A DNA stretch of 64,000 nt from positions 1-64,000 of the forward strand of contig MCFE01000311.1 of the NCBI GenBank assembly GCA_002104905.1, written 5' to 3'. This DNA is from Basidiobolus meristosporus CBS 931.73. Lineage: Eukaryota; Fungi; Basidiobolomycota. Below, in pieces: positions 1-64,000 of the stretch; within the stretch, counting starts at the first letter, position 1; the number at the start of each line of letters is the position of its first letter. The position numbers and the translations under genes were made by a program. The notes under the pieces were generated by a model, which did not search any database, was not told the DNA's origin, and was given only the letters and a program-made list of their open reading frames with translations.

Positions 1-524
1 TTGCAGTCTGGTGCATTACATCCCTGGTGCCTCATCTGCCTGAATGCCCCTACAGACATGCTATTCTTGATGCTTTTGGGATTATGCCCTACAAGATCAG
101 ACTACTCTACCTTAGAACCAGATTATATTTCAGACCTTACTACTGCAACAACCCACTGATCAAGGCCTGGAAGAGAACACACCACACTACACCTGGCTCC
201 TGCTGGAGAACTATACTTGGAGATCCTGAAGTCAAGAAGCTTGCTCAATATATTCTGCAGTCAGAAAAGCCCAAGCTGGCCTACCTGAATTACTTGACAG
301 ACCTTTGGCAGCAATATCTGAAGCAGCACACTCCCTTTATGATGAATATCAATCCTTATCACATTCCCCTCATTAATGTTGTTCACAAGTCATTCTTACC
401 TCTCTTGCTACCCCCCTTCCCACTGAACAGTGTCTTGAGCACTGAAGAACTATCATCACTTCTTGTTAACTTACCTACAAGCTCCCCTCAGCTACACACT
501 CTTGTATCAAAGCTACAACAGTAG
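1..524 (+). mobile_element. Probable 3' remnant of a non-LTR (LINE-like) retrotransposon ORF2
   Basis: ORF 27-524 (AILDAFGIMPYKIRLLYLRTRLYFR...NNPLIKAW) resembles the region C-terminal to LINE RT domains. The sequence is CpG-depleted and truncated by the window edge; no RT catalytic motif is visible. Confidence 0.35.
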
Positions 525-972
525 CGCTGGCTTCTTTGTTTCAGCAGAAATAAAGATTTCACCTGTTGGTGACTGTCTCCCCCCCCAATAACTTACTTCT
601 CGTATCAGGCAGCTAGAGTATAAAGCTGAAGACTCAGCCTCGGTGCGGGTCTATGCGATTGAGCTCATCTTTATCTCACAACTCACTAAGAAAAGGTGCA
701 CTAGGATGCTATAGTACTAGAGTACCAATTTAACTGCTGAAAATGGGTTTATGTAGTGTAGTGGAATGTCAGCCACAATTGGAAGTACTAATCTATAACC
801 AGATGGTGCTCCTTCTTTCTTGCGATGCCTTTATCTCAAATTTACAGCAAGCTGCCTCGTGGGGCAGATAGCTTCCCACCTTTTGCGACACCATACATCC
901 CCCACACATCATCACTGCTGGGCAAATCTTCCAACCGATTTATTGTAAGTAGCAATTCTCAGAGTCCAACGC

Positions 973-2251
973 TTACCCAGATGATGAAGACAGAGGAGAG
1001 GCTAAAGTTGAGGCCCCATGCTTTCTCTTTTTGCCCAATCTACCTGGAATCTGAAAAACAGCAGTGTAGCGGTGGCCTTTAGATTTGGATAGCACCGAAG
1101 TGGTTCCATGCTCATCGACGCATGGCCTCCAGAACCACAGCATATTGTGGCTGAGTGGCACTGCAACCTTGTATTTGGGGATAATGAAGTACTGCTCTTC
1201 GGTATCGCCATCAAGGAAGCATACGCCTATAGCATATTGTGACTTGTCCTTATCAACATGAATCTTTGTGGAATAATCTTTTGTCGCGAAGAAGCTTGGG
1301 AGTGAGGTGTCCTTATGTAACAAAGGCATCTGATACTCCAATTGAATCTTTTGCCAATCTTGTTTCACATCGGGTAGAAACACATCTACGAAGCTCTGGA
1401 TTAACACTGCCAATGCCTCGGCGTTCTTCTGGATCTCGTTTATATGATCAACATCGGATTTCTTCAGGGATGGGATGCTGTAAAGAGAGATTCCGGACAT
1501 ATTCCCGCCCCGCGGGCTTCTATAGCCCACACCGAACATTTGACCGGTTATATACTTTGATTTTCGAATCAGATTATTCCGGTAGCCAGGAATGCTTCGC
1601 AATGTCTCCAAAGAGAAATCCGCTTGGTCTTTGGAGAACGGGTGCTGGATAACTCCGAATACAATGGCGTCGTTTTGCAGCAGAAAAGTGGTTCTCTCTA
1701 ATATCGTGAAGCTTTTTATATCCCGCATGTATATTTCGACATCCTCAAACTGAGAGCAAAAGGATCTAGCTTCAGAAATGGCAAATCGGCATTCGAAGTT
1801 GGTTAATCCCTACGGTTTAGAGGTTGTAAATACAGGGAAGAAGAAAACGCATATGTGTGTGTAAGGACGTCGGCGTACCTTGACAATCAGCCCTTTCCTG
1901 TGGAAGTTCATTTCTCTTACTTTGAACCTCTGGTAGGTGCCATATAAGATCCTCAGCTTCTGAATACCCGGAATATCTTGATACGTGGGGCTTCTCAATC
2001 GGTTGCTTAAGTAGTTGAAGATATGGGGCCTTTTGGAATCCTACAAAACTATTGGTGAGAAATGGAGTCGGTAGCATGACGTTTCTAGCGGAACCAACTT
2101 CGAGAGTAACGAACTGATTTGCAAACTCAAACAGTGGATGTTTATCAGTAAGCAAGGTGGCAAGGTGGGATGGATTGTTTTCAATCAACTCTACCAAGGA
2201 TGCAATCCACCTTCTCCAAGGTGCATAGCGATCTATCTTGGATTCGTTCAT
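973..2251 (-). CDS. TET/JBP-family 2-oxoglutarate/Fe(II) dioxygenase, 3 exons, about 383 aa
   Basis: Exons 2251-2099, 2040-1879 and 1809-973 join in frame across introns 2098-2041 (GTTGGT...TTTGTAG, 58 nt) and 1878-1810 (GTACGC...CTAAAC..CGTAG, 69 nt). The C-terminal domain has GQMFGVGYR, the Fe-binding HxD (KIHVDKD), distal His (DEHGTT) and 2OG-binding Arg (HRYTAVFQI) in TET/JBP order and spacing. Confidence 0.8.
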
Positions 2252-2923
2252 TACAGTGATAGTTGTGGGATCTGTTGGCTTTTAAGCTCACCTCGTTTCC
2301 ATGTTACATTCGATGGTCACAGTCATGGTTTGCAGGAGATGGTTTAAAAATTGAACGCGGATGGCGTAACTATGTTTTGGTAGGATCTTCTGGCCAATAG
2401 ATGGCCAGTAAAATTGCATATTGCGCTACACTCGAAATTGCGCTACAACCACACTGACTGTTTAATGGGAAGTGGAGTGACAGCTACCTCGCGCTTATCT
2501 AGACAGGCTGCGTGATGGCTCATTCTTTTGCTATTAATTACTTTTACGCGCCACTCCAATGATTTAATTTCACGACTTTGACTAGTTTCTCGGCTGCGGG
2601 ACCATGGAAATATAGTCTTTGAATATATGGAAGCCTCTCGGCTCCCATCGGCACAGAAAAATGATATATTGTTGGAGATATATATGGTCATTATTGGAGG
2701 ATATTGCAGCAAATTATGATTCATCGCTACCGGGAAATCCAACCATCATATTAAAGTCTGTGCGGATGGGAAGCCCGAAATCCGCCCATACATCGTGATT
2801 GGCGTAATCGCGCTATGGTTGGAAAATTGGTAGATTTCCCTGCACCAATAGACACCACCCCCATCACTTTCCGATTATGGCAATGCGGAGAAAGGAAGAG
2901 CTTGAAACTACCACATCATTGAA

Positions 2924-3760
2924 TCAAAGATTAAGGTTGGGAATAACCAGTGGGAAGTAGTAACGCAGAACTTGATTCACCTGCTGCGTCATCTGCCCAT
3001 TGAAATCTATGATCTTCTTTCCTAATCCAGCAGAAAGTATATTACCAATCTCAGTCCTAATTAGTGCCCAGGAGGTGAACACAGTTTCGGGAAAAAGAAT
3101 AGCAGTAATACAGCTATGCACATTCTATGTGGTTGATTTCTTAAATCTCCATTGATTGCACTTTCGTTCCTAACCGCACAAGTAAGATGCGTAGTTGCAT
3201 ATACGGGAATTGCGCCACAAATACGCATCCAATTCCACATTGTTGGGTAATTAGCATCTACTCAGAAAATGCTCGAGGATAGAGACAAGAAATCGGTGAT
3301 TTATCTGTATATGCGTTTGTATTCCCGCAATATGCATCCAAGTAAATACTAACCTGACACCCTTGAAACATAACGTAACTTATAACTGTACCTATAGCTC
3401 TAGTCATACTAACTGGATCTCGGCATTAGTTTACTTCCATGAATAACCTTTACATCCGCCATCGCATGTCAATAACATGCGATATTTGAGTGCTCAACCA
3501 TGAATTGTAAACATGCTCTTGGTTGCTTTGTGTGTTTCAAGATTCATGGTTGGGCAGCTCCGGCTGCTAATGCAAATTGTAGCTGTTATTATTGTTTGGG
3601 TTGTTGCTCTACTTGAAGTTAAATGGATATGCCAACTCCAAGAATGAGCTAATATCTTACAAACTTGATCTCTAGCTGATTTAGGTGCTAGCAATGGGCT
3701 ACATAGGATCCAAAGGTACATGGGCAGTTTCAGTGTAAACTAGATAATCACAACAGATAC
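2924..3760 (-). pseudogene. Possible decayed multi-exon gene of unknown family upstream of the TET/JBP gene
   Basis: An intron-like segment (GTTAGG...CACATAG) joins ...PTMWNWMRICGAIPVYATTHLTCA in frame to NVHSCITAILFPETVF...PNLNL*. Upstream frames are protein-like but interrupted by TAG/TAA/TGA. Confidence 0.25.
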
Positions 3761-3799
3761 AAGCTACCTCTAGAGCTATGAGCAATACCATATTTGTAA

Positions 3800-6200
3800 T
3801 CATAGCGGGGGTGAAATGCATTCCTGGATCTGATTTAAAATCATATAGTTGGTAGATCCAATATGATATTTTACTTGGGTGTTGGCTACTATTGGATGCA
3901 ATTGCCCATTAGTTTTGTAAGCATTAGATATGTGATCATTCTCATTTCCTGTTTGACCGGATTCTAGTTAGGAAATGAATTGCGCCAGCTGATTGTCAAG
4001 AATTAGTTATTCAAACCGGTAGTTGATCCTGATTGGGAAGAGTCTCAAGATACATTTCTACTAAGATCGTAAGGTATATAGTAGCGACAGTCAGGTTGTA
4101 GCTGCTATAGGAGTATAGAGGAGGATCAAGAGGCAACATTATTTTTCTAGCCAACCTATATGTAGGGCATGATGCAAATCTTACATTTGCACTCGAATGT
4201 TGACACTAATCTAGTCAACAAAACCCTGCTCTGAACCTTGCTGATTCCAGCTCAAATTCATGCAGTTGATCTTGTACTTATATAGAAATATCTATTCAGC
4301 TACTCATTTGTATCATACCTAGCAGCTTTATTATCTCTGGCCCAGACTCTTTTGATGACTCAGCTGATAGACTTCCACCAGTATAGCAAGTACCCAGAGC
4401 ATGAAAGTTCTCAAAGCTTATATAAGCTTTAAGTTTATTCAAATGCTGTCAAGACCCTTTTAGCTGTATACTCTCTTCTCTATGTTGCCAATACCCTATT
4501 GAAGATATACCATTTTGCATCCAATAAGTCTCTGAGTGATAACTATATAAGGTGCTTGCCCTCACAGCAACATCAAACATAATCAGGAGACTGATGATAA
4601 CTATTTATTAAGATATGTATAAAGCAGCTTTATCAGTACTCTAGATACTGACGGCAATCAGACTCTCAAAGTTGACTAAATACCTTGAAAATCTCAAACT
4701 TGGAACTCATCTAACTTTCAGCTGGTATTCTGATTGTATTTTGCTGATATGAGCTTGTGTTTTTCTTCCAAACTTTTAGTTGCAATTTTAGTGGAGGTAA
4801 TAAGCAGCTGATTATAAACTATGGTATGAATGCTAGTTGGCCTATTCTCCTGCTGAAAAATATATCTGCTTGTCTTCCTAAGAGCTAATACCTGAGATTC
4901 TGAGAGAGAGATGTCAGTTTTAAGAAACCTGGAATTCAGCAAATGATGGCATTATGCAGGCTTTCTTTTAATATTTTCTGTTAAGTAAAAGCTCATGGAC
5001 TTCATACATATACTCTGAGGAACCTTCTTAATGTATTAAACTTGCTTTAGCATACCATTCATCATTATGTCACATACCATTCTCTCAATTAGCTACATTG
5101 GGATAGTAAATAAGTCAGCTTTATCTTACTCTGGCACTTTACATTACTATATGAAGCTACATCACGCTGTTAGCACTCATTGGCACCATAAGTGTTACCC
5201 AGTAATATTACTTAAGTCAATTGACATAATATGTATTATTGATTTTCTTGTGTAGATTACTCAAGCAAGGGAATGGTCAAGGCATGATGTGTCTTAATTG
5301 TTAAAGTTATAGCATAAATGCAACAGTTCAAGTTTTATATGTACCACTCACAAGATGTTTGTTGGTGCTTTGTGTCAAGACTACTCTGTGCATGTTAATA
5401 TAGAAGTTTATTTTTCACTTTGAACTAAGTTATCTGATCAGTGTCTCAAGTATGCATAGGGCTTGCTACAAGTAGCTTTGCACTTGACCACTTGCAAACT
5501 AAAGCAAAGTTACAGCAAGATAATACTCAAGTATCACGCACCATGTATTATGCATGCCTCAAGAAAACATCACTATGCGTCCATAATGAAGTCCTAGTCA
5601 GTAATGTCAGAAATCTGGTGGACTGCATTGGGGATGACCCACAAAAAAACCGAAAAGGTCGTTTGCAAGTACTGAAACGCGGTTTTCGTTGCAGGTTCTT
5701 AACTGGACCTCAAGGCCATGCTGGGTTGTATAATTAAGACTGAATGTGTAGTAAAAGACATACTGTTGATGTGCACTATTTTTCTTTCATTTATATATGT
5801 AGGTAGAGTGCTTGAGAATCAAGTAAGACCTGAGGCAATAAGCTAATATATCCATAATTTGTATGCATTTCAATATACGACTGATCCTACTACTGATATA
5901 GCATTTGATTTTGCTTGGCTGGATGAGTGTATAAAATTGCTAGCGAGAAGGTAGAGTGAAGGCTAATACGCTAACAATGCATTTTCTTTTAGGCGATTGG
6001 GGAGAGGGCAGTATAATATGTAGTCAATGAAACAAGATGCAAAATTCCTAACCAAATATAACTCCATACACTTATTCCACGCTCATTGACCAACCCTCTG
6101 TCAAATCAGATGTAATGGAAAATCCCAGGTCCACTGATACGCTAGGTATTGCACTTTATGTACAGGAGTAGTTCTAAACTTGTGTATTTAGTGGCGAGTA
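3800..6200. other. AT-rich, CpG-depleted degenerate sequence, probably decayed transposon
   Basis: CpG is nearly absent, there is no long ORF, and composition matches the TE block after 38 kb. No family motif was recognised. Confidence 0.35.
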
Positions 6201-6344
6201 GCTGTGTAAGAATTCCCGATTGGATTGAACATGTTTGCTTAGACAAGCAATAAACTGGAGGTAATAAAGTACTGACAACTTTAACTATCATCTATTAGGA
6301 ATACATAATTCTGTAAGTGTTATATATTGATGTATGTTGGCTTC

Positions 6345-7625
6345 CTATTGGCAAGGTGTTTGCCCTTCTACATCACCTTGCTCTACTGTGCAAGTTTGGC
6401 TGTTACCGCCTTCCTCCCCTCCACTATTCGCTGCACCAGGGGTATTTTCCATTTCGGAGTCACTCGGTGGAAGGTCGCTACCACTAGCTTCAACCCTCTC
6501 ATTATTGACAGCATCATTAGGGCTGGCCTCAGGATATCCATCACCATTACTTTCACTACCAGCTTCGATATTACTACTTTCAGCACTAGTATCAGAATCA
6601 CTGGCCACGACATCCTCGCTCTTGGCGCCGGTATTCCCGTTTTCAGTACTAGTCTCAGGATATCCGCTATCGGGGTCGGCTCCAGTTTCTCCACTTGGGG
6701 TGCTCCCCTCAGTCTCTCCGCTTTCAGTGCTGCCCTCAGTATTTTCGACACTACCCTCTGTGTATTCGTTTTCGTCACTCTCTCTATCTACAGTCCGGTC
6801 ATCTGTATTCTCGGCCCCACTCTCCTCGGGACTTTCTTGGCTTTCTTCATCTTTCGAGGCGGGAGTAACTGGTTCATCATTTTCAGAACCAGTTTTGTAG
6901 TCACCTTCATTATCAGCACTATCGACACTGTCTTCAGCATCACTTTCAACGCTGTCACCATCTCCAGAATCGGATTTGCTTTCAACACTTCCATCAGAAA
7001 TATCATTCTTACTAGAGCCATAGGCGGTTGCCCCACCATCGTTATTTTGGCTGTCCGTCCCATCTTTGCCATGTCCTTGGTCTGGAGTATCGGGCTTCTT
7101 GGTATCATTACTGTTGTCTGTATCGGCGGCTTTGCTTTCTTCGTTGCTTGGGATACCGTCGCTAGTATTGGCTGCGTCATCCTTTTCGGACTCCGAGGTG
7201 TCTAGCTCCTTTCCACCGCTACCCTTACGACAACCCATACCATCGCCATTCGCATTGTCATCAGAGCTCGCACCAGCTCCAGAACTATACGAGTCGGCTT
7301 GGTTGCCATTTCCAGCATTGATACCAGTGGCACTCTTACCGCGACCCTCATCCTCCCCAGCTTTAGAGTCAATCCCATTGCTGTTGTCACTGTTTCCAGG
7401 CTCACCCCCAGAGCCCGGACTATTTTTCCCTACATCGTACACTCCCACACCACTTGGCTCGCTGGCGATACCTTTACCACCGCCATTGCTGTTCCCCACA
7501 TTGAAAATATCTATGATGTCGTAATCGCCGTTGCTTCTAAGCCGGATTCTTCGGTCTAAGGCTGCGGCGCGGATGACTGCCAACCCGGAAAGTAGGCATA
7601 GGACTTTGGAGGCTGCGAATCGCAT
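6345..7625 (-). CDS. Secreted, highly acidic low-complexity (Ser/Gly/Asp/Glu/Asn-rich) protein, 426 aa
   Basis: Hydrophobic signal peptide (MRFAASKVLCLLSGLAVIRAAA) followed by a dibasic RR, then a long acidic disordered region with EGS(T/V)E-like and GYPE(T/A)S repeats and a Cys-containing tail. Single exon. Confidence 0.75.
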   Translation of the reverse strand: MRFAASKVLCLLSGLAVIRAAALDRRIRLRSNGDYDIIDIFNVGNSNGGGKGIASEPSGVGVYDVGKNSPGSGGEPGNSDNSNGIDSKAGEDEGRGKSATGINAGNGNQADSYSSGAGASSDDNANGDGMGCRKGSGGKELDTSESEKDDAANTSDGIPSNEESKAADTDNSNDTKKPDTPDQGHGKDGTDSQNNDGGATAYGSSKNDISDGSVESKSDSGDGDSVESDAEDSVDSADNEGDYKTGSENDEPVTPASKDEESQESPEESGAENTDDRTVDRESDENEYTEGSVENTEGSTESGETEGSTPSGETGADPDSGYPETSTENGNTGAKSEDVVASDSDTSAESSNIEAGSESNGDGYPEASPNDAVNNERVEASGSDLPPSDSEMENTPGAANSGGEEGGNSQTCTVEQGDVEGQTPCQ

Positions 7626-8104
7626 GTTGTAGTGGAGGTCAATGTAACTTGGTGGGTATCTCTACATTCTAGCCCTCATTTATACTAGCCCATGACACCG
7701 CCCCCACTTCTGATAGCTCCTTATTGGTACCCCGCTCTAGGCACATCCCCCTTGCCTCCAATCGGTTTATGCACGGTGATGCCTCTAATCAGCCGGTGTG
7801 CGTACGAGGTGGCTATGACAGATAAAGCCAAGCGTTGCCACCAATCGCCTGTATCCAGCAGCATCTACCTGACGGAGGCTGTATCTAATGGCCCAAGACA
7901 ATAGCGGTAGTAGCCGTCAGCTTGATCCCAATTCTACTAGCAGCATTTGTTCCCCAATACTGACAGTACCATCCTCCAATCACAACAATGATGCTGAAAA
8001 TGATTTGATGGTAATCAACCAAATGTACATTACATGTGAGAAAGATGTGGCTGTATGATACGTGATTTATTAGTTTTTTTATATTATTGACAATACTTTG
8101 GGTT

Positions 8105-10354
8105 TTACCAATCTAACTTTTTGGCCTTTTGTTTGGGGCTGGTGGTAGGCTTGATGGCCTTTCCGCTATACTCTTTGCCATCCAGCCATGGCCATTCGTT
8201 TGTTCTTTTCCCCTCGAACGCCTCGATCTTGTCACTCTTCTGCATGGTAAGCCCGATATCATCCAATCCATTGACAAGGCAGTGCTTGCGGAATGGCTCT
8301 ACGTCGAACTCTATTTCACCATCAGGGTGGCGAACAACCTGATTTACGAGGTCCACCTCGAGCTCAGCCCCTTGCCTTGCTGCTTCGGCCAGGGTATCTA
8401 CATCAGCTTGTGGAAGGACGACTGGAAGCATGCCGTTTTTGAATGTATTGTTGAAGAAGATATCTGCGAAACTGGTGGCGATAATGCAGCGAATCCCGAA
8501 GTCGTTGAATGCCCATGGTGCGTGTTCACGTGAGCTGCCACACCCAAAGTTAGGCCCTGTGCACACCAGGATCCGTGCTTGACGGTAAGGCTCCTGGTTC
8601 AACACGAAGCTTGGGTTTTCTTCCCCGGTGCTGGGATCGTAGCGGAGCGCGTAAAACAATGCGCTGCCAAGACCTGTGCGCTTGATCGTCTTCAGGAACT
8701 GCTTAGGAATGATCATGTCCGTGTCTACGTTGGAGATGTCTAGAGGAGCAGCGTAGCCCTTGAGTGTAGTGAACTTCGGCATCCCGGAAGCTGCAGGTGC
8801 CTGGCTACCAGTGGATGGGCTAGAGGCTGGCGCATCAGTGACCGGATCTGCTGCATCAGCGGCTTTTTCGTGGTTCTCGAATTGTGGTTCGATCACTTGA
8901 GGGGCGGAGGATTTTCTAGGCTGTGGCAAGTCGGCTGGAGTAAGCTTACGCACATCAGTGAGATAGCCTCTGATGCCAGCAGCAGCAGCCATGGCAGGGC
9001 TCATCAAGTGGGTACGCCCACCGGCACCTTGACGGCCTTCAAAGTTACGATTGCTGGTACTGGCACAACGCTCGCCAGGGCTTAACTGATCAGGATTCAT
9101 ACCCAAGCACATGGAACAGCCAGCCTCTCTCCAGTCGAAACCGGCTTCTTTGAAGACGGCGTCCAATCCTTCTCTTTCAGCTTGAAGCTTGACAAGACCG
9201 GATCCTGGGACAACCATGGCATAGACCCAGTCGGCAACATGGTGACCCTTCACAATCTGGGCTGCGCTTCTTAGATCCTCAATACGGGAGTTGGTGCAAC
9301 TGCCGATGAATACTTTGTCAATCTTGACTTCCTCCATTGGAGTGTTCGGCGCCAAGCCAATATAATCCAAGGCTCTTTCCATAGCAGCGCGCTTGGTGGG
9401 ATCTGAAACCTGGGCTGGATCGGGGACAACCCCGTCAATAGGGACCACATCCTGTGGACTGGTACCCCAGGTAATAGTGGGAGCAATGTCGGCAGCATCG
9501 ATCTCCACGTTGATATCGTACACGGCGTCAGGATCGGAGCGAAGTGTGCTCCAGTATTGAACCGCCCGATCCCATTCGTGGGCGTTCGGCGCTAGTGGCT
9601 TGCCACGAAGGTAAGCGAAGGTTATTTCATCGGGAGCAATCATACCAGCACGGGCACCTGCTTCGATCGCCATGTTACAAATAGACATTCTTGCTTCCAT
9701 CGACAATGCAGAGATGGCGGAGCCACAGAACTCGATGACACAGCCAGTACCACCGGCAGTGCCAATAACACCAATAGCATGAAGGACAATATCCTTGCTG
9801 GTGACACCAGGGGCAAGTTTCCCCTCGACCCGGATACGCATATTCTTCGACTTCTTTTGCAAGAGTGTCTGGGTGGCAAGGACATGCTCAACCTCTGAAG
9901 TACCGATACCAAAAGCAAGAGCACCGAAAGCACCATGTGTAGAGGTGTGGGAGTCACCGCAAACGACAGTGGTTGCTGGAAGGGTGAACCCTTGCTCAGG
10001 GCCAATAACATGTACAATACCCTGGCGGTTATCATCCATGCCGAAGTACGTCAATCCGAATTCCTTGACGTTGCTTTCCAGAGTCTCGCATTGTGTTCTT
10101 GAGTCGGCCTCATGAATGAACGTAGAAATATTCTTGAAGTTCTTGCGGTTGGTTGTAGGGATGTTGTGGTCCACGGTAGCAAGGGTACAGTCAACACGGC
10201 GAACACCACGACCGGCATTTCTCAACCCCTCGAAGGCCTGTGGGCTGGTGACTTCATGAACAAGGTGTCTATCGATGTAAATCAAGCAGGTTCCGTCTTC
10301 TTGGCGATCAACCACATGGTCGTCCCAAATTTTGTCGTAGAGAGTGCGGGGCAT
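8105..10354 (-). CDS. LEU1: 3-isopropylmalate dehydratase (fused LeuC-LeuD, fungal type)
   Basis: [69 protein letters not shown], then a linker and the small-subunit motifs [13 protein letters not shown] and [12 protein letters not shown] at 10354. Confidence 0.98.
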
Positions 10355-11041
10355 CAAGTTTGCTCGAGTGGTAGCGAAAGTTAACTATATATTTACAATA
10401 CAATCAATGAACTTGTAGAAAATAATGGTCTGGGGTTGCAGCTCACGGGCGAGCTTATATACACCCTCCGCCCCACTGATCTTATCATCATAACTATGAA
10501 TCATCCCACATCCAAGTGATACAGGACGAAAGCGTCCATTGACTCACATTGATGCATTAATAAGTCAATTCTCCCTTTCCACATCAGCTGATACCATTGA
10601 TCCTGACTGACCATATATGTTCGTGTGTTTCCATGTTAGGAGGCTTGCTCGACCTGCGTACTTGGGCTTGATGCACAATGTAATTAGAAATGATGACTGA
10701 AGTTCGTTTCGTCAGCCTCACCTGCCCTTTGAAGATCCCAACCCGACGCATCACCAAAGAAACCAACCAGCATGGGCGCTAGCGAAGGCAACCAACATGC
10801 GCCATACTGATGCTGATTAGATTTGCGGGCCAACGAAAGTATCCATTTGAGATACGGGCTAGGCGATATCCTAGATGAGACTCTCTGTGTAAGACATTGA
10901 CAAATAACATCTCCGGTGCAACCCCAAACACAAATACTGCATGCCATGCACCGTTTTGTTCACCATACTTCTTGGTTTAGATTATTGTTGCTTTATTGAA
11001 ACGTTGGAAATGATTTACATGCAGAGATAAATGGGGTATGT

Positions 11042-12445
<1,404 letters not shown>

Positions 12446-13379
12446 TCAATGGTCAATTCTGAAAAATACGCACAAGTGGTTTTTATAAGGATTCGAATGC
12501 TCATCGTTGTTCAACCCCGAACTCTGTTGATTGGCTGAACCTCGTGGTTAGCTCACTCCAGCCACCGGGCTAGTGCATCTTTTGATCCTCGTCATCCTGA
12601 CTTTCGGAAGCTGAATTCAATGAGAAGGAACAACCTGGACTAAGCCAGAACAAACCCGATGTTAACGCGACGCTCAGCTGTCATCCGAAGATGCTACGTA
12701 CGACTTACCATATCATCACTAAGCTTAGCTTTTAGCGGCACCAACAGCAACTGGGTGAATGCTAAGATCCATCCGAAATATCATCGTGATGAGAGGGAAA
12801 ACTACGGAAGAGGGGAATGACGCTCTCTGAGTCATCCAATCTGAGCCCGCCTTGGTAAGCAAATTTCTCTCCCAATGGCCATTATTGGAAAGTCAGTGTG
12901 AGATAAAAATCAATTCGGATGGCTTCTTATCTTATTCAGGATACAGGGAAGCATAACGGAAACTAGATTATGCTCATAACAATTTAGACACAAACTAGCC
13001 AGTGTCTAGACTGGATTCCTGTCTAAGTTATTTCCAATTTACCAACGTTTAGATCGGGCTCTTGGGTAACTTCACGTACCAGTTTACCACGACTGCTAAT
13101 GTTATTCACGTCATACAACTCTTCCAACAAAATGCCAAATCATCCCCTTTTTTTCCCGTATCAAGTCTCACACCTCGCCTGCCACCACAATTGTTTACAT
13201 AATATCCATATGAAAAAGCAATGAACATCATTTCACTGGCCAACATGCATTTTAAAGGCATGGGACTGGTCTGATCTGCGTGCGAATGGCATACAAGATG
13301 AGGTGACAATATAAAGCCTGCTCTTTCTCTTCAGCTCACCATCGTCCGCTCTCACACCCACCTTTCAGACATAACAACA

Positions 13380-15091
13380 ATGGGGAAATCGTTCACTGCT
13401 GAAGATGTCAAGAAGCACAACACCGAAAACGACTGTTGGATCATTGTTCATGGCAAGGTAAAGATCCAAGTCGATGCTAACTAATGGTATACGCACGTGG
13501 CCCGACCCTAACCTCAATCCCTTCGCAATAGGTCTATGACCTTAGCAACTTCCTAAGCGAGCATCCAGGTGGCAAAAAGGTTGGTGTGGCTACTGCTTCC
13601 ATACGCCCAGCATTGTTGTGACCATTTGGAGTGTAGGTTCTGATTCGAGTGGCTGGCACTGATGCCTCAAAGCAGTTCGACAACTTCCACAACAAAGCGG
13701 TCCTTGACCAGTGGGGCCCGAAGCTTCTTGTTGGCAGCATCGGTGAAGCGGCAAGCTCGTCATCGAGTGAAGACAACACTACGTCATCCGAAGAGAACCC
13801 CGAGTATTTCGGAGAGCTGATACCATTCGGGGATCCATCCTGGTACTACGCACCCAGCCCCTACTACAATGACAGTCACAAGCGACTGAGAGCTGCACTC
13901 CGCAAGTTTGTTGACAAGGAGATCATGCCCTTTGCTCACGAGTGGGACGAGGCAAAGAAGATTCCTCAAGAGTTGTTCATCAAATTGGCGAAGGCGGGTA
14001 TTCTTTCGGCTGTGGTTGGTCATCCATATCCTACTGCATACGCGCCAACGAAAAATCTTATTGGCGACGTAACCCCGGAGGAGTTTGACCCATTCCACGA
14101 GTTCATTATTTGCGATGAAATCTCTCGATGCGGCAGTGGTGGTGTATTGTGGGGTTTGATAGGCGGCTTGGGGATTGGACTGCCACCCATCCTCAACTTT
14201 GGATCTGAGGAACTAAAGCAAAAGGTTGTACCTGGTTGCCTATCAGGAGAGAAGTTCATCTGCCTAGCCATCACTGAGCCATATGCTGGTAGTGATGTAG
14301 CCAACCTCCGGTGCGAAGCGAAGCTTACTGACGATGGAAAGCACTACATTGTCAACGGAGAGAAGAAATGGATCACCAATGGAGTTTGGGCGGACTACTT
14401 CACCGTGGCTGTGAGAACTGGTGGAGAGGGGATGGGAGGAGTGTCACTATTGCTGGTCGAGCGCACCATGCCTGGTGTGAAGACGAGGCAAATGCAGTGC
14501 TCGGGGGTGTGGTGCTCTGGAACATCCTACATCACATTTGAGGATGTCAAGGTGCCGAAGAGTAATCTAATTGGTGAAGAAAATAGGGGATTTAAGCATA
14601 TCATGCATAATTTTAACCACGAACGCATAGTCAGCACAACCCAAGCATTACGGTTCTCACGTGTTTGTCTTGAGGAATCCATCAAGTACGCCAACAAGCG
14701 CAAGACTTTCGGTAAGAAGCTAATCGATCACCCAGTCATCCGTGACAAGTGTGCGAGAATGGCTGGTAAGATTGAGGCGGTGCATGCTTGGATGGAATCG
14801 CTGATCAACATGACGAAGGTGATGCCGCAGGATATGCAGATGGTCGCCCTTGGTGGGCCTATTGCACTACTTAAAGTACAGATCACTCAGACGTTTGAGT
14901 TCTGTGCTCGTGAGGCAGCGCAAATCTTTGGGGGTCTTTCCTACACTCGAGGTGGCCAAGGAGAGAAGATTGAGCGATTGTACCGCGAGGTGAGAGCCTT
15001 CGCCATTCCAGCTGGTTCGGAAGAAATCATGCTTGATTTGGGCATAAGACAAAGCGTCAAAGCGGCCAAAATGTTTGGTGCAAAGATGTAG
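13380..15091 (+). CDS. Cytochrome b5 domain-acyl-CoA dehydrogenase fusion, copy 1 (3 exons)
   Basis: Spliced N-terminus [26 protein letters not shown]|[16 protein letters not shown]|[14 protein letters not shown] contains the b5 HPGG motif. It is followed by ACAD motifs [22 protein letters not shown] and FNHER. Confidence 0.93.
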
Positions 15092-15406
15092 ATCGCTTCA
15101 CAACAGACCAATTTTGGGCGAAAGACCGAGGGCTGGTCCAATCCTTACAACCCTCTTCTACCTGTCCCCAGAGCAACCAACTGTGGCTCATGTTTATATG
15201 TAGTAAAGATACAATAAATCACGAGGATTTCGACAATTACAATTTTTGCCTCGAGGACAAAATTATGTAGAAACCAGACGAGAAACCAAAGTAAACAGTA
15301 CCGTTACTTAATGGTTAGGATTATTAAAGAGCACTTATCGGCCCTTGATTCGTTATTCTGAAAATAAGTAAGAACAAGGATAGTCACGAGTCAAACCCAA
15401 GCCAAC

Positions 15407-15532
15407 TCATGGTTTAGTATCGTCATCACGATAGTTACCAACGCCGAGATTGTCTTGGCTGCCATCAATATTCTCTTGAAAAGAGGCAGCGAGGTTGGGC
15501 ATCACATTAGGGGAACTAATGGCTCTAGACAT
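15407..15532 (-). pseudogene. Decayed 5' fragment of the AAT gene carried in the tandem-duplication unit
   Basis: Translates as ...NLAASFQENIDGSQDNLGVGNYRDDDTKP*, versus [33 protein letters not shown]. The adjacent GAATTCAATGGTC matches the AAT promoter near 12441-12455. Confidence 0.75.
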
Positions 15533-16142
15533 CTTGCAGTAGAGGGCTAAGAATTCAATGGTCTATTTCGAAAATTCCATAAGTGCCTCAAGCCACCAAG
15601 CAGGTACATTTATCAATCCTCATCATCCCAACCACAACCTAAATTGATAATCATTCATCATAGAGTAGTAGGCTGCTGACTGCTATCGGAAACTGTTGAT
15701 GCTAGGCGAAGAGGCTTGAAAACGAGTATTCCAGTCTGAGGCTAGGCTTGATTATTAAATAAACTATTTCAGATTTAGCAACATAGATTTAGTTCTGGGA
15801 TAACTTAGTACAACTGCATAACAGAGAACACTGACACGACAATTGCTATTCACGTAATACCACTCCTCCAACAAAATGACAATCACCCCCTTTTGTCTTG
15901 TATGAAGTCTTACACCTGACCTTCAATAATAATCGTTTACATAAGATACCCATGTGAAAATACAGTGGGCCCCCTCTGCTATTCACTGGCTACTATGCGT
16001 CTTAAAGTTAGAATGGATTCAAAAGGCTGGCCTGGTTCACGTGCGAATAGGACATAAGATATGTGATGACAATATAAAGCCTGCTCTTTCTCTTCAGCTC
16101 ACCAGCGTCCACTCTCACTCTCACCTTTCAGACATAACAACA

Positions 16143-17854
16143 ATGGGGAAATCGTTCACTGCTGAAGATGTCAAGAAGCACAACACCGAAAACGACTGTT
16201 GGATCATTGTTCATGGCAAGGTAAAGATCCAAGTCGATGCTAACTAATGGTATACGCACGTGGCCCGACCCTAACCTCAATCCCTTCGCAATAGGTCTAT
16301 GACCTTAGCAACTTCCTAAGCGAGCATCCAGGTGGCAAAAAGGTTGGTGTGGCTACTGCTTCCATACCCCCAGCATTGTTGTGACCATTTGGAGTGTAGG
16401 TTCTGATTCGAGTGGCTGGCACTGATGCCTCAAAGCAGTTCGACAACTTCCACAACAAAGCGGTCCTTGACCAGTGGGGCCCGAAGCTTCTTGTTGGCAG
16501 CATCGGTGAAGCGGCAAGCTCGCCATCGAGTGAAGACAACACTACGTCATCCGAAGAGAACCCCGAGTATTTCGGAGAGCTGATACCATTCGGGGATCCA
16601 TCCTGGTACTACGCACCCAGCCCCTACTACAATGACAGTCACAAGCGACTAAGAGCTGCACTCCGCAAGTTTGTTGACAAGGAGATCATGCCCTTTGCTC
16701 ACGAGTGGGACGAGGCAAAGAAGATTCCTCAAGAACTGTACCCCAAGTTAGCCAAGGTGGGTATTCTTTCGGCTGTGGTTGGTCATCCATATCCTACTGC
16801 GTACGCGCACACGAAAAATCTTATTGGCGACGTAACCCCGGAGGAGTTTGACCCATTCCACGAGTTCATTATTTGCGATGAAATCTCTCGATGTGGCAGT
16901 GGTGGTGTATTGTGGGGTTTGATGGGTGGCTTGGGGATTGGACTGCCACCCATCCTCAACTTTGGATCTGAGGAACTAAAGCAAAAGGTTGCACCTGGTT
17001 GCCTATCAGGAGAGAAGTTCATCTGCCTAGCCATCACTGAGCCATATGCTGGTAGTGATGTAGCCAACCTCCGATGCGAAGCGAAGCTTACTGACGATGG
17101 AAAGCACTACATTGTCAACGGAGAGAAGAAATGGATCACCAATGGAGTTTGGGCGGACTACTTCACCGTGGCTGTGAGAACTGGTGGAGAGGGGATGGGA
17201 GGAGTGTCACTATTGCTGGTCGAGCGCACCATGCCTGGTGTGAAGACGAGGCAAATGCAGTGCTCGGGGGTGTGGTGCTCTGGAACATCCTACATCACAT
17301 TTGAGGATGTCAAGGTGCCAAGGAGCAATCTAGTTGGTAAAGAAAACAAGGGATTCAAATACATCATGTACAACTTCAACCATGAACGCATGGGTATCGC
17401 AATCCAAGCATCACGATTCTCACGTGTTTGTCTTGAGGAATCCATCAAGTACGCCAACAAGCGCAAGACTTTCGGTAAGAAGCTGATCGATCACCCAGTC
17501 ATCCGTGACAAGTGTGCGAGAATGGCTGGTAAGATTGAGGCGGTGCATGCTTGGATGGAATCGCTGATCAACATGACGAAGGTGATGCCGAAGGACATGC
17601 AGATGGTTGCCCTTGGCGGGCCTATTGCGCTTCTCAAGGCGCAGTCTACTCAGACGTTTGAGTTCTGTGCTCGTGAGGCAGCGCAAATCTTTGGGGGTCT
17701 TTCCTACACTCGAGGTGGCCAAGGAGAGAAGATTGAGCGATTGTACCGCGAGGTGAGAGCCTACGCCATCCCAGGTGGTTCGGAAGAAATCATGCTCGAT
17801 TTGGGGATGAGACAGAGCCTTAAAGTGGCCGAAATGTTTGGTGCAAAGATGTAG
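16143..17854 (+). CDS. Cytochrome b5 domain-acyl-CoA dehydrogenase fusion, copy 2
   Basis: Same exon structure and near-identical sequence to copy 1; intact frame. Confidence 0.93.
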
Positions 17855-18530
17855 ATCGCCTCACAACAGACCAATTTTGGACGAAGGGCTAAGGAATAGG
17901 GTAATTCCTGCAACCCTCTTCTACCTGTCCCCAGAGCAACCAACTGTAGCTCATGTTTATATGTAGTAAAGATAAAATAAATCACCAGAATTTAACCCGT
18001 CATTTACCGACTCTCATTATTCTGACTTTTGGAGGCTGAATTCAACAACCAAACTTGACGAACCACTAATAACGTGACGTTTGGCCTTCAATAGATGATT
18101 AATGCTGCCTAATGCTTGGCCAAGATACACTCAGAACCTGAACGTAGAGTTTATTCTGATTTGCCGATATTTAGATTTGCTTTACGGATAACTTAATACA
18201 ACTGCATAACAGAGAACACTGACACGACAATTGCTATTCACGTAATACCACTCCTCCAACAAAATGACAATCACCCCCTTTTGTCTTGTATGAAGTCTTA
18301 CACCTGACCTTCAATAATAATCGTTTACATAAGATACCCATGTGAAAATACAGTGGGCCCCCTCTGCTATTCACTGGCCACTATGCGTCTTAAAGTTAGA
18401 ATGGATTCAAAAGGCTGGCCTGGTTCACGTGCGAATAGGATATAAGATATGTGATGACAATATAAAGCCTGCTCTTTCTCTTCAGCTCACCAGCGTCCAC
18501 TCTCACTCTCACCTTTCAGATATAACAACA

Positions 18531-20242
18531 ATGGGGAAATCGTTCACTGCTGAAGATGTCAAGAAGCACAACACCGAAAACGACTGTTGGATCATTGTTC
18601 ATGGCAAGGTAAAGATCCAAGTCGATGCTAACGAATGGTATACGCACGTGGCCCGACCCTAACCTCAATCCCTTCGCAATAGGTCTATGACCTTAGCAAC
18701 TTCCTAAGCGAGCATCCAGGTGGCAAAAAGGTTGGTGTGGCTACTGCTTCCATACGCCCAGCATTGTTGTGACCATTTGGAGTGTAGGTTCTGATTCGAG
18801 TGGCTGGCACTGATGCCTCAAAGCAGTTCGACAACTTCCACAACAAAGCGGTCCTTGACCAGTGGGGCCCGAAGCTTCTTGTTGGCAGCATCGGTGAAGC
18901 GGCAAGCTCGTCATCGAGTGAAGACAACACTACGTCATCCGAAGAGAACCCCGAGTATTTCGGAGAGCTGATACCATTCGGGGATCCATCCTGGTACTAC
19001 GCACCCAGCCCCTACTACAATGACAGTCACAAGCGACTGAGAGCTGCACTCCGCAAGTTTGTTGACAAGGAGATCATGCCCTTTGCTCACGAGTGGGACG
19101 AGGCAAAGAAGATTCCTCAAGAGTTGTTCATCAAATTGGCGAAGGCGGGTATTCTTTCGGCTGTGGTTGGTCATCCATATCCTACTGCATACGCGCACAC
19201 GAAAAATCTTATTGGCGACGTAACCCCGGAGGAGTTTGACCCATTCCACGAGTTCATTGTCTGTGATGAAATCTCTCGATGCGGCAGTGGTGGTGTATTG
19301 TGGGGTTTGGTGGGTGGCTTGGGGATTGGACTGCCACCCATCCTCAACTTTGGATCTGAGGAACTAAAGCAAAAGGTTGCACCTGGTTGCCTATCAGGAG
19401 AGAAGTTCATCTGCCTAGCCATCACTGAGCCATATGCTGGTAGTGATGTAGCCAACCTCCGGTGCGAAGCGAAGCTTACTGACGATGGAAAGCACTACAT
19501 TGTCAACGGAGAGAAGAAATGGATCACCAATGGAGTTTGGGCGGACTACTTCACCGTTGCTGTGAGAACTGGTGGAGAGGGGATGGGAGGAGTGTCACTA
19601 TTGCTGGTCGAGCGCACCATGCCTGGTGTGAAGACGAGGCAAATGCAGTGCTCGGGGGTGTGGTGCTCTGGAACATCCTACATCACATTTGAGGATGTCA
19701 AGGTGCCAAGGAGCAATCTAGTTGGTAAAGAAAACAAGGGATTCAAATACATCATGTACAACTTCAACCATGAACGCATGGGTATCGCAATCCAAGCATC
19801 ACGATTCTCACGTGTTTGTCTTGAGGAATCCATCAAGTACGCCAACAAGCGCAAGACTTTCGGTAAGAAGCTGATCGATCACCCAGTCATCCGTGACAAG
19901 TGTGCGAGAATGGCTGGTAAGATTGAGGCGGTGCATGCTTGGATGGAATCGCTGATCAACATGACGAAGGTGATGCCGAAGGACATGCAGATGGTTGCCC
20001 TTGGCGGGCCTATTGCGCTTCTCAAGGCGCAGTCTACTCAGACGTTTGAGTTCTGTGCTCGTGAGGCAGCGCAAATCTTTGGGGGTCTTTCCTACACTCG
20101 AGGTGGCCAAGGAGAGAAGATTGAGCGATTGTACCGCGAGGTGAGAGCCTACGCCATCCCAGGTGGTTCGGAAGAAATCATGCTCGATTTGGGGATGAGA
20201 CAGAGCCTTAAAGTGGCCGAAATGTTTGGTGCAAAGATGTAG
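18531..20242 (+). CDS. Cytochrome b5 domain-acyl-CoA dehydrogenase fusion, copy 3
   Basis: Same exon structure; promoter and 3' half match copy 2, while several 5' variants match copy 1. Confidence 0.93.
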
Positions 20243-20595
20243 ATCGCCTCACAACAGACCAATTTTGGACGAAGGGCCGAGGAATGGCCTAATTTCTGCA
20301 ACCTTCTTCCACTTGTTACCAGAATCACTAATTGTAGTTGATATCTGTATGTATTAATGAATTAATAAATCATAAGAATTCCAATCATCCCATCACGTGC
20401 ATGTGGCCTTGTCACACTACTTCTACAAACACTTTCATTAATATGGACGGCTAGAATCTAGGTCCATTGGACGTCAATGGGTTTCATTGTTCCAACGATT
20501 ACGTACCCAAGAGGCCTTCACGTGCAACGTCAGACTATATGCTTATAAGTAATATTCGGACACCATAGCTCCAAACATATTATCAAACCTTCGCA

Positions 20596-21123
20596 ATGAG
20601 CGCAGAAGCCGATTCAGCAATTCATGACCAAGTGGTGCATCAGGACGAGCAAACCCAGGAAACCAATCGAGTGATCCTCATTCCCGTTGACGAGTCACAA
20701 AACAGCAGATATGCGATCGAATGGTCCATTGAAAATTTCCTCAGACCAAAGAGTGATATCGTAGTCCTTACTCATGTTCGGCCCCTGTATGTTAGCAGTG
20801 GCACCTTTGCCACTGGCTACGTAGATATGGGTAGCTATGCCACTACGATCGAAGACCAATATCGTGAGGGCAGCCATCGGTTGCTCAAGGAATACGCACA
20901 TATTTTGAAAGAGAAGAACATTCTTTGCAAAGCCATAGCCATGCGTGGTGATGCGAGGGAGGAAATCCTCCGAAAGGCAGTCGAACTGAAGGCAGACATG
21001 GTGATCATGGGTTCTCGAGGCCTGGGCACCCTCAAAAGAGCTCTTTTGGGTAGCGTTAGTGACTACTGTGCCCATAATCTACCCATGCCTCTGGTGATCG
21101 TAAAGGAAAAAGAGAAGCATTAA
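20596..21123 (+). CDS. Universal stress protein (USP/UspA domain)
   Basis: RVILIPVDESQNSRYAIEW...DMVIMGSRGLGTLKRALLGSVSDYCAHN is the canonical USP signature. Confidence 0.93.
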   Translation: MSAEADSAIHDQVVHQDEQTQETNRVILIPVDESQNSRYAIEWSIENFLRPKSDIVVLTHVRPLYVSSGTFATGYVDMGSYATTIEDQYREGSHRLLKEYAHILKEKNILCKAIAMRGDAREEILRKAVELKADMVIMGSRGLGTLKRALLGSVSDYCAHNLPMPLVIVKEKEKH

Positions 21124-21682
21124 GCCTGCCTGTTTTTGACAGCCATTGTAAAGAATCATTATAAACACCTAACAATAAATGCCAACTACGCCAAGCACTA
21201 ATACCTCTGTTGTCTACGGGGTATTTGGAGCCAGTCACCTCCAATCCACCACATACATTTTTAATGATTAATAATTGCGATGTAGTACACCCAAATACTC
21301 ATTCATTTCGACATGTACACACGCCATGTTTCCCAGAGGGTCACCAAAACCGCTGTGTATCATCTTGTGGGATGACCGAAGCTTTACATCGCTTGCCTTC
21401 AAAACCTTGGCCCATGCTACCAAACCGGCTTAATAGCTCATTAGCTGAGGCCTGTAGGCAACAAAATAGCGTACCTCTCTGCTCTTATGTTATGCGTGTA
21501 TATGTTGGTGTCTGGCGTGCAAATATAGCAGGGGGCTCCAACCCATTATGAATAGCATACATCAAACAAGGGAACCCCATCTACCTATCGATATTCGATC
21601 AACGTACGGAGAGAAATGTAAAGGCTCAGTTGTAAGAAAAAACATAGGCAAGTTTTTTCACATTTATTCAATGTGGCGGAGC

Positions 21683-22038
21683 TTAGATCTCGGCGACAGT
21701 GAGGGAAGGAGGAAGAGATTGCTTGAGCTTCTCGGCCTTGTCAAGATCAGCAACAACAAGGGTGTAAAGATACTTGGAGCATCTGATCTTGAACTTAACT
21801 TCAGCACCGTTCTTCTTGATACGGGCGGACCTGGCGTCCTTGCGGCGAGCGATTTCAAGGAAGTTCTTGATGTCTTGGACTTGCTTGGGCTGTGGAAGAA
21901 AAGGGTTAGCAACAGCACCATATCAATCAACTGGTCAGTGTCCATCCATCATCATTCACTTTGATATGAGATAAACAATCTCAGCGAACGTTTGAGATGT
22001 GACCTGAAACCGATAGAAATGTTTGAAGTGCTAACCAT
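21683..22038 (-). CDS. RPL38: 60S ribosomal protein L38 (eL38), intron after ATG
   Basis: ATG at 22038-22036, intron 22035-21890, then [68 protein letters not shown]. Missed by the ORF track. Confidence 0.93.
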
Positions 22039-22318
22039 ATTGAAGAACGGCCAAATAGGTCGATATGTCGAAAGAGAGAGCTTCGTCGCTGTTTGTTCTC
22101 TACTTTTATTGTTCCTTCAGCCCCTCCTTATGATTCGTTTAACTTTCTAAATTTGTCCAGCAGGACAGCCAATTACATCAGTCAGTGATCATCAATTTTC
22201 AAGTAAGAAATCTAAGGAATATTTATTCAAGAATCAATACATTCTAGAATCTAGTGTTCAGTTCACGTCTATGGTATTAAGATATGATGGGTAACTGGCT
22301 GGGGATGCACGAAGGGAA

Positions 22319-23056
22319 TCACTTGAGCAGTACGGTCTCGTCCTTGAGAGACATGACAAACTAGAAAACTCAAGCGTTAGTACAAAGAAATTGAATGGCA
22401 ATGAGAGAAACTAGCCATGAACTTACGAATTCCTCAAATTTTTTCTCAATTTCACTCTTCTCGAGTTTGCACTCGGGATGTTTACTGAATTTCTTGACCA
22501 CCTTTTTGCGGAGAGTCTTGAGGGACAAGTCGTTTTCCTTCTCCAGGACACTTCTGATAGCCAGTTTGACAGTCTTAGAGTAGTCCGGGTCAAGCTTCTT
22601 CTCGTCCCACTGGTTGTCGCTCTTCTTGGACTTCTTACTGGGGGTATCTTTGACCTTCTCCTCTTCCTTGCGCTTCTTGGGTGTTTCAACTGGAGTTTCC
22701 TTTTTCTCCTCAGTCACTTTCTTCAGGTCAGCAACAATAGTGGCTGGTTGAGCAGCGGGTTTTGGAGTGTTGTTCTGCTTGGGTGTTTGCTGCTTGTTGG
22801 CGCCCTTCTTCCCCTTGAAGAGACCCTTTTCATACTTCTCTGCCTCGCTGATGCAAGAGGTATGTTGGCGATAGTCCGTCCCCTGGAAGGATACGTAGCA
22901 GTCGATGCAAGAATACGAAGCGTAAGGGCAGCGACCGAAGTGGGAGTCGAGTTTATTTTTTTTCAAGGTTTCTTGGCAAGTATCGCAGACTAGATAGACA
23001 CCGTTAGCTTATGATATACTCAGATACACCTTAACACACTTACCAAAGGAGACCAT
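22319..23056 (-). CDS. LYAR-type C2HC zinc-finger nucleolar protein, 3 exons
   Basis: Spliced MVSFVCDTCQETLKKNKLDSHFGRCPYASYSCIDC...YRQHTSCISEAEKY, a Lys/Glu-rich middle region, and a last exon FVMSLKDETVLLK*. Confidence 0.88.
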
Positions 23057-23348
23057 TTTTGGCACGGATTCGAGAAAAAGAGCAGTTGGTAAACCCACTT
23101 ACTAACGGGTTTACATATATATGTAATTTACATCAACTACTAACCAATTTTTTTTCCGCACCATGCTTTTTTTTATCATTCACGGCTGTTCAGCCAGATC
23201 AGGAAAGTCGAATTATCGCGGGAGATAAACGGTTCTTAAATTGATATCTCTGAGTGATGCTTATTTGCTGCGCCTCCAGTATGTTGGATTTATTGTCGAG
23301 CAGGCGTATCTCTCCGTTTTCAAGTACCATTGCTGGAATCAATACATT

Positions 23349-24948
23349 ATGGCTGCCTCAAGAAAACTCTGTTAAGACAACGATTGCCAAAACCCTGCGC
23401 CTTTGTAATGCCCTACCTGTCGCAAGCTCAATCCGGAGGATTCCTACTTGTGCTCCCAAGAATGTTTTAAGAATAACTGGCCAACTCACAAGTCGGTTCA
23501 CAAGAGCGTTTTCCGAGGTGCCCAACATGACATCGTGATATCTGCTTCTTAGCTCTAACTTTCCTGACCCACCAGAAACCAACAACCCTTGGCCCGGTTA
23601 CCGTCACACCGGTAAAATAAGACCCCATTATCCTTTAGCGCCTAAGCGCGAGCTTCCAGAACACATTAAAAGACCAGACTACGACGACAAAGCTGATGGC
23701 ACTGTATGAGTTTTTCGCAGCCAAGACTGGACAACGCCTAAATACGGCCATTCTAAGTGTCCTTGGATGCGGACCTGGTAGCTGGGCTTCGACCAAAATC
23801 GCTCCTCTCACCGATCCCTCTGATATCGAGAAAATGAGAACCTTATGCAGGGTATATGTTGTCGTGCTCCAGTGGCCTATTTTTCTTTCTTTGCTTACGG
23901 CGTTTGGTGCAAAGCTTGCTCGTGAGGTATTGGATGTTGCCGGTAAAGCAGTCAGACCAGGCATTTCTGCTGACGAAATTGATTGGTAGTCAGCATATAG
24001 CTAGCATGATTGTCGACACCGGTATTCAGCGTAAGTCCAATAGACAAATTTGTTCACGAAGCATGTATCGAGCGTAACGCTTACCCATCTACCTTGAATT
24101 ACAACAGATTCCCAAAGTCCTGCTGCATGTAAGTATTCAGTAGTGGCTGACGGGATCGAAACTAACCGATGCATCTATCAGCTCCGTTAACGAGGTCATT
24201 TGCCGCGGTATTCCCGATCGCCGTCCTTTGGAGGACTGTGATATCATCAGCATCGATGTTACCCTTTTCCACGACGGATTCCACGGTGATTTGAACGAAA
24301 CCTATTTCGTTGGTAATGTCGACGAAAAGAGCAAGAAACTTGCCAAGGTTACCATGGAATGCTTGGAAAAAGCCATCGCTCTTGGTTGGTAGACCTCGTC
24401 CTACGCAGCCAAGTTCCATACTAACCCATGCCCTTCGCTAGCCAAGCCCTATACCCTGTATCATGACATTGGTGGCGCCATTGACAAGCATGCCACGAGC
24501 AATGGATTCTCAGTTGTCAGATCGTATTGTGGCCATGGCATCAACCGGTAAGTCTGTCAACGCTATGACCAAGCTGGCGATACTAACGAATGTCCTAGAT
24601 TCTTCCATTGTGCACCTGACGTTCCGCATTGTGCCAGTGAGTTGGTTTCAATCTCCCCACATCCTGAGTAGATCTGACAGCATTCGATATATCTAAGAAA
24701 CAAGGCGGTTGGGGTCATGAAGCCGGGTCATACATTCACCATTGAACCGATGATTTCCGAAGGTAGGCTTGGCACAGATGCACTTTTCTAGCTGGCATAA
24801 GAGTATTCACTTTCGTTCCAAATCACTAGGCGTGTGGCAAGACGAACAATGGCCCGATGAGTGGACCGTTGTCACTGCCGATGGTAAGCGCTCCGCCCAG
24901 TTCGAGCAGATTTTGCTCATCACAGAGACTGGATGCGAGATTTTGTAA
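23349..24948 (+). pseudogene. MAP1: Methionine aminopeptidase 1 pseudogene (multi-exon)
   Basis: The zinc finger (CPTCRKL...CSQECFK..W..HK..HK) and catalytic exons ([36 protein letters not shown]) are recognisable. Lesions: in-frame TAA at 23373-75 and 23406-08, an apparent 1-nt frameshift near 23785, an apparent GT>AT donor near 23982, and conserved-site changes (CHG>CRG, FEHT>FEQI). Confidence 0.85.
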
Positions 24949-25803
24949 GCACCCTTTGTTGCCGTGCCTTTGCTGCACGATGTGCTAATCTCCATGAATC
25001 GTATAGGACCCGCCGCTTGGCCGACTTCCCTTGCTCTGTCCCCAGCACCCTTCAACGATCCCCCTAACTGTTGATTACCCACTTATGAAGTAGAGAATAT
25101 CCAGCCATGTGTTACGTACTGCTCTTTATCATTCCAGTATAACGGGTGGATTATTACGGAATATCCTGTCGACATCCCATATTCTCCGTAGCTTGGTCCA
25201 TCACATCCCGTCATAAACAGGTAGAACAGAGTTAGAAACAGGCCATCGAAGTAATACCACATTTCACCGGCTTCAATAGTGGGAAAGCAGCGCTTCGAAA
25301 GAGCCGGAGTGAGAATCAGCCACCGTGGAAAAATCAATGGTTACCCAGGAAGGTTACTGGGTAGATGCATGCTCTTTATAGAACGTGCTTCTACCGTGGT
25401 AATTAATATAGAGTAAAAAAGGACATATCAAACGTTATACAGGTCTTGAAGCAGAGGGCAATTTCGGAATCCTCTCAGTGTGCTGCAGCACCTACTTGTA
25501 TAATCTAGCTTTCGATATTGGATAAACCTAGTAGTGGGGTGGTCGTTACACCGTTTCTCCCGTTGATAATCATTTTCGCAAGGTTGCCAGGCTCTAGCAG
25601 GCAGAGCTCAATATATATTCACTCGATCAATTGGGTTGTGTGTACGACCAGAATTAATCCATTATAGAGTATTACCAAAATCGACCACAGCTGATTAAGT
25701 TGTACCACTCGATGAAAAATGGCTCGTGTATCCTCCGTATGGCTATAAATTATTGAGACGATACCGCTTGTACGGAGTCCACCCAGGTTATTGTCTACTA
25801 GGA

Positions 25804-27335
25804 ATGTCTTCCTACCGTTCTAGTTATACTGTGCGCTCGAGAGCTTCCAGAGTTGCTGAAGGCGTCCTCTCTTCATCTCATAGAAGCAGCACTCTTCATC
25901 TTCTAGCCAATGCATTCCCTGAGTAAGTCACTAACACAACATCGTCCTGGGATTCTACGAGCTAACCATTCCTCATTGTAGTGCCGAAGATATTGTTGGC
26001 GAGGACTATTTGCGGCCTTCAGAATGCAGCATGTGCCTTCCGACCTCCTCTCAAGAAGGCTTCCTGGTTCCCGAGGTAATCAATCCTGATGAAAAAACCA
26101 CTCTGCTGCAGGATCCACACGGCATGGACATGTTGGATGAGCCCACGAGCACCTTCTCGCAATCTGTATTCAACGCTGTGAATGTGTTGATGGGTCTCGC
26201 GATCTTATCGTTACCATACGCTTTCAAGATTACCGGTTGGGTACTTGGCTTGTTCATGCTACTGGTCTTCTGCCTGTTGACCCGCTACACCGCCATTTTG
26301 CTTCGCAGATGTCTGGACCTAGATCCCACGATGCTCTCGCTTTCCGATGTAGGATATGCCGCATTTGGTAACAAGGGAAGAATTGGGATGGCTGTCCTAT
26401 TGGTAGCAGAGCTTTTGGCTACCAGTGTGGCACTGTTAATGGTTCTCGCCGACTCAATCCATGCATTGTATCCCAACTTGGACCTGAATTTACTGAAGGT
26501 AATCGGTATTCTAGTCTTGATTCCTTCCACCTGGGTTCCACTCGGTATCTTGGCATACACCTCCATCATCGGCATCATCTCCACCATTGCCCTGGTCATC
26601 GTGGTTATCATCAACGGCCTCTCCACCACGGTGTCACCAGGGTCATTGCTCAACCCCGCCCCCACCAACCTCTGGCCCACCATGCCAATGTCGATTCCCA
26701 TCAGCTTCGGGCTTTTGATGGCTGGATTTGCGGGACATGCGGTGTTTGCCAGCATCTACCGTGACATGAAGTGCCCCGAGCGTTTCCCTGCCGTGCTCAA
26801 ATACTCGTATATAATCACATCCATCGTGTATGTCGTGATGGCTGGTGGAGGATATTTGATTTTCGGCAGCTCCATCCAGCACGAAATCATTGTGAATCTG
26901 GTGAACAATCCCAACTACAACCAGTTCCTGACCCGTCTCGTGGTCTGGACCGTCGTGCTCAACCCCATTAGCAAGTTCGGACTCACCCTCAACCCAGCCA
27001 ACCTGATCCTGGAGGTGTTCTTCAGCAACGCGCCGTTCAACCTCAACATCAGGGCATCGAAGGTCCGTCGGATCGTGTTCCGCACCATGCTGTGCCTGTT
27101 TGTGTGTCTGGTGGCGATCTTGATTCCCGGATTCCACCGGGTCATGGCGTTGCTGGGGTCGTTCTCGTGCTTTACCATTTCGGCCATCTTCCCGATCATA
27201 TGCCATCTCAAGCTATTCGGCAACCGCTTGTCACCAGCTCAAAAGACCTTAGACTGGTTCCTTGTTATCCTGTGCAGTGTTCTTGCTCTCACTGGAACTG
27301 TGTGGTCATTCCTTCCCGAGGAACTCCTCCAGTGA
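25804..27335 (+). CDS. AVT1-like vacuolar amino-acid transporter (Aa_trans), copy 1, 2 exons
   Basis: Exon 1 MSSYRSS...ANAFP, one intron, then STFSQSVFNAVNVLMGLAILSLPYAF..GW, AGHAVF.SIY.DM..P..F and multiple TM helices. Confidence 0.9.
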
Positions 27336-27340
27336 GCTGT

Positions 27341-27373
27341 ATCATCATCACCATCACCATCACCATCACCATA
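27341..27373. repeat. (CAT)/(CATCAC) microsatellite in 3' UTR
   Basis: ATCATCATCACCATCACCATCACCATCACCATA immediately after the transporter stop codon. Confidence 0.9.
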
Positions 27374-28030
27374 ACCCTGGTGCCCACACTATTTTCACAC
27401 ATCACACTTGTTCCATAAGTTTTCTTTGTGGTGTCGCTTGTACGTTTTCAATTCTCCCATTTATATAAACTGCCTAATATTCTTCAGTAAAGTATCTTAG
27501 CCCGATACTCGATTATCGTCGGCGATCGAGCCAATGGCCAACTAGGGCATAACCCATTTAGTTCAAGCCGGGTTCATGGAGCTCATTGATGTGAAACCCT
27601 ATCATGTATCTAGAAGGATTCACCTCCTGGCAAGACAGCCATTAGGCTGGATTGGTGCATGCGAGGGGATCGGTATCGGCATAATTGCAAGTGTCAACCA
27701 CCCAACGGGCTACACATATCCTACGAACACTCCACCGATTCATGTATGAGCATGTTGCTCCCATGGACATGTGATGTCGGAAATAAGGTTATAATTCGCT
27801 CCCTTTCCACCCACTTTCCACTATCCGCATACTATTTCTTCCCTGCCCAACATCAGGATAATTTTAATTCCAGCTCATTATTGAATTTCGATTTGGGTGA
27901 AGCGCACTTTACGAATGGACATATAGCCCTTATATAAGAGGCGAAGCCGTCATACTGATTATCTGCTTCTCGCGTCATTCATTTCGATAAGCAGATAACG
28001 TCTTTCAATTTCCTAAACACCACAGCAATC

Positions 28031-29577
28031 ATGTCTTCCTACAAATCGACCTACACCATTAGGTCGACTCGCTCAAGGGCCTCTAGGGTATTTGACGGTG
28101 CTCTATCCACCTCCCATAAGAGCTCTACTCTGCAGCTTCTCGCTACCGCCTTTCCTGAGTAAGTTCTTTCAAAAGACAGTGCTGGACAATTGGTCGTTTC
28201 TTGAAGACTAATCTACTTTTCAGCCCTGAGGATATTGTAGGTGAGCAGTATCTGAGGCCCTCTGAATGTACTATGGGCCCTCCAACCACCTCAAGAGAGG
28301 CTCCTGAACCATCACAGGCGAAGAATCCGGAAACAAAGCCGTTGCTACCTATTCAGGACGAGGGTGAAGTATTTGACGAGCCTACAAGCACCTTTCCTCA
28401 GTCGGTTTTCAATGCCGTGAATGTCCTCATGGGCCTTGGTATCCTCTCCCTGCCATATGGATTTAAGATTACTGGCTGGGTGCTAGGCTTATTCATGTTG
28501 CTCGTGTTCTGCCTGTTGACCCGCTATACCGCCATTCTGCTACGCAAATGCTTAGACCTGGACCCTTCTATGATATCGCTTTCCGATGTGGGCTACGCGG
28601 CTTTTGGAAACAAAGGCAGAGTTATCATGGCGGTTTTGTTGGTGACTGAGCTGCTTGCGGCTAGCGTGGCTCTGCTGATGGTGTTTGCGGACTCGCTTCA
28701 AGCACTATACCCCGCTTTGGATCTGAATATGCTGAAGATAGTAGGGGTAATATTTCTGATTCCTTCCACCTGGGTTCCACTCGGTATCTTGGCATACACC
28801 TCCATCATCGGTATCATCTCCACCATTGCCCTGGTCATCGTGGTTATCATCAACGGCCTCTCTACCACGGTGTCACCAGGGTCATTGCTCAACCCCGCCC
28901 CCACCAACCTCTGGCCCACCATGCCAATGTCGATTCCCATCAGCTTCGGGCTTTTGATGGCTGGATTTGCGGGACATGCAGTGCTTGCCAGTATCTACCG
29001 TGACATGAAGTGCCCCGAGCGTTTTCCTGCTGTGCTCAGATACTCGTACACTATTACGACCGTCATTTACATTGTGATGGCTGGTGGAGGATATTTGATG
29101 TTCGGTAGCTCCGTTCATCATGAAATCATTGTGAATCTGGTAAACAATCCCAACTACAACCAGTTCCTGACCCGTCTTGTGGTCTGGACCGTCGTGCTCA
29201 ACCCCATCAGCAAGTTCGGACTCACCCTCAACCCAGCCAACCTGATCCTGGAGGTGTTCTTCAGCAACGCGCCGTTCAACCTCAACATCAGGGCATCGAA
29301 GGTCCGTCGGATCGTGTTCCGCACCATGCTGTGCCTGTTTGTGTGTCTGGTGGCGATCTTGATTCCCGGATTCCACCGGGTCATGGCGTTGCTGGGGTCG
29401 TTCTCGTGCTTTACCATTTCTGCCCTTCTACCCCTGGCTTGCCACCTCCAATTATTCAAAGAGCAGCTAGGAAGAAAGCAAAAATTCCTCGATTGGACCC
29501 TTATCATCATCAGCACGATCTTGGCAGTGGTAGGTACAGTTTGGACTTTCCTCCCCACCGAGTGGATTGAATCGTAG
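28031..29577 (+). CDS. AVT1-like vacuolar amino-acid transporter, copy 2, 2 exons
   Basis: Same intron position; central tracts are almost identical to copy 1 and the termini are diverged. Confidence 0.9.
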
Positions 29578-30063
29578 ATGAGCCCTCGCGCCAATCCATC
29601 TTCTCCGGCCCCACCACCTACATCCACACTGTACATATTTAAGAAGCACCTTTAGCAGAAGCTTCCCCTCGCTTTCTATTCTGTATCCTGTTCCAATTGG
29701 GCGCTCTTCGCGCATGTAACCCTAACTTACAATAAACCTGACTACCCTGCCTCATTGCTACCGCTGGCTGCTGTTTCCTATTATGCATAATTGGTGCACG
29801 TGAGCACCAGGCTTTCAAACAGATCCGGCAATCAGCGAAGGTGCAAGGTAGGGTGTATCGCTGATGGATGCAAGATGCTTGGGGGATTGGCTGATGGATG
29901 AACAGTGCGGTCTCGAAAGCCACAGCATTACGCAACAACACAGGCGCAAGCCGTACACCAAAAAAGGGAATTTATTTCAAAGAAACGGAAAGAGTAGTTC
30001 AGTTAAGAAATCCAAGTGTATGAGTGTCGGGTAAAGTGATCATTGTAAGGGAGATCCCGCAGT

Positions 30064-30618
30064 TTATTGGCGGCTAGCGACCAATCTCTTGCGAGCCAAT
30101 TGACGCTTGTTGAGCTTGGGTCCCTTGGAGCCATCGTCTTCGCGCTTGACGGTAGCATCCTCTTCGGACACGATGATCTCGATGTGGCAAGGAGAGCTCA
30201 TGTAGGGGTTGATTCTACCGTGAGCACGGTAGGTACGTCTACGTTGCTTGGGTGCTTGGTTGACTTGGATGTGCTTGACAATCAAGGACTCGACCTCCAA
30301 ACCCTTGTTCTCGGCATTGCTCTCAGCGTTCTTGAGAAGACCCAACAAGAACTCGGCGGACTTGACGGGCCAGCGACCCTTGGTGGTGTTGAAAGCCTTG
30401 GCTTGGGCGCAACGACCAATGCCACCGGCGAAACGGCGGAAAGGAATGCATTGCTTGTGGGCCTTGACATCCTCGAGGTAAGTGATGGCCTTTTGCAATT
30501 TCATGCCGGAAATGGCAGCAGCGGCCTCACGGGTGTTCTTGAAGTGAACACGGAGGTAGGAACCGCGGGTTTGAGCGGACTTGGCACTGTTAGCAGGAGT
30601 GGCAGAGTATCTGACCAT
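30064..30618 (-). CDS. RPL17: 60S ribosomal protein L17 (uL22)
   Basis: MVRYS...[16 protein letters not shown]...GRWPVKSA...[22 protein letters not shown]. Confidence 0.97.
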
Positions 30619-31151
30619 ATTTACTTACTGACCTAAGGATAGAAGAGGGGAATTTAGCAAAACTGGATGGATGGAAACGTAGGCGATGGGTGAGCTGCAT
30701 CGAGAAGTCATTCACTTCCACGCTCGTTATCTACTTTACCTACAAGGCGATGCTCGATTGGTATGGACAGTGGAAAGAGGGTGAATGGAAGTCCATCATA
30801 GAGACTATATCTGACACTAGCTCGAAATTTTCTGTATTTTCACTGGCCCAAAAGAATCAGGGGGCAGTGGAAAATTTTCATTTTCATCTCGGAGCACCAT
30901 TGCGAAACGGCCTATTCCGGTACAGTCGAGCCATGTTATGAAATCCAAGTGTGGTGAGGCTTGATTGGGTAGATTGGGTACTTGGTGATGATCATCATCG
31001 GAAGGGCTATATTACTGGACTTGCATTTCACAGTCCATCACAACTGCTGACTTCGAAGGGCCCACACTCGACGCCCGTGGATACTCTATTAGTCCTAGAG
31101 CTTACTGACAACTCTCTTACGCGAGCCAAACGTTCCGTCGATTTTTCAAAA

Positions 31152-34123
31152 ATGAAGATATCGTGCAAAAGCTGCACGCTACTTCTTTTGCTTACAGGTA
31201 GGGGGGATCTTGTCGTATCTTCGTAGCTTTGGTGTAGTTCGCTGATGTTACTTTTGGGCCACCAGTCGGTGCGATTTCGAGCCGTGCCGAGGTTGAGAAC
31301 AAAGAGACTCTCAGGGAGGTCTCCCTCCAGGATGCCAACCCAAACACCAACGCCTACGAGCAGGCTATAGCCTTATTGAGATCCATACCCAAAGACCGAG
31401 AGACGTTCAAAAGATCGAAGCCCATCACCAACGGATTATTCCAAAGTCAATTTCAAAAGCTCACCACTTTCCTATACAACCGTATATTCCCTCCCGAGAA
31501 CAACGATTCCCTCCACAAAGCACATCACTCGAAATTTCAACAAGCCACCGCAATGTTGGAGGCCGAGGCCAAGCTCGGTAATGCTGACGCCATCTTCACC
31601 TTGGCTGAGCTGAACTTTGTATGTAGCAACTCTATGTCATTTTATGGGTGGATTGTACCTTCTCTCTAATCAGTGTCTTCCCTTCCCATCTCACTCCAGT
31701 TTTCCTATTACGGCTATCCCCGAAACCTTACCCTCGCCTTCGATTATTATTCCAAACTGGCTTCCGAGAAGGGGAACGCTACAGCCCAGAGAATGGTGGG
31801 CTTCATGTTCGCCACTGGGATCGGCAACGTGGTCGAGAGAGATCAAGGCAAAGTAAGTACCGTATCTGATAGGTCCTTGTTGGGCAGCCTCCCCTTTAAC
31901 CATTGGTATCTCGCCAGGCCTTGCTTTATTCCACCTTCGCTGCGTCGGGCGGGGACTACGAAGCACAGATGATGGTGGGCTTCCGTTATCTCATGGGCAT
32001 CGGAACCTCCCGTAACTGTGAGAAAGCTGTGGAGCAATATAAAAAAGTGGCCGACAAAGGTCAGTATCGATGGGGTAGTGGTGGAATTGCCGGATGACTA
32101 AACATTCTGTTCAGCTATGGAGCACTATCATTCTGGTCCTTCCAACAGGCGGGTCCCACCTTCTCCCAAGATGCGCCTACCCGACGAGCATGGGGGTATT
32201 TATGGCTATGCACACAACGGAGGAAGTGTGCATCGGGATCCCTCGGACGTGGAGGATATCCTACAATACACTCGGGAGCTTGCCGAGAGTGGTGACATTC
32301 AGGCGCAAATCAATCTGGCTCACATCTATTACCGCGGCGGGCATCACATCGAGCGGAACTACCAGGAGGCGTTTAAGTACTATTCCAGCGTGGCCGAACA
32401 AAAGTTTTATAAAAACCAGGTCAGGGATGTGTCGGATGCTGAAGCCAACAGGCTCATTGCTCAAGCCTGCGGGATGATGGGGGAGATGTATCGCCGTGGA
32501 GAGGGTGTCGTGCAAGATGACAAGGCTGCTTACAAATGGTACCAACGAGGCGTGCGACTGGTGAGTCAATTTATCGGTTGCGTAATGCTCTGAATACTAA
32601 GCATCTCTTAGGAGAGTCCTATCGCCAACAATGGCCTAGGCGACATGTATTTAAAGGGGATTGTGGTTGCCAAGGTAATCATCCATTCAAGCATGGCCCT
32701 TCTGATGCTCATTCTAACAAACCGCGTCCATCCCCAAGAATGTCGAAGAAGCCAGGAGATATTTCGAAGTAGCCTCGTCAATGGACTATCCTGAGGCCCA
32801 TGTCAACCTCGGCCTGTTGCATCTGAGTAAGTGAAGCCCCTGGGAAGCGTGAATTATCGTGAAGATCAGCTTATCCAACTGCAATGTGTAGAAGCGCCAG
32901 TGCCAGATTACGAGAAAGCCTACGCACTATTTTTCAAAGCCTACGAAGGACACCACATACCCGCTTACTACCATCTGGCTGAACTTATCCACAAGGGGCA
33001 TGTGGAGCAACCTTGTTCAACTGTAGTGACCGTAAGTGCATCCTCAGATGATCCACCTTCGAGTACCGCTCTAAGCGGACATTAGCTTTACAAAAACTTC
33101 GTAGAACGAATGGACTGGTTGCATTCACCATTTCCAGACGCCCATCGCGCCTACAAGAAAGGGGATATCGAGACGGCATTCTTGCGGTATCTGATTGGCG
33201 CTGAGATGGGCTACGAGATCGGACAAACAAACGTCGCCTGGTTACTGGATCATGGTGAGTCCCGACGTTCCATCCTAATCCTGATCCCGCTAACCCTTTC
33301 GTCAACCACCAACACCAATCCCTCAAGACCGATTTGAGATTATGGAGCAGTCCCCAGACTTGATACCCAAGGATCTACCGCTGATCTATTGGGCCCGCTC
33401 GGCCAACCAAGGTCAGAGCAACAGCAAAGTAAAAATGGGGGACTACTACTACTACGGGATCGGAACGGAAGTGGACTTGAAGAAGGCCGCCCTCTGTTAC
33501 GAGAAGGCCGCCAAGCATGATTTGAACGAACTTGGCATGTGGAACCTGGGTTGGATGTACGAGAACGGCCTCGGCGTTCCCAAAGTAGTCTCCATCCATA
33601 ACCACGCTCACCCCCCTCGCACTAGGTTAACGCCAAACTCTCTCTGTAGGATTTCCACCTAGCCAAGCGGATGTACGATAGCTCTCTGATCGAGAATGCC
33701 GAAGCCTACCTTCCGGTCACCCTTTCCCTGATCAAGCTGAGCGCCAAGTATACGTGGAGCTATCTTCTTGGCGAGGATGTCGGGGATGGGTTCTTCTTCA
33801 CCTCGCCTCCTCGCCTGGAGGAGGATACCCAGCGCGCACCACTGAACCCCTTGGATGAGCCCGAAAAGGAGCTCGATCGGATTGCAGAGGGCGAGGATTA
33901 CCACCAAAGGGCCCGCAAGAAACGAGAGGATGATGAGGATTACGCTGAGCAGCAGGAATCCAGTGAGGAGGAGGGGGATTTCATCGAGGATCTGGTCATC
34001 CTAGCCCTGTGTTTACTCGTAGGTTGGATGGTCTACGTGCGGCAGTTCCGCGCAGCAGGCCCGAATCCTCAGCCGTTGCCTCCGCAGATGGACCCACGCT
34101 GGAGATGGGGACCTTTGGCATAA
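31152..34123 (+). CDS. HRD3: Hrd3/SEL1L ERAD component (Sel1-like repeats, signal peptide, C-terminal TM), multi-exon
   Basis: Signal peptide MKISCKSCTLLLLLT and Sel1 repeats (AQRMVGFMFATGIG, AQMMVGFRYLMGIG, AEMGYEIGQTNVAWLLD, VKMGDYYYYGIG, GMWNLGWMYENGLGVPK), with TM LVILALCLLVGWMVYVR. Exon boundaries are only partly resolved. Confidence 0.9.
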
Positions 34124-35053
34124 ACCAAGTCCCATTCCAATCATTTTTGTGTAATCATCACTGCCACTCCTTCAATAAAGCCCTTAGAAACCCTCCCTTC
34201 CCTCCAATCCCGCCGGATCTTTAATTGGCCGAAACACACCCATGGTGGATCTTTCGATGAGCACCAATCCTGCGACAGGTCCGTTTGACATTTATTTAGT
34301 CACCAGCAGTACATGTTGCGTCTCGCCAAATCAACAGCCAACCACCCTCTAGGTCACGTGCACCAGACGAGCGTACACACTGAACTTGTGACTGGGTTGA
34401 TGCGGTTGACTGCACGCGTAAGGTACCGACTGCGTCGAAAGCAATCTCCGAGATTCGCTACAGATTGTTTGAACCGCGTATTGTCGGGATACTTGGTGGA
34501 TGGGTCGACTGTTACTGAGCAAAGAATAGTAGAGTATGATGCCATTATCAGCCAAGGAAAGGAGGGCCGTAGAGAATGATGCCATTATGCCAGTGGTATC
34601 TTCCACCCAAATAATCTCGGGTCAACACGTAACCCGCTTTTTAATCGTGATCACAATCATAACCACAATCCATGGGATTACCAAATCGGAGAGGCCGATT
34701 GCGGCATTCGAATTGTCGCCATTTTGGTTGGCCAACCTTCTATTGAGGTCAGATGGGCAAAGTTTCAGGAGAGATGGGTGAGCAGTCAGGGTGGGTTTAG
34801 GTTTGGATCTCGTAATCGGGTGGGATCTATATAAGCCTGGACGACGGCCATTTGTGATGTTACTGACCGATTCCTTTCCATTTACTCCCTGCTTGAATAG
34901 AAGTCCCCAGCATGTCTTCCTAGACGCTCCACCCAAACCTGTCCTAATTTCACTTACGAAACCAAGAAGTTATCTGTAAGATATAGCTTCCCAACCTGTA
35001 CTCTTTTCCATCTCTCGTTATTCGCAAACCATGAAGCTTTCTTCTTTCGCACT

Positions 35054-35839
35054 ATGCTCTCGGTCACCTCTATCTCTACACAACAATCACCACACCTACA
35101 CAAACAGCAACCTCGTGCCGCTGGTCCTTCCGCTTTCTCCCCGAACGCTCTCCTTGACCACGTGAGTTTCTCCGCCGTCATGCCGAACTACGATTCGCAT
35201 TATCGGTTGATGGCTGACCCATTTCGTCGGGTGGGCCTCAACTGTTCCTACGAAGACTGGTACTATCAGTTACACGATATTTCCCAGAAGAAACTGCTCT
35301 CCTTGAGTGAATCGCATAGAGATCAAGGGGTCCGTAAAGCAGTGCTAATCAATAATCTATTTCGCACCCTACCCACCTCCCTGGAGGATCTCGACCTGCA
35401 CGAGACCACAGACCTCTCGTACGAACCGGTTCCTAATATTGAGCTGGAAGAGCAGTCCTGGTTTGACTCGTGCCTAGATGATTTATCGGATGACGATGAG
35501 GATGATGAGGTGGTGGAGGCTGACGATGACCTGGACCAACCCGTAGAAATGGAGTGGTCCATGTCTTCCGGCAGTACGTTGGATGATTCCTTTATGGAAT
35601 GTGAGGAGAATTTAATCCCGATCCCAGCTCATTTCCCGGAGATTAGCGGAGCTGAATCGCACCCGGAGTACCTCTTACTGGGCTCACCACCACCGCCGTC
35701 TACAAACCCCAGCAAAGGTGAGGGACGTCTTCGGAGCTTCCTCTTTCAGGACAAATCCATTCCCTCCGCACATCCCTGGTCGGAACATCCACCAAACCAT
35801 CTCCTAGAATATTACAATCACCCGGTCGTTTTTTTATAG
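35054..35839 (+). CDS. SERTA-like motif protein with acidic disordered C-terminus, 261 aa
   Basis: ISQKKLLSLSESHRDQGVRKAVLINNLFR resembles the SERTA core (SL.KL....LRRSVLI.N.LR), followed by an acidic, transactivation-like tract. Confidence 0.6.
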   Translation: MLSVTSISTQQSPHLHKQQPRAAGPSAFSPNALLDHVSFSAVMPNYDSHYRLMADPFRRVGLNCSYEDWYYQLHDISQKKLLSLSESHRDQGVRKAVLINNLFRTLPTSLEDLDLHETTDLSYEPVPNIELEEQSWFDSCLDDLSDDDEDDEVVEADDDLDQPVEMEWSMSSGSTLDDSFMECEENLIPIPAHFPEISGAESHPEYLLLGSPPPPSTNPSKGEGRLRSFLFQDKSIPSAHPWSEHPPNHLLEYYNHPVVFL

Positions 35840-36146
35840 GGCTCTCCGGCTTCTTTATCGATCTTACTTACGGTTTCTTTCTTGTACTTCCCCTCACCCG
35901 AACTTCTTCCTGGACACTTTTCGAATGATATTAGTATGTGCCTTGTGGCACGAAATCCTTTCCCACCTCGCTCATCTACTCTCTCCTCCCTACCGTACTT
36001 GATGAAGCGTGCCCGCAAATATATATATATAAAGGACTTCTCTTTCCATTAGACTAATCCACCCAATCCAGCACATGTTGGTCGACTCAATTTCAGTATT
36101 CAACATCGGAATGTGGCGATTTCATCGCAACCTCATCGACATCCCT

Positions 36147-36798
36147 ATCTCCATCTCCATCTCCATCTCGATCCCTATCTATAGCACGTTCCAGTGAGTC
36201 AACCACTCACCCTTACCAGATCCATCATTGGGAAGTTCGGTTGTGACAACAATCAATCAACCTGTAGATCCGTCAAACAGTCCAGTTTCATCCACCGACC
36301 ATCAACAGATCCCACCGATACGCCTCAACCCTAAACCGACCTACGTCATCCGCCTATCCGCCCATCCGCCAACCACTACATCCGCCCATCATGCTTGGAT
36401 GGATCAACATCGCCCGGCTTGGGCTTCACCGTCAGCCCATATGCCCAGCATCGATGGACGTGTCCGGCTGGGCTTATGCAGGCCTCCAGTGCTTCATCAT
36501 CGCTGTCATCATCATCATCACCATCACCGCGACTGCACCCTGTGTGCGTCCTAAGCCAGAGGGCGTGCTTGGGGCTGGCTATATGTGCTGGACCCTTGAT
36601 CAACTTCATGGTTTGGAGATTGGATCCGTCCATTGGATCCTCACTTGTGGAGGCGGGGGATTTGGGTGTTGTTCATCAATGTTGACACTGGGTGCCTGGT
36701 GGATGGGATCAATTCGGGGATCGAGGGTTGTGTGCATGACGTGTGTGTACGTATTAGACACATGGCAGCGTGCGAGTGCGAGTGTGAGTGTGAGTGTG
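36147..36798. repeat. Cluster of microsatellites: (ATCTCC)n at 36147-36169, (CAT)n at about 36506-36525, (GAGTGT)n at 36769-36798
   Basis: Directly visible short tandem repeats. Confidence 0.85.
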
Positions 36799-38199
36799 AA
36801 TTCGTGTGTATGTGTACGGGTGGGACTTGCTTTCGTATAATCTCTCATCGTTCCCCTGGGTTGACCAACGGAGGCTTTCTGGCTAAACGCCAGGTGGCTG
36901 GCACATCGGTATGTCGATTTGTAAGGAAAAGAATCCACCGTCTCCCCACAATTCCCAGCGGGCATCTGGTCACTCGGATCCCGAAATCTGGCTGTAGTTA
37001 TCCCCTCGCCAACCACTCACCTAACCGCCTATTCCAGTCACCTGCTCCAGTCATGCCTCTATCACTGAGGAGTAGGAGGAGTGGACCGGCCTCGTGTTAC
37101 GTGGACGGTGATGTGCTACAGTGCACTAAGTAGCCAGCCAATTATCACGAAGTGACTGGGGATACATGACTCCAACGTATGACAATACCAGCCCAACTTC
37201 GCATCCACCTTCACAAGAGCATCCGTAGTACGTCGGCATGGCTCCAGCCCCAGCTCTGTGATCGTTGAAAATGCTCCGTTACTCCACCTTTACCTAATGG
37301 TGCAGCATGGGAAGGATGGATTGGCTCTCAACCATGTCCGGACTGACGAATATCCCTAGGTTCAGGTCAAGACCCCTCAAACCGCTGAATCCCGACGCCA
37401 CCCGAACATTCGTACCGCATGATCTCACACCTGGTCGTATCGTCAGTAGTGCGTCTGGTCTTAGGTGTGATCCCCAAGACTGGTTTGGATCATGGCGAGC
37501 TCTGTCATGGCCCGTCGCTAGATCGCTGTGGGCGAGGTTCTTCCAAGCCCTCGAATCCTCGGATCTCTGTCCAGTCAAGGAACCGGGGAAACCCAGCTCT
37601 TCGCTTTGCACCGAACCCCTTCCAACCACTGGCCCCAGCATGGCTCGGGTAGCAAGGTCCCAGGTTTGATGGTCCACGGTATCTCTGGTATGCCCACTCC
37701 CAAACATTTCGCATCCGTGAAATGGGACTGCAAGGACCAGCGAATTCCAAGCATCTACTCAGTAGAATCAAATATTCCAAGCTTCTTCCTGCGGTTACTC
37801 TGGCCTTTCACCCATGGTATTGGGGAATGCTTCAGCCTCCCTTTTCTTTTTGTCACAAAGGGGGATTGAATCCAGGTGAATCCTGATGGAGAAGATCTCC
37901 TGCTTACGGAAGGCTACTAGGTGGCACCATGGGTCCATTGGTTGGCAAAATTATGCATCAAGCTGGTGAAAAGTATGATGGAAATGTATACCAGGGGTGC
38001 TTCTCTGCTGGTCTCATGAAGCTATGTGAGATGCTGCCAACATCTGGACAAGTTTGAATATCTGGTCAGAAATTCCTGGACATCAGTTAGTAGTCAGTCA
38101 TTTCAATCTAAACCAAGCTCTTCATAATCCCTGGTCACATAATTGATAGTTGTGAGGGATTCAGAGTGATTGGGAGAGATAGGGGGAACTAGTAGATTA

Positions 38200-38890
38200 T
38201 GTGGTAAAAGTTTTGGAGATATTGGAAGTGATTGGGAGAACAAGTATATTATGTGGTTTTCACTTAATGATTCATTTTATGTAGGAGTGGTTCTTATACT
38301 TTCACATGGTTTTAGCAAAACAAACACATAGAATATGCTTAGGGAGGTCCCAAGAATGTGTGTGCTGTTGTAAGAGTCTTGGAGATATCAGATGTGATTG
38401 GGAGGACAAGTAGATTATGTGGTTTGCACTTTATGATTTTTTGAATGTAAATGTAGTATTTGTACTTTTACATAGTCTTGGCATAATAAATATGTAGAAT
38501 TTGTTTAGGAAGTCTCCAAGTGGATGTGTGCAAAGCTTGGGGCTGTTTGGACAACTTTGAGAATTTTCAAGTTCTGGGTACCTGATATTTGGTGAAAATA
38601 TTTCAAGTCCTGACAAGGAGTTTGGTAATTATTCTCCAAGATTTGTAGGTAATTATCCAAGTAAATAAGTTAGGTGAATATCTAGGTGGAATTCTGACTT
38701 TTTACAACATGTGCAAGGTTTGAGGCAGTTTGAACAACTTTGAAAAACTTCATGTAAAGGATACCAATGATCTGATGTCAATGCAGTATGTCCCATCAAG
38801 AAATCTGGTGAGAATTCTAAGAAATTAGTAGACTATGGTCCAAGTGACCAAGTTAGGGGAAAACTCCAGCACAACTACAAGATTTATAAC
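38200..38890 (-). mobile_element. Older solo LTR (LTR family 1) interrupted by a younger solo LTR
   Basis: The halves on either side of 38366-38709 are collinear with the Copia LTR sequence; the ends are approximate. Confidence 0.65.
38366..38709 (-). mobile_element. Solo LTR (family 1), 344 bp, 5-bp TSD TGTGC
   Basis: TGTTGTAA...TTACAACA termini; TGTGC at 38361-65 and 38710-14; homologous to the Copia LTRs. Confidence 0.88.
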
Positions 38891-41399
38891 TGATTGTGCA
38901 TTTCTGGCATAAATTTGGTATTTTGATTGACTTAATCACTTGGACCCCTGCAAATAAGCTTGATGGAATTCTCTCCAAATATCTAGCAGGGAATGTGATG
39001 ATTTCATGGAGTTGTCCAATGCTCAGAAGAAGGAAATCGCTAGGGCCAATCAACAGATCCAAAACTTTACACATATGCACTTATAACCATCAAAATGTTG
39101 TACAAACCTGTAATTCCGCCTAAATATTCACATGGACTAGTCACTTGATTATTACTAACAGATATTACTAAATACTGACCAAATTTGCTGTTGGGATTAC
39201 TTTAAATATCTTCACCCAAACACCAGATACCCACAACATGAGGATTATTATAGTTGTTCAAACAGCCCTAAGCTTTACACACATGCTCTTGGGACCTTCC
39301 TAAATCTTATTCTACATGTTTATTATGCCAAGACCATGTAAAAGTATAAATACCACATTTACACTCAAAAATCATTGAGTGAAAACCACGTAATCTACTT
39401 ATTCTCCCAATTACTTCCAATATCTCCCAGACTCTTACAACAGGTTATGAACCCTAAGCTTTCACTCTCAGCAAAGTCTACAACTGCTATTATGGGTGTT
39501 TTTCCCTCTGCTGAAAAGTCTGATGGAACTAACTAAGAAGTTTGGAAGGTGAAGATGAAGATACTGCTATAGGAAGGAGGCCTTTGGGATATTATTATAG
39601 GAGAAGAATACCCTCCTGAAAACACAGGAGAGTATACCTTAAAGTACCAGAAGAAAGAACAAAGTGCATCTAATTGTATTTGCCTTGGTGTTAAAGTCAA
39701 ATTGCTAATTCAATGCTCAAGAGCAAAAGCAGCAAAGAATGCCCAGAAGCCATTAAAAGACACCAACTAGTTATCTTTAGCTGCTAAATGTATCTTATAC
39801 AAGAACTTCCTACTACAAATATGTTGCCAGTAGAAGAAATGAAAAATCTAATCAACAGAATTATCCTGTTGGTTGTTGAGACAGGATTAATAGGCTTACC
39901 AACTACTGATGAAGATGTGATAGCTACCATCCTAGATAGCCTGACAGACAGGTTTCAGGGTTTTGTATTAGCCCTAGAGTCCAGACCTGAAGATTTGACT
40001 GTAAATTATGTATCTGGAAGGCTCCTGGATTAAGAATTAAGAAAATTAAGTGCTAGTAAGTAGGAAGAAAAAAAGGTTTAATAAACAATGTTGACAAACA
40101 GAAGTCCCTTCAAAGGCAGCAGCAACCTGTCTTGCAGCTACTGCAAGAGGAAAGGACACCCATCAGACTGGTGCCTCAAAAAGAGAGATAATCAGCAGAA
40201 AAGCTTGAATAAAATATTTTGCAACTGCTGAAGACAAACCATTTGTATTTGCACTAAATATGACAACCAACAAGTATTATCAGTTGTGGTACATTGACTC
40301 CAGAGCATCTCACCACTTTGACCACCAATAAGAGCTTTTTACTCAATATCAAGATGTTCTAATCAAGAAGGGTTTCAAGGGTGTCAATAGAACACTTGAT
40401 GCCATTGGAGAAGAAACATTCAAGTGAACCTCAGAAGCAGTGGAGGAAGCAACACACTTATCTTCAAAGAAGTACTCTATATACCAGAAATAGCAAAGAA
40501 CATACTATCTTCAAGCAAGGCCACAGCAAAATGGTTCAGCATCAGTTTTGACAATTCTGGATGCTGGATCACAGATCAAAATGACAACAATATTGCTTTG
40601 GGTATCAGAGATCAAAATATACAAAAATTGACCTACACTCCATCATATCTGGAAGCTAATATAGGTAACTTAACTATAGAAATGCCAATGCTTTGGCACA
40701 CAAGATTTGGACACATCAGCTTTGATTTTTTGTGCTAAATGATCAAAGATCAGCCAATTTCCAGAGTAAATTGATCCCCCAGCTAATTTGTAGCATTGTA
40801 AAGCCTGCATATATGGGAAGCAAGCCATATAAGCATTCAAGAGCTCTGGGCTAATCAAAACTAAAAATATTTACATCTAATGCACTCAGATCTGTTTGGA
40901 CCTATGAAAAATTTATCATCAGGTGAGATGAGGTATTGAATCACTTTTATGGATGAATGTACAAAATACATGTTGGTCTCCTTCATAGAGAGAAATGCAG
41001 AAGCTCTGCCTAGGTTCAGGGAGCTGGAAGCTATAGTTGAGTGAGAAACTGGTGAGAAAATCAAGTAGTTGTGCTCCAACAATGGTGGAGAATATATGTC
41101 AAAACTCTTCATCAGCTTCTACAAAACTCAATGGATAAAGCAAGAGACTACTGTACCATACTCCTCACAGCAAAATGGAGTGGCAGAAAATGCAAACAGA
41201 TCAATAATTGATATGGCAAGGTCTGTAATCCATGCTTAAATTTTATCCTCTGATTTTGGGCAGAATCAGTTACCATGGCTGCAAACCTTCAGAATAGGAG
41301 TTTTAGCAGAATACTTTGTGATTCTACTCCATTTGAAGCATGGTATGTAAACAGACCAAATGCATAACATCTAAGGATATTTGGGTGTATAGCAAATGC

Positions 41400-42369
41400 C
41401 AAAAAACTGCGGGAAATCAGACAAAATTTGTGCTAAAAGTAATGCAAAGTTGGGTGGGGTGCAACAAGCAATTCATTTTTATTAGCAAATTCTACCAAAG
41501 TATGCCAAGTTTCTCTTGGTCACAAGTCAATTTCTACACCATTCAATACAGAACTCACACAAACAAGAGCTGGAGCACATCCATAAGGGGGACTAGAATT
41601 CAGCAGGGAGAAGTAAAATATTAGCTAAATACTAGAAAGTACTTTGCAGATATTCAGGAGGTACTCATGACAGAAGTGGAGGCAACCAAGCATATGGTGG
41701 CAAGATGTATATATTAAAAGCAATACATGGTATATGGCAACTTTGCAAGTATCACACTAAAAAGCCATAAAATTCAAGTGATAGAAGTATGTAAATTGCA
41801 GCAGGTGGACATGTTTGCGGAGGTTAGTAAGCAGGAGGCCATAGACTTTTTTTGGTTCAAACTAAATGTGGAATACCCAAGGTAGTAGTGGGTAAGCAAA
41901 TAAAGAGGGGTGATTTTACAGCAGAATATATGAATTGCACAAGGGGAGGTAGAAAAGGGAAATACCATTTGGTAAATTGGAATGGTAGCATTTTACAGAA
42001 CTAGCTGTAGGCCATCACGCTGTTCTGATGATGTCATCAGAGGCTTGTAATGAGGCTGTTAAAACACTGTCAAGTTTTTGCCATGTAAGGCAAATGGATG
42101 TACTGGCCACTTAGATCCACTCAAATAGTTGTAGAGTGCATTAAGACCATAACAATGCCATGCAAACCTTGGCAAAACACTGTACAAACACTGCCATTTT
42201 TTTAACTTTATTTGGCAGTAAAACCTGCCAAACGCTGTTGTGATCCCATCACAAGATTGTGTAGAGGATCATTTATTCCAAGTTGCCAGCATTATGATGG
42301 TCTCCTGATGGGGTTCTGACAGCTGATCTGGATTGGATTCACCAGTGGGACCAGTGATTATGCATAGGG
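41400..42369 (+). mobile_element. 3' fragment of the CCCTATG/CATAGGG (CACTA/CMC-like) family inside the Copia integrase region
   Basis: Collinear with 58610-59577 and ending in the same CATAGGG terminus at 42369. Confidence 0.8.
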
Positions 42370-42784
42370 ATTTATCAATGAGGGTACAAATTTATCCTAT
42401 ACCTTTTCAGTCCATATTGATGAGCCCAAGACTGTAAAAGAGGCTCTAAATAGCCCTCAAACAAAGTTTTGGAGATCTGCAATGACTGAGGAGTATCAGA
42501 CCTTAATAGAGAATCAAACTTAGGACTTATTCAAACCAAAATCAATCTAATGAAGATGGGTCTTTCAGAAAAAATATAAGGCTGATGGTAAAATTAAAAG
42601 ATATAAAACAGGATTTGTAGTCAAAGAATAGCTGCACACAAAGGGACTTGTCTATACTGAGACCTTAGCACTGGTGGCCAAGTTTAATTCTATCAGATTA
42701 ATATTGGTATTTGCAGCCAGTTATATGTTTTTTATACATCAAATGTATGTAAAGACTGCATTTTTGAATGGAGCACTTGATGAG

Positions 42785-42972
42785 TGTTCAAAAGCCCCCA
42801 AACTTTGCGCACATATTCTTGGGACCTTCCTTAACAAATTCTACACATCTGTTTGCTCTACTTTATCAAAAGTATAAATACCATACTTTTGATCAATAAA
42901 TCTACAAGTGAATAACATGTAAATCCTCTAGCTCTCCACATCACTTCCAATACTTCTCAGAATATTGCAACA
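42785..42972 (+). mobile_element. 3' part of a family-1 LTR at the deleted RT/RNase H junction
   Basis: Matches LTR 39245-39442 and ends ...GCAACA. It sits between AFLNGALDE and the RNase H start. Confidence 0.7.
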
Positions 42973-44899
42973 CTTATAAGGATTTAAAACCAGATTTAGT
43001 GGGATACTCTGAAGCCAATTGGGGACAAAATATTGAAGACAGAATATCCACTGTAGGATATACCCTTCTTTACTTTAAAATAGCAATTTCATGGAACTTA
43101 AAAAAGAAACCAATTGTAGCATTTCCTGCCACAGATGCAGAGTATATTGTAGTCTCAGAAGCTGCAAAAAAAGCAGAGTGGTTAAAAACCTTCTTGAAGA
43201 CAGGGGATTATTTCAAAAAATGTCTATACCTTATTTCAGGATAACTAGGAAGAAATCTAACTTTTCATGCTAGAACTAAGCACATAGATGTTGAGCATCA
43301 CTTCTGGTGTGAAGCTATTGAGAAAAGCTTTGTTGCCTTAGTTGATTGTTTCTCAGAACAAATGATTGCAAATATATTTATGAGACATTAGCAAGAGACA
43401 AATTTGAATATCTTGGGTAAAAATTAAGACTAGTCAGTACCAATATTTAGTTGAGTGGAAGTATTGATAAGTTTGTGATTCTACCTAAATACTCACCCAG
43501 CTTGATCACTTAGATCATTACTTACAAATATTGGAGAAAACTGACCAAACTCCTTGTGGGATTTACTTACTATACTCTCAGCAAATCACCAGGTACCCAG
43601 AACATGAAAATTTGCATAGTTAGCCATATAGCCCCAAGCTTTGCACACATGCTCTTGTGATCTTCCTAAACATACTTGCATGCTTGCTATGCCCATATCA
43701 TGTAAAATTATAAATACTACTTAATATTTAATAAAATAATAGGTAAGAACCACAAAATCTACATGTTATGCCAATATCTTCCAGTATCACTAAGACTCTT
43801 ACAACACAAGAGCCAAATTGTCTAGTTTTTGTAGGGAGAGCTCTAAGTTATCAAGCTGTCAAGAGAGCTTTGAAGATTTTGGAAGCAATTGCCAGAGCAA
43901 GTTGATTATGTGGTCTTTGCTGACTGATTTATTGATTGTGAAGTAGAATTAATACTGTCATGTGCTCATTTTAAATAAGCATGAAGAGTATCTCTCATCA
44001 GCGTCTCAGTAGCATTTAGGCAAAGATTTGGACTACTTGGATAACATGAAGCTTTTCCAAGTCCTGTGTGCCTAATATTCTGATGAAAATATCCATTGAA
44101 TTGCTCCAAAGCTGTTAGCAATAATTCTCCAGAGCATTTGGACTAAGGTCTATGTGCCTGAGTCAAATGGATAAATATATGTAATTGCAAGACTAGTAAC
44201 TCTCCCACTCATCTCAAACACACACTGACCAGGCCTGATATCAAATCTGCCTCTAGCTAAAGGTTTTATATATATATTTGCAGATACTTCATTAATAAGA
44301 GGGTAAGTCAAGTTAGCTAGGTAATCCTCTTTAGCTTCCTGCTCCCTATGTAAGGTAATTGTGGTGCTCCCATCACAAGACTGTCACAGAATTTAAGCTC
44401 TGAGAGCAAGAGGTACTGATCCTGTCAGCACTCCATGCAATGAATGCTGAAGAAAACTGCACCTCAGATTTCACAAAAAACTTGGTCAAGATTTTCCATT
44501 ACAACAGTACATAAGTGGCTTTTGATTGGTTCTCAGCCAATTCTCTCACTCTTTGTTCCCCGACACTCAATCACCTCCTACAATTGTATACATTAATAGG
44601 CTATTGCCCCTTTTTCACACTCCTTACTTCCTGACTTGGCCAATGTCCTTACTTTTCATGCATATTAGCTGGTTTGTATCTCTTTAATCTTCAGTTGTAA
44701 CTTGATTACCAACTGTAGTGACCTACACAAGTCCCTATACCCAACACTAACATTTAGCCCAACCTCACACTCAGTAAGATAATCCATCAAGATCCACAAT
44801 TCAATAATTATATCTGCCAATACACCTGTTGTCCAATACTTTGGTGGGAGCCATGCAGCTTTGAGCCATTGTTTATTCACAGACTTCCATATGTCCTGG

Positions 44900-45597
44900 T
44901 GTTGTGCATCGATATTTAAAACTTAGTCAATTTCACTCTGTTAAAAAATCTAGCACCCTAACTGATTCTCCCTAACCCAAACATAGCTAATCCCTGTTAT
45001 GGTTTATTTTATCACTTCTCAGAATTCATTTTAGCTGTCACACCTGATAAATTCTCATGTGGCCATTACATCCTCAACTAATCTGCTAATCCTTTCCAAG
45101 TGATTAGTCATCTGAGATTTATTCAACCACTTAGCAATTGCCAAGACATCAGCTGATCAATGATGAAATTTTTCATTTAGTTTATGCACCTATAAGCACC
45201 TTGACAGATTTCAATTAGTCCAGTCTCTTGACACATACTGATTCAACCTGATCAGAAAAGTTTAAATAAAGCTTACTGAGCCTTTTAGTTTAGTGTGTGT
45301 CTCAACAAAATTAAGATTGTGTTTCCGCAAAACTAAGAATTCAACAATTCTGTTCTAGTTTCTACCCAAGCCTAGCATATCTTGCATACCCAAGAACATC
45401 AAGCCTAGCCTGCATGGCAATCCAAATCTGTTGCCTTTATAGCCCAACTTGGCTATATACAAGACTTATATTATACCAGAACCTTTCTGCTAATATTTTT
45501 ATCACTCTTGACAATTCTAAGACTGTGCACTTAGTTGTCACTTGGGTTCAGCTAGCTCATTCAAGAGTTTTATTACACTTTTCCCCTGGACATAACA
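44900..45597. mobile_element. Solo LTR (family 2), 698 bp, 5-bp TSD CCTGG
   Basis: TGTTG...ATAACA termini; CCTGG at 44895-99 and 45598-602. Confidence 0.82.
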
Positions 45598-47170
45598 CCT
45601 GGTCTTCAACTGGCACTGCATGATCATATACCTCCTCTGCCAGTCTTTGCAATAGGTCCTTGCAATATGCAAGTGTGAATTCTTGCAAACTGCTCTTGAG
45701 CAAGTGTGACAACCTGTTCTCTACCGGCTATTGCCACAAAGCTCCACTGTGGGCATTATGGTACTCTTTGAAGCTGTTAATGTTGTTGCTTTGTCTGTCA
45801 GTGGGCTCTCAGTTTTGTCTACAATGTAGGATGTCAACGAGTTGATTGAAAAATTGCTTTGCTCTGCATACCCATCTCTCACATGGATACATAGCTCTAC
45901 ATGTTGCGGCTCCAACTACTGAGTAAACAGCTAATTTCTTCTGCTAATTCTTATCAGCTAATTTTGGATTCACACTGTTGCTGACTTATTGCAAAGATTG
46001 GTGAGGACAGCAGCCATTTTCTTACACCTCCCTGTCTCTGGTTTTGGTAGACTTCTTTTCCTTTCTGTTGCCTTTATCACTGCCTGGTCTTTCACTAATG
46101 CTTTGTCTGAGGGCTTCCTGTATTGAACTACATTTTCTCTTTGATCAATGATGCACTGGTATTGTGCATCAACATTTAAAACTTGGCCTATTTTACTCCA
46201 TTAAAAACTCTAGTACCCTAGCTGATTTTCCCTCACCCAAACATAACTAATCCCAGGAATGGTTTATTTTATCACTTCTCAGAATCTATTTTTAGCTGTC
46301 ACTCCTGATCAATTTTCATGTGGCTATTACATCTTCAACTGATCTGCTAGACCTTTCCAAGTGATTAGTCATCTGAGATCCATCCAACCAGTTAGCAGTT
46401 GCCAAGACATCAGCAATTAATGATGCAATCTCTCATCTATCTTATACACCTATGAACACACCAACAGATTTCAATTAGTCCAGTCTCTTAATGCTTACTA
46501 ATACAACTTGATCAGAAAAATATAAAAAAAGTTTACAAAACCTTTTAGTTTAGTATGAGTCACAACAAAATCAAGATTGTGCTTCAGTAAAATTAAGAAT
46601 TCAACAATTCTGCTCTAGTTACCACCCAAGCCTAGCATATCTTGCACTCCCAAGGAAACCAAGCCTAGCCTGCATAGCAAACCAACTCCCTATGAAAAAT
46701 TATTGAGATGATCCTGTCAAAAGGCTGTCACAAAGGTGAATTCCCATCACTAAGAGGTACTGATCTTTTCAGGACACCATCCAGAGACTGTTGAAAAATA
46801 ATCTACCCCAGATTTCACAAAAAACTTTGTCAAAATTTTTCATCACAACAATGTATAAGTGGCTTTTGATTGGTTTCCTGCCAATTTGCTCACTTTCTAA
46901 TCCTGGACACTCTGTTGCCTGCTATGTTTGTGTGCATTGATTGGCTATAGCCTCTTTTTCACACCCCTTACTTCCTGATTCAGCCATTTCTCTTACTTTT
47001 CATGCATACAAATTGATTTATTTACATTGAAGCTTTGGTTGTACTCTAATTGCCAATTGTATTAACCTATACAGGTTCCTATACCCTGCACTCACATGAA
47101 GCCCAACCCCACACACAACTAGTAACTCCATCAAAATCCACCACTCAATAAGTATTTCTGCTGTAATGCT

Positions 47171-48753
47171 CTAGTTCCACAGCTTTGGCGGGAACCCAAT
47201 GGCTTTATGCCACTTTTCAGTTACTGGTTCCCATACATCCTGGTCTTCAGCCAGCACTACAAGGTCTAGCACCTTATCTGCCAGTCTTTGCAATAAATCC
47301 TTGCAATATTCCAGTGCATTTTCTTGAGCACCCCTCTTGAAGAAGTGCTGCAACCACTTGGTGTGCCAATTAATGTGCCAAAACTTCACTAAAGGCATTG
47401 TGATAGTCTTTTGAGCTCTTGACATTATAGCCTTGTCTGTCAGTGGGATCTCCACTCTGTCAACAATGTAAGATATGGAGGCTGTGGTAGACAAATTGCC
47501 TTTTTCAACAAACTCATCTACCTTGCTGGAGTGAAGTTTAACTGGCTGCACTTCCAGCTCTTGTGAAAACAGCTGTTTTTGTGTTGCTAATTCTTCTTGG
47601 TTATGATGGGATTCAGTCTGTTCCTGGCTTGCAGCATTAATTGGCAAGTACTGCAGTTTTTTTTGCATGCCTCCCTGTCTCAGGCTTGTATAGACATTTT
47701 TCCCTTTACCTTTTCCTTTATCACTGCCAGGTCTTTCACTGCTACTTTGTCTCAGTGCTTCTTGCAAAGAACTACTTTTTCTCCTTGGTAATTCTGCTCT
47801 GATGCATCTGTTTAGGTCTGCTTGTCCCTTGCTGGCACTCTTCTGGCAACCCAACATTTCTTTTCCACTTGTTTTGAGCTCTGAACCAAAGTTATGATGG
47901 GTACCTGTAAAAGCTGCTAGTTTTTATCACTGCCAGGCCCTACACTGCTACTTTGAATGGGTGCTTCTTGAGTATTACTACACTTTTTCCTTGATAATTG
48001 TTGTGATGGTGCATCCCTGTCTGTCTGCTTGTCCCTATTTGGCACTCTTCCAGCTTCCTGACATCTCTTTGACACTTGTCTGGAGCTTTCAGCTTTGCTT
48101 GTAATGGGCTCTCAAGGAAGCCACTGGTTTTTAGCCATAACACCCGTGTTCTTCTGCCTGTGATAGTTTCTGCAATTCTTAAGATACTTTGTTAGCATAC
48201 CAATGCTGGCCCAAAATCCATCTGCCCATTTGAATCTAGGATAATGCTCATGGACCAAGTCAAGTGCATTCTGCTTGGCCTTGAGTTCCTGATGGTCCCA
48301 TGGTATGCTGGCCTTAAGGTGGTGGCATGCTAGACTTCTAACAGCCTCTTGTATATTACTGTTGTTGTGCTTTAAAGACTGTACAATGTTCCTCTGCTGT
48401 TACATTGGGAAATGACTCAATTCTTGGCTGTAACATTGAGCTACTTGAGTTCCTTCTTTGCAGCAAAGATACTGCTTTCTCTACCTGGAATATTGATTGC
48501 TCTACATATGTTATCTGCTCATCCTGTTTCTGGACTATTTATGATTTCTCTGGGTCATTGCATCTATCCTATCAGCTGCTAGACCTAATTGCTTCATTAA
48601 TGCTTTGGTACGAGCTGACAGCATACTTGCTAATATGAGTGGTGGTGATGTTATGATAGCCACTTGCTGGTCTTCAACTGAGGGTACAGTGTTTGCTTCA
48701 TTCTCATCTGCCTGAGCATAATGGTCAGCTTGTGGCTCTGCAGAGGTACTCAA
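47171..48753 (-). pseudogene. Decayed accessory (non-transposase) ORF of the CCCTATG element
   Basis: Stop-interrupted frames including the 228-aa ORF 47171-47857 and ...VHEHYPRFKWADGFWASIGMLTKYLKN.... A homologous decayed copy lies at 45603-46150. Confidence 0.5.
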
Positions 48754-51700
48754 TTACCTACTTGACTGAGAGCCTGAGGAGTCTGCATTATTACCTTCAG
48801 TGGGCACAGTGTTAACATGGCCTTTTTTGGATGTAGCCCTGCTTGTTGCACTGAATGTCAAAGCAAACTGTTGTCCAACCATTTTTCTGTTGCCCTCAGT
48901 GGTGGGGTTTGGTTAAACACCAGACAGCTTTGCTCTATTTTTTGGCGGCATATATATGGAAGTAGGTCAAACCAAAGGGGAAATAGTGTTACATATACAT
49001 GTGTAGGTGGCACCACAACCTTATTTATAATGCTTAATATGGCAGGTCATCAATGAATCTTACATTCACGTAGGTGTAATTTCTCAAATATAAGATTGTC
49101 TTAAGTTCCCATGAGTATTAACCAAAAAGTGATATAATAGCATTATGTTGTTGAAGGTCAAACTGTTTGCCCCATGGATAAGACTACTTTGACTCAACAC
49201 TGTAAGAGGAGAGAAAAAAGACCATGTGGCTATTAGACTTGCTCCATTGTACTGTGCCAGGGTGCGTGGCACAATCTGCAGTCACTAAGATCAATCAAGC
49301 GCAATAATGTAGCTACCAGTAGGCAGGATTGCTCTTGGACAATTTTGCACCATGTGGGACAATGTAGCACACTATGGCACAATCTGACACAATGAGGTTG
49401 GCACAAATGATTGTGCCCACTTGTAATGTTTGCTTCACATGCGCAATTGGATGCCGCTATTATGGTAGGTAAAATCCAGTATTTGGATATGCTTCTTTAA
49501 TGTAAATGGAAATATATACATATCACTCTAGAAACTACACTGATACTTACCATTTTGGCTACCATCACTCCAATTGGATGGTATCTCAGTGGTTAACTGG
49601 TCCAAAAGTATCCTGAAGCTGTCAGCCCCAATTGGCTCTTTGACCAATACACAAGCTACGTGATTTGATATCAAATATCCTATTTTGCCCATTGAGCAAG
49701 TAAATCCCTGATCCTAGTGATTGGACAAGGTGTCATAGCTAGCATGCAACCAGTTGTATGGGTGCAAATCAGATCAAATGGCTGCACTGGTGCCACAGAT
49801 GATGTAAACATATGCAGGGTGTTTATATATAGGGGTCCTGTCTCAAATGTGAGACAACCTTGATATTGCTTATATCAAAAGTTTAGTGATCACTGATTTG
49901 CAATGGCTCAACGTGAATTGCAAATAAATGTGTTGTTTGGATCACTACAAATAATAGCTATTCAATGCAATCACATCATCTTTTCCTAGGCTTTTTTCTC
50001 ACAGGGATTACTACTGAAGCATTTGGTAGTGATTCACTTTGCACACCTAAACTTCTTTCTTGTTAACTATCCTCTTGGCTACCTGTGCATTTGTAATCAG
50101 TATTTTGCCTCCTAGTTGATGAGTGCAATGCTGCAGCTTGGCCATGCTGAATTGCTCCAGATGATGCAACAGAGCTGGCCTGCAGTGCTACGTGCTGATG
50201 TGCTCTTTTACTTACCAAAGGCTCTGGTGGTGGAGGCACTTCATGTGGGTCATCATTGGTCAGTTCACCAGAAGAAACTTGCAGATGGTCAGGTGTAATG
50301 GCAAGCATAGATGCAACTGACATGGCCCTTGGCTGAGTTCAATGTGATGCCACTTGTTGACGCAACTTGGCCTGCTCCAATGGACTTGTGTCTTTTTGAG
50401 TAGTTTGGTGGGTTCTGGTGGTTTTGCTCTGAAGCACATGCATTGACCCAATATGCATTGAGTCAATGCATGGCACTCTTGTGAAGGGTGTTGGTGTAGT
50501 TTGGACTGACATGCACTGGCACGCTGAAGTTGCAAGGGATGATAAGGAATCCAGCAAGGTATGCTGGCACATTCTAGACAATGTTACTTGCCGTTTGTAT
50601 TCTTCCTCTTGAAGCTCACCTCCTGATTCTTCAAGGTATTCACTTACCCTCTGTCTAATACTTTGTAACAGTTGCCTGGATGAGTCCTGTGTATATTGCT
50701 CTTGGAGGCCACTTAGCTCTACTAATATATCATGTAATACATTAGTCATTTGAGGCAAAAACTCATTCAAAATTGTCTTGGTTCCCAAAGTCAAGGCACA
50801 AACAAATGCATCCGGCCCGTACTGAGCAAATTGTGCGCAAAATTGTTGCCATACAGCTTCCTCATCAAATCCCCTCACTCTCAGCTCATTCTCAATTTTA
50901 ATACTTATCTTGTTATATATCTTCTTACATACATCTGCTGGCATCTTGATGTAGAACTGATGCCACAGCTTTCTACTTGGGTTCTTCCATATCTGTTGAC
51001 TCTCTGAGGTATCTAGTTTTGCTAGATTAATGAGTAGTGCCCAAACATCTGTATGAAGGCTCATCATAGTTGAGTTTTCCATATATTATGCATGATGCAT
51101 CTTGGATTGCATTGACACCAACCAGATCATATCAATTGCAGATTTCCTATTTGAATATAGACTTGTGAGTAAACATCAATAAAGTTACCCAGTCATTGTT
51201 AGAGGATGATTTTTGCAACAGAATGATGGGATACATGGCAATTGATGGAGATTCAATCATAATGCATGGAAAATCAGGTAAATAAAGCTGATTGTGCCAA
51301 ATTGATTCAAATCACCTCAGCCCAATCCTCCGCCAATTTTAATATAGCTTACTCATCTGAATGGTCCTTTCTCATCAGTCCCATCACTACCACCAGATTT
51401 CCATTTGACACACTAGAAGAGTTCTATACTAAGTACTGTGGACCATCTACCCCAATCTACTCAAGGAAATCCCTTGTTGAGCTTCTCTGGTATTACAAGA
51501 ACTATTGCCCTACAAGGTTTCATCCCACCATCCATGGCAACAAAAGTCCTAGAAGCTTTCATTCCCAGCTGACAGCAAAAGAGAACCACCTTGCAGAGGG
51601 TATGAATGACTTAGAGCAAGCTTGGAGTACTAGGTTCAGAAGCTCCAATAGACTTCTATATCCCAGAGTGATCAGCACCAGGTCCCATATAAGGAGTATT

Positions 51701-52352
51701 TTGGACATCTTCCCTGTCAGGATTAGCAGGCCTTCTAGAGGGCAGAGGCACTTTTATGCTGGCAAGTACAAGGCACACTGTGTGAAGTTTCAAGCACTGT
51801 CTGACATTGAGGGTAACATCATCTGGTTTAGTGGGCCATTTGCTGGAAGTAGGCATGACTAAGCACTCTGGGTAGCAAATCATCCAGAATTCAGTAGAGG
51901 GGAGAAATGTATGGCAGACTTAGCTTATGTAGGAGAGGATTGTCAGAGATTAGGATGTAATACAGCTTATAGAAAGCCAACAAATGGTGTGCTTAGCAGG
52001 AAGCAGAAGATCTACAATGAGATATTTAGTCATTTCAGAGTGAGGGTAGAGAATACATTTGGATATCTGAAGAGATTCAGCAAATTGGCAGGTAAATACA
52101 GAGGAAAGTCATATATAGGAGAAAACAGCAGAATAGGTAAAATAGTTAAGATACTTATCAATGCACAGTAGACTTGTTCCGTTGGATAGTGCCACATAGT
52201 GCCAGCCGGTTTATAGTGCTGGATCAATCTGGCACTCTACAGCACTACCCGGCACTATAATTTCTACCATGATGCCAGTGGTATGATACAGTTACTGGTA
52301 ATTTTACTCAATCTTACTTATGTTGCTCAGAATAGTGCTTTCCTTGCTTTAT

Positions 52353-53237
52353 TTATTCTTCATAATGCTCCAGACACATTTCTCTCAGTGGATGTCTTCT
52401 TGTATGAACATACCGTGCATTGATAAGTATCTTAACTATTTTACCTATTCTGCTGTTTTCTCCTATATATGACTTTCCTCTGTATTTACCTGCCAATATG
52501 CTGAATCTCTTCAGATATCCAAATGTGTGCTCTACCCTTACTCTGAAATGATTAAATATCTCATTGTAGAGCTTCTGCTTCCTGCTAAGCACACCATTCC
52601 TTGGCTTCCTATAAGCTGTAATACATCCTAATCTCTGACAATCCTCTCCTATATAGGCCAAGTCTGCCATACATTTCTCCCCTCTACTGAATTCAGGATG
52701 ATTCTCTACCCAGAGTGCTTTGTCATGCCTACTTCCAGCAAATGGCCCACTAAACCAGATGATGTTACCCTCAATGTCAGACAGTGCTTGAAACTTCACA
52801 CAGTGTGCCTTGTACTTGCCAGAATAAAAGTGCCTCTGCCCTCTAGAAGGTCTGTTAATCCTCACTGGGAAGGTATCCAAAATACTCCTGATATGGAACC
52901 TGTTGCTGAACACTCTGGGATATGGAAGTCTATTGGAGCTTCTGAACCTAGTATTCCAAGCTTGCTCTAAGTCATTCATACCCTCTGCAAGGTGGTTCTC
53001 CATTGCTGTCAGCTGGGAATGAAAGCTTCTAGGACTTTTGTTGCCATGGATGGTGGGATGAAACCTTGTAGGGCAATAGTTCTTGTAATAGCAGAGAAGC
53101 TTAACAAGGGATTTCCTTGAGTAGATTGGGGTTGATGGTCCACAGTACTTGGAATAGATCTCCTCCAGTGTGTCAAAAGGAAATCCAGTGGTAGTGATGG
53201 GATTGATGAGAAAAGACCATTCAGATGAGTAAGTCAT
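52353..53237 (-). CDS. DDE transposase (DDE_Tnp_4 / IS5-Harbinger-ISL2EU type), intact 294 aa
   Basis: ILDTFPVRINRP, FYSGKYKAHCVKFQ, SGPFAGSRHD, MADLAY, YNEIFNHFRVRVEHTFGYLKRF carry the D-D-E triad in family-typical context. Confidence 0.9.
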   Translation of the reverse strand: MTYSSEWSFLINPITTTGFPFDTLEEIYSKYCGPSTPIYSRKSLVKLLCYYKNYCPTRFHPTIHGNKSPRSFHSQLTAMENHLAEGMNDLEQAWNTRFRSSNRLPYPRVFSNRFHIRSILDTFPVRINRPSRGQRHFYSGKYKAHCVKFQALSDIEGNIIWFSGPFAGSRHDKALWVENHPEFSRGEKCMADLAYIGEDCQRLGCITAYRKPRNGVLSRKQKLYNEIFNHFRVRVEHTFGYLKRFSILAGKYRGKSYIGENSRIGKIVKILINARYVHTRRHPLREMCLEHYEE

Positions 53238-53689
53238 ATTAAAATTGATGGATGATTGTATGGAGGCGGTTTGAATCGATTTGGCGCGATCTGCGTTATT
53301 TATCTGATTTTTAACACATTATGGTTAAATCTCCATCAATTGCCATGTATCCCATCATTATGTCGCAAAAATCATCCGCAAACAATGCCTTGGTACTTTT
53401 ATTGATGCTTTAATCATAGGTCTATAATCAAATAGGAAATCTGCGATTGATGTGATCTGATCCGTGTCAACGCAATCCAAGATGCATCAAGCATAATATA
53501 TGGAAAATTCAACAATCACTTTAGTTTTCATATATATTTCATATAAGACCAGGTTGATGCCAATTTACTGCTGTATAAGTATCCAAATCCGTTGCTATTG
53601 TCCCCATACCAAGCCTCAACTCATCTTTAGTACAACCCAAACAAAACCCATCCCCCAGCTCACAAGCGCGGTCCGGACCGGAAAAGTCA

Positions 53690-54859
53690 ATGTCGGATCC
53701 GTTTGAGTTCTTGCCAAATGATTTTAGTATGGCCCAAGTGTCTATGATGAGCCTTCATACAGATATTTGGGCACTACTGATTAATCTAGCAGAACTAGAT
53801 ACCTCAGAGAGTCAACAAAGATAGAAGAATTTGAGTAGAAAGCTGTGGCATGAGTTCTACATCAAGATGCCAGCCAATGTATGTAAAAAGATATATAACA
53901 AGACAAGTATTGAAATCAAGAATGAGCTGAGAGTGAGGGGATTTGACAAGGAAGCCGCGCGGGAACAATTTTGCGTGCAATTTGCACAGTACAGGCCGGA
54001 CGCGTCCGTTCGTGCCTCAACTTTGGGAACCAAAGAGATTTTGAATGAGTTTTTGCCTCAAATGACTAATGTACTACGTGATATATTAGTAGAGCTAAGT
54101 GGCTTCCAAGAGCAATATACACAGGACTCATCCAGGCAACAGCTCCAAAGTATCAGACAGAGGGTAAGTGAATACCTTGAGGAATCAGATGGTGAGCTTC
54201 AGGAGGAAGAATACAGACCGCGAGCAACATTGTCCAGATCGCGCCAGCACGCCTTGCTGGATTCCCTACCATCTCTTGGAACCACAGTGCGCCGGCGCAC
54301 GTCAGTCCAGACCACGCCAACACCCTTTACCAGAACGCCCCGCGTCGAGTCAACGCGCATTGAGTCAACGCGCATCGGGTCAACGCGTGCGCCTCAGAGC
54401 AAAACTACCAGAACTCGCCAAACTGCTCATTTAGACACAAGTCCATTGGAGCGGACCGAGTCGCGTCAACATGCGGCATCACATTGAACTCAGCCAAGGG
54501 TCATCTCAACGCGTCAAGGCGCGCCTGCGCGTGCCGTTTTGCCTGACCATCAGCAAGTTACTTCTGGTGAACTGACTGATGATGACCAACATGAAGTGAC
54601 TCAACCACCGGAGCCCTTGGCAAGTAAAAGAACGCGTCAGCGCGTGGCACTACAGGCCGGTTCAGTTGGTTCAGTCGGAGCAATTCAGCGCGGCCAAGCT
54701 GCAGCATTGCACTCACCAACTAGGAGGCAAAATACTGACTACGAATACACAAGTAGCCAAGATGATAGTCAGCCAGGAAGTAGTATAGGTGTGCAAAGTG
54801 AGTCACTACCAAATGCTTCAGTAGTAATCCCTGTGAGAAAAAAACCCAGGAGAAGATGA
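53690..54859 (+). pseudogene. ORF2 of the younger Harbinger-like element (possible Myb/trihelix-like DNA-binding protein), two premature stops
   Basis: One frame from ATG 53690 to TGA 54859, interrupted only by TAG 53822-24 and TGA 54485-87. It contains RKLWHEFYIKMP...KTSIEIKNELR, 15-nt Arg-rich repeats and a C-terminal NLS-like RKKPRRR. Confidence 0.7.
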
Positions 54860-57398
54860 TGCGATTGCTTTGAATCACTCACATTTGTAATGATCCCAAC
54901 AACCCTTTTTTTTTGCGATCCAAATCAAGCCATTGCAAATCAGTGATCATCAAATTTTTGATATAAGTAATATCAAGGTCGTCTCACATTTGAGACAGAA
55001 CCCCTATAAATAAACACCCTGCATATATATACGTCATCTGTAATACCAGTGCAGCTATTGGATCTGTTTTGCACCTACACAATCGCTTGCGTGCTAGCTA
55101 TGACACCTTGCCCAATCACTAGGATCAGGGATTTACTTGCTCAATGGGCAAAATGGGATATTTGATGGCGAATCAGGTAGCTTTTTCAGTAGTCAATGAG
55201 CCAATTGGGGGCTGCCAGCTTCAGGATACTTTTGGACCAATTAACCACTGAGATACCGTCCAATTGGAGTGAGGGTAACCAAAATGGTAAGTATCAGTGT
55301 AGTTTATAGTGTGATACACATTTATTTCCATTTACATTAAAGAAACATATCCATATACCGGATTTTACCTGCCATTATAGCGGTATCCGATTGCGCACGT
55401 GATGCAAGCATTACAAGTTGGCGCAATCATCCGTGCCAACCTCATCGTGTCAGATTGTGCCATAGTGTGCGAGATCGTCCCGCATAGTGCAAAATTGTCT
55501 AAGAACAATCCTGCCTTCTGGTAGCTATAATATCGCACCCAATCGTTCTTTGCAACCGCGGATTGCGCCGCACGCCCTGGCATGGTACAATGGAACAAAT
55601 CTAGTATATTCAAACAAGAAGACATCCACTAAGTGAAATGTGTCTGGAGCATTATGAAGAGTAAATAAAGCAAGGAGAGCACTACTCTGAGCAACACAAG
55701 TAAGTTTGAGTACAATTACCAGTAACTATATCCTACCACTGGCATTATGGTAGATATTATAGTGCCAGATAGTGCCAGATCAATCAATCCAAGTGTATAT
55801 TATTATCTGCATTGGAGATACCCCAGCCATCAGCAAGATAGCAGGTTTTCTGGGCACAATGGATGGTATTGCTGTCAAATGTGTGAGATCCAGGGGATTT
55901 ACTTCATAACTCACACACACTACTATTACCCAAACACTAGCACTAAGAACATCATCTTTCCACAGAGGGAATGTACAGAAGTCAGCATGCAATTGCAGCA
56001 AAGCTGGCATGCTATAAGTCATCAGCCGGAAAATGGAATCAATTGGAAACTGGAGATATTCAAGATAGAGGGTATCTGTTGGAGCAAAGCTTTCCACTGG
56101 GAGCAATGCATTTGCTTTTCAACAACATCTCTATACTGATGACCAAGTTGTACATTGGGCATTTCAAGCTAAATGAGCCCTTCAAGATACCAGAGAAATT
56201 TGAAAGAATTGGCAAGATATTACAGAGTATCCGCTTTAGTGGGGTGACAGTGACACCCACTGACAGCTGTGCTCATTCCCATTTTTTCTACTTCCCTATA
56301 TATCTACTACACTTATTTAGTTTTATCCCATTTGTCTTACCTGATCAGTACTATCCCATACGCCAGCTGACTATCACACCTGCTTACCTTATTGCATAAA
56401 TTATCCCTCACTTTATGTAAGATTACTAGCTATAAGTACTTCTATATTGGGCAAGTACCTGCACCTGTACCCATGACACATGATCAACCCGCGTCACCAT
56501 CCCTACCATTTCCATACCATATATGGTATCCCTATGTTACACAGGTTTCAGAGTACTGATTCCTCATTGGTTGGATGTGCTCTGCCTCTTAGAACCTTCT
56601 GGCACCTACTTAGAACATACTTAGGTCATTCTGATGTCATTAAGACTTCTATTGATATCTAGAACCTTCTGGAACACCATAATTGGTATTAACTTAGCCA
56701 GTGAGAAAAATATATAAGGGAGGCTATCCTTCAACAATAAATCATCATCCCTTTTATCAATATACCAACTTGTTAATTAGTGTGAACACTGCTACCTGCT
56801 GCTACCTGGACTTCCAACTCCAGACCACAGGATACTCCCAGGAAACCAAGCTGACTGCCAACTGACCTTGGAGGCACTAATTGTGTGGAATATTCAGAGT
56901 AGGCATCTTTTATTATATTTGATTCTTTCCCAGGTTTGCTCTTATATAGGCAAAGATACTTTTCTGTTGTTGTAACTATTGACCACAGCTGCATTCTTAT
57001 CAGGTCCTTGCTGGTGGAGTTTATAGTTGTTTTGACTTTTGGAAGCTTTAGTACATTGTCATCTCAAAGGACATTGAACCCAGCACATACTTTTGTTAAG
57101 ATGCCAACCAAGTTGGGGATTGTAGCTCAATAGTTTTCCCTTGACAAGCTTGTGGCTTTATTCCCCATCGCATTAGATTAGAGACAGAACCCAATTATTC
57201 CTAGCAAGCTTTTGCCAGAGGTTATTGCACCCAGTGAGCACCCTACACACAAAACACTTAAGAAGTGTTGGACATATCTCTCCCTTGGACTTATACACCA
57301 CCACACCACTACCCTATATACTTCTCACAGGCTCCAAATAATACTCATACACATATGTAACAAAAAAATGCAAAGACTGGATAAACTGGATATGTATT

Positions 57399-58131
57399 AG
57401 ACTTGTTCTGTTGGATAGTGCCACATTGAGCCATGAGTGCCAAATTATGCCATAGTGTGCCAAGGGGGCCAAATGATCCTATATTTGGCCACAGAGTGTG
57501 AAACATAGCTCTGCATCTGCATGCAAAGTGGCCCCTATGTTTCACTCATTGTGCTGGAGAAAATCTACTTTTTGACCTCTTTTTTGGGATCAATGTTTTA
57601 CAGGATGTGTAAGAGCAGAAAACAGTTGAAGACATGCATCTGGTACTCAATACCCCTGGCGCCCTGAATCTAGCTCCTGTAGCTTGTATCATGCCACAAA
57701 AATGCATGGCACTATCTTAGTCCACTGGTACTATCAGGCACTATATTTAAATATTAGCCCTAAAGTAAGACCTATATAAAGTACTTATAGTGTCAGATAG
57801 TACCAGTGAACCAAGATAGTGCCATGCATTTTTGTGACATGATACCAGCCACAAGAGCAAGATTCAAAGTGCCATTGGTATTGAGTATCAGAGGCATGTC
57901 TTCAGTCCTTTGGTGCTCTTGCACATCCTGAACAATGTTGATCCAAAAAAAAGGTCAAAAAATGGATTTTCTCCAGTAAAATGGGTCAACCACAGGGGCT
58001 GCTTTGCATGAAGATGCAGAGCTATGTTTCACGCTCTGTGGCCAAATATAGGTTCACTTGGCCTCCCTGGGACACTATGTCATCTTTTGGCACTCATGGC
58101 TTAATGTGGCACTTTCCAACGGAACAAGTCT
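57399..58131. mobile_element. Fold-back MITE of the Harbinger-like family, 733 bp, TSD ATT
   Basis: Termini AGACTTGTTC(T/C)GTTGGA.AGTGCCAC match the autonomous element's end; ATT at 57396-98 and 58132-34. Arms 57399-57745 and 57786-58131 are imperfect inverted repeats. Confidence 0.9.
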
Positions 58132-60299
58132 ATTTATTCAAGTGGCATTCCATATCTATTCCTACCAATAGTATATTGGAAGCATTGGGAGTTATATATG
58201 GACATTGTAGGAATATTTATCCAGAAGCAGATCATCAATGCCAATTTGACAGATCTACAGCTGTTGTGCAAGGAGTTTGTGATGAGATTTGAGCAGCTAT
58301 ACTACAAACATAAAGCTGAAGGCATAGATCTCTGCTGCTACTGCATCCATTCTTTACTCCAGCTTACATGGTGTGTGGAGAATATTGGGCCTGCTTCACC
58401 TTTTGGGAGTTTCCAATGGAACATATGTCTGGGAAGATAGGAAGACAAGTCAAGTTGCAGGTACCTCAATATCCCAATCTCATCAAGAATACTACCTTCA
58501 AGACCATTATGGATGTGATGAGTTGGCACATGGAGGACAGCCAGGAAGAGTTGGAAAATACTGAGGACAAATGTGCACATGGAGGCACCTATGCCTATAG
58601 CATTAAGACACTAAGCAGCCCCAATGCATGGGTAATCAGTCAAGTGATGAAATGTTGTGTTTGGTGCAACAAGCAGCTAATTTTTATCAGGAGAACTCTA
58701 CCAAGGTATGCCAGATTTCTCATGGTCACAAGCCAACTTCTACACCATTCAATACAGAATTCACACAAACCAAAGCCGGAGCGCACCTATATGGGGGCTA
58801 GAATCTAGCATGGAGAAGGAATATATGGGCTAAATACCAAGAAGTTGTTTGCAGATATTCAGGAGGTATTCACAGCAGAAGTGGCAACAACTAAGCTTAT
58901 GTTTAAAAGATGTTTATGCTACCAGCAGCACAAGGTATATGGCAACTTTGCAACTATCACACTAAAAAGCTGTAAAGCTGAGGTGTTACAAGTATGTCAA
59001 TTGCGGCAAGTGTGTGTACTTGTAGAGGTTGGTAAGCAGGAGGCCATAGTTTTTTCTGATTCAAACTATATGTGGAATACCCAAGGTAGTGGTGGGTAAG
59101 CAAATAAAGAGGGGTGATTCTACAATGAAATATATGAAATGCACAAGTGGAGGTAGTAAAAGGAAATACTATTTGGTAAATTGGTACGGTAACATTACAC
59201 AGAACCAGAGGTAGATCATCATACTGTCAATAAAGTGCCATCAGAGTCTTGCAGTGAGGCCGTCAAGATACCGTCAAGTTTCTTGCCATATAAGGCAATT
59301 GGATGTCCTGGCCAACTGAATCAACGTAATATAGTTATAGAGCGCTAAAAGACTGCAACAATACCATGCAATTATTGTTACAGCACTGATAAAATATTGT
59401 CAAGTTTTGTCCCTTTATTTGATTGTAAATTTAGCAAAATACCATCATGATCCTGTCAAGAGATTGTTAGGAGGGTAACTAGTTCCAAGCTGCTGGTATT
59501 ATGACAGTCTTTGAACTGGATCATGACAGCTGATGTGGATTGGATCCACCCATGGGACCAAATTATTTTTCATAGGGACTCTGTTGCCTTTATAGCCCAA
59601 CTCAGCTATATACAAGATCATTATTAGACCAGAACTTCTCTGCTAATATTTCTGTCACTCTTGACAGTTCTCAGACTCTGCACTTAACTGTCACTTAGGT
59701 TCAGGTAACACATTCAAGAGTTTATTACACTTTTATTGTGGATACAACAACTGGTGTATTCATTGCTGCCTGCTTGTCCATTTGCAGCACTCTTTCAGCA
59801 ACATGACACTTCTTTGTTACTGTAGTAGTGCATATATCCAATTGATATATGTTAATAGAAGTACTTCACTACTACAATATGTCAAAACCTACAAGGCACT
59901 CATTTCTTTATTTTGTTTTTGCTGTTTTAATGCACAAATAAAAGATCAAGAAATTCCCACTTTGAAGGACAAATACTCAAGACCCCAACAAGCAAATCAC
60001 GCAAGAATATTAGGTCCTGCAGAATGCTCTGTAGCCAATACATGATTCAGATTACAGCTCATTTGAAGAAGTATTTAAGGAGTTATGATAAAAGAGTCCA
60101 ATTAGCATGTACTAGGTGTCTATTGCTAAGATTACTATTGTGACTTCAATTGTGTGTAACTTTTGATCCAGCCAATTAAATCATAAGAAATTCTCACAGG
60201 TGCTGCACCATGTCTGATCTGCACCACTGTAAGATGTTAGCTTTGTATTGTGTTTATTGCTTGCACAATCACCAAACAACTTTGATCCTTCAAAATTTT

Positions 60300-63200
60300 C
60301 ATAAATAAATGACTTCCCCAGCTGAAAATATAGGAGAGCCTCTCTTTCCAGAATCTCCACACAACAATTACAAGTTCAAAGGTTATAAGACTTCCCTTGC
60401 ATCACTTGCACTGTTGAGTATCCTGACTTTGATTGGTACTACATCAGTAAAGAGACTGCAAAGCTCACAAGAATCCAATTCAAGTCCTACAAGAAAACTA
60501 CCATTTTTCAATTGGAAAAGTGCCTGCTAAGAAACCCCTTTATGCGCCTCCTTAGTCTAAAAACTTCTTTTGAGACCCCTTTAAGAAGCCCCTTTGGGCA
60601 CCCCTTTAGTGTGAAGTCCACTTCAGAGACCGCTGTCAGAAACCCTTTTACTCTAAAGACACCACTTGAAATCCAAAGACTCCTTCAGGAGACTTCTACA
60701 CCACACCCTTTAGGTTAAAGTGAAGCTGAGAATTTCCACATTAGGAAATATTCTCTCTGTAGCAAGAATGACTTCAAAATAAGGAAAATGAGCTTTAAAT
60801 GTAAATCAGCCCAATAGTTGTCCACAGAGGTCAAAACACTGCTGTACTAGTGCAACAAGACTCAATCCTTGCAAAAGTACATTCAAAAGTCTGAGTTAAA
60901 AGCAAGGAATGTTGAAGTGGCTATTGCAATTCCAAGATTTTATCAAACAAGCTATTTTCTGATGAACATGCCTCTTGAGATATGTAAAGCCATTAGCCAC
61001 CAAGTTCAGGCTGCAAGCTCCTACAACAATGTGAAGCAAATGGTATCAAACTATCTATCAGGAAGACAAGTCATGGATTCCATTAATAATTAAATGAGGA
61101 TTTCTATTCCAACTAAACAAATTCTTCACTGTACAAATAACTCACAAAGTGATCAAGTTAGTGAATTAATTGATGCATTAAGAAAACTGACACTTTAGTT
61201 GGACTCTCAAAGTGTTTTATCATCAAGCATCTGCAATGCATGACCAGAAAAACCCAAAACAACCAGTAACTATCCACAGCAAACCAAGTGTTGTGTGTAC
61301 TGTGAATCTGCAGAGCACAGCCATTATGGTTGGCAAATATTGAGTGTTGATATTGACAGTTGCAAAGTTACAATTAATTGCTATAGGAAAATCTGTGGCA
61401 TTACTAAAAACCCTTTACCTATCATCAGAGGTTGTGGTGGAATGAGGTCCTATGTACTTGCACAAGTAGAATCATGTAAAAACACCATAACATCTAATTT
61501 AATACAAGTCCTAAAGAATGCCAATATTTGAAGCAATGAATGCTACATACTCACAATGCCAGACCCATCAGGGCAGGTCTAGGAATATCTAATAGAAAAA
61601 GAGGAAGTAGAAGAATATAAATGCCTTGCTACAAGAGAAATATGTCTCTACAGAAAACAACCCCATAAAATGTGTGTACCAACCAAAGAAATCACCCAGT
61701 TGATGAAATAGTAGTACAGCCAGAAGCATCAAAAGTCTAAAAAGAATGCTTGCAATCTCAATCCAAGTATGGCACTACTGCAATTACACAGAAAGTTATC
61801 AATAAATTCTGGAAATCACCATTTCCACAACTTACAAATTAAGAAATGTTTACCACCAACAACAATCTCAATCAGCAACTGCCAATACTGGTTAAACCTA
61901 TGAGCAAATATATCCTCATGAATCATCAAGAATAATCTTCAGCAATATTATCAAGTGAACAGCTACAATTTGAAGTTGAAAAAGCCTTTTACTCTATTAT
62001 AACAGGATGCTATGCTGCTACAATCAACAATGTTTAAGCGGAATATATTTTTGATTCTGGATCAGAAATCAATGCCATCACTGCTATGACTTGTGAAAAT
62101 ATCAAGTAGCCATTGACAGAAGTTGACTGGGATATGAGAACTACTACCGGTGCAGCAGAGAAAATGTTTGGACTTTGTCACTCTGTGCCAATGAAACTGA
62201 AGGAATCAGGGTTACTTCTCCCTTTTTCATTGTAGCCAATGGGCCAACTTTTTAGGAATTGTTAGGATGGCCATATAAGAGAAAATCTCTTCTACAAGCT
62301 GATAACATATCTGATAGAAGCTTATGGCTGGCAATCACATCCAACAATCAAAAAAGAAGGGCAACTTTTTGTGCAGCAGAAGAGAAAATTTCAAGAAATA
62401 AAGACTCAACTCCATTACAAAATATTCCAGTTCATAAGGATGTTTTAGTTTATGATCAACACTTCATTGCATCAACAACAAGTAAGACAAACACCAAGCA
62501 TAAGCCAGTTGTATTGAAAGCAAAGCCAGTGTCTACTGGAATCACACCATCTGCCCATGACAATCTCCAAATGGAGCCTTTGCACAAATATGAAAAATCA
62601 GACTCACAGAACAGAAACTCCAGGAGTTAGCTATTGGGTTTACTCTTACAACTGAGGAGAAAAGTCTCATTTTGACTATGCTGCTATGATATGACAATGT
62701 ATTTGCATTTAATGATGCACAAAGAGGATGATTATTCACAGAACTATTTCCACTGGTTAAGATCCATACTGTTCAGCATACACCATGAGCACTAAGATCA
62801 TATCCTATTCCCTCAAGATTACTGATCAAAGTAATTGAAATGCCACAATCAAGATTTCAGATGGAGTTATGGAATGTAGCTAGGGACCATATTGTACTTC
62901 TTGGTTTACATAGATACATCACATGTCTTACCCCATGTCAGAAGATATGGTTATGATAACATATCACTGTTGAAAGGGTCATGAAGTAACTTCAAGCATC
63001 TGGTCTGACTGTATTTGGGGCCAAATGTGCATTTGGCTACAACAAAGCAAACAATCTAGGTGAGCTTGTTACTGAAAAAGGGATATTGCATGATCCTGCA
63101 AATCATCATCAGCACTAAATTGAAAGACACCAAGCAATATTCATCAAGTCAGACAACTATAGGGACTAACTGGTCTATTCAGAATCTGGATTAAGAACTA

Positions 63201-64000
63201 TGCTCAAATTGCTAAGCCACTGGCTTGACTATTACAGGGAAATCTGAAGATTGAGTGGCATGAAGAGCAGGCAAATGCTGTGGTGACATAGCTTGAGCCA
63301 TGATCAAAGCCACCTATCTTAGCAGATATAGACTGCACTGTTATTGATTCACAGCCAATCATTGAATAGGTTGATAGCTTTGTAATTGGGGTTGCAGGAA
63401 TCATGATTCAGGTTTCAAGGATCATTGTTGACAACCTTGCAGATATCTTAACAGATATATCAAAGGATATGAGCTTAACTATTCATCTATCAACAAAGAG
63501 GCACTGGGAGTACTCTATGTACTCAAAAGCTAAAGCCATACTTGTTAGGAGTACACTGCCTGCTAGAGGTTGAAGCCAAGCCAATATTGGGGGCATCGAA
63601 TAAGTCAGAGCTATTTCCTAAACCTATTCCAGCATAGTAGATATCAAATATCCAGATATTTAGCTATATACTGCAACACACACCAGGAGCCAATCACAAG
63701 GGACCTGATGCTTTATCTAGAAAGCAACCAAATTTACTAAACTCAGCTGAAGATGATAAGATTAATGAGTTTCTTGAAAACACAAGTGTTGGATTCTCAC
63801 TCAGAAATATGACACTGAGCAATCATCAGCAAATCAAGGAATTTTTGACATCACTCAAAGTTCCTGCCAATACTCCCACAAATCAGGGCACAAACTTAAA
63901 GAAGAAGGCTTTGAAGTATATACTGCAGGATGGTACACTTTTCAAGAAAACAAATATGGTGTTCCTCAATGGCTTTTATATGACAAGCATGATCAACAGA
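60300..64000 (+). mobile_element. Heavily decayed Ty3/Gypsy retrotransposon (gag-pol remnant)
   Basis: CVYCESAEH knuckle (about 61295), protease FDSGSEINAI (about 62050), RT entry VKIHTVQHTP..LRSYPIP (about 62760), RNase H SSINKEALGVL (about 63490) and HTPGANHKGPDALSR (about 63680), in PR-RT-RH order. Runs off the window. Confidence 0.8.

Follow-up and report, generated by a model that had tools for sequence, protein, structure and literature searches.

A three-exon gene in Basidiobolus meristosporus

Within the window (the whole 64,000-nt stretch of Basidiobolus meristosporus CBS 931.73 DNA that was analysed) we found a real, intact three-exon gene encoding a TET/JBP-type enzyme, on the minus strand, with exons at 2251..2099, 2040..1879 and 1809..973. 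When 2098..2041 and 1878..1810 are removed from the reverse complement of 2251..973, a single open frame results, exactly 383 aa long, in line with the original prediction of three fragments joined into about 383 aa through two GT..AG introns. Exon 1 (2099..2251, minus strand; ATG at 2251; 51 aa, residues 1-51) has a dN/dS of 0.31 against the paralogue L002 and is predicted by AlphaFold, at low confidence, to be helical. It is followed by a putative 58-nt intron (2041..2098, minus strand; GTTGGT...TTGTAG), whose GT..AG ends and 58-nt length are kept in L002. The GTTGGT donor had been described as shared with the ACAD genes of the window, and it is indeed found, with a ~57-nt intron ending in TGTAG, just upstream of each of the three tandem ACAD ORFs (13580, 16343, 18731). 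Exon 2 (1879..2040, minus strand) encodes 54 aa (residues 52-105), and the putative intron 2 (1810..1878, minus strand; 69 nt, GTACGC...CCGTAG, phase 0) contains an in-frame stop when read through, at which the ORF 1817..2251 terminates. Exon 3 (973..1809, minus strand; 278 aa, residues 106-383, stop at 975..973) carries the entire TET/JBP catalytic domain. The host is an early-diverging fungus, as had been supposed (Basidiobolus, Zoopagomycota). The gene had also been called hidden, which it is not: the locus is in GenBank and UniProt with PF20515 (hypothetical protein K493DRAFT_303872 in GenBank, with a different N-terminal exon model), and the UniRef name of the paralogue begins 'Tet-like 2'.

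Splicing at both introns is probable, and the case for the junctions rests on paralogue divergence (31-38% in introns, 6-15% in exons), since no RNA run holding the locus was found among the sequencing runs matched by the 1.9-kb stretch or by the gene alone. The two runs that contain the locus (X1 and X2) are DNA, with an even depth of ~140 across exons, introns and spacers, and their long contigs show zero differences from it. Exon 1 is 13% diverged from L002, and exon 2 15% and 6% in its two parts, while intron 1 reaches 31% and intron 2, which also has indels, 38%; the introns exceed the pooled exons 1 and 2 with Fisher p 0.001 (intron 1) and 5e-6 (intron 2). With identical junctions, each of the three copies in the genome yields an intact frame of 383 aa. 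The JGI exon models of these copies are mutually inconsistent, the acceptor of intron 2 being common to all three, and one of them (P0003, for the 98%-identical copy) uses exactly both proposed junctions. P0003 has in addition an in-frame 117-nt 'intron' (1167..1051), which we rejected, as it would remove H339 and R352; we likewise rejected P0001, which requires a 28-nt intron, and P0002, which takes as intron a stretch of 51 nt with 94% conservation. That stretch, the last 51 nt of exon 2, cannot be an intron because its divergence from L002 is just 6%. A second open frame, that of exon 1, also runs through exon 2, and the two frames were separated neither by dN/dS against L002 (0.34 vs 0.45), nor by codon-usage log-odds (-1.4 vs +2.7, not favouring the proposed frame), nor by substitutions by codon position (5/8/7). 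The contig with the B. ranarum orthologue begins within exon 3 and is uninformative on the 5' exons.

The genome's proteins include three copies, namely two diverged loci and one 98% copy. The paralogue L002 has 77% DNA identity, and exon 3 compared with it gives a dN/dS of 0.10 over 810 nt (dS 0.67), showing that purifying selection has acted strongly ever since the duplication, which is old. By blastn, positions 995-3037 and 3052-3106 of the window match L002 at 77-78%, so that the duplicated unit of 2.1 kb comprises the gene and ~850 bp upstream, its second copy lying at an unrelated locus. The co-duplicated upstream DNA (2252..3106, minus strand), a promoter or 5' UTR region, has about 55-80% identity with indels and no shared ORF.

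The N-terminal 105 aa are lineage-specific, and nothing found in them supports the targeting module that had been suggested for the first 130 aa. They have no Pfam match, and a word-index search with residues 1-110 returned only the three B. meristosporus proteins and no homologue outside the species. Searching three alternative N-termini with phmmer against all distant relatives gave noise only, and a feature-based search of the region gave scores of at most 0.72, which we regard as a lead only. In a full-length AlphaFold run (on P0003) residues 1-105 reached a pLDDT of 32-58, with no confident fold.

Catalytic motifs and fold

The four motifs listed in the original prediction are all present. 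In GQMFGVGYR (1519..1545, minus strand; residues 194-202), G200 is kept in 24 of the 27 relatives and R202 in 18 of them; the motif closes strand 88-97 of the AlphaFold model, ahead of a helical insert, and this topology makes R202 a candidate equivalent of TET2 R1261, CMD1 R244 and CcTet R205. In those enzymes this arginine, on the N-terminal side, both binds the co-substrate and stacks against the base. The predicted iron ligands H289 and D291 of the HVD motif (1252..1260, minus strand; residues 289-291; H in 26/27 relatives, D in 25/27) align in HMMER with CMD1 H345 and D347, and H339-G-T341 (1102..1110, minus strand), whose histidine is the predicted distal iron ligand (26/27 relatives), aligns with CMD1 H397-G-T399. 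In R352-Y-T354-A-V-F-Q358-I (1048..1071, minus strand; residues 352-359) the arginine, kept in 23/27 relatives and aligned with CMD1 R410, is a candidate for binding the C5-carboxylate of 2OG, as do TET2 R1896 and NgTET1 R289. The iron triad and an arginine after the distal histidine are common to this protein and to TET2, NgTET1 and CcTet, whereas its N-terminal 105 aa are unrelated to theirs and it has neither the Cys-rich domain nor the low-complexity insert of TET2. Near the C-terminus, the basic cluster KKRK (1021..1032, minus strand; residues 365-368) resembles a nuclear localisation signal and may mediate nuclear import; it is present in both B. meristosporus copies, and its B. ranarum counterpart is GKKRT.

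Membership of the protein in the TET/JBP superfamily is well supported. Exon 3 matches Pfam PF20515 (2OG-FeII_Oxy_6, Tet-like, mainly Basidiomycota) with an E of 3.8e-7 and 30.8 bits against a cut-off of 27, which makes it a marginal member, and 10 of 17 relatives match it as well, while the score for PF12851 (Tet_JBP) is 12.9 bits, under the cut-off of 34.9. A HMMER profile of 27 relatives, compared with solved structures, reached CMD1 (7cy4) with an E of 6.1e-10, gap-free across HxD, HGT and R; CMD1 was the sole match, TET2, NgTET1 and CcTet having none at the sequence level up to E 10. The relatives are sparse, coming from the chytrid Geranomyces, from the amoebozoan Planoprotostelium and, as short contigs, from metagenomes and public sequencing runs, and a profile search with a 17-sequence alignment gained no further ones.

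In the AlphaFold model of the catalytic domain (pLDDT 78, pTM 0.79), residues ~150-365 adopt the TET-type double-stranded beta-helix. The top 26 chains in a Foldseek search of the PDB are all CcTet, TET2, NgTET1 or CMD1, with CcTet first (E 2.9e-10). VIA-align gave Z scores of 19.4-19.8 for TET2, 17.1-17.9 for CMD1, 16.9-17.7 for NgTET1 and 16.1-16.6 for CcTet, clear of the other 2OG oxygenases, of which FTO came next (Z 13.9), followed by PHD/PHD2 and AlkB (at most 13.7). A best structural match in a non-nucleic-acid 2OG oxygenase family, which would have spoken against the assignment, was therefore not what we found, since TET-type chains lead. Among Swiss-Prot predicted structures JBP2, JBP1 and NgTet1 rank first (JBP E 1e-10 to 3e-8, TM 0.55-0.64), and the fold also matches rust proteins named 'Tet-like 2OG-Fe(II) oxygenase domain-containing'.

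Base-contact positions and substrate

To map the positions that contact the base we used spacing in the sequence together with the HMMER alignment, and took the reference residues from PMC7854593 and PMC11040006. Five residues after the HxD histidine (H+5) lies K294, where TET2 has N, NgTET1 and CMD1 have D and CcTet has G. At R+6 the four solved enzymes share a base-stacking Tyr or Phe, which is replaced by Q358, and at R+8 their His or Arg is replaced by P360. The canonical 5mC-contact set (Asn/Asp at H+5, an aromatic residue at R+6, His/Arg at R+8) is thus absent, and the family consensus at these positions is R/K, Q/T/S and T/S/P. Within the clade, the residue at H+5 is not constant (R 11, E 4, K 3, D 2, N 2), and for that reason it may not determine specificity. 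The role in erasing 5mC or 6mA that had been put forward is an assumption, and neither base is established as substrate, because the protein has other residues at these three contact positions, which every solved TET-type enzyme shares.

The likeliest substrate would be 5-methylcytosine, which we infer from the DNMT1- and Dim-2-type methyltransferases of B. meristosporus and from the CpG-depleted repeats adjoining the gene. The supplement of PMC10538959 includes DNMT1-like ORX99839 and Dim-2-like ORX84408 and ORX98566 in its DNMT trees, and the observed/expected ratio of CpG is 0.00-0.22 in the flanking repeats versus 0.6-1.0 in the gene.

Function and rival explanations

We consider it highly probable that this is a functional low-copy host gene, whose 383-aa product is an Fe(II)-dependent TET/JBP dioxygenase most likely using 2OG. 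Iron would be held by the H289-x-D291...H339 triad and the distal carboxylate of 2OG at R352-x-T354, as in TET enzymes. After entering the nucleus by means of the C-terminal KKRK cluster, the enzyme would flip a methylated base from duplex DNA into its active site and hydroxylate the methyl group via a ferryl intermediate. CMD1, the closest solved relative by sequence, takes ascorbate and not 2OG as co-substrate, which counts against the use of 2OG. A CMD1-like enzyme, transferring a glyceryl group from ascorbate onto 5mC (5gmC), would fit with CMD1 (Chlamydomonas reinhardtii; PDB 7cy4-7cy8; fold match Z 17-18) being the only solved structure that the profile reached. It would also fit with the spacing from H339 to R352 (+13), which equals that from H397 to R410 in CMD1, and with T341 matching T399; Asp stands at H+4 in both proteins. 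We nonetheless hold such an activity to be improbable, for the signature pair W358 and Asp350 of CMD1 is aligned with C302 and K294 here. W358 blocks the C5-carboxylate site of 2OG, and a Trp is found at that position in just 5/27 relatives; D350 reads N4 of 5mC, and CMD1 F416 and R418 are likewise replaced, by Gln and Pro (PMC7854593). CMD1 is also longer (532 aa vs 383 aa), and identity to it is 12-17%. A protein with the same fold could otherwise act on another base or by another reaction, as a JBP-like enzyme turning T into 5hmU, a 6mA demethylase or an RNA-base oxygenase, the replaced contacts K294, Q358 and P360 then reflecting a different substrate. JBP2 and JBP1 precede NgTet1 among the Swiss-Prot models (E 1e-10, TM up to 0.64), and a basic residue at H+5 could hydrogen-bond carbonyl O4, which Asp cannot, as can be gathered from the remark on T docking in PMC7854593. 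This is unlikely in our view, given the variable H+5 column and the fact that CcTet binds 5mC with non-canonical residues (PMC11040006). Moreover, the kinetoplastid thymine dioxygenases JBP1 and JBP2 are proteins of 810-1100 aa with a J-DNA-binding or SNF2 helicase domain and no sequence-level match seen to ours, none of whose exons gives a further Pfam match.

The surroundings bear on whether the gene belongs to the host at all. It is flanked by CpG-depleted, ORF-poor DNA on one side and by a very high-copy repeat at 1-586 on the other. Together with the copying of a 2.1-kb unit to an unrelated locus and the fold match to the rust 'Tet-like' proteins, this would be compatible with a transposon-borne TET gene, or its relic, that shields a mobile element from 5mC silencing, as with the KDZ-, Helitron- and hAT-linked TETs. 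We rejected a transposon link, and give it little probability, as neither a transposase nor element termini were found. There is no intact transposase gene in 2300-6300, because that interval holds no ORF of at least 100 aa; the adjoining 426-aa ORF has no Pfam match, none of the called genes up to 6 kb from either locus (L001, L002) has a transposase Pfam family, and the duplicated unit is not bordered by terminal inverted repeats. Two diverged loci and one 98% copy do not amount to an expansion, and the low dN/dS suits a host gene. That the three-exon frame arose by chance in a decaying or mis-assembled pseudogene is very improbable indeed. The three conflicting JGI models and the second open frame of exon 2, with a codon usage that does not favour the proposed one, would agree with it, but the frame is intact in 3/3 copies, exon 3 is under the constraint described above, every catalytic residue is kept, and DNA coverage is even with zero differences in long contigs.

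Returning to a functional host gene, the known fungal TET/JBP genes offer a contrast. The study of PMC12730594 spans Basidiomycota and Pezizomycetes, with genes carried on transposons (KDZ, Helitron, hAT and others), and contains zero occurrences of Basidiobolus or Zoopagomycota; unlike those genes, the Basidiobolus gene has neither an adjoining transposase nor an expanded copy number. A Zoopagomycota host with such a low-copy gene under purifying selection, without adjacent transposase and beside DNMT1- and Dim-2-type methyltransferases, would be a simple system in which to ask whether early-diverging fungi actively oxidise methylated bases, and the altered base contacts turn substrate specificity into a concrete, testable question. 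We tentatively hypothesise, while thinking it rather doubtful, that the genes of Basidiobolus group with their few relatives in a TET/JBP subfamily of their own, nearest in sequence to CMD1. With its base pocket rebuilt (basic at H+5, without a stacking aromatic at R+6), this subfamily would accordingly produce, in early-diverging fungi, a DNA modification distinct from 5hmC, such as 5hmU made from thymine or oxidised 6mA. The Rhizophagus methylome paper (PMC8298701) describes 6mA as abundant in early-diverging fungi. A smaller, practical gain is that three public predictions in mutual conflict can be replaced by a corrected exon model.

Family membership and copies of the TET gene

The three-exon TET gene on the minus strand of the window (2251..973) encodes a protein whose membership of the TET/JBP group is solid. 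For exon 3 (1809..976, 278 aa, stop codon at 975..973) we found a match to the Pfam family PF20515 (Tet-like 2OG-Fe(II) oxygenase) with an E-value of 3.8e-7 (30.8 bits, cut-off 27), and only 12.9 bits against PF12851 (Tet_JBP). All the motifs on which the original prediction had based the family assignment are present in the product, namely GQMFGVGYR (194-202), HVD (289-291), HGT (339-341) and RYTAVFQI (352-359). In the 27-sequence family alignment the catalytic residues are kept in most members (H289 in 26/27, D291 in 25/27, H339 in 26/27 and R352 in 23/27), and when the 27-relative profile was searched against solved structures with HMMER it gave one sequence match, the algal CMD1 (E 6.1e-10), with an alignment that is gap-free over HxD, HGT and the Arg that comes next. 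Exon 3 was also modelled with AlphaFold from the alignment of relatives (pLDDT 78, pTM 0.79, with 88-95 in the catalytic-motif blocks); in a Foldseek search of the PDB with this model, the first 26 positions all went to CcTet, TET2, NgTET1 and CMD1. VIA-align Z scores were 19.4-19.8 for TET2, 17.1-17.9 for CMD1, 16.9-17.7 for NgTET1 and 16.1-16.6 for CcTet, the next-ranked folds being FTO (13.9) and, lower, PHD/AlkB. Among Swiss-Prot models JBP2, JBP1 and NgTet1 ranked first, and the matches among AlphaFold clusters included rust 'Tet-like' proteins and animal TETs. The best structural matches are thus TET-type, and not a 2OG oxygenase family acting on something other than nucleic acids.

The gene had been proposed to be hidden, which is wrong. 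The exon 3 protein matches with 100% identity the hypothetical protein K493DRAFT_303872 of B. meristosporus CBS 931.73 (P0001, 393 aa, with a precomputed PF20515 assignment), and three more Basidiobolus proteins were found: P0002 (K493DRAFT_295613, 86% identical; its UniRef name starts 'Tet-like 2'), P0003 (K493DRAFT_363281) and P0004, a B. ranarum fragment. Automatic annotation therefore already ties this family to a Tet-like Pfam family. The host is indeed an early-diverging fungus, as had been suggested, and the gene is a new TET/JBP member in a fungal phylum outside the coverage of PMC12730594, where Basidiobolus and Zoopagomycota are not mentioned. Searched exhaustively with HMMER, a set of 1.84 billion representatives yielded just 23 relatives at E <=1e-3, among them proteins of the chytrid Geranomyces, one of the amoebozoan Planoprotostelium and sequences on short contigs of metagenomes or public sequencing runs; 10 of the 17 aligned sequences, counting the query and its paralogue, also match PF20515. 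The best non-Basidiobolus match in the representative search, P0005 (SRR5664280, 1422 aa), aligns to the HGT...R segment (query residues 215-255) 14 times over, at separate places; a fragment repeated in tandem or an artefact of assembly could account for this.

In B. meristosporus the TET gene occurs at two loci that have diverged from each other, with one additional copy at 98% identity. This copy (L001, on MCFE01000871) is 98% identical over window 595-4273 and 94% beyond, differs from the TET gene of the window by 14 substitutions and 0 indels, and is a recent duplicate or haplotig. The diverged locus (L002, on MCFE01000010) is 77% identical over window 995-3037, with unrelated genes around it. 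Between the window copy and L002, dS is 0.67 and dN 0.066 across 810 nt of exon 3 (dN/dS 0.10), which indicates strong purifying selection on both copies since an old duplication. In exons 1 and 2 (window 1879-2251) synonymous divergence from L002 is lower, about 0.30 compared with 0.67 in exon 3; gene conversion in the 5' part or an additional constraint could explain this. A C-terminal KKRK cluster, retained in the paralogue and replaced by GKKRT in B. ranarum, looks like a putative nuclear localisation signal.

Exon models and the N-terminal region

Splicing the window sequence reproduced the predicted length of about 383 aa and the two proposed junctions, with exon 1 at 2251..2099 (51 aa), a predicted intron 1 at 2098..2041 (58 nt, GTTGGT...TTGTAG), exon 2 at 2040..1879 (54 aa) and a predicted phase 0 intron 2 at 1878..1810 (69 nt, GTACGC...CCGTAG) joining exon 3 in a single open frame. 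The public JGI models for the three copies are mutually inconsistent. P0001, at the window locus, and P0002 both leave intron 1 unspliced. P0001 mends the frame with a 28-nt intron, and is disfavoured for needing it; P0002 omits about 120 nt further on, among them the final 51 nt of exon 2, which are 94% conserved. P0003 uses exactly the two junctions of the original prediction and adds an in-frame 117-nt 'intron' (1167..1051). These junctions leave an intact 383-aa frame in all three of the window copy, L001 and L002. Divergence from L002 is 13% in exon 1, 31% in intron 1, 15% in the first 111 nt of exon 2, 6% in its last 51 nt, 38% with indels in intron 2, and 48% in the 5' flank. Both introns are more diverged than exons 1 and 2 pooled (Fisher p: intron 1, 0.001; intron 2, 5e-6), and intron 2 is more diverged than the final 51 nt of exon 2 (p 3e-5). 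Since a P0002-type model puts a 94%-conserved stretch into an intron and P0001 requires a 28-nt one, the three-exon model is the most parsimonious and, judged from the genomic sequence, quite probably correct. In both paralogues the frame of exon 1 likewise stays open through exon 2, and substitution phase, dN/dS and codon usage did not separate the two frames. A search for sequencing runs containing the locus listed no RNA run, and X1 and X2, which do contain it, are DNA runs.

The extra segment removed in P0003 (window 1051-1167, minus strand; GTTGCA...TTTCAG) corresponds to residues 320-358, and so takes in both H339 and R352. There is no defect there in the copy's own DNA, and the 'intron' is either an annotation artefact or the mark of a catalytically dead isoform. 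The GTTGGT donor had also been attributed to the ACAD genes, three tandem near-identical 480-aa ORFs (13649..15091, 16412..17854 and 18800..20242, within window 13580-20242), and a GTTGGT...TGTAG segment resembling an intron, about 57 nt long, does lie upstream of each (13580, 16343, 18731).

Exons 1 and 2 had no Pfam match and no relatives outside B. meristosporus, and whichever exon model was used, no similarity could be detected between this N-terminus and those of distant relatives. In a full-length model on P0003 these two exons are predicted as helices, with a pLDDT of only 32-58.

Chemistry and candidate substrates

The iron triad and R352-x-T354 would be compatible with an ordinary Fe(II)/2OG reaction. 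In CMD1, W358 is part of what keeps 2OG out (PMC7854593). Its counterpart in the alignment is C302 here, evidence against a CMD1-type reaction with ascorbate, although 5 of 27 relatives have a Trp in that column. Base-pocket positions were mapped at the sequence level, from the HMMER alignment to CMD1, which is gap-free, and from a spacing that is constant across all four solved enzymes. Five residues after the HxD histidine (H289) these have N1387 (TET2), D234 (NgTET1), D350 (CMD1) and G331 (CcTet); six after the arginine (R352) Y1902, F295, F416 and F391; and eight after it H1904, H297, R418 and R393, in the same order (PMC7854593; PMC11040006). The TET gene product differs from all four, with K294, Q358 and P360, and the consensus of the 27-sequence alignment is R/K, Q/T/S and T/S/P at these positions. 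The predicted base pocket is thus non-canonical.

We rank 5mC first, as the most likely candidate substrate; B. meristosporus encodes DNMT1-like and Dim-2-like methyltransferases (supplement trees, PMC10538959), and the repeats flanking the gene have hardly any CpG left. Thymine, in a JBP-like reaction, 6mA or another substrate is possible. Of the original prediction, then, the TET/JBP identity holds and the hidden status does not, while a role as a 5mC or 6mA eraser and an N-terminal targeting module are unproven.

Genomic surroundings

The fungal TET/JBP genes of PMC12730594, from Basidiomycota and Pezizomycetes, are carried by DNA transposons. No transposase family was found among the called genes within 6 kb of L001 or L002, no terminal inverted repeats were found on the duplicated unit of about 2.1 kb, and copy number is low, so we set a transposon-borne origin aside and treat the TET gene as a host gene. 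Window 2300-6300 has no ORF of at least 100 aa, shorter ones there being outside the Pfam scan. The neighbouring 426-aa ORF (6345-7625, minus strand) has no Pfam match; it lies between the TET locus and the next gene, an aconitase-family dehydratase (LeuC/LeuD-type, 8105..10357), and at the matching place L001 has a 429-aa called gene, also with no Pfam family.

CpG observed/expected is 0.00-0.22, with TpG/CpA in excess, in window 3501-5500 and 1-500, and 0.6-1.0 in the TET gene and 1.2 kb upstream. The depletion in the flanking repeats is consistent with 5mC-driven decay. Window 1-586 is a very high-copy repeat with a CpG observed/expected of 0.00, a summed contig depth of 460,000-860,000 in X1 and X2 (about 140 in adjoining single-copy DNA) and thousands of matching contigs, many with loose ends starting at 584-586 with TAACC(C)-like letters; a 165-aa ORF inside it (27..524) has only a sub-threshold Pfam match. 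A 282-bp stretch (window 4274-4555) is missing from L001, and the joined form (4273>4556) accounts for roughly a third of the depth of the DNA reads at that place, so both forms, with and without the 282 bp, are present in the sequenced culture.
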